A stretch of 33,646 nucleotides of DNA from a virus. Its lineage: Duplodnaviria; Caudoviricetes. Below, in pieces: positions 1 to 33,646 of the stretch. The position numbers were made by a program, and so were the translations under genes. Within the stretch, counting starts at the first letter, position 1, and the number at the start of each line of letters is the position of its first letter. The notes beneath the pieces were generated by a model. The model was not told the origin of the DNA. It did not search any database and saw only the letters and a program-made list of their open reading frames with translations. The DNA is taken from the IMG/VR virus record IMGVR_UViG_3300043466_000290, positions 1 to 33,646 of that record; one strand, written 5' to 3'.

Positions 1-127
1 TCAACAGAGATTAGAGATGCTTATAAGATATTTGCTAATACTTATGTAAACGAAAGACAACAAGCGATTGAAGAAGTATTTAATCAATTATTTGATTATG
101 TAGGTATTAAAGGAGATTATGAATTAA
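1..127. repeat. 127-bp terminal direct repeat, identical to 33520-33646 (circular assembly overlap)
   Basis: tcaacagagattagagatgct...gattatgaattaa occurs at both ends. It falls inside the portal ORF and the reading frame is continuous across it. Confidence 0.97.
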
Positions 128-1089
128 TACCAGTAGAGCCATTGAGTTTTGAATTTAGTGAAGGAGTAATGGCTGCTAATATGACAAGGGAAGAAATTAG
201 AGAGAAATTAGGTTTAGCTTCTGAAGTTACTGCAGTTAATCCTGCAACTAATCCTTTAACTAATCCAACAGTTAATCCAACTGACCAACCTATTGCTGCT
301 TCAAATGAATCTATAAAGAATCTTACCGGCAGACAATACCAAAACGTAATGAGGATTGTAAGGCAGTTTACTAATGGTAAACTTTCTAAAGAACAAGCTG
401 CATTAATGTTAAAGAATGGATTTGCATTTACGGATAGTGATGTAAATACTTTCTTAGGTTTAGATACTGAAACATTTAGCGCAGTTGATAAGGAAAGAGA
501 ACTGCTTGAAATGTTCGAAAAGTTCAGCGAAAGTTTAGATGATTATGAAGTAATAACAAGCAAATCTCCTAAAGAGTTTAATCACTTTGCAGAAGAAGTT
601 GTTTTAAGCCAATTAGAAGCCGATATTTTGAATCTAATTAGTAAGGATAAGAGAATCACTAGCGAAACTATTGCAGAGGTTTTAAAGCAAGATGTGAAGG
701 TTATAGAGGCATCATTAAAAAACTTAGTTGAAAATAATGTAATAGCTGCAAAAGAGGTTAAGGTAGGTAAAGATGTTATAATTGAAAGAAAGAAAACTGA
801 TATTAAAATAGATAAGCCTAAAACAATTACTTTATCAGTTGCCTATACTTATGCTAAAAGACCTGATGCACAAGGAGATACTATTATAGCAACATCAAGA
901 CCATTCTGCGTTAAGATGGTAGACCTTGCAAAAACAAGATTATGGAGTAGTGCTAACATTCAACAAATGAGTGTTGTATTAGGTTATTCAGTATTCGATA
1001 GAGTTGGAGGTTTTTGGAATAATAAAGGAACTATTGAAATACATTGTAGGCACGAATGGAAACCAGTTATAATTCAAAAGAAAAAATAA
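1..1089 (+). CDS. Portal protein, C-terminal part (continues from 32626 across the junction; 660 aa in total)
   Basis: Frame 1 is open from base 1 (STEIRDAYKIFANTYVNERQQAIEE...) into the listed 142..1089 ORF. It includes a wHTH-like segment and a C-terminal SRPFC...GG...CRHEW domain. Confidence 0.85.
   Translation, partial: STEIRDAYKIFANTYVNERQQAIEEVFNQLFDYVGIKGDYELIPVEPLSFEFSEGVMAANMTREEIREKLGLASEVTAVNPATNPLTNPTVNPTDQPIAASNESIKNLTGRQYQNVMRIVRQFTNGKLSKEQAALMLKNGFAFTDSDVNTFLGLDTETFSAVDKERELLEMFEKFSESLDDYEVITSKSPKEFNHFAEEVVLSQLEADILNLISKDKRITSETIAEVLKQDVKVIEASLKNLVENNVIAAKEVKVGKDVIIERKKTDIKIDKPKTITLSVAYTYAKRPDAQGDTIIATSRPFCVKMVDLAKTRLWSSANIQQMSVVLGYSVFDRVGGFWNNKGTIEIHCRHEWKPVIIQKKK
238..285 (+). 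repeat. Four degenerate 12-bp tandem units encoding an NPxx linker
   Basis: aatcctgcaact/aatcctttaact/aatccaacagtt/aatccaactgac. Confidence 0.75.
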
Positions 1090-1875
1090 ATGAGCGCAAA
1101 TATACTTTTCATATCTGAAAATCTAATTAAAAGCAGAACAGGAATAAGTGATGCTATTGATGGCAAACAATTAAAGCCACATATTAAAGTAGCGCAAGAC
1201 CTTTATTTGCAACCTGCTTTGGGAAGTACTTTATACCTACGTTTACAATCAGGAATAGAGGCTGCAAACCTTTCTAATTTAGAAAAATCTTTATTAGATA
1301 ATTTTATTACCGATTGTTTGGTATGGTACACAATGAGTTTATTACCCTTTGGATTAGGTTATCAATTTTTCAGTAAGGGGATATTACAAAAGACAAGTGA
1401 AGAAAGCAATGCTCCAAGTAGAGCAGATTTAGAGTTGATAGGAAATGAATATAAAAAGACTGCTGAATTTTACAAGCAAAGATTAATTAATTATTTAAGA
1501 GAGAATTATTTATTGTTTTCTGAATACTTTAATCCTGGCAGCGGATTAGATGTTATTTTTCCCGAATTAAAAGCATATACAAGTCCTATTTATTTAGGTA
1601 ATGTAAATGATGGAGTAAGGGTATTTTCTAACAATGCAACAAGCGGTGGAGCAACAACTATTTATCATACACCTGCTGCAGGAGACAGTAGTTTCTCAGT
1701 TGGTGGATTAGTTAATAAAGTAGTGTTAATTGCAATGAGGTCAGGATTGGTAAAAGGTATAACAAACTTACCTACTGCAAATCCTATGTACTTACAAATT
1801 GTTGGTAATGTAATTACTTTACCTACTGGGGATGTAACACAAGCAGGAGAATTATTTTCATTCACAATAAGATAA
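1090..1875 (+). CDS. Putative head-tail adaptor / head completion protein with a beta-rich C-terminal extension
   Basis: Directly follows the portal. The helical LFIS...IKxAQDxYLQPxLG...YxQRLxxYL pattern is typical of Bacteroidetes phage neck proteins. Confidence 0.6.
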   Translation: MSANILFISENLIKSRTGISDAIDGKQLKPHIKVAQDLYLQPALGSTLYLRLQSGIEAANLSNLEKSLLDNFITDCLVWYTMSLLPFGLGYQFFSKGILQKTSEESNAPSRADLELIGNEYKKTAEFYKQRLINYLRENYLLFSEYFNPGSGLDVIFPELKAYTSPIYLGNVNDGVRVFSNNATSGGATTIYHTPAAGDSSFSVGGLVNKVVLIAMRSGLVKGITNLPTANPMYLQIVGNVITLPTGDVTQAGELFSFTIR

Positions 1876-1879
1876 ATTT

Positions 1880-2026
1880 ATGGCTTATAAAAAAGCATTA
1901 ATTCAAAGAGTTTTATTTTATGACCTACAACCAGTTAATAACAACAATAACAAGTCTGCTGCAAAATCACGAAATGATAAAAACAGCAAAGTACGCAACC
2001 CCGAAAGAGTGGCTACTAAGAGATGA
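1880..2026 (+). CDS. Possible small basic protein (48 aa, MAYKKALIQRVLFYDLQ...), overlapping the next gene
   Basis: The ATG lies 4 nt after the upstream stop and the frame is open to TGA at 2024-2026. Not in the ORF track. Confidence 0.25.
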   Translation: MAYKKALIQRVLFYDLQPVNNNNNKSAAKSRNDKNSKVRNPERVATKR

Positions 2027-2351
2027 ACAACCAGTTTATCCGATTGCTTGTTTTTCAATTAATTCAGGTAGTTTAAATTTAGGTAGGGAACAGATTTACA
2101 ATGTTCAATTTTTCTTTTTAGATAAGAGTGGTCAAGAGGCTGAATACGAAGAGGATGTAATAAGCGACCAAGTGCAAATAGCTTCCGATATTCTTAGCTT
2201 AATGCGTACAGGTAGAAATAATTATTCAATAGATGATAACGTAACTTTTAATGCGATATCGGATAAGTACGAAGACTATTTGGCAGGGGTGGAGTTAACA
2301 ATTAATATTTCAACACAAAATCAATTTACTGGATGCGACGTGCCATTATAA
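1920..2351 (+). CDS. Putative tail terminator / tail completion protein
   Basis: 143 aa with an alpha/beta pattern (YP...F...D...D.L) and a position in the neck module. Confidence 0.55.
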   Translation: MTYNQLITTITSLLQNHEMIKTAKYATPKEWLLRDEQPVYPIACFSINSGSLNLGREQIYNVQFFFLDKSGQEAEYEEDVISDQVQIASDILSLMRTGRNNYSIDDNVTFNAISDKYEDYLAGVELTINISTQNQFTGCDVPL

Positions 2352-5300
2352 CATTATTAGTTTTATTATCTTTTGGATTGAAAGCGCAGGTTTATCAAGC
2401 TATGCCACAGGCAGGTTACGGTCCTGTTAAGCGTATGTTATTTGATAGTGTGTTAACTATTCCTTTGAATATCAATCAGTTAAGAAATATTACAGGCGGT
2501 AGAGATGCCGGACAAATTAGGTATAATGTAACTGATAGTGGCTTGTATGTTTTTAGTGGCTTTCAATGGATTAAAGCTAACTTAGATAGTACTAATATTT
2601 CAAATAGAATTAACGGCAAATTAAATATAAGTGATACGGCTGCAATGCTTTTGCCTTATATGAAATTTATTGATACTGTTTCTTTATCCAATAGAATTAA
2701 TTTAAGGGTTAAATATTCCGATACTGCACAGATGCTTTCGGTTTATTTACGCAAATTAGATACGGCTAGTTTATCAGATAGGATTAATAAAAAACAAGAC
2801 TCAATAACATTAACTACTAATTTTAAAAGCGGTGCTGCAACTTTAATAGGTGCAACTTTAAATATCCCTAAATATTCAGATACATTACAAGATAATTATG
2901 TGCCATATGTAGGAGCAATTAAGGATGTTGATTTAGGTGCTTATCAATTAAATGCAAACGGTATAAAAGCGGATTATTTATTACAAGTTAAAAATACTCC
3001 CTTTTCCATCACACCCACGAGTGATTATACAAGCATCACTCCAGATAAAACTGGTTTCGTCTTCTATACAAGTTGGCTTCAAGGTCAAAGTACCTATACT
3101 CAATCGAATAGATTTAATTATGCAAATCAGGCTCAGCAAAATAATACAAGGGAATATAATTTACCAGTAAGAAACGGAACTTTAGCATTAGTAGAAGATA
3201 CGGTTAACTTATCAAATAGAATTAATTTAAAGGCAGATAAAGCAACTGTTTTAACAATTAACGGAGTGGGTTATGATTTAAGTGCAAACAGAACTTGGAC
3301 TATCCCTACTTTTGATTCTACTTCTATATCAAATAGAATAAATTTAAAACTAAATATAAGCGATACTGCAGCGATGCTAAGTCCTTATTTAAAGAGTGCA
3401 GTTACAAGTGTAGGCTTATCTATGCCGGCAGCATTTAACGTTACTAATAGCCCTGTAACAAGCACAGGAACATTAACAGTAACAGGAGCAGGAACGGCAG
3501 CACAATATATTAGAGGCGATGGTCAATTAGCTACTTTGCCATCAGGTGTAAGCGGTGGTAGTTCGGTAGCTTACTATCTAAATGGTAGTGTTAATCAAGG
3601 TACAATAGGTGGAAGCGTTTATTATGAGATGAACAGAACTCCAGTTATTGGTGCAGGTACTGATTTTTCACTAGCAGGGAATGGATTAATTTCTCAATTT
3701 ATTACTGATGTTGCAGACCCAAATAGACTTGAAATTCCTGCCGGTAATTGGAACTTTGAAATTTATATGAGTGCATCTTCTTCAGGTGGTAATCCTGAAT
3801 TCTATGTTGAACTACTTAAATATGATGGAACAAATTTTACAAGTATTGCATCATCATCTGCAAATCCCGAAGCAATTACTAACGGAACTACAATAGATTT
3901 ATATGTAACTGCTTTGGCAATTCCTCAAACAACTTTACTAGCTACTGATAGACTTGTAATAAGAGTTTACATTGTTAATAGTACAGGCGGTAGGACAATT
4001 ACAATGCACACAGAAAATTCACATCTTTGTGAAATTATTACAAACTTTGCCGGTGGAGTTAGTGCGTTAAATGGATTAACTGCAAATACTCAATACTTAG
4101 CAGTAGGAACAAGTGGCAATGACTTTGCAATTAATAGCTTAACAGATACACATACATTTAATTTACCTACTGCTTCTTCAACTAAAAGAGGTGCTTTATC
4201 AAGTGCTGATTGGAGTACATTTAATGGTAAAATGAATTATAGTGATACTGCTTCTTTGTCTAATAGAATAAATTTAAAATTAAATTCTAGTGATACAGTT
4301 TCTTTATCTAATCGTATAAATACAAAATTAAATTCTACTGATACTGCAAGTTTATCTAATCGTATCAATACAAAAGCGGATGCACTAAGCGGAACTACAA
4401 ACACAGTTGCTAAATTTACTTCAGGAACTACGATCGGTAACAGTAATATAAAAGATGATGGAAATGTAGTTACTGTTAATGCAACTGCAGGTTCATTTGG
4501 TGCTTTACAAGTAGGTAACTACAATGGTAATATTTTAATGAATACTACTAATAGTTCAGCAGGTTTAATATTTCAAAATACTTCATCTTCAAATAAGTTA
4601 TGGGATATTAGCAGTTTAAATAATGATTTAAATATTAACGAATCAAACGTAGCTTTAGCACCACCTAGAATGATTTTTAAAGCAGGTGGAGATGTAATAG
4701 TATCAAGTTTAATTGGTAGTGGCACTCGGATGGTAACAGCAGATGCTAATGGTGTATTATCTAGTCAGACAATTACTGGAGTTGATACAACTTCTTTAAG
4801 TAACCGAATTAATTTAAAATTAAACATAAGTGATACTGCTTCTATGCTTAGCGGGTATCAAAGCGCAATTAATTCTAAACAAGCAGCAATAACATTAACA
4901 ACTACAGGTACAAGTGGAGCAGCAACCTTTAGTTCTAATACTTTAAACATACCACAGTATCAAGCTGCAGGAACTTATGTCACAAGTGTTACAGGAACTT
5001 CTCCAATAGTATCAAGCGGAGGAACTACACCTGCTATTTCTATTCCTGCTGCAACCAGTTCAGTAAATGGGTATTTAAGTTCTACTGATTGGAGTACGTT
5101 TAATGGTAAAGAATCTGTATTAACATTTTATTCTCCTTTAGTAAGGACTACAAATACTATTTCTATTCCTGTGGCAACCACATCTGTAAATGGTTATTTG
5201 TCATCTACCGATTGGACTACATTTAATAATAAAGTTTCTACTGCTACATTGAGTGGATATCTACCATTAACTGCAGGAACTAGTTTTCCATTAACAGGTA

Positions 5301-6166
5301 CTTTAACAATTAATAAAAGTGGTGAGGCATTAAGGATTGCAGGAGTTACAAGCGGTAATGCTACATTTCAAACTTGGTATGATTTTGTAGGTAACAGAAG
5401 AGGTTATTTTGGATATAGTACAGGGGGAAGTAATTTATTAGAATTAACTAATGAAACTGGTGGATTAATAAGTTTAAATGGTGGTAATGTAGGGATAAAC
5501 ACTACAACAGATGCAGGATATAAACTAGATGTTAATGGTACAGGAAGGTTTGGAGGGGGTACATTATCAAATCCAGCACTTATAGTTTCTGGAAATACAA
5601 GTGCAACTATTAGTGGTAATGCTAAACGATTAGCACAATTTAGATATAATGCTGGAGATGGAACAGGAATAGATTTAGGGTATGATGCAACTGCTGAAAA
5701 TGGAATAATTGCTGGTGGAACAAATACAAATGGTGCTGGTATAGATTTTTTAACTTATAATGGTAGTGCTTGGGGTAGTAGATTTTTAATAGCAAAATCA
5801 GGAGCAGCTACATTCTCTAGTAGTGTAGCAATGGGAGGTGGGGTAAGACAAGCAATGGCTGCTTATGGTGCGCAAGATGGAGGAACTATAAATTTATCTA
5901 CAATATTACCTACTGTAAATTTTAATGGCAATTTTGTTAGTTTATCATTACAAATTTTATCAACCGATGGAGGAAGTGTAAATTCATCTATTTATAACTG
6001 TTCTAGAAATTCAGGAACAACTTGGACTTCTACACTTGTTAGTACAAATGGAACTGCAAATATATTAACATTAACATTTGGAGGAACTTCAGCATCTCCA
6101 ACATTAGTAATAACAGGGTCAAGTATGTCATTAATGACAGTTTTATATTCCGCTTTGGTAAGATAA
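2333..6166 (+). CDS. Tail fibre-like protein (1277 aa) with an N-terminal Sec signal peptide
   Basis: G/S/T-rich modular fibre motifs (GxLSSxDWxTFNxK x3, GNVGINTTT...KLDVNGTGRF) and nine D(S/T)xx(L/I)S(N/D)RIN repeats. The N-terminus is MRRAIITLLVLLSFGLKA-Q. Confidence 0.8.
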   Translation: MRRAIITLLVLLSFGLKAQVYQAMPQAGYGPVKRMLFDSVLTIPLNINQLRNITGGRDAGQIRYNVTDSGLYVFSGFQWIKANLDSTNISNRINGKLNISDTAAMLLPYMKFIDTVSLSNRINLRVKYSDTAQMLSVYLRKLDTASLSDRINKKQDSITLTTNFKSGAATLIGATLNIPKYSDTLQDNYVPYVGAIKDVDLGAYQLNANGIKADYLLQVKNTPFSITPTSDYTSITPDKTGFVFYTSWLQGQSTYTQSNRFNYANQAQQNNTREYNLPVRNGTLALVEDTVNLSNRINLKADKATVLTINGVGYDLSANRTWTIPTFDSTSISNRINLKLNISDTAAMLSPYLKSAVTSVGLSMPAAFNVTNSPVTSTGTLTVTGAGTAAQYIRGDGQLATLPSGVSGGSSVAYYLNGSVNQGTIGGSVYYEMNRTPVIGAGTDFSLAGNGLISQFITDVADPNRLEIPAGNWNFEIYMSASSSGGNPEFYVELLKYDGTNFTSIASSSANPEAITNGTTIDLYVTALAIPQTTLLATDRLVIRVYIVNSTGGRTITMHTENSHLCEIITNFAGGVSALNGLTANTQYLAVGTSGNDFAINSLTDTHTFNLPTASSTKRGALSSADWSTFNGKMNYSDTASLSNRINLKLNSSDTVSLSNRINTKLNSTDTASLSNRINTKADALSGTTNTVAKFTSGTTIGNSNIKDDGNVVTVNATAGSFGALQVGNYNGNILMNTTNSSAGLIFQNTSSSNKLWDISSLNNDLNINESNVALAPPRMIFKAGGDVIVSSLIGSGTRMVTADANGVLSSQTITGVDTTSLSNRINLKLNISDTASMLSGYQSAINSKQAAITLTTTGTSGAATFSSNTLNIPQYQAAGTYVTSVTGTSPIVSSGGTTPAISIPAATSSVNGYLSSTDWSTFNGKESVLTFYSPLVRTTNTISIPVATTSVNGYLSSTDWTTFNNKVSTATLSGYLPLTAGTSFPLTGTLTINKSGEALRIAGVTSGNATFQTWYDFVGNRRGYFGYSTGGSNLLELTNETGGLISLNGGNVGINTTTDAGYKLDVNGTGRFGGGTLSNPALIVSGNTSATISGNAKRLAQFRYNAGDGTGIDLGYDATAENGIIAGGTNTNGAGIDFLTYNGSAWGSRFLIAKSGAATFSSSVAMGGGVRQAMAAYGAQDGGTINLSTILPTVNFNGNFVSLSLQILSTDGGSVNSSIYNCSRNSGTTWTSTLVSTNGTANILTLTFGGTSASPTLVITGSSMSLMTVLYSALVR
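4244..4378 (+). repeat. Three tandem 48-bp units encoding DTxSLSNRINxKLNS repeats (third unit partial)
   Basis: Units start at 4244, 4292 and 4340. Confidence 0.85.
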
Positions 6167-6178
6167 AATAATAAATAA

Positions 6179-6253
6179 ATAATTTATTACAAGGAACTAT
6201 CAGCTAAAAACGAAGCATTAATTAAAAGAATAGAAACATTAGAAAACAAATGA
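6179..6253 (+). pseudogene. Orphan C-terminal coiled-coil fragment of a former fibre (resembles the end of a peptidase S74 chaperone)
   Basis: Reads IIYYKELSAKNEALIKRIETLENK* in the same frame as the fibre, separated from it by TAA stops at 6164 and 6176. It has no start codon. Confidence 0.6.
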
Positions 6254-6483
6254 TGACACCAAAACAAAAGGCAGATGAGTTAGTTAATAAATATCTTACA
6301 AGTAGAGATGCTAATCAATTAAATGATGTAAGAGATATACATTCTGCAATAAGATGTGCATTAATAGCAGTAAATGAAATACTAGGAGGATTAGGATATA
6401 ATAAATTAAGTGATAGTCCATATACTACATTAGAAGCAAGACAATATTATGTGCAAGTAAAACAAGAAATAGAAAACTTATAA
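6250..6483 (+). CDS. Hypothetical protein, paralogue of 14905..15108
   Basis: Shares MTxKxKAxEL...CALIAVxE...KxEIExL. Confidence 0.75.
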   Translation: MMTPKQKADELVNKYLTSRDANQLNDVRDIHSAIRCALIAVNEILGGLGYNKLSDSPYTTLEARQYYVQVKQEIENL

Positions 6484-6485
6484 AT

Positions 6486-6707
6486 ATGAAAAAAACAATC
6501 ACAACCCTAGCATTGGCATTAAGTATGTCAGCAGCATTTAGTCAAGTATCCGATACATTAATTATTAGAATGGACACAACTCGATTTAAGGCTATTATAT
6601 CAATCATTCAAAAGCAATTAGATTCAAAAGCAGCAAGTGATTATATTTTAGAAGCACTTAGCCATTACGAATTAATAGCAACAAAGCCTAAAGAAATAAA
6701 AAAGTAA
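6486..6707 (+). CDS. Small exported protein, putative fibre accessory/chaperone
   Basis: Signal peptide MKKTITTLALALSMSAAFS-Q with a short helical mature part. Confidence 0.7.
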   Translation: MKKTITTLALALSMSAAFSQVSDTLIIRMDTTRFKAIISIIQKQLDSKAASDYILEALSHYELIATKPKEIKK

Positions 6708-6709
6708 AT

Positions 6710-7081
6710 ATGAAAAAAATAATCCTATCAGTTTTAGTGTTGGCATCATTGTCAACGAAAGCGCAAATGTTTAGAAATAATAGTGATACTGCAATAATTG
6801 GAAAAGATACTATCTATTATCAAAAGGGTGGCATTTTAATTAAGCCAGTTATTGTTAACTACTCAGGCGATTTAGCTTGGTCATTAAGTTGGACTGCTAA
6901 CAACCTTTCAAGCAACGGAGAGGGGTGTAATACCTATGTAACATTGAGAGGTAAAAACAACAACCAGTTAGCTGATTTTAATTGCTATATACCGGCTTCA
7001 GTAGTTGCAGTTTGGGGAATTAGTAATGCTCCTATAGATTCTACAATCTTATCTCAATATCCAAGATTTGTAAAACAATAG
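6710..7081 (+). CDS. Exported protein, putative fibre-associated protein
   Basis: Signal peptide MKKIILSVLVLASLSTKA-Q. The beta-rich mature part (IKPV...CNTY...QLA.FN...WG) resembles small proteins commonly found after fibres. Confidence 0.7.
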   Translation: MKKIILSVLVLASLSTKAQMFRNNSDTAIIGKDTIYYQKGGILIKPVIVNYSGDLAWSLSWTANNLSSNGEGCNTYVTLRGKNNNQLADFNCYIPASVVAVWGISNAPIDSTILSQYPRFVKQ

Positions 7082-7083
7082 TA

Positions 7084-7242
7084 ATGAACTTTCAGGACTA
7101 CAAAATATATATTTTTAATGGCTTTGCGCTTTCGGTATCAATGACTAACATTGAAACTTACCTACGCATTACCTTATTATTGTTATCAATAGCTTACACA
7201 CTTTTTAAACTTTTAAAAGATGATAAAAATGAAAAACTTTAA
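7084..7242 (+). CDS. Small membrane protein, putative holin/antiholin (52 aa)
   Basis: Not in the ORF track. MNFQDYKIYIFNGFALSVSMTNIETYLRITLLLLSIAYTLFKLLKDDKNEKL has two hydrophobic segments and a charged tail. Confidence 0.65.
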   Translation: MNFQDYKIYIFNGFALSVSMTNIETYLRITLLLLSIAYTLFKLLKDDKNEKL

Positions 7243-7411
7243 GACAAGTATTGCCGGATTATTGGCAGGTGTACCTTTCATAGTAGATGCTTTGGTAGAG
7301 GCATATAATCAAGGTGCTTTCACAGGCAAAAGCGGTTTACAATTAGTAGCTGCTATCGGAGTGGTTTTATTAGGTCTATACTCAAAAGACCACGATGTTA
7401 AGGGTTTATAG
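7229..7411 (+). CDS. Putative holin (2 TM)
   Basis: MKNFKTSIAG... with two hydrophobic helices, in the lysis cassette. An alternative start is at 7220. Confidence 0.65.
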   Translation: MKNFKTSIAGLLAGVPFIVDALVEAYNQGAFTGKSGLQLVAAIGVVLLGLYSKDHDVKGL

Positions 7412-7898
7412 GATATTAGTAGCAGCTTTCTTATTAGGAGGCTGCTACACCCAAAATAAGGCGGTTAAACAAGTTAATAAGGCATTGGGCAGCTATCCTG
7501 AAATAGTTGCTAAAATCGCCTTAGATTCATTCCCTTGCAATGTTATCAAAGTAGATACAATCATCACTCACTTTGATACAACAATCGAGGTAATTTACCC
7601 TCACTTTGATACAAGCTTGTCCCGAATAGATACAATATATGGGACGAAAAAAGTGTACGTTAAATTACCGTACAAAACAATTTATATAACAAAGTCAATA
7701 GAATCAACTGCTAAATTAACTATCTTAAATGCTAGGTTTGATTCATTAACAAAAGTTACTACTTTTATTCAGAAGTCAAATCAGGATTTAACCAGTAAAG
7801 TAGGCAGGAAGAATAAAGTTATTTATTGGCTGATAGCATTATTAATAGGATTCTCAATACCCTATTTAATTAAACTTATAAAAATACTAGATATATGA
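7395..7898 (+). CDS. Putative unimolecular spanin
   Basis: N-terminal lipobox LLGG-C17, a beta-rich/coiled middle and a C-terminal TM helix. Lies between holin and endolysin. Confidence 0.7.
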   Translation: MLRVYRILVAAFLLGGCYTQNKAVKQVNKALGSYPEIVAKIALDSFPCNVIKVDTIITHFDTTIEVIYPHFDTSLSRIDTIYGTKKVYVKLPYKTIYITKSIESTAKLTILNARFDSLTKVTTFIQKSNQDLTSKVGRKNKVIYWLIALLIGFSIPYLIKLIKILDI

Positions 7899-8344
7899 CA
7901 CCATCAAATGAATTTTATAGATTATTAAAGTTATTTGAAGGTTGTAAATTAGATGCTTATAGATGTCCTGCAAATGTGGTTACTATTGGGTATGGCAGTG
8001 TAATGGATTTAAAAGGCAATTCAATAATAATGGGCAGTAAGATAAGCCTAGCAGAAGCGGAAGCCTTACTAAAAAATGAGGTAGATAAGAAAGCGAAATA
8101 CCTAAATAAAGAACTAGGTAAAACAATAGTTACACAGAATCAATTTGATGCTTTATTATTATTTCAATATAATTGCGGTAGTGCAGCATTAACTAGAAGC
8201 ACCTTATTTAAAAAAGTAAAAGCAAATCCTAACGATAAGACCATTGAAGCTGAATTTATGAGATGGGATAAAGTAGGCGGTAAACCATTAAAGGGTTTAA
8301 CAATACGAAGAGCAACCGAATCAAAACTATACTTCACTAAATAA
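7895..8344 (+). CDS. Endolysin, phage lysozyme (GH24)
   Basis: FEGCKLDAYRCPANVVTIGYG, TQNQFDAL...YNCG and GLTIRRATE motifs. Confidence 0.93.
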   Translation: MTPSNEFYRLLKLFEGCKLDAYRCPANVVTIGYGSVMDLKGNSIIMGSKISLAEAEALLKNEVDKKAKYLNKELGKTIVTQNQFDALLLFQYNCGSAALTRSTLFKKVKANPNDKTIEAEFMRWDKVGGKPLKGLTIRRATESKLYFTK

Positions 8345-8349
8345 AACTT

Positions 8350-9183
8350 ATGCGCCCAAGATTCAATAAGACACAAACGGAATGGTGGCAACAAAAACAG
8401 TTATTTGATAAGCAGCTTTATAAGGTATTAATATTTTCAGATTGCCACGGATGGTTGGCAGACCTTTCAGCTTTAAGATGTATTAATCAGGTATTACAGC
8501 ATAATAAATTTGATGAGGTTATAATTAATGGCGATGTAACGGATATGCCTTATATATCAAAGCATAGTCAGAAGTTATACCAGGATGGTATTTTAAAAGG
8601 TTATACCGAAGTTGGAGAGATTGAATATACTAAAGAGCAGATACTCAAGCCTTTACGATTAAGCACGGATGCAAAAATAAGGGTAAGATTAGGCAATCAC
8701 GATGAACGAATTACAAACCCTTATAATCTAGGCGATAAGCAATTAGCAAGATTGGCAGTATTATATAAAAATTATAATAGTACTAAGTATAATGAAATGC
8801 TAGATTTGAAGCAAAGCGATGGTTTTATTTATGATGAAAGCGATGTGTATAATTTATTTAACATATTTGATGTAACACACGGATTAAGTTTAAATAAAAG
8901 CGCAGCAGAGAAAAACATTTTTGAATATATGGGTAGTGGAAGCACTGGTCATACACACAGATTAAATTCTAAGTATTTAACGAACAGAAAGAATCCGTAT
9001 GTATGGCTTGAATCAGGTTGCACTAGGTTAACGAAAGAGGTAGAGTTTTTTCCTACTGGTAAGACTGCAGATTGGCAGCAGGGATTCATTGAGGTAGTAT
9101 TTACTAAGACAGGATTCTTTGCACAACCTACTTTAATATTAAATGGAGAATGTTATTATAACGGAATAATTTATAAAGGATGA
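8350..9183 (+). CDS. Calcineurin-like metallophosphoesterase
   Basis: SDCH, NGD, GNHD, THG and GHTH motifs. Confidence 0.9.
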   Translation: MRPRFNKTQTEWWQQKQLFDKQLYKVLIFSDCHGWLADLSALRCINQVLQHNKFDEVIINGDVTDMPYISKHSQKLYQDGILKGYTEVGEIEYTKEQILKPLRLSTDAKIRVRLGNHDERITNPYNLGDKQLARLAVLYKNYNSTKYNEMLDLKQSDGFIYDESDVYNLFNIFDVTHGLSLNKSAAEKNIFEYMGSGSTGHTHRLNSKYLTNRKNPYVWLESGCTRLTKEVEFFPTGKTADWQQGFIEVVFTKTGFFAQPTLILNGECYYNGIIYKG

Positions 9184-9488
9184 ACGGTTCAATATTAATA
9201 CCTGAGAAATTTAAATTAAATGGTAAAACCATTGAAGTAATAATTGATAATGATTATTGCAAAGACAATAAATGTATGGGAGAAGCTGATTTTACTTTAA
9301 ATATAATTACCTTGTGCGATGAATATGGTGGTAAGAAAGTTAATAAAAGAAGCAAAGAACAGATATTCTACCACGAATTAATACACCATATTTTAAATGC
9401 AATGAACTTAGAGAAATTAAAGTATAATGAATTGTTCGTAGATATGTTTGCAGATAAGCTAATTGAATACGAAAGAAGTAAAAGATAG
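9180..9488 (+). CDS. Small HExxH zincin-like protein
   Basis: IFYHELIHHIL...E motif. Confidence 0.7.
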   Translation: MNGSILIPEKFKLNGKTIEVIIDNDYCKDNKCMGEADFTLNIITLCDEYGGKKVNKRSKEQIFYHELIHHILNAMNLEKLKYNELFVDMFADKLIEYERSKR

Positions 9489-9508
9489 TTTGTTTTTTAG
9501 TTTTGGTT

Positions 9509-9542
9509 ACCCCTTAGTGTTTCTACATTGAGGGGTTTTTTT
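9509..9542 (+). terminator. Rho-independent terminator ending the late/lysis transcript
   Basis: 12-bp stem ACCCCTTAGTGT-ttct-ACATTGAGGGGT followed by a T run. Confidence 0.85.
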
Positions 9543-9626
9543 ATGTCTCAAACCCAATAGAATCAATAGTTATTAAAATATTTATATATATAATATAAAT
9601 TAATTTAAAATAAAGTTTAAAATTTA

Positions 9627-9658
9627 TTTGGTAGTTTGGAATATTTGTTTTATTTTTG
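9627..9658 (+). promoter_or_regulatory. Bacteroidetes primary-sigma promoter (early promoter)
   Basis: TTTG at 9627-9630, a 20-nt spacer, then TATTTTTG at 9651-9658 matching TAnnTTTG, with an AT-rich upstream tract. Confidence 0.75.
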
Positions 9659-9689
9659 ATTTATCAAATAACAATTAAAACTAAAAACA

Positions 9690-9890
9690 ATGACAAATAT
9701 CTACAAAACAAAGCAAGTAAATTCAATTAATACAATAACTTGTGAAATAGAAGAAACCTATATGGATAATTATTCAGTATTAGTTTATGATAATGAAGGT
9801 GGAATATTTATTGAAAAATTTGAAAATACTTTACAAAATGCAAAAGAATTAGCAGATAAATTATTTAACCTAGTTTGTAAAAAATATTAA
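9690..9890 (+). CDS. Hypothetical early protein
   Basis: First ORF after the promoter, with an A-rich leader. Confidence 0.7.
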   Translation: MTNIYKTKQVNSINTITCEIEETYMDNYSVLVYDNEGGIFIEKFENTLQNAKELADKLFNLVCKKY

Positions 9891-9940
9891 AAAAAAGGGG
9901 TGCAGCATCCTATCAACTGCGTAAACTAAAAAACAAACAA

Positions 9941-10132
9941 ATGAAACCAAGTCAACTAAAATTGCTCGAAAGTATATATAACTTTATGGGCGCAAATGAA
10001 ACCTTGCTTCAAAAAGAATTTAGTAAAATTCCTGAAGTTGAAAAGAACTTTAGCTATCCACAATTTTGTTTAACAATTTATTCAAACCTAAATGAAAACA
10101 GTACAACCACCAAAACCGACCAAAGATTTTAA
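9941..10132 (+). CDS. Hypothetical early protein
   Basis: ORF with an A-rich leader. Confidence 0.65.
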   Translation: MKPSQLKLLESIYNFMGANETLLQKEFSKIPEVEKNFSYPQFCLTIYSNLNENSTTTKTDQRF

Positions 10133-10193
10133 CACCTGGATTAATTACATTCATAACCTAATAAAACAAAACTATGACACACCAAGAAATTAA
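10092..10193 (+). CDS. Small hypothetical protein (33 aa, MKTVQPPKPTKDFNTWINYIH...)
   Basis: Fills the gap and overlaps its neighbours. Not in the ORF track. Confidence 0.5.
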   Translation: MKTVQPPKPTKDFNTWINYIHNLIKQNYDTPRN

Positions 10194-10260
10194 AGACGCA
10201 ATCCTAATCTCAATCCTTATTATTGGCGCATTATTAGCCGACAACCTTTTAAACTTTTAA
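10174..10260 (+). CDS. Small single-TM protein (28 aa)
   Basis: MTHQEIKDAILISILIIGALLADNLLNF; its stop lies 2 nt before the next ATG. Confidence 0.5.
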   Translation: MTHQEIKDAILISILIIGALLADNLLNF

Positions 10261-10262
10261 TT

Positions 10263-10538
10263 ATGACAATCAAATTTAAAACCGAAGTAGAAAACGAAAT
10301 TGCACTTGAACTACCATTATATTTTAAATTAATTAATGGAGTTATTCAAGATTCTTACTTTGCTATTATTAGAGAGGATTTAGGTATATCTAACTGGGGA
10401 GGCAGAGATATATTGGTAAATAGATTCCCTGAGCATATAGCCAAGCTAACACTTGATAAAGATTATCAGCAAATAACTGAAGCAGAATTTAAAACTGCAT
10501 TAACCCAAACTTGTAACTATTTAATAAACTTAATATGA
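10263..10538 (+). CDS. Hypothetical protein
   Basis: ORF coupled to the next gene. Confidence 0.7.
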   Translation: MTIKFKTEVENEIALELPLYFKLINGVIQDSYFAIIREDLGISNWGGRDILVNRFPEHIAKLTLDKDYQQITEAEFKTALTQTCNYLINLI

Positions 10539-11062
10539 GCAATTTAATCAAAATTCAAAACGAACTAAAAGCACCAAAGAATCAAACGAATGCGTTTGGT
10601 AAGTACAAGTACAGAAGCTGCGAGGATATTCTTGAAGCAGTAAAGCCTTTACTTTTAAAGTATAATTGTCAGCTAATAATCAGCGATTCAATTAAAGAAG
10701 CAGGTGGAGTTATTTACTGCGAAAGTAGAATAGTATTCACGGATGGTATAGAAAACTATTATGTAACTGCTTGTGCAGGTATTGAGCCAAACCGTAAAGG
10801 AATGGACATTGCACAAAGTTTCGGAGCATCCAGTAGTTATGCTAGAAAGTATGCGCTTAATGGTTTGTTTTTAATTGATGATACTAAGGATGCAGATGCT
10901 ACAAATGACCACGGAAAAGCTGAAAAACCTTTTATGACAGACCATCAAATGATTTCTTTAGTTGCTAGGTATAACGAAGGCGAGAGGGATGTATTTGAGA
11001 AAGCAAAAGCGCACTTAGTTTTAAGAGATAAAGATTTATTAACCATTAAAGCAATGAAATAA
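10535..11062 (+). CDS. ERF-family single-strand annealing protein
   Basis: KYKYRSCEDILEAVKPLL and GASSSYARKYALNGLFLIDDTKDAD motifs. Confidence 0.9.
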   Translation: MSNLIKIQNELKAPKNQTNAFGKYKYRSCEDILEAVKPLLLKYNCQLIISDSIKEAGGVIYCESRIVFTDGIENYYVTACAGIEPNRKGMDIAQSFGASSSYARKYALNGLFLIDDTKDADATNDHGKAEKPFMTDHQMISLVARYNEGERDVFEKAKAHLVLRDKDLLTIKAMK

Positions 11063-11703
11063 TGATTGAGCAATATTCAACAGAGTGGTTTACTCAAAGG
11101 ATGGGTAAAATCACAAGTTCAACGATTTACAATTTAATGATTGAACCCAAGTTAAAGTCTGAAGCTGGTAATTTAGCAGCAACTACTAAAGATTATTTAA
11201 CCTCAAAACTAGCTGAAAGGCTTACAGGAGTGCAAAGAGAATTTACTTCTAATGCAACTAATCACGGACTAGAATTAGAGAACGAAGCCATTAAATTTTA
11301 TGAAGGTAAGACCGGTTCAACCGTAAAGTCAGGCGGTTATATTGAAATGATTAATGGATTGTATGGTGGCACACCTGATGGCTTAATAGAAGGTGGTGGT
11401 ATTATACAGGTTAAATGCCCTTACAACTATACGAATCATATTAACAATGGATTAATCGAAGGTCAAGAATATTTTAAGAAAAACTACAAACAGTACTATT
11501 GGCAATGTCAAAGCGATATGATGATAACAGAAAGTGAGTTTTGCGATTTTGTTTCCTATTGCCCTGAGATAGCAGATAACCTTAAAATGTTTATTTTTAG
11601 GATTGAGGCTAATATTGAAGATATGCAATTACTTTTATCTAAGATTAATCAAGCAGGAGAATTTATGAATAACCTTTATAACCAATTAACGAATGAACGA
11701 TAA
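11062..11703 (+). CDS. YqaJ/lambda-exonuclease family protein
   Basis: QYSTEWFTQRMGKITSS, HGLELE, TPDG, QVKCP and YYWQCQ motifs. Confidence 0.9.
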   Translation: MIEQYSTEWFTQRMGKITSSTIYNLMIEPKLKSEAGNLAATTKDYLTSKLAERLTGVQREFTSNATNHGLELENEAIKFYEGKTGSTVKSGGYIEMINGLYGGTPDGLIEGGGIIQVKCPYNYTNHINNGLIEGQEYFKKNYKQYYWQCQSDMMITESEFCDFVSYCPEIADNLKMFIFRIEANIEDMQLLLSKINQAGEFMNNLYNQLTNER

Positions 11704-12070
11704 TTTAAAAAGTATTTTAAAATACATCCAAATTTATACTAATTGCACCGATTATGATTTAGGTAAAATTGCTTTATTATTTGATAGATATCCTTTAGAT
11801 AGAGTTAAAATAAAAGTAGTTGAGAAAGAAAAAAAGGTATTTATTAAAGGAAAAAATGATTTAGATTATTGGACAATTAATTATTTAAAAGAAAATAATA
11901 TAACTTACGAGCAATTAACAGAAAACAATCGTAAATACGAAACTGTTAAGCGTAGGGTAGAATTTTCAAAAGCAGCTAGAGAAAATGGATTTATTTTAAC
12001 CGATATTGGAAGAAAATTAAAAATGCACCATTCCAGTATCATTCACTTAGTCAACCACTTTAAACCATAA
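11693..12070 (+). CDS. DNA-binding protein with a DnaA C-terminal-like HTH
   Basis: LTDIGRKLKMHHSSIIH resembles the DnaA domain IV signature LxxIGxxFxxxxHxTVxH. Confidence 0.55.
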   Translation: MNDNLKSILKYIQIYTNCTDYDLGKIALLFDRYPLDRVKIKVVEKEKKVFIKGKNDLDYWTINYLKENNITYEQLTENNRKYETVKRRVEFSKAARENGFILTDIGRKLKMHHSSIIHLVNHFKP

Positions 12071-12074
12071 AAAA

Positions 12075-12329
12075 ATGACAACACCAACAAATCAGAATGC
12101 AGAAGTATTAAATTTGCTTCTAACTGAAAAAAGACAAACAAGTTTAAACCTTGTAATGAACGGTATTTTAAACCCAACTGCCAGGATAACCAACCTAAGA
12201 AAGATGGGAGTAAATATCATTTGCGATTTAATCAAGCACACCAATAAGTTTGGCAGAACTATTCATTATGGAGAATTCTCTATTTTGAATAAAAAAGATG
12301 CTAGAAAAATTTACACAGAAATTAATTAA
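12075..12329 (+). CDS. Winged helix-turn-helix protein
   Basis: QNAEVLNLL...GILNPTARITNLRKMGVNI pattern. Confidence 0.7.
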   Translation: MTTPTNQNAEVLNLLLTEKRQTSLNLVMNGILNPTARITNLRKMGVNIICDLIKHTNKFGRTIHYGEFSILNKKDARKIYTEIN

Positions 12330-12336
12330 TTAACTT

Positions 12337-12357
12337 GGGGTGGTTAATCGCCACCCC
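12337..12357 (+). other. Intergenic GC-rich hairpin
   Basis: GGGGTGG-ttaatcg-CCACCCC with no clear T tract. Confidence 0.55.
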
Positions 12358-12370
12358 TTAAATTTAACTT

Positions 12371-12601
12371 ATGATTAACATTAAAAAAGATATTTTAGAG
12401 TATAGAATAAATAATTCAGCAAAGATTTTTTATATTTACCTTGAGCATACAAAAAGGTTTAACAAATCTAATGCCTATTATGCAGATGCTTTTGAAGTAT
12501 CAACTATGACGGTAAACAACTGGATAAATGAATTAAAAGATACAGGGCTAATAGAAATAATATTTGAGGATAACAAACGTAAAATCTTAATAAATGAATA
12601 A
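12371..12601 (+). CDS. Helix-turn-helix protein
   Basis: SNAYYADAFEVSTMTVNNWINELKDTGLI. Confidence 0.75.
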   Translation: MINIKKDILEYRINNSAKIFYIYLEHTKRFNKSNAYYADAFEVSTMTVNNWINELKDTGLIEIIFEDNKRKILINE

Positions 12602-13028
12602 ATCATACTACTTTAGCCACGATTATAATTCTGCAAATGATGTTAAAATCTTATTCCTCAGGCAGCAGTTAGGAATGGAGGGTTATGGTATTTATTGGTT
12701 TTTAGTTGAGAACCTTGCTCAAGCAGGTGGAATCCTACCTTTAAATATTACTCCAGTTCTAGCGATGCAGATGCAAACAAACGAGGTTAAAGTTAAGGCA
12801 GTTATTGAAGAATTTAATTTATTTACTATTGCAGAAGATGGTTTCTTTTCCAGGAGATTAAATGACCATTTAGGACTAAGAAAAAAACTTAGCGATAAAG
12901 GTAAAATTGGAGCAGCTTTACGTTGGAAAAATGGGGGGGCTATTACCCTCCCTAATGGGGAGGCTTATGCAAAGAAAGAAAGTAAAGAAATAAATAAAGG
13001 GGATTTTTTAACAAAAATAGTTCTTTAA
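12594..13028 (+). CDS. Putative replication initiator (DUF4373/Lin1244-like N-terminal domain)
   Basis: YYFSHDYNSANDVKI...GMEGYGIYWFLVENL; upstream of dnaB and carrying internal iteron-like repeats. Confidence 0.75.
   Translation: MNKSYYFSHDYNSANDVKILFLRQQLGMEGYGIYWFLVENLAQAGGILPLNITPVLAMQMQTNEVKVKAVIEEFNLFTIAEDGFFSRRLNDHLGLRKKLSDKGKIGAALRWKNGGAITLPNGEAYAKKESKEINKGDFLTKIVL
12930..13000. other. Candidate replication origin (iterons plus A-rich tract inside the initiator gene)
   Basis: AATGGGGGGGCT (12930) and AATGGGGAGGCT (12954) flank an inverted-like unit, followed by an A-rich run. Confidence 0.5.
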
Positions 13029-13156
13029 TACAATTTTAGTTATCAAATGAGTATAAGTATTATTTAAACGCATTTTAAGATATCAAGGTTTGATTTAAAA
13101 TAACTTTTGAGGGAATCTATCACGAATACATTAACCAACCTAAAAACAGGCTTAAA

Positions 13157-14479
13157 ATGGCTAAAACACCACCAAACAACAAAGATGTCGAAGATAGGAT
13201 TCTTGGAGTACTTTTGATTGAACAGAATTCAGTTCATACATATATAGCTAAAATTACAAGTGAATTCTTTTACCAAACTAAAAACCAATTAATCTTTAAA
13301 GCAATACAGGGATTGTATGATAAAATGAGTGCTATTGATATAGTAACTGTATCTCAATACTTGACTAATAAAAAAGAAATGGACTTAGTAGGCGGTGCTT
13401 ATGAGATAGTAAAGTTAACTAATAATGTAACTGGCAGCAGTTCAATGAATGATTGGATATTAATACTTCAGCAATGTTATTTACAAAGAAAAGGAATAGT
13501 AATAGGTCAGGAATTAATTAATGATTCTTATCAAGGCGAGATTGAAAACCATTTAAATAATGCTTCAACTAAGATTTTAAATGCACAGGAAAGCATTTAT
13601 AAAAATAGTGAGAAAGGGATGGCGCATTACATAATGAGTCTAGCTAAAGAAAGAGATGCAGTAATTGAAAATGGGCAAATAGGAATTGATACAGGATGGC
13701 AGAGTTTAAATAAATATATTAGCGGTTGGGTTAATCCTGATTTAATTATTTTAGCAGCAAGACCTGCACAAGGAAAGACTGCTTTTATGTTAAATGCAAT
13801 ACTAAATGTTTTAAAACAAGATAAGCCAGTAGGCATATTTAGTTTAGAAATGAGTGGGGAACAATTAGTTAACAGGTTAATTAGTTTAGATTCAGGAATT
13901 GCACATCATTTACTTAGAAATAATAATCTTACAGAAGCACATAAATTTATGCTGATGGCTTCTGAAGATAGGTTACAAAAAGCAAAATTATACATTGATG
14001 ATACACCAAGTTTAAACATTAGAGACCTAAGAAGCAAGGCAGCGATATTAAAAAGAAAATACCAAATTGAATTCTTATGCGTTGATTATCTGCAACTTAT
14101 GAGCGGAGTAGATAGGAAAGGTAACAGGGAAAGCGAGATTGCAGAAATTAGTCGAGGATGCAAAATAATAGCAAAGGAATTAAATATTCCAGTACTTGCA
14201 TTATCTCAATTAAGCAGAGCAGTTGAAAGCAGGAATGATAAGATGCCACAGTTATCTGACCTTAGAGAAAGCGGTGGTATAGAGCAAGATGCTGATTCGG
14301 TTATCTTTTTAATGCGACCTGAGACCTACGGAATTAGAGAAATAGAAGTTGATGGAATGACACACAATGCAGAAGGTAAATGTATAGTTAAGATAGCTAA
14401 AAATAGGCACGGAAGTTTAAAAAACATACCATTCCAATTTATAGGCGAAAGAATGGAATTTAAAGAAATGATATTATGA
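13157..14479 (+). CDS. dnaB: Replicative DNA helicase
   Basis: AARPAQGKT, FSLEMS, VDYLQLM, LSQLSR, DLRESGGIEQDAD and KNRHG motifs. Confidence 0.97.
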   Translation: MAKTPPNNKDVEDRILGVLLIEQNSVHTYIAKITSEFFYQTKNQLIFKAIQGLYDKMSAIDIVTVSQYLTNKKEMDLVGGAYEIVKLTNNVTGSSSMNDWILILQQCYLQRKGIVIGQELINDSYQGEIENHLNNASTKILNAQESIYKNSEKGMAHYIMSLAKERDAVIENGQIGIDTGWQSLNKYISGWVNPDLIILAARPAQGKTAFMLNAILNVLKQDKPVGIFSLEMSGEQLVNRLISLDSGIAHHLLRNNNLTEAHKFMLMASEDRLQKAKLYIDDTPSLNIRDLRSKAAILKRKYQIEFLCVDYLQLMSGVDRKGNRESEIAEISRGCKIIAKELNIPVLALSQLSRAVESRNDKMPQLSDLRESGGIEQDADSVIFLMRPETYGIREIEVDGMTHNAEGKCIVKIAKNRHGSLKNIPFQFIGERMEFKEMIL

Positions 14480-14900
14480 TGACGATAATTCGAAATATTT
14501 CCGACATAAACAATATTTTATGACAAAGTCGGTATTAAAATAGTGCCAAATTAAGAAGTTATACTGCGCATATTGTAACATTATTAAACTTTATTTTTTA
14601 TAATAGCTTACATATTATGAATTATTTGCTTTACATTTTGCATGAATTTTTCTAAATATTGATTAATAAAAAAACAAATATGAATGAGTAACGAGTCATT
14701 AAAGTCACAAATTTATCGATATGTGTGACATATAAGACACATTATAAAGTGCAATATCTTGCATTATTGCACATACAAAAGTGCATAATACAATTTATTG
14801 TACCCAAAAGTGCATTAAGCGACACTTTAAGCGACATAAAAATTAGGTGCAAAAGAATATAAATAGGCGCAAATAAACAAAATATATTTAAAAACATATA
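14480..14900. other. Non-coding mosaic of short inverted and direct repeats
   Basis: At least ten different dyad or direct-repeat elements; listed in the findings. Confidence 0.7.
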
Positions 14901-14904
14901 AATT

Positions 14905-15108
14905 ATGACACTTAAAGAAAAAGCAGAAGAACTATTTGATAAAATGTTATACAATGATGGAGATAAATACCACTATTGCAGCCATTATGTAGGTAAAAAC
15001 TGTGCTTTAATAGCAGTTGACGAAGTATTAAAATATTCTAAAGCACACGGATTTATTGGTTTAACAGATGAATATTTAGAAATTAAAAAAGAAATAGAAA
15101 AATTATGA
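14905..15108 (+). CDS. Hypothetical protein, paralogue of 6250..6483
   Basis: Shared CALIAVxE motif. Confidence 0.75.
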   Translation: MTLKEKAEELFDKMLYNDGDKYHYCSHYVGKNCALIAVDEVLKYSKAHGFIGLTDEYLEIKKEIEKL

Positions 15109-15323
15109 AAACAGCAGTAGAAATATTAATTGAAAAATTAGAAGGAACTTTGGTTCAGGCAGTTTATGAAAGACTAGAGAACGAAGGCATCCTTACAAAA
15201 GCGTTGCAATTAGAAAGAGACCAAATACAAGAGGCATTTAACGAAGGTTTAAATAATAAAATTGAATATGATGGTCAAGCAAAGGATTATTTTATAGAAA
15301 AATATATTTTAGATAACGATTAA
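15105..15323 (+). CDS. Hypothetical protein (MKTA family, paralogue of 15334..15552)
   Basis: MKTA...E(R/K)xQIxxA(F/Y)xxG...Y..Y pattern. Confidence 0.75.
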   Translation: MKTAVEILIEKLEGTLVQAVYERLENEGILTKALQLERDQIQEAFNEGLNNKIEYDGQAKDYFIEKYILDND

Positions 15324-15333
15324 ATAAAAAATT

Positions 15334-15552
15334 ATGAAAACAGCAATGCAAGAATTAATGCAATGGATGGAAAAAAATGAATTTATGGTTAACAAAGGGT
15401 TTATTGAAAAAATAAATGAATGTCTTGAAAAAGAAAAAGAGCAGATAATAAATGCTTACGAAGATGGCAAAGAAAATCAAAGGGATAGTATTACAAATAT
15501 TTACAATTATATAATAGGAGAATTTTACTACAACCAAACCTATAATTTATGA
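15334..15552 (+). CDS. Hypothetical protein (MKTA family)
   Basis: Paralogue of the preceding gene. Confidence 0.75.
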   Translation: MKTAMQELMQWMEKNEFMVNKGFIEKINECLEKEKEQIINAYEDGKENQRDSITNIYNYIIGEFYYNQTYNL

Positions 15553-15743
15553 CCGACATATGTAAATGCAAGGGAGAAATAGGAGCAATCATTTGCCCTT
15601 ATAAAGAAAATTGCTACAGATATACTGCAAAAGCAGATGAACTATATCAGAGTTACTTTATGGAATTACCTTTAAAAGATGGTAAATGCGATTATTACTG
15701 GGGCGATGATGGAGAAAAGATATGGAGTACTAAACAAACATAG
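15549..15743 (+). CDS. Small Cys-rich hypothetical protein
   Basis: DICKC...CP...CYR...QSYF...C..YW pattern. Confidence 0.7.
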   Translation: MTDICKCKGEIGAIICPYKENCYRYTAKADELYQSYFMELPLKDGKCDYYWGDDGEKIWSTKQT

Positions 15744-15793
15744 TATTGATAACTTTTTTATAAATGTGAATAACTTTATTTTAATTTTATTTT

Positions 15794-16171
15794 ATGTTAG
15801 AGAAAGACTTACACAGGTTAGTTTGCGACTACATACGTAAAATCTACCCATACGTTATATTCAGGACTGACTTTAGTTCAGGAATGAGAATGAGTATAGG
15901 GATGGCAAAGCGACACAAAGCGCTCCAGTATTCAAACGCTTATCCTGATTTATTTATTGCTGAGCCTAAAGGAAACTATGCAGGACTATTTATTGAATTA
16001 AAAACAGTTAATAACATAGTATTTAAAAAAGATGGCACAATGCGAAAGAATGAACACCATCAAGAACAAGAGGTAATGATGATGAAGCTAAGGGGCAAGG
16101 GATATAAGGCAGAATTTGGACAAGGATTTGGACATACAATTAAAATCATAAACGAATATTTAAACCAATAA
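15794..16171 (+). CDS. VRR-NUC (PD-D/ExK) nuclease, probable resolvase
   Basis: E.DL...PDLFI...GLFIELK...Q...L...GY motifs. Confidence 0.85.
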   Translation: MLEKDLHRLVCDYIRKIYPYVIFRTDFSSGMRMSIGMAKRHKALQYSNAYPDLFIAEPKGNYAGLFIELKTVNNIVFKKDGTMRKNEHHQEQEVMMMKLRGKGYKAEFGQGFGHTIKIINEYLNQ

Positions 16172-16182
16172 AAACTAAAATA

Positions 16183-16452
16183 ATGAGCAACGAAAAAAAA
16201 CAAGCAATCAGATTAGGAAGCGGTAAAAAGATTAATGAAACTTTCCTAAGTTCAAGCCTATGTATTACAGATGCACTAGAGCATTCATACGAATACAATG
16301 GTAAGAGATATGTTAAAGTTAATATTAATATTTATGCAGAACCTGACCAGTTTGGTAAAAATGTAAAAATAACTTTGAATGATTTTGAACCTAAATCAAA
16401 GGTAGAGACTAACCCAATTAATATAAACACCAAAAGCGACCTCCCGTTTTAA
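16183..16452 (+). CDS. Putative single-stranded DNA-binding protein
   Basis: Small beta-rich protein ending in the SSB-type tail SDLPF. Confidence 0.5.
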   Translation: MSNEKKQAIRLGSGKKINETFLSSSLCITDALEHSYEYNGKRYVKVNINIYAEPDQFGKNVKITLNDFEPKSKVETNPININTKSDLPF

Positions 16453-16724
16453 TGAAAAAATATACCAAAGAGTATTTTAAGTATTTTGGATATGGTATAG
16501 AAGATTTTGTTCCTTGTGAGGTATGCGGTAGTAAAGCGGTTGACATTGCGCATATAGTAGCACAATCTAAATTTGGCAGTAAAAGAAAGGATGAGCAAGA
16601 TTTAATAACTAACATTGCCGCACTTTGTCGAACTTGTCATTATGACTATGATTTTAAAAATAAATGGACGGTTGAAGAAATGACTGAAATACATTTAAAC
16701 TTTTTAAAGAAAAATAAAATATGA
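16452..16724 (+). CDS. HNH-like zinc-finger nuclease
   Basis: CEVC...DIAHI...NIAALCRTCH. Confidence 0.75.
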   Translation: MKKYTKEYFKYFGYGIEDFVPCEVCGSKAVDIAHIVAQSKFGSKRKDEQDLITNIAALCRTCHYDYDFKNKWTVEEMTEIHLNFLKKNKI

Positions 16725-16900
16725 AGTTATTAGACGAGATTAATGCAGACTTACAAAAGCGCATTGACAAAGGAATTAAAACCTACGGAACTACTTTAGA
16801 CAATGCAGATTTAAACAACTTACAATTATTAAATCATTTATACGAGGAATTACTCGATTCAGTATTTTATATTAAAAAATTAATCAATGATAAAAGTTAA
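16721..16900 (+). CDS. Small helical protein (59 aa), possibly MazG-like nucleotide pyrophosphohydrolase fold
   Basis: Not in the ORF track. R...G..TYGTTLD...HLYEELLD...Y pattern, with an ATGA overlap with the upstream gene. Confidence 0.6.
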   Translation: MKLLDEINADLQKRIDKGIKTYGTTLDNADLNNLQLLNHLYEELLDSVFYIKKLINDKS

Positions 16901-17456
16901 GGTAGATAAAGTAAAAAGCAATCCAAAGAATCCTAGATTAATAAAGGATGAGAAGTTTAAAAAACTTGTAAAGTCTATTAAGGATTTCCCTGAAATGGAA
17001 TCAGTACGACCTATTGTAGTTAATAAAGATATGGTTATACTTGGCGGTAATATGCGTTATAAAGCTATGATTGAATGCGGATATAAAGAAGTTAACGTTG
17101 AGGTAGTTGATTGGTCCGAACAAAAGCAAAACGAATTTATTATTAAAGACAATGTAGGATTTGGAGAATGGGAGTGGGAAATGGTTGCTAATGAATGGGA
17201 TGAGATTGAATTAAAGGATTGGGGATTGGACTTACCTATGTTTGCAGCACCGGTAGACTATTCAATTTTAGATGGTGAAGACTTATCCTCAGAAATAAAT
17301 GATATGATTAACGGAGTAAAAAAAGCCATACAAATAGAATTTGAAGCAGAACATTACGAACAGGCTTTTGAATTAGTTAAGTTTTGGAGAGACCAGAAAG
17401 CATATGTTGGAGGTATGATTATGGAATACCTAAAAGCAGAAAAGGAAAAGATATGA
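16887..17456 (+). CDS. ParB/Srx-like N-terminal domain protein
   Basis: NPKNPR...LVKSI...RPIVV...ILGGNMRYKA...IKDN motifs. Confidence 0.85.
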   Translation: MIKVKVDKVKSNPKNPRLIKDEKFKKLVKSIKDFPEMESVRPIVVNKDMVILGGNMRYKAMIECGYKEVNVEVVDWSEQKQNEFIIKDNVGFGEWEWEMVANEWDEIELKDWGLDLPMFAAPVDYSILDGEDLSSEINDMINGVKKAIQIEFEAEHYEQAFELVKFWRDQKAYVGGMIMEYLKAEKEKI

Positions 17457-18286
17457 AGGTATTTACATTTTATTATAATAGATATGAAACTGCAACTACC
17501 AGCATACAATTAAATAATAATGGTATTGAACATTTCGTATTATTACATAATGAAAATGATTTACAAAAATTTAATAAACATAATACAATTAAAGGGAAAC
17601 CAATAATCACAAATGAATCAAAGGGTTTGGCATACCAAAGGAATAAGGCTTTAGAAATGGTTGATACAGATGAATGGTGTGTATTTATGTGTGATGATTT
17701 TATTAGGATAAGGTCTTTACCAAAAGAATGGATAATAAGTAAAACAAATAATTTACCAATTAATTTTAATAATCAAAATAAATTTAGATTAAATACTTCA
17801 AACGATATTTCGTTAAAGCAAATGTTTGAATTGTTTCCGTACTTAATTAAATTAGCTGATAAAAATAATATTAGATTAATTGGTTTTGGATTACACGACA
17901 ATCCAATGAACTTAAAAAACAAATTTTCGCACAGGGGTTTAGCTGATGGAAGGTTTTGGTTAATAAAAAAAAGCGATTATGTATTTGATTTAAATGCACA
18001 GTTAATTGATGATGTCGCTTGGACTGCTGAAAACTTAGTTAGGCATAACAACGTATTGATATTAAATTGGCTTGTTCCATATTTTAAAAGATATTCGAGT
18101 GGTGGTTTTGGTTCAACTGAAGAAAGGAAAACACAGAGAAAAAAAGAATGCAATTATTTAGCAAACAAGTATAATCCGTTAGTTAAAGTTGCAAAAAAAC
18201 CTAATTGGGAATACGGTACTCATATAAGGTTATACGCAACTGATAATAACATTATAAAAGCAAAAAACAATTTAATTAAATGGTAA
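17453..18286 (+). CDS. GT-A fold glycosyltransferase (TET-associated type)
   Basis: KGLAYQRN...WCVFMCDD, IDD and GG motifs, adjacent to the TET/JBP gene. The real start is likely 17453 (ATGA overlap). Confidence 0.7.
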   Translation: MKVFTFYYNRYETATTSIQLNNNGIEHFVLLHNENDLQKFNKHNTIKGKPIITNESKGLAYQRNKALEMVDTDEWCVFMCDDFIRIRSLPKEWIISKTNNLPINFNNQNKFRLNTSNDISLKQMFELFPYLIKLADKNNIRLIGFGLHDNPMNLKNKFSHRGLADGRFWLIKKSDYVFDLNAQLIDDVAWTAENLVRHNNVLILNWLVPYFKRYSSGGFGSTEERKTQRKKECNYLANKYNPLVKVAKKPNWEYGTHIRLYATDNNIIKAKNNLIKW

Positions 18287-19071
18287 AAATAGATTTAATA
18301 AAAATACCAAACAATACAAAAATAGGAGATTCCTGTGAATTTATAGAACCTAATATAACTGATGATTGTATATTTTACGATGATGGTGAACCTATAGGTT
18401 TTTATATGAAACAAATGCCGGAAAAAATGCGCAAACTGGCAGACTTAGCAAATGTTGAGTTACTATCAAAAAATGTTCCAAAAACAGAAATGCAAAGACC
18501 AAAAATGTTAGGATTTGATAAAAATGGTAAAGGCATAATTGATAGGAGTTGCAAGCAATTTAGTACTATCATTGGAAGTGTAGCACCTAAGCCACATATG
18601 AGGAGAAATTATGGCAGCCAAAGTTCTGTACATTCGGTTAAAACTGCGCAAACATTTATTAAAGCAATGTTCTTATTAGCTAAGGAAAGCGAAAACCTAA
18701 TAAAAGAAATACTTCCTAAGCAGTACGAAATGCAAATTGAAATGTTTACTGATGTAAAAGACAAATGGAAGTTTGCTAATTTATTTACAAGTTCAATTTC
18801 TAACTTTAATATTTCAGCACCATTTCATCGGGACACAGGTAATATTCAAAACTGTGTAAACGTTATAATTTGCAAAAGGTTAAACAGTAAAGGCGGAGAT
18901 TTGCATATTCCAGATTATAATGCAACTATTGGACAAGTAGATAATTCTATACTGGTATATCCTGCTTGGAGAAATGTTCACGGAGTTACTCCAATTATAC
19001 CAACCTTTGAAGGAGGTTATCGTAATTCACTTATTTTTTATCCGCTTAAAGCATTTAAAGGTTTAGACTAA
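18280..19071 (+). CDS. TET/JBP-family 2-oxoglutarate/Fe(II) dioxygenase
   Basis: FTSSISNFN...HRDTGN, GGDL, HGVTPI and RNSLIFY give the HxD...H...RxS signature. Confidence 0.85.
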   Translation: MVKIDLIKIPNNTKIGDSCEFIEPNITDDCIFYDDGEPIGFYMKQMPEKMRKLADLANVELLSKNVPKTEMQRPKMLGFDKNGKGIIDRSCKQFSTIIGSVAPKPHMRRNYGSQSSVHSVKTAQTFIKAMFLLAKESENLIKEILPKQYEMQIEMFTDVKDKWKFANLFTSSISNFNISAPFHRDTGNIQNCVNVIICKRLNSKGGDLHIPDYNATIGQVDNSILVYPAWRNVHGVTPIIPTFEGGYRNSLIFYPLKAFKGLD

Positions 19072-19583
19072 TGAATAAGTGTAACGATATAGTACTGGAG
19101 ATATACAACCATCCTGACCTTATAAAAGCGATAAGCAAAACAAAGCCTGAATCAATACAAGATGATTTAAGACAAGAAATAGCGGTTAGCCTACTACTTC
19201 AGCCTTGTGATAAGATAAGTGCTTTATTCGCCTCTAATAACTTATTAAGGTATGCAATTAAGATATGTTGGTTTATGGCAACCTCTAAGACAAGTGAGTT
19301 TTATTATAAGTATAAAAAAAGTGATTTATTAAAGGCAGTTGAGTATTTTAATAGTCAATTAGATTTACCGATTATTCCTGAGAGTTTAGCAGAAGAGGCA
19401 ACAAAAGCGCTCACAAAAAATAATATAGACATAGAAACAGACCACGAAATAAGAATATTTAATAAATATGTAGAACTAGGTAGTAATAGAAAAGTAGCAG
19501 AATATTACGGAATACCAGTTAACCACGTTTGCAATATTACTAACAAAGTAAAAAAAGAATTAAAATGTATTTTACTACAATGA
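19071..19583 (+). CDS. Sigma-factor-like transcription regulator
   Basis: Region-2-like QDDLRQE and a region-4-like HTH, SNRKVAEYYGIPVNHVCNITNKVKKEL. Confidence 0.65.
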   Translation: MNKCNDIVLEIYNHPDLIKAISKTKPESIQDDLRQEIAVSLLLQPCDKISALFASNNLLRYAIKICWFMATSKTSEFYYKYKKSDLLKAVEYFNSQLDLPIIPESLAEEATKALTKNNIDIETDHEIRIFNKYVELGSNRKVAEYYGIPVNHVCNITNKVKKELKCILLQ

Positions 19584-19816
19584 TAACTACAATAGCAGCA
19601 TTTACCTTTGCTTATTATTTTATTAATGTATTTAATGGGCATATCATACTAAAGCGCATATTCAAAATACCTTTAATTAAAAGATTAAGACCCTTTGATT
19701 GTATCCAATGCCTAACGGTATGGAGTGCTGTATTATTTACATTTTTACCAATACATACAGTAGAACTAATAGCAATAATATTCGGAGCAGGATTTATATC
19801 AATTAAGATTAAATGA
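19565..19816 (+). CDS. Membrane protein with a CxxC motif
   Basis: Hydrophobic segments around PFDCIQCLTVW. The start may be 19580. Confidence 0.7.
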   Translation: MYFTTMITTIAAFTFAYYFINVFNGHIILKRIFKIPLIKRLRPFDCIQCLTVWSAVLFTFLPIHTVELIAIIFGAGFISIKIK

Positions 19817-20808
19817 ACATAATCGGAGTAACACATAAAGAATCAGGTTGCGGATATCATAGAGTAATGTTACCACTTGCTTTTATGAACGATATTAAAG
19901 GCTATGTAACCAATTATATAACAGAAGATAAGACCGATGATTGGGATATTTTACTGTATAATAGGATATGCCAATACGATTTAAATTGGAAGAAAACTAA
20001 GGAATTACTTGGATGTCAAGTAGTTATGGATATAGATGACCATTGGCAATTACCAGTTAATCATCTTTATTATAACACTTACCAAGATATAGCTGAAAGG
20101 ATTGAAAGAAATTTAATGCAGGCTGATTTAGTTACGGTTACCAATTCTAATTTATTGAATAAAGTAAAGCAGTTTAACGATAACGTAGTTGTAATGCCTA
20201 ATGCCTTACCCTATGGATTGAATCAGTTTAAAGATACTAGAGTTAAATCTGATAAGGTAAGATTGTTTTGGTGTGGGAGCATAAGCCACGATAACGATAT
20301 TAAGATTCTAAAAGAGCCGTTAAAAAGGTTACAAGGTAGAAAGGATATTCAAATGGTAATGGGTGGATATAACGATAGCGATGCTTATACTAAGTCAATA
20401 TGGGATAAAATGTTCTCTATGTTTACTGGTAATTTGCCATCAATCAAATTACATTCAGCTAGTCCTACTCAGTATATGGATATGTATAACTATGCTGATA
20501 TTGTATTAATACCTTTAGAAGATTCAGAATGGCACGCTTGCAAAAGCAATTTAAAAATATTAGAAGCAGCAGCAAAAAGATTGCCGGTCATTTGTTCAAA
20601 CGTAGCACCTTATAATATGGATGTAGATGCACCTGTATTATGGGTAAACAATCAAAAGGACTGGTTCAGGTATATTAATTTATTAACTAACAACCCAAGT
20701 CTAAGGGAAAATTTAGGCAACGAACTATATGCGTGGGCGTCCAAAAAATACAACTTCACCGAAATTAATCAACAACGATACGATGCCTACAAAAGCATTA
20801 TTAGTTGA
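19813..20808 (+). CDS. GT-B (family 1/4-like) glycosyltransferase
   Basis: SGCGYHR...P, MDIDD, ADIVLIPL...KSNLKILEA...PVICS...PY motifs. Confidence 0.85.
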   Translation: MNIIGVTHKESGCGYHRVMLPLAFMNDIKGYVTNYITEDKTDDWDILLYNRICQYDLNWKKTKELLGCQVVMDIDDHWQLPVNHLYYNTYQDIAERIERNLMQADLVTVTNSNLLNKVKQFNDNVVVMPNALPYGLNQFKDTRVKSDKVRLFWCGSISHDNDIKILKEPLKRLQGRKDIQMVMGGYNDSDAYTKSIWDKMFSMFTGNLPSIKLHSASPTQYMDMYNYADIVLIPLEDSEWHACKSNLKILEAAAKRLPVICSNVAPYNMDVDAPVLWVNNQKDWFRYINLLTNNPSLRENLGNELYAWASKKYNFTEINQQRYDAYKSIIS

Positions 20809-21022
20809 AAAAGAAACAAATGTAATATTTGATAAGCACAGGCATTACTACGACTTCTACCATAGGACAGGAGAGATAGTAAACTTTCATCACGACGTAC
20901 AAATAGAACTACTAAATGAATATCGTAGAGTAAAGGATGCTTATTATCATTATAACAATAATTGTAATGTTTGCGTAATTGATTTTTTAAACCTAATATA
21001 TAGATGGTATGATAACAACTAA
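20729..21022 (+). CDS. Hypothetical CxxC protein (true start uncertain, possibly 20783)
   Basis: C-terminal CNVC; fills the gap between the GT and the MTase. Confidence 0.55.
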   Translation: MRGRPKNTTSPKLINNDTMPTKALLVEKETNVIFDKHRHYYDFYHRTGEIVNFHHDVQIELLNEYRRVKDAYYHYNNNCNVCVIDFLNLIYRWYDNN

Positions 21023-21539
21023 AGAATTCCTAGAAAAAGAATTAGAATGGGGTATTAGTTTTGCTAATCCTGGTTTTAAGAACTTAGCATTAGTAACTGC
21101 TAAACAATTTACAGACTTACCAATTAAAACAGTAATGGACTTTGGTGCAGGTACTGGAGTTTACTCCGATGCCTTTCATAATGAGGGGTATGAAACCTTT
21201 GTTTATGAAATATGGGATGAGCATCAAGTTTATATTAAAGAGAATGCGCCACATCTTAATATCATTGATAAGCCAATTACAACCGATTTAATGGCATTTA
21301 TTGAAGTAGCGGAGCATATGACCGATAAAGAGATTCTAAGCCTATTTAAGAGCGTTAAACCTACTTATGTATTATTTAGTTCAACGAGTGAGAAAACGGA
21401 CTACGATGAACAATGGGGGCATATAAACGTAAAGCAACAAGCCGAATGGATAGCAATGTTTAAAAAATTGGGTTATGAATTAGATAGGCATTTATTTGCC
21501 CCTACATCTTGGAGTAAATTATTTAAACTATGTCTTTAG
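21009..21539 (+). CDS. Class I SAM-dependent methyltransferase (small-molecule/sugar type)
   Basis: MDFGAGTG, EVAEH and GHIN motifs. No DNA-MTase PC or NPPY/DPPY motif. Confidence 0.8.
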   Translation: MITTKEFLEKELEWGISFANPGFKNLALVTAKQFTDLPIKTVMDFGAGTGVYSDAFHNEGYETFVYEIWDEHQVYIKENAPHLNIIDKPITTDLMAFIEVAEHMTDKEILSLFKSVKPTYVLFSSTSEKTDYDEQWGHINVKQQAEWIAMFKKLGYELDRHLFAPTSWSKLFKLCL

Positions 21540-21913
21540 AGAAACAACCACACGGTGGATATTTAAATAGATATGAGAAAGGTGCAGCTTGGAAAGGTAA
21601 CCGTAATGGCAGACCAAGAAAGTATATCACCGAACTTGCACCACACGGGTATAAGAATGCTCAGGTAATGGATTGCATTCAGGTATTAATGGCAATGACT
21701 GTTGATGAGCTAAAAGCGGTATGGGATAATAAAGAAAGCACAATATTAGAAAAGACTTTGGCTAATGCTTTAATTAAGTCAATGGCTAAAGGTTCTTTAT
21801 ATTCAGTTGACACTTTACTATCAAGGGTTTATGGTAAACCAAAAGAAACTACTGCAGTAACACAGGATTCCAAAATAGAAGTAGTATTTGTTAAGGGCAA
21901 AACAATATTATGA
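21530..21913 (+). CDS. Putative terminase small subunit
   Basis: KG...GNRNGRPRK and LLSRVYGKP; immediately upstream of TerL. Confidence 0.7.
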   Translation: MSLEKQPHGGYLNRYEKGAAWKGNRNGRPRKYITELAPHGYKNAQVMDCIQVLMAMTVDELKAVWDNKESTILEKTLANALIKSMAKGSLYSVDTLLSRVYGKPKETTAVTQDSKIEVVFVKGKTIL

Positions 21914-23064
21914 TTTTAGAGTTACCAGAAGCGCATATTAATCAAACTAAGATACTCGAATCAAATGCAAGGTTTAGAGTTGTTATGTGTGGAAGGAGAT
22001 TTGGTAAGTCAGAACTATCTCAAGTTGAGATTATAAGCAATGCCATTTTAGGTATGAAGGTTGCCTATATTACACCTACCTATAAACTAGCCAAAACATT
22101 CTTTGAGAAACTTACTCAATGCGTACCTTTTGAAAATAACAAAAGCGATTTAACTATTCACTTTCCCAATATGGGAACTGTAGAATTCTTTACAGGAGAA
22201 AGATTAGATAACCTAAGAGGTCGAAAATTTCATTTAGTTGTTATTGATGAAGCTAGTTTTATATCAGACTTACAAGATGGGTGGCTAAATTCAATTAGAC
22301 CTACACTAACAGATTATCAAGGTAGAGCGTTATTCCTATCTACACCTAGAGGAAAGAATTATTTTTATTCTCTTTATATGAAAGGTGGGCAAAGAGATTG
22401 GGAAAGTTTTAAGTTCACTACATACGATAACCCTTATATTAAGACTTCAGAGATTAACGATGCAAAAGCGCAATTACCTAGTTCAGTATTTGAGCAGGAA
22501 TATATGGCTAACCCAATGGAGAATGCAGCCAATCCCTTTGGTGCTGAACACATTACAAAGTGTACTTGCTATTTAAGTTCAAACGAAGCAATGTATTATG
22601 GTATAGATTTGGCAAAGTCATTTGACTGGACTGTTATTATAGGACTAGATAGCGAAGGTAAGGTTTGCCACTTTGAAAGATTTCAAAAGGATTGGTTACA
22701 AACTAAAGAAACTATTAAACAGATACGAAAGCATAAACATATTTTTATTGATAGTACAGGAGTAGGCGATGCAATAGTTGAAGACCTACAAAAGTACTTT
22801 AATGATATGACAGGTTTTAAATACACTTCAACCAGTAAGCAGCAGTTAATGGAAAGTCTTGCTTCATCAATCCATAAAAAAGAAATTGGATTCCCAGAAG
22901 GACCAATTAAAGACGAATTAGAAATATTTGAATATCTATTTACTTCAACAGGAGTAAGGTATTCTGCACCATCAGGCTTTCACGATGACTGTGTAAATGC
23001 TTTGGCTTTAGCTAATAAATGCCGGATTGAGAACAGAGGAAGCGGTCAATATCACTTCATTTAA
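21910..23064 (+). CDS. Terminase large subunit
   Basis: GRRFGKS, LRG...VVIDEA, STPRG, GIDLA...D, DSTGVG and HDDCV motifs. Confidence 0.95.
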   Translation: MILELPEAHINQTKILESNARFRVVMCGRRFGKSELSQVEIISNAILGMKVAYITPTYKLAKTFFEKLTQCVPFENNKSDLTIHFPNMGTVEFFTGERLDNLRGRKFHLVVIDEASFISDLQDGWLNSIRPTLTDYQGRALFLSTPRGKNYFYSLYMKGGQRDWESFKFTTYDNPYIKTSEINDAKAQLPSSVFEQEYMANPMENAANPFGAEHITKCTCYLSSNEAMYYGIDLAKSFDWTVIIGLDSEGKVCHFERFQKDWLQTKETIKQIRKHKHIFIDSTGVGDAIVEDLQKYFNDMTGFKYTSTSKQQLMESLASSIHKKEIGFPEGPIKDELEIFEYLFTSTGVRYSAPSGFHDDCVNALALANKCRIENRGSGQYHFI

Positions 23065-23066
23065 TT

Positions 23067-23092
23067 ACATTTTTCAAAAACTTATATAATAG
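23067..23092 (+). promoter_or_regulatory. Candidate late promoter ACA-N13-WATATAWTA
   Basis: The same spaced motif occurs at 29329 and 30074. Confidence 0.5.
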
Positions 23093-23095
23093 ATT

Positions 23096-23737
23096 ATGAC
23101 AATTAAGCAATTTCAAGAGTTGTACTATGTGGCTACTTCCGAAGATTTGGACTTTGATAAGTCAATTAAAATGGTGGGAATAGTTACAGGCAAAACACCT
23201 GAACAAGTAGAAAGGATGTCAATGATAAAGTTTAATTTCTTATGCGGTATGGTACATAGACAATTTAAAATATTTGAAAAGGATTTACTAAAGGGTAAAC
23301 CTAAAAAGATTGTAAGAGTAGGAAAGCGATTTTATAGAATTAACTATGATGTAACAAAATGTAAATCAAGCACTTATGTAGAGGTATCAACCTTTAGTAC
23401 TGAGGTAATTCAGAACTTGCATAAGATAATGGCTTCAATAGTTACACCTATTAAATTTAAATGGGGTAAATGGGTAGAACACGAAGAACTAGCAAGTGAT
23501 TTAGAACAGATGGATTTTGAGGTTGCATATCACGCAGCGGTTTTTTTTTACACTTTATTCAACGCATCAATGCAGGTTATCCAGCCTTATTTGGTAAACG
23601 AGATGATAAAGAAAGGGATAGCGAAGGAGAAAGCGGAGGAGATACTGATGAATTCACAAAGCATTTTGGATGGCTTTACAATGCCAAGATGGTCGCAGAC
23701 TTCGAAGGAATACCTGTTGAATCGGTTTGGAATTTAA
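23096..23737 (+). CDS. Putative tail assembly chaperone (0-frame product)
   Basis: Contains the slippery site G GTT TTT TTT at 23539-23549. Confidence 0.65.
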   Translation: MTIKQFQELYYVATSEDLDFDKSIKMVGIVTGKTPEQVERMSMIKFNFLCGMVHRQFKIFEKDLLKGKPKKIVRVGKRFYRINYDVTKCKSSTYVEVSTFSTEVIQNLHKIMASIVTPIKFKWGKWVEHEELASDLEQMDFEVAYHAAVFFYTLFNASMQVIQPYLVNEMIKKGIAKEKAEEILMNSQSILDGFTMPRWSQTSKEYLLNRFGI

Positions 23738-23814
23738 AAGTAATTCATTTTTTAAATGACCTACTTTATTTAAAATTAAAAATAGAAAATGAGCATAGGC
23801 AAAAGTCAAATTGA
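23548..23814 (+). CDS. -1 frameshift extension of the tail assembly chaperone
   Basis: The -1 frame is open for 88 codons from the T9 run: LHFIQRINAGYPALF...FGWLYNAKMVADFEG...FLNDLLYLK...SN*. Confidence 0.7.
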   Translation, partial: LHFIQRINAGYPALFGKRDDKERDSEGESGGDTDEFTKHFGWLYNAKMVADFEGIPVESVWNLKVIHFLNDLLYLKLKIENEHRQKSN

Positions 23815-24427
23815 CGCTTTAATTAAAGGTAAATTAGGTAAAACAGATTTCTCTATTGAGGATACTGCTAATTTAGATTTAAATAATCCGACATTGGCAT
23901 TGTTTTTTGAATATGCTAAAATATTTCAAGAAGAAGTTAGGGAGCAAATTAAAAATAAAAATATAACTTCTAGCGGTAAACTTGCAGACAATATTGATGT
24001 AGTTGCAAATGAGAAAGGTACAGGCATTTACATTAGTATGATTGATTATTATGATTTTGTAAATAAGGGAGTTAAGGGTGTTAATAGTAGTAAGAATGCA
24101 CCGAGCAGTCCGTATCAATATAAAACATACGGAATGCCTGAAACTGCAAGAAAGGGATTAAAGGAATATATCAATAGTGGTAAAGCAAGTATAAGAGTAG
24201 TAAATACAAAAAAAACAACAATAGGAGCAGAGCAAAAGAAAGAATCATTAATAGATTTAAAGGTTAATCAATTAGTTTATAATATTAAAAAGTACGGTAT
24301 AAAAACAACAAGTTATTTAGATAATGCTTTGAATGAGGTATTACCTAAACTAAATGAAGATATGCTTAATTTAATAGGAAGAACAATAGTAATACAAATA
24401 GGGCAACCTAAAAAGAAAAAGAAATGA
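23789..24427 (+). CDS. Putative neck/tail completion protein (HK97 gp10-like)
   Basis: SGKLADNI, YYDFVNKG and IKKYGIK...Y motifs; basic protein. Confidence 0.55.
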   Translation: MSIGKSQIDALIKGKLGKTDFSIEDTANLDLNNPTLALFFEYAKIFQEEVREQIKNKNITSSGKLADNIDVVANEKGTGIYISMIDYYDFVNKGVKGVNSSKNAPSSPYQYKTYGMPETARKGLKEYINSGKASIRVVNTKKTTIGAEQKKESLIDLKVNQLVYNIKKYGIKTTSYLDNALNEVLPKLNEDMLNLIGRTIVIQIGQPKKKKK

Positions 24428-25572
24428 GTATAACAATTAATTCAAATCCTCCAAGTGGTTCAACTGCACAGGATGATTTATGGCACGTAGCAACAAGTAC
24501 TGCATCGGCTTCAACAGATATGAAATATATATTTGAGGTTTATGTAGGTGGTAGTAAAAAATTATCAGTAAGACAATTCCCTGAGCCATCTAATGGAAAG
24601 GGATATTTTAATGCAGGTGCAACTGTACGTAATTCAATTACATTTAACTGGTTTGAACCATTGGGGACTGCTTATGTTTACCAACCTAATGTAAGCGGAG
24701 AAATGGGTGTACAATATGAGATAAGAGTAGGGGATGAAGTAAACGGAGTAGCAGCACTAAATCAAGCCTCTGCAACTACACAGGTATTTAATTACATTGC
24801 TCCTTTGTTTAAACGTAGAACAATAGGTATATCGGCTAAATTAAATAAATGGTTAACCAATAGACCAAACTATGCTAACACAAAACTAGGAGAAAATCTA
24901 TATATACCATTTTACACCAATACAAGTTTAAATTTAAAATGCTCTACTTATAACGAATCAAACAACCTTATAGCAACTGCATCAGGAAGTACCACTGCAG
25001 TTACTAATGGTTTTGTTCAAATGAATATAGGCAGCAGCGCAATATCAACTAACTTAGGAATAACGATTGACGATAGTGTTAAATACTATGAAGTTTGGTT
25101 TAATAGCTTTGATAAAATAAGAGTTAACGTAGTTTGCAATCCTAAGTACGAACCTATTAATATTCATTTTATGAATGCTTGGGGAATGTGGGATAGTGAA
25201 AGGTTTGATTTAGTAAGTAAATTGAATATGAATGTAGAACGTAAAGCATACGAGCAAAGAGATTATAGGTTTAACGGTAATTCAGTAGACTACAAAAGCG
25301 CATCTAATAGATATTATGAAGGTGCAACTAATTATAGTAATAAGGCAACCTATACCTATAAACTTACTGCAGATGCCTTAACGGATGATGAATATACTTG
25401 GATGGCAGATATTATAACAAGTCCACAAATATTGATGGAAATAGACGGTTATTTTTATCCAGTTACATTGACAGATAATAACTATGAATTCAGCAAAAAT
25501 GTATTTAACAAATTAAAGCCATTGGAACTGACATTTAATATGAATCAAACTAGATACTCACAATTAAGATAA
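24424..25572 (+). CDS. Tail structural protein (distal-tail-like)
   Basis: Beta-rich with FMNAWGMWD...IITSP; in the tail module. Confidence 0.55.
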   Translation: MSITINSNPPSGSTAQDDLWHVATSTASASTDMKYIFEVYVGGSKKLSVRQFPEPSNGKGYFNAGATVRNSITFNWFEPLGTAYVYQPNVSGEMGVQYEIRVGDEVNGVAALNQASATTQVFNYIAPLFKRRTIGISAKLNKWLTNRPNYANTKLGENLYIPFYTNTSLNLKCSTYNESNNLIATASGSTTAVTNGFVQMNIGSSAISTNLGITIDDSVKYYEVWFNSFDKIRVNVVCNPKYEPINIHFMNAWGMWDSERFDLVSKLNMNVERKAYEQRDYRFNGNSVDYKSASNRYYEGATNYSNKATYTYKLTADALTDDEYTWMADIITSPQILMEIDGYFYPVTLTDNNYEFSKNVFNKLKPLELTFNMNQTRYSQLR

Positions 25573-27644
25573 TGACAAGAATATTCCTAGAAAACTTTGA
25601 GTTAGATATTGATAAGGGTTTGAGTAATCAAATAACCTTTTCGGTAAGTGATTTAAAAAACATTGATAGCAAAACAACGGCATTTAGTAAGACTATTATA
25701 TTGCCAGGGACTGCTACTAACAATAATTTGTTGGGTAATATATTTGAGTTTAATAATGCAAACTTTACCAATAATTCTTCTGCAAACGTAGGGTATAACT
25801 TTAATGCAAGTAAGACTGCTAAATGTTCTATTGAAGTAGACAGAATGACGGTTATTAAAGGAGTTTTTAAATTGCTTGAAATAATAGTTGACGGAAAGAA
25901 TGTAGAATATGAATGTAGTGTTATAGGAGAATTAGGTGGATTCTCAATGAAGCTAGGAGCAAAGAAATTAGAAGAGTTAGATTTTAGTGCTTACAATCAT
26001 ACGTATAGCTACCAAAACATTGTAGCAAGTTGGGATAACTATCAAGGTGGAGCAGGTTATTATTACCCTCATATTGATTATGGTTTATATTCTACAAATA
26101 AGCACGATTGGGATTATCAAACATTCAGACCGGCTTTATTTGTTAAACAATACCTAGAGAAAATATTTGCAGCAGCAGGTTACACATATGACATTACTTG
26201 GAGTAATGGTTTTGAGGTTGATAGATTTAAAACATTAATTATTCCTTTTAACAAAAAGAGATTAACTAAATCAGGAACACAACAAGTAGGATGTACACCT
26301 CAAGCAACTACTGGTTGTATTGACCAAGCTACACCAATGCCTATTCAATGGCAAAACTTTAGCGGAACAAACTGGACTATTAATGGTGGAACTACAGGTA
26401 GTGTTTTTACTTATACAGGACTTGACCCTACAACAGTAACGTTTACAGTAGATTTAAACTTTACTGCTTCCACAACTAATACACCAGTTAATAATGGTAT
26501 TTATATAGAAACTTTAAAGAATGGAGTTGTAATAACTTCATCGATAAAATTCATTCCACCATTCTCGGGAACTGTGGCTGATTTCTATGTTGTAAATTTA
26601 GTAGATGAGCCTATTGTTACAGGAGATTATTTTTCAGTACAAGCAAGAGCAGATGATACAGGTATGTGCTATGATAGTTTAATTAATCAAACAGGTTCAG
26701 TAAGTATTAGTTCAGATATTCCTATTATATTAAATGTAAACTTAGGAGATACTGTTTCTTTAAACGATTGCATACCACCAAACATTTTACAAAAGGATTT
26801 CTTTGCTTCTATTTTAAAGTTATTTAATCTTTATGTAGATGAAAATAGGTTTGAAGAAAAGCATTTGATTATCAAGCCATACACAAGTTATTATGATGGT
26901 ACTGTAGAAGATTGGAGTGCTAAAATAGACAGAAGTAAACCGATAAGAATCAAGCCTATGTCAGAATTAAATAGTCGTTATTATTCTTTTAAATACAAAG
27001 ATGATAGTGATTATTGGAATGAGTTATATAGAAAGAGATACAATGAAGGATATGGTAGCAGAATATTTGATAGTGAGTATGAATTCTCAAAAGAGACGGA
27101 AAGCGTAGAAATTATATTTTCTCCAACCGTATTAGTAAGTATAACGGATGAGGATAAAGTTTATAGCACTATCTATAAATTTACAAATAGCCTAGAAGAA
27201 AGAATTGATAGTAATATCAGAATATTACAAGCAAGAAAAATAACAGGTGTTTCAAGTTGGCAATTAAAAGAAGGTTCAACTACCTTAACTACATTAACCG
27301 TTTATGGTTATGCAGGGCATTTTAATAGTCCTGTTACAGTAGGTAATGATTTAAACTTTGGAGCAACTAGAGAATTGTTTTATTCATTAGCAGGTGGATT
27401 ATTAAATCAAAATCAATTTAATATTTATTACAGTCCTTATATGGCTGAGATAACAGATAAGAATAGCAGGTTGTTAAATTGTAATGTTAAGCTAACTGAT
27501 ACGGATATATTTAATTTAAGTTTTGCATCTTTTAAATACATAGATGGTGGATTATATAGATTAATTAAATTAACAGACTACGTACCAGAATCGAATGAAA
27601 CAATAAAAGCGGAATTTTTAAGGGTAATAAATAAAGAATATTAA
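25572..27644 (+). CDS. Tail tip / baseplate hub-like protein
   Basis: FSKTIILPGT..NN, RPAL, QKDF...KLFNLY and DWS.K.D motifs. Confidence 0.6.
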   Translation: MTRIFLENFELDIDKGLSNQITFSVSDLKNIDSKTTAFSKTIILPGTATNNNLLGNIFEFNNANFTNNSSANVGYNFNASKTAKCSIEVDRMTVIKGVFKLLEIIVDGKNVEYECSVIGELGGFSMKLGAKKLEELDFSAYNHTYSYQNIVASWDNYQGGAGYYYPHIDYGLYSTNKHDWDYQTFRPALFVKQYLEKIFAAAGYTYDITWSNGFEVDRFKTLIIPFNKKRLTKSGTQQVGCTPQATTGCIDQATPMPIQWQNFSGTNWTINGGTTGSVFTYTGLDPTTVTFTVDLNFTASTTNTPVNNGIYIETLKNGVVITSSIKFIPPFSGTVADFYVVNLVDEPIVTGDYFSVQARADDTGMCYDSLINQTGSVSISSDIPIILNVNLGDTVSLNDCIPPNILQKDFFASILKLFNLYVDENRFEEKHLIIKPYTSYYDGTVEDWSAKIDRSKPIRIKPMSELNSRYYSFKYKDDSDYWNELYRKRYNEGYGSRIFDSEYEFSKETESVEIIFSPTVLVSITDEDKVYSTIYKFTNSLEERIDSNIRILQARKITGVSSWQLKEGSTTLTTLTVYGYAGHFNSPVTVGNDLNFGATRELFYSLAGGLLNQNQFNIYYSPYMAEITDKNSRLLNCNVKLTDTDIFNLSFASFKYIDGGLYRLIKLTDYVPESNETIKAEFLRVINKEY

Positions 27645-27645
27645 G

Positions 27646-29328
27646 ATGGCAAAACAAGTAATAGCATTTGAGATAACTTCCGATTCAAAACAAGCAGAGG
27701 CATCGGTAGGTAGTTTTAAAAAACAATTAAGGGAAGCTAATAATGAGTTGCTTAATATGTCGTCTCAATTCGGAGAGACATCTAAAGAGGCAATTAATGC
27801 AGCAAAGAAAGTAGCCGGTCTTAAAGATGCTATTGGCGATGCAAAAGCATTAGCTGAAACATTTAACCCTGATAAAAAGTTTGTTGCTTTAGGAGGTGCT
27901 TTACAAGGTGCTACTGCAGGATTTAGCGCATTACAAGGAGCGATAGGTTTATTCGGAGAGGAAAATAAAGATTTAGAAAAAACTTTATTAAAAGTTCAAA
28001 GTGCAATGGCTTTGCAGCAAGGGATTAGCGGAGTTGCAGGCGCAATGGATTCATTTAAATTATTAGGTAATCAAGTAAAGGGTAGTCTAGTAAATGCGTT
28101 TACTACATTAAAAGGTGCTATTATAGGAACAGGTATAGGCTTATTGGTTGTTGGAATAGGTTTATTAGTAGCAAACTTTGAAAAGGTTAAAGAGGTAATG
28201 CTTAATCTAATTCCTGGTCTTGGTAAGGTAGCTGATTTCTTTGGAAATATGATTGAAGCGATTACAGATTTCGTAGGTGCTACAAGTCAAGCTGAAAGGG
28301 AATTACAAAAGTTAAATGATAGAACAAATGAAAGGAATGCAACTATAGACCAACAAATGAAAGTTCTTGGTGCTATGGGAAACCAAGAAGCTGCAATATA
28401 TAAACTAAAGCAAGAAAGGGCTGAAGGGGAAGTTGAAATGTTATTAGCAAAAACAAAAAGAACAAAAGAAGAAGATGCTAAATTAATAGAATTAAATACA
28501 CAAAGAACAGTAAATGAAATTGAAAATACTAAAAGAATTGAAAAGGCAAATGAAGATGCAGCAAAAAAATCAAAAGAATTAAGAGATAAAGCTGCAAAAG
28601 AAAGAAAAGAAGCAGAGGAAAAAAGAATTAAAGATTCTGATGCAAGTATTGAAGCAGTAAGAAAGCAAACGGCTTTAGACATAGAAAATGCAGCTAAACA
28701 AATAAAAGAGCAAGAACAGTTAAACGAAAGAGAAGCATTTTTTGCAAAAACAAAAGTAACTATTAACCAAGATGCAGCCAACGCAATAAAAGCACAAACA
28801 CAATTAACCGAATTACAAAAATCAGATATTTTAAAAAATTCTTTAGATGAAGATTTAAAAAATGCAGAAATATTAAAAGATGCTAAAATAAAAGCTACAG
28901 TTGATACTTTAAATATTGTTAGTGATATTTTAGGCAAAGAAAGTGCAGCAGGTAAAGCAGTTGCAATAGCTAGTGCATTAATAAATACTTATTTAGGTAT
29001 TTCTGCAGGTGTTAAATTAGGATTCCCTGCAGCTATTCCGGCAGTATTGGCAGCATCGGTAACAGGTTTTAAAGCCGTTAAAAGTATTATGGCTACTAAG
29101 TTACCAGGAAAGGCAAGTGGCGGTGCTAGTGCAGGCGGTTCAATGTCAGCACCATCTTTATCAAGTGCAACTGCTCCAATAACACCACAAGCGCAAACAA
29201 CTACTTTATCTACTCAATCAATTAATCAAATAGGAGTAGCAACTTCAAGGGCATACGTACTAGAAACTGATGTAAGCAGTAACCAAGAAAGGTCACAAAG
29301 ATTGAATAGGGCTGCTAGGATAAACTAA
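27646..29328 (+). CDS. Tape measure protein (560 aa)
   Basis: Ala-rich helical protein with coiled coils and hydrophobic GIGLLVV segments. Confidence 0.75.
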   Translation: MAKQVIAFEITSDSKQAEASVGSFKKQLREANNELLNMSSQFGETSKEAINAAKKVAGLKDAIGDAKALAETFNPDKKFVALGGALQGATAGFSALQGAIGLFGEENKDLEKTLLKVQSAMALQQGISGVAGAMDSFKLLGNQVKGSLVNAFTTLKGAIIGTGIGLLVVGIGLLVANFEKVKEVMLNLIPGLGKVADFFGNMIEAITDFVGATSQAERELQKLNDRTNERNATIDQQMKVLGAMGNQEAAIYKLKQERAEGEVEMLLAKTKRTKEEDAKLIELNTQRTVNEIENTKRIEKANEDAAKKSKELRDKAAKERKEAEEKRIKDSDASIEAVRKQTALDIENAAKQIKEQEQLNEREAFFAKTKVTINQDAANAIKAQTQLTELQKSDILKNSLDEDLKNAEILKDAKIKATVDTLNIVSDILGKESAAGKAVAIASALINTYLGISAGVKLGFPAAIPAVLAASVTGFKAVKSIMATKLPGKASGGASAGGSMSAPSLSSATAPITPQAQTTTLSTQSINQIGVATSRAYVLETDVSSNQERSQRLNRAARIN

Positions 29329-29354
29329 ACAACTATTTTTAAATTATATATTAT
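29329..29354 (+). promoter_or_regulatory. Candidate late promoter ACA-N13-WATATAWTA
   Basis: ACA-actatttttaaat-TATATATTAT, ending 4 nt before the ATG. Confidence 0.45.
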
Positions 29355-29358
29355 AAAT

Positions 29359-30084
29359 ATGAAATTGCCTATTTACGATTTAATTATAAATCAAGATGAG
29401 AATAATGATGCTGAAGTTTCTTTTGTGGCACTCGTTGACAGTCCTGCAATTAAAAAGGACTTTCTTGCATTTAAAGAACAAGAATTTATAGACCCAAACA
29501 AAGGGGAACAAAAAGACGAGTTTTTAAGTCGTTGTATTAGTTATGTAATTAACGAGGGTAAAGAAACAGAACAAGCAGTAGCAATATGTAATAGCTTATG
29601 GGAGCAACACTTTGAAGAGAAACCTATGGCATTTGCTATACAGTCTGAAAGTGAGCATATCATTACTGGTCCTTTAATGATTCCGCAACAATTAATCTAC
29701 CGTAATTCAGAGCAATTCGGAGAACACTATGTAAAGTTTTCAGTTGATACCATCAAGCAGATAGCTATTAAGTTTAGCAAAAAGGGATATCAAAAGAACG
29801 TTAACCTAATGCACGAAGCAGATATGCAGGTTGAAGGACTTACAATGTTTGAGAGTTTTATCAGCGATTCTAAAAGAGGTATTAAACCAATGGAAGCATT
29901 TAAAGACTTACCTGATGGAACTTGGTTTGGAAGTTTCTATGTTGAGAATCCTAAAGTATGGGAGTTAATAAAAAAAGGAGAAGTTAAAGGATTTAGCGTT
30001 GAAGGTATGTTTGATTATGAAGCACCTTTGTCAGAAGATGAAAAACAATTAGCAGAATTAAGAGAAATTTTAAACAGTTTTTAA
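29359..30084 (+). CDS. Prohead protease (XkdF-like)
   Basis: LVDSPAI, NLMH, GTW and KGFSVEG motifs. Confidence 0.8.
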   Translation: MKLPIYDLIINQDENNDAEVSFVALVDSPAIKKDFLAFKEQEFIDPNKGEQKDEFLSRCISYVINEGKETEQAVAICNSLWEQHFEEKPMAFAIQSESEHIITGPLMIPQQLIYRNSEQFGEHYVKFSVDTIKQIAIKFSKKGYQKNVNLMHEADMQVEGLTMFESFISDSKRGIKPMEAFKDLPDGTWFGSFYVENPKVWELIKKGEVKGFSVEGMFDYEAPLSEDEKQLAELREILNSF

Positions 30085-30099
30085 AAATCAATATAATAG
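30074..30099 (+). promoter_or_regulatory. Candidate late promoter ACA-N13-WATATAWTA
   Basis: ACA-gtttttaaaaatc-AATATAATAG, ending 4 nt before the ATG. Confidence 0.5.
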
Positions 30100-30103
30100 T
30101 AAT

Positions 30104-30661
30104 ATGGAAGCAAAAGAAATTTTACAAAAAGTAAAGCAATATTTTAACGAATTAGCTGCTGCACCTGAAGTTGAACCAATGGCTGAAGCCACCGAATATG
30201 AATTAAAAGACGGTGGTAAGGTTATGATTGACAAATTAGAGGTAGGCGGTATTGTTATGATTGATGGAAATGCTGCATTGCCAGGAGAAGCTGAATTGGT
30301 AGACGGTACAAAAATGACTATCGGAGATAATGGTGTTATCACTGCTATTGAAGTTGTTAGCCCTGAAGCTGAACCAGTTGAAGAACCTATCGAAGAAGAT
30401 ATGGGAACTAAATTTGCAGCTTTTGAATCATTAACAAATGAGAAATTTGCTAGTTACGAAACTAAATTTGCAGCTTACGAAGAAAGATTTTCAGAGTATG
30501 AAGCAAAAATGAAAAAAGCAAACAAGGTAATTGATGAACTTTTGAAATTATCAACTTTATTGGTAGAAGCACCAGTACAAGCACCTGATAATTCAGTAAG
30601 AACTTCAAATGCTTTTAAAGAAGTAGAAGAGAAAAAAACACTAAATATTTTATTTAACTAA
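30104..30661 (+). CDS. Putative scaffolding protein
   Basis: Acidic coiled-coil protein between the protease and the capsid gene. Confidence 0.65.
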   Translation: MEAKEILQKVKQYFNELAAAPEVEPMAEATEYELKDGGKVMIDKLEVGGIVMIDGNAALPGEAELVDGTKMTIGDNGVITAIEVVSPEAEPVEEPIEEDMGTKFAAFESLTNEKFASYETKFAAYEERFSEYEAKMKKANKVIDELLKLSTLLVEAPVQAPDNSVRTSNAFKEVEEKKTLNILFN

Positions 30662-30675
30662 ACAATTATAAAAAA

Positions 30676-31641
30676 ATGGCATTAGCTTTTAGCGGATTAT
30701 CCGCATACACTAAACAACTTGTTAAACCACTTTTGACAAGTGCAGTATTTGACGCAAAGACACAACAATTAATCTTATCAAGCGGTATCGTTATTCCGAA
30801 CGTAAAAAGTTCAGTAGCTATTCCTTTGATGGAAACAGATGCAGTATTTGCTGCACAATCTTGTTCTTTCGATGCAAGTGGTACAACTACTTTCTCACAA
30901 CGTACTATCACAGTAGGTAAGATTAAAGTAGAAGAGAAAATCTGTCCGAAGGATATGGAAGCGTACTTCACTCAAGAAGCGTTGAAAGCAGGTTCAACTT
31001 ATGAAGATTTCGGTAATGCTGATTTCCAAAAAGCATTCTTAGATAAGAAAAACGCACGTATTGCTTCTCAATTAGAGACTGCAATTTGGCAAGGAGATGC
31101 AACAGGTGCAACTGCAAACACAAACAAATTTGACGGTTTACAAAAATTAATCGCTGCAGGTTCTCCAGTTGATGCAAACGTATCAGGTTACACAGGAATC
31201 AGTGGTTCAGCTATTGCAACTGTTAACGCTTCAAACGTTATCGCTTGTACTGAAGCTATCTACAAAGCTATCCCTGTTGCTGTATTGAGCAAAGGAGATA
31301 CTAAAATCTTTGTTGGTAATGATTGGTATCGTTTATTAATCCTTGCTTACAGAGAGAAAAATATGTTCTCTTACAATCCACAAGATTCTCAAGCATCTTC
31401 ATTTATCCTACCTGCAACAAACGTTGAAGTGGTAAGTGTAAATGGTTTGAACGGAACTGGTGATGCTTATGCAATCAGTCTTTCAAATATGGCTCTTGCA
31501 GTTGATTTGGTTGACGAAGAAGGTTCATACAAAATGTGGTATTCAGAAGATAACAATGACGTAAGGTATCGTGTGGAATTTAAAATCGGTGTAAACGTTG
31601 CGTTTACAAACGAGTGTGTTAAATTCGTAGCAGGAATCTAA
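30676..31641 (+). CDS. Major capsid protein
   Basis: 321 aa, following protease and scaffold; IWQGD...FDGL motif and codon use typical of high expression. Confidence 0.85.
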   Translation: MALAFSGLSAYTKQLVKPLLTSAVFDAKTQQLILSSGIVIPNVKSSVAIPLMETDAVFAAQSCSFDASGTTTFSQRTITVGKIKVEEKICPKDMEAYFTQEALKAGSTYEDFGNADFQKAFLDKKNARIASQLETAIWQGDATGATANTNKFDGLQKLIAAGSPVDANVSGYTGISGSAIATVNASNVIACTEAIYKAIPVAVLSKGDTKIFVGNDWYRLLILAYREKNMFSYNPQDSQASSFILPATNVEVVSVNGLNGTGDAYAISLSNMALAVDLVDEEGSYKMWYSEDNNDVRYRVEFKIGVNVAFTNECVKFVAGI

Positions 31642-31650
31642 TTTTCTAAC

Positions 31651-31682
31651 ATAGAGAGGTGGTAACCCCATCTCTCTATTTA
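31651..31682 (+). terminator. Hairpin / probable partial terminator after the capsid gene
   Basis: ATAGAGAGGTGG-taacc-CCATCTCTCTAT followed by a short T run. Confidence 0.65.
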
Positions 31683-31694
31683 ATACTTATAAAT

Positions 31695-32213
31695 ATGCCT
31701 TGTGCAATAGTTAGCGGATATACAATAGACTGTAGAGAGACCATTGGTGGTATAGATGCAGTTTTTTTCGCAGAATATGGAAATGTAACAATAAACGATG
31801 CTAGTGGTATCGTTACAGGAATTACCAAAGTAGCTGGCAAGAAATTTTACAAATTTGAAATACCTACTAAATCTAGTGCGGTTGCTGCAAGCAATCCAAC
31901 AGGTTCTATTGAAAACGGTACTTTGTTTTTTGAGCAAACTTTAGATTTCCCTATCAATAAGAGAGATGCTACCACAAGAAACATCATCACTACTTTAGCT
32001 AAAAATAAAGTTGTAGCAGTTACCCTTGATAAAGATGGTACTTACAGAATGTACGGTAAAGGCGCAGGTCTATACTTAGCAGCAAGTACAGGTACAAGTG
32101 GTGCAGCAGCAGCAGATGCAAATGGTTATATGTTGAAATTTGAAGGTTCAGAAAGAGAAGATTTCTTTGAAGTAACCAACGCAGTTGGAATAGCTTTGAC
32201 TACTGCAGGATAG
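31695..32213 (+). CDS. Major tail (tube) protein
   Basis: MPCAIVSGYTIDC...GGI...ENGTLFFEQ...NGY; the ATG at 31695 is preferred over the GTG at 31659. Confidence 0.7.
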   Translation: MPCAIVSGYTIDCRETIGGIDAVFFAEYGNVTINDASGIVTGITKVAGKKFYKFEIPTKSSAVAASNPTGSIENGTLFFEQTLDFPINKRDATTRNIITTLAKNKVVAVTLDKDGTYRMYGKGAGLYLAASTGTSGAAAADANGYMLKFEGSEREDFFEVTNAVGIALTTAG

Positions 32214-32235
32214 AGTTTTTTAATTTTTAATTTAT

Positions 32236-32265
32236 GCCCCGACCGATGAAAGTCGGGGTTTTTTT
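32236..32265 (+). terminator. Rho-independent terminator
   Basis: CCCCGAC-cgatgaaa-GTCGGGG followed by T7. Confidence 0.85.
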
Positions 32266-32267
32266 CT

Positions 32268-32636
32268 ATGATTAATTTAACAAAAGGACTTACACAGACT
32301 ATTTATTTTACGGCTACTGAGAAGGCTACCATTAGCAATCCTTACTTTTTATTTGTGTTTATCCACAGAGTAACGGGCGATGTTGTTAAATTGATGGCTA
32401 CAAATCAAAGTATTACTGGTAGATACGATAGTTTTGCATTTACAGTTAATAATTATTTTAATTTAAAGGAAGAGGGATTTTGGGGTTATACAATACACCA
32501 AAAAGTAAGTTCAGGAGATTTAACAGTTAGTGGATTAGTGTTAGAAGAGGGATATATGTTTTTAAATCCTGCTACACCTTTTGAACCTACTAAATACGAA
32601 GAACAAAATAATAATTTCGTTACTTATGGATTATAA
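32268..32636 (+). CDS. Hypothetical virion protein (possible head closure)
   Basis: Beta-rich 122-aa protein directly upstream of the portal. Confidence 0.55.
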   Translation: MINLTKGLTQTIYFTATEKATISNPYFLFVFIHRVTGDVVKLMATNQSITGRYDSFAFTVNNYFNLKEEGFWGYTIHQKVSSGDLTVSGLVLEEGYMFLNPATPFEPTKYEEQNNNFVTYGL

Positions 32637-33646
32637 AAATATTATCACAATAAAATTCGCACAAGCGGAGCAACCACGATTTGAAGAAAAGAGGGCTAAG
32701 GGGTATGTTGAATTTGGTGGCAATAATAACTATCCTGAATATTTAATTGGTTTATTTAATGAAAGTCCAAAACACGGAGCAATCATTAAAAGTAAGACTA
32801 ATTATATTTTCGGTCAGGGATGGGATGGTATTGAACAGAAGGCAAACACTAAGGGAGAAACGTGGAATCAAATTACTAAAAAATGTATTTTAGATGATGA
32901 ACTTTTTGGAGGTTATTATCTACAAGTTATATATAACTTACTAGGTCAGATTAAAGATGTGTATCATCTTGAGTATCATAAAGTTAGAACAAATAAAGAG
33001 CAAAACGAATTTCAAGTTAAAAACGATTGGGCAGATAATAAAGAAAAGCCTAGACATTATCCTGCTTTTAATATTCAAGACCCAACTGCAAGTCAGGTTT
33101 TATTTGTTAAACAATACAATCCAAAGTCTGATATTTACCCTTTGCCTAACTACTTTCAAGGTTTAAATTACATTGAGAGTGATGTACAGGTAAGTAGACA
33201 TATTTTAGGTAATGCTAAAGATGGTTTTGTTGCTACTACTTTAATCAATTTAAATGGTGGCGAACCTGCAGAGGAAGCGAAAGAGGCAGTTGAAAGAGGA
33301 ATCAAAAAGAAATTTACAGGTAGTGAGGGAGATAGGGTTGTTATTATGTTTAACAAGTCAAAAGATAATAGTGCTGAAATATTGCCTTTATCTTCAACGA
33401 TGTTAACTAAAGAAGATTTCACAAACGTAAATAATTTAATTCAACAAGAAATATTTGCCTGTCATCAGGTTACTTCGCCTTCATTGTTTGGTATTAAGAC
33501 AGAAGGGCAGCTTGGCGGGTCAACAGAGATTAGAGATGCTTATAAGATATTTGCTAATACTTATGTAAACGAAAGACAACAAGCGATTGAAGAAGTATTT
33601 AATCAATTATTTGATTATGTAGGTATTAAAGGAGATTATGAATTAA
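32626..33646 (+). CDS. Portal protein, N-terminal part (missing from the ORF track because it runs off the contig end)
   Basis: MDYKNIITIKFAQ...FGGNNNYPEYLIGLFNESPKHGAIIKSK...YPLPNY...HQVTSPSLFGI...GQLGG; 298 codons up to the repeat at 33520. Confidence 0.88.
   Translation, partial: MDYKNIITIKFAQAEQPRFEEKRAKGYVEFGGNNNYPEYLIGLFNESPKHGAIIKSKTNYIFGQGWDGIEQKANTKGETWNQITKKCILDDELFGGYYLQVIYNLLGQIKDVYHLEYHKVRTNKEQNEFQVKNDWADNKEKPRHYPAFNIQDPTASQVLFVKQYNPKSDIYPLPNYFQGLNYIESDVQVSRHILGNAKDGFVATTLINLNGGEPAEEAKEAVERGIKKKFTGSEGDRVVIMFNKSKDNSAEILPLSSTMLTKEDFTNVNNLIQQEIFACHQVTSPSLFGIKTEGQLGGSTEIRDAYKIFANTYVNERQQAIEEVFNQLFDYVGIKGDYEL
33520..33646. repeat. Copy of bases 1-127
   Basis: Exact match. Confidence 0.97.

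Follow-up and report, generated by a model that had tools for sequence, protein, structure and literature searches.

The window analysed here, a stretch of 33,646 nt, is the complete record of a lake phage of Bacteroidota, in which direct terminal repeats were found. All of its genes are oriented in one direction (the + strand, to which all coordinates below refer) and no integrase match was obtained among the 36 larger proteins scanned, so that a lysogenic stage is scarcely indicated; the genome also contains tape-measure and tail-tube-like genes. The portal gene is followed by a gene for a DUF6712 protein of 261 aa (1090..1875; Pfam PF20459, E 1e-16), likely a head-tail adaptor, and by one for a 143-aa neck protein (1920..2351), which served as synteny anchor and which, from its position and size, is likely the tail terminator; no Pfam family and no significant PHROG match was found for the latter. 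Then come a mosaic fibre of 1277 aa (2333..6166) and two small proteins of 73 aa (6486..6707) and 123 aa (6710..7081), predicted to be exported accessory proteins. These three open reading frames begin exactly with the N-terminal leaders quoted in the original prediction. The fibre is separated from the two small genes by an inserted 77-aa gene (6250..6483; phrog_21441, E 2e-9), which has no leader, is unrelated, is not present in the close relatives inspected and had gone unmentioned in the original prediction. Downstream lies a lysis cassette of two small, putatively holin-encoding genes (7084-7242 and 7220-7411) and an endolysin gene (7895..8344; PF00959, phrog_7), along with a gene whose product, with a lipobox and a C-terminal membrane helix, resembles a spanin lipoprotein (7395..7898). 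That no other long fibre gene is present, as had been claimed, agrees with the completeness of the record and with a Gly/Ser/Thr fraction of 0.34 in the fibre as compared to 0.17-0.24 in the other long reading frames tested. No cultured relative was found when adaptor and fibre were compared by tblastn with 50,697 phage records, and the capsid protein matches only the Nonlabens phages P12024S/L, at 29%. The stretch is covered by three DNA runs, possibly its own source; contigs of a relative in one RNA run span parts of the region, which is not proof of expression.

The fibre begins with a predicted signal peptide of 18 aa (2333..2386), the 73-aa protein with one of 19 aa and the 123-aa protein with one of 18 aa. 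A heuristic leader rule, which demands a basic n-region, an eight-residue hydropathy of at least 2.2, Ala, Gly, Ser or Cys at -1 and Gln at +1, is passed by only these three of the 50 window genes tested (portal excluded), as the original prediction of three signal peptides would have it. By the same kind of heuristic the leaders have the properties of Bacteroidota signal peptidase I (SPase I) substrates, i.e., a basic n-region, a hydrophobic core, a small residue at -1, Gln at +1 and no lipobox; exposure of Gln at +1 is the Q-rule of such substrates (PMC5837995). Among the homologues listed, 109 of 120 for the fibre, 37 of 39 for the 123-aa protein and 109 of 120 for the 73-aa protein also pass the rule, the misses being mostly downstream start calls, leaders barely below the hydropathy cut-off, or long n-regions. 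No C-terminal sorting domain for type IX secretion, and no Pfam family at E <= 0.01, was found on the three proteins. That all three proteins are exported via Sec and SPase I is well supported.

The leader might nevertheless be vestigial or bypassed, with a cytoplasmic form starting at Met24 (2402) supplying the virion in the ordinary way. Met24 is nearly invariant, some database proteins are called from it (P0061, P0095, P0097), and the ATG that opens the frame lies inside the upstream gene and is not preceded by an A at -3, as those of the two small genes are. However, 17 distinct leader sequences, all of which keep the required properties, precede one and the same mature N-terminus; L004, whose contig equals that of P0061 in length, retains the full leader in frame; and the L106 fibre has Tyr in place of Met24. 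The start at Met24, named in the original prediction as an outcome that would speak against export, is thus not a conserved one, and as the motif excess described below follows the presence of the leader, we regard this possibility as very improbable.

The mature N-terminal domain of the fibre (2387..2587), delimited by alignments and presumed to be the docking end, carries a Gln1 and a D-S-V motif, both invariant; no match to it was found among the leaderless fibres tested or by a pattern scan of bacterial genomes. The 16 D[ST][AILVMT] motifs of the fibre lie mostly at the start of DTxSLSNRIN-type repeats, the core of which occurs in none of 47 leaderless proteins and is encoded within exported proteins in genomes of Chitinophagaceae and other Bacteroidota. 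A module of the fibre (3389..4237, residues 353-635), devoid of such motifs, recurs in leaderless fibres from other phages, where the best matches are 58-69% identical; 33 of the 47 leaderless proteins have some segment in common with the fibre. The tip (5753..6166) has been swapped and has no homologue among the loci compared; it is hypervariable. No Pfam match to a C-terminal Peptidase_S74 chaperone was obtained for the window fibre. Instead, DNA comparison and translation place at 6179..6253 the leftover 3′ end of an S74 chaperone, which lies outside any reading frame, and the DNA from 6194 to 6251 is 90-100% identical to fibre ends in all seven relatives tested; judged from the DNA, the window fibre has lost the chaperone that most relatives retain, a point likewise absent from the original prediction (an S74-type coiled coil ends 20 of 25 close-clade fibres, and Pfam S74 is found in relatives such as P0040). 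A PDB sequence search with the fibre and with a 690-aa protein of the window gave chance matches only, and all matches in Atlas searches were below 0.9.

With shared fibre modules, a variable tip and a position in the structural operon, at the same locus as the leaderless fibre genes of relatives, the gene has the features of a tail fibre. This bears on the idea that export does not lead to the virion, and that the proteins, borrowed from surface fibres of the host, serve in the periplasm or after release as decoys, adhesins or receptor blockers. The repeat is indeed also found in proteins that hosts export (of 70 genome loci, 55 pass the leader rule, with 931 motifs as compared to 325 expected), and the 690-aa protein, which has a long C-terminal addition in G004, could be the true receptor binder. 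Synteny with leaderless fibre genes, the modules held in common and the hypervariable tip argue against it, as do the scarce signs of a lysogenic stage, where a surface protein would pay, and the lack of any secretion-tail family in Pfam searches. A decoy or adhesin is therefore less likely, though it deserves more weight than a start at Met24.

The 123-aa protein is homologous to a leaderless protein of ~83-120 aa encoded downstream of many Bacteroidota phage fibres. While an earlier, shallow profile comparison with the 83-aa families gave a probability of 10%, the deeper hhalign comparison with the leaderless family reached 71% (E 4e-5). Its structure model is of high confidence (pLDDT 92), but a search with it returned no clear match to a solved fold (best Z 3.5). 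For the 73-aa protein a leaderless homologue was searched for and none was found. The original prediction had envisaged leaders gained or lost together across the module, and this part of the interpretation did not hold up, whereas export via Sec and SPase I did: in many relatives the fibre bears a leader while the homologue of the 123-aa protein does not, so that only the fibre would be exported, and the leader-bearing small proteins form a nested clade within the tree. Co-gain of leaders was therefore rejected.

Exported proteins of Bacteroidota carry a general O-glycosylation motif, D(S/T)(A/I/L/V/M/T), as described in the available text of two studies (PMC8698959, PMC10897501). The 16 motifs of the window fibre stand against 5.75 expected. 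In 36 distinct leader-bearing fibres the ratio of observed to expected motifs is 2.81 (lowest 2.04), as compared to 1.00 in 14 leaderless proteins of the same locus and 0.61 in 38 fibres without a leader from other phages; control motifs with E, N or G substituted do not separate the leader-bearing from the leaderless group. The small proteins, with three motifs (123 aa) and two (73 aa) in the window, behave likewise: there are 178 motifs versus 28 expected in 61 proteins of the 123-aa family, only two versus 22 expected in its 59 leaderless homologues, and 213 versus 40.6 expected in the 73-aa family. The spanin-like lipoprotein, an internal positive control, has four where 0.58 are expected. 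Since the sequences are related, these counts are not independent. In the fibre the motifs are located mostly at helix starts within the repeats, where capping by Asp, Ser or Thr could account for part of the excess. O-glycosylation in Chitinophagaceae was found neither in the main text of PMC8698959, from which "Chitinophag" is absent, nor in other passages. All three leader-bearing proteins thus have the motif enrichment of O-glycosylation substrates, and the leaders together with this excess of a host motif indicate that they are likely exported, cut by SPase I and likely glycosylated in the periplasm. From known host pathways we infer the individual reactions, SPase I cleavage, pyroglutamate formation and glycosylation.

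Where an exported fibre might meet the virion is suggested by the adaptor, which with 261 aa is longer than the adaptors of close relatives with leaderless genes (190-196 aa). Its helical N-terminal part, modelled with low confidence, weakly matches HK97 gp6 (Z 4.0); the additional C-terminal part (1630..1872) is modelled as a β-sandwich (pLDDT 75-91 across 10-residue blocks from residue 191 to 260). In a fold search with this extension the top 21 of 48,161 chains are phage tail, neck or injection-system proteins (Z 5.5-7.3, where 8 is the level of trust; rmsd 2.0-3.6; 59-76 residues aligned), with Foldseek E-values of 0.04 or worse; among the nearest solved folds are the SU10 tail chain 7z47_A and the N-terminal domains of CBA120 TSP4. 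Among 92 distinct adaptor cores, all 71 extended ones are paired with a leader-bearing fibre (67 scored directly, three with one small gene between, one a miss of the heuristic), and with 20 short ones the fibre slot holds no leader gene. The single short adaptor with a leader-bearing fibre belongs to G160, where the terminator is extended instead; the likeness of that extension to the candidate dock is weak (6.7 bits, which 7 of 1000 shuffles also attained; 3% probability in hhalign). Judging by the likeness of the folds and by the co-occurrence, binding of the fibre to the adaptor extension, and hence a position at the neck, is predicted.

It could also be that the exported fibre joins the virion at lysis elsewhere, on the tail tip, on a 382-aa or the 690-aa protein or on the capsid, and that the extension binds another partner or simply marks a clade. 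Presence and absence of the extension correspond to one split of the tree (support 100/100 in one tree; 98/99 for the short-adaptor clade and 87/65 for the extension clade in a second), so that its co-occurrence with leaders amounts to approximately a single evolutionary contrast; moreover, L189 has a dock-like domain (E 0.0016) directly upstream of a leaderless fibre, from which it follows that such a domain is not specific to exported fibres. On the other hand, the 382-aa and 690-aa proteins have no leader-specific addition in the records compared, unlike the adaptor, and in two other lineages with leader-bearing fibres, L128 and L256, a similar domain is found on the adjacent upstream gene. 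Attachment at such another site is unlikely, although slightly less so than a decoy.

The reading we prefer, Sec export and periplasmic maturation of the fibre, with likely glycosylation, and docking on the adaptor jelly-roll at lysis, is given a probability of about 0.58. Against it stand, among the points above and below, the lack of an S74 chaperone in the window fibre itself and of a motif excess in gp085-gp087 of phage phi18:3. Heads and tails would be assembled without fibres in the cytoplasm, while the fibres would be exported by Sec, cut by SPase I, probably glycosylated, and build up as trimers in the periplasm; lysis by holin, endolysin and spanin would then bring fibres and fibreless particles together, and the fibre would attach to the terminal jelly-roll of the probable head-tail adaptor. 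The small proteins may be partners in folding or assembly that, in this clade, came to be exported after the fibre. Attachment to the virion at lysis is suggested by the candidate docking domain and by a cultured parallel, gp085-gp087 of phage phi18:3 (see below). More tentatively, and with somewhat greater doubt than belief, virions built in two compartments can be envisaged as widespread in tailed phages of Bacteroidota, their fibres exported, trimerised and coated in the periplasm with the O-glycan of the host, and a portable jelly-roll dock, to which they would attach at lysis, fused by different lineages to different neck or tail proteins (the adaptor here, the terminator in G160, the upstream genes in L128 and L256).

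Tailed-phage particles are held to be assembled entirely in the cytoplasm; attachment of fibres in vitro has precedents in P22 and T4. If the fibres do mature in the periplasm and join the particle at lysis, this would be a new assembly route which ties infectivity to lysis, and it would place a host-made glycan on virions, which could alter their stability, host range and adsorption to cell debris. Because the fibre repeat was confirmed in 411 viral-contig stretches, the route, if true, would be common in freshwater. The candidate dock also allows a direct binding test with two small domains (~80 and ~70 residues), for which no phage culture is needed. In the literature searched, at the level of listings and abstract openings, no description of the export of a tailed-phage fibre was found, nor one of fibre export combined with docking at lysis.

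The closest cultured parallel is Cellulophaga phage phi18:3 (KC821620.1, Pachyviridae), whose gp085-gp087 are long, encoded side by side and, like the window proteins, provided with leaders of the SPase I type and Gln at +1; they are annotated as structural from MS/MS, which could reflect co-purification. It belongs to a different phage family, its record makes no mention of export, and its three proteins have one motif each where ~3 are expected, i.e., no motif excess, unlike the window family. Within the phage family of the window, leaderless fibre modules (of the L021 and L107 types) share the locus, shaft segments and a homologous small downstream protein, but differ in having no leader, no motif excess, a short adaptor and an extra gene for 112-123 aa ahead of the fibre. 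The exported repeat fibres that occur in freshwater Chitinophagaceae (Sediminibacterium) and in genomes of other Bacteroidota have the same DTxSLSNRIN repeat, a leader with Gln at +1 and a motif excess; their N-terminal domains and chromosomal context, however, are different from those of the window fibre. According to the available text of one study, Bdellovibrio bacteriovorus exports phage-like S74 fibres with signal peptides; these MAT fibres, likened here by description, are mosaic and trimeric, have a conserved, β-rich N-terminal domain of ~130 aa after the signal peptide and end in S74 or non-S74 domains, yet they are bacterial surface adhesins and not encoded by a phage (PMC10769870). 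As for the dock, the adaptors of T7 (gp11) and SU10, as far as the available texts describe them, combine a helical part with a small jelly-roll, as the window adaptor may; their jelly-roll binds the fibre N-termini (PMC6702177, PMC9509320, PMC10575957) and is absent in phages without long fibres (PMC6702177, PMC9509320). There the dock lies within the adaptor of a podophage and receives a leaderless, cytoplasmic fibre, whereas the putative dock of the window is appended to the adaptor's C-terminus, and the phage possesses tape-measure and tail-tube-like genes.

The three open reading frames of the fibre module, namely the long one (1277 aa, 2333-6166) and its two small partners (73 aa, 6486-6707; 123 aa, 6710-7081), carry leaders as the original prediction described, which was borne out when the sequences were checked; exactly these 3 of 50 window genes tested pass a simple heuristic rule, which asks for a basic n-region and a hydrophobic core, then a small residue with Gln behind it. 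Listed homologues pass it as well (fibre, 109/120; 123-aa protein, 37/39; 73-aa protein, 109/120), and the same mature fibre start is preceded by 17 different leaders. In Bacteroidota, Gln following the signal peptidase I site is cyclised in the periplasm (the Q-rule; PMC5837995). Export of the fibre, taken alone, is highly probable; a bypass of the leader is very unlikely. The expectation that leaders are gained and lost together across the module did not hold: many relatives export the fibre alone and have a leaderless small protein, and the leader-bearing small proteins form a nested clade (support 100/100). From gene position and the existence of a leaderless homologue, the small proteins are presumably folding or assembly partners. 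The fold of the 123-aa protein found no match among solved structures; two of its cysteines, which are invariant in the close exported clade but do not appear in the consensus built from leaderless homologues, could form a periplasmic disulfide. Some relatives have a second leader-bearing gene behind the fibre (289 aa, 5909-6778 of locus L387) with one glycosylation motif only.

At 33.6 kb and with direct terminal repeats, the window represents a complete virus record; it is present in lake-water metagenomes. All of the main genes are read from the + strand. They comprise terminase, four genes of the tail region, one gene weakly matching tape-measure proteins, protease, capsid, a tail-tube-like gene, portal (spanning the record ends), a DUF6712 protein (1090-1875) that is likely the head-tail adaptor, a 143-aa protein (1920-2351) that is likely a tail terminator in the neck, the fibre module and the genes for lysis. 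At 17384-20808 a glucosyltransferase-like gene (phrog_842), a Tet/JBP-like oxygenase (PF12851, just below cut-off) and a GT1 glycosyltransferase form a cluster likely devoted to DNA base hypermodification. With the 143-aa gene as anchor, relatives show two arrangements: the long gene that comes next codes for a leader-bearing fibre, or a 112-123-aa gene intervenes and the long gene codes for a leaderless fibre or tail protein. Segments in common with the window protein occur in 33 of 47 leaderless proteins from related and other phages, most clearly residues 353-635 (58-69% identity in the best matches); by sequence and place the long gene is a fibre gene.

The fibre tip is hypervariable among relatives. 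An S74-chaperone-type coiled coil ends 20 of 25 close-clade fibres; the window tip differs, and the old S74 end is left behind the stop codon, as an orphan 3′ end at 6179-6253: the tip was exchanged for one that lacks the chaperone. Over its final ~58 bases this orphan is a block conserved in relatives, which may serve as recombination anchor in tip exchange. The genes inserted directly behind the fibre differ (a 77-aa phrog_21441 gene at 6250-6483 of the window; in the related locus L004 a 177-aa gene, 12465-12998, which we take to resemble an HNH endonuclease), and a contig of RNA run X24 has the insert-free junction 6251 to 6483.

The fibre also contains a DTxSLSNRIN repeat, found in leader-bearing fibres across several unrelated gene contexts and in none of the 47 leaderless proteins; of 510 viral contig stretches that were candidates for this repeat, 411 were confirmed to have it. 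Sorted repeat fibres comprise 24 passing the leader rule, 10 cut, 10 failing through a long basic n-region and 9 of the window clade. One phage lineage (L248, L250, L257, L258, L260-L262, L265, L276, L277; protein P0114) has a basic extension of ~40 residues before the hydrophobic core and Gln of its repeat fibre, with further leader-bearing genes following. In bacterial genomes, 55 of 70 repeat loci pass the rule, with 931 glycosylation motifs (325 expected). The fibre is thus built as a mosaic, combining phage modules with a repeat that exported host proteins have as well; transfer may have gone in either direction. A decoy or adhesin outside the virion might be built likewise; for a protein that also has phage modules this is unlikely. 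Among genomes the repeat is mostly found in Sediminibacterium, Chitinophagaceae and other Bacteroidota, and the adaptor is matched in 12 of 401 genomes of the family of one Sediminibacterium genome (E <= 0.001), two of which, on inspection, have much the same gene order; the host is therefore probably a member of the Chitinophagaceae.

In Bacteroidota, proteins that are exported become glycosylated at D(S/T)(A/I/L/V/M/T) plus a few further residues (PMC8698959, PMC10897501). Measured against shuffles, this motif is over-represented in the fibre (16 vs 5.75 expected), the 123-aa protein (3 vs 0.31), the 73-aa protein (2 vs 0.42; p 0.07) and a spanin-like lipoprotein (4 vs 0.58), as compared to 13 vs 19.8 in the other 46 genes. 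Of 120 anchor loci, 89 have a complete long gene, 50 of them distinct; the observed/expected ratio is 2.81 in the 36 leader fibres and 1.00 in the 14 leaderless ones, and 0.61 in 38 hand-picked complete leaderless fibres of other phages. With E-, N- and G-substituted control motifs the two groups are not told apart; reversing the motif gives a raised value in leader fibres (1.82), which S-D-T strings would lead one to expect. The sharpest contrast is between the exported 123-aa family (178 motifs vs 28 expected; 61 of 66 matches, being short proteins new to the set) and the homologous leaderless ~83-120-aa protein behind many fibres (hhalign probability 71%, E 4e-5), where 59 distinct members have 2 vs 22. 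The excess would be an independent sign of export, although the counts are drawn from related sequences, many motifs lie inside repeats, at helix starts, and the leader-bearing structural proteins of phage phi18:3 show no excess.

What consistently sets leader phages apart from leaderless ones (five records compared with the window) is a C-terminal extension of the adaptor (1630-1872). Among 92 distinct adaptor cores, 14 truncated loci being left out, 67 combine extension and leader fibre and 20 are short without leader gene; in 4 the extension is there but a different gene was scored in the slot, and a single short core goes with a leader fibre. Three of the four have a 148-210-aa gene and then a leader fibre; the remaining fibre leader has Thr at -1. 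In the short exception, genome G160, the terminator is 244 aa long and its additional part is a weak fit to the dock profile (6.7 bits; 7/1000 shuffles as high); the prophage-like region of this genome (L455, 14808-19027) has the window gene order and encodes a leader fibre of 1086 aa as well as a protein of 69 aa with hydrophobic leader. In L384 (1398-2523), L395-L397 and L400 a short tail is added to the terminator, and the leaderless 148-210-aa gene before the exported fibre possibly encodes a second, cytoplasmic appendage. In the leaderless relative G004 (L209, 4069-8611) a 690-aa tail protein gains a ~500-aa C-terminal addition and there is an extra 340-aa gene, which suggests receptor binding at the tail tip. 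Extension versus none is a single split on the tree and therefore amounts to roughly one independent contrast. The extension is modelled with confidence as a small beta-sandwich; its 21 best fold matches out of 48,161 chains all come from proteins of phage tails, necks or injection systems (Z 5.5-7.3), with Foldseek E-values of 0.04 or worse. T7 and SU10 adaptors bear a jelly-roll fibre dock that phages lacking long fibres do not have, and the fibres of T7-like phages likewise have jelly-rolls at their N-termini (PMC6702177, PMC9509320, PMC10575957). The extension is thus a candidate fibre dock, with binding predicted. In other lineages the dock profile matches genes close to leader fibres (L128, L256, L238/L263), and in L189 a gene immediately upstream of a leaderless fibre. 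That the fibre attaches at another place on the virion is conceivable, if rather improbable.

Docking at the neck forms part of the reading we prefer, with a probability of roughly 0.58: after export and cleavage the fibre would trimerise in the periplasm, where glycosylation is likely too, and lysis would bring it together with fibreless virions, to whose neck it would bind. P22 tailspikes and T4 fibres attach spontaneously to particles. Among titles and abstract openings in the open-access literature, no description of an exported tailed-phage fibre was found. In Bdellovibrio, according to PMC10769870, S74 fibres are exported, as would be the window fibre. The cultured Cellulophaga phage phi18:3 encodes three proteins (gp085-087) without motif excess (1 each vs about 3 expected), which have leaders with Gln at +1 as in the window and are annotated as structural from MS/MS.
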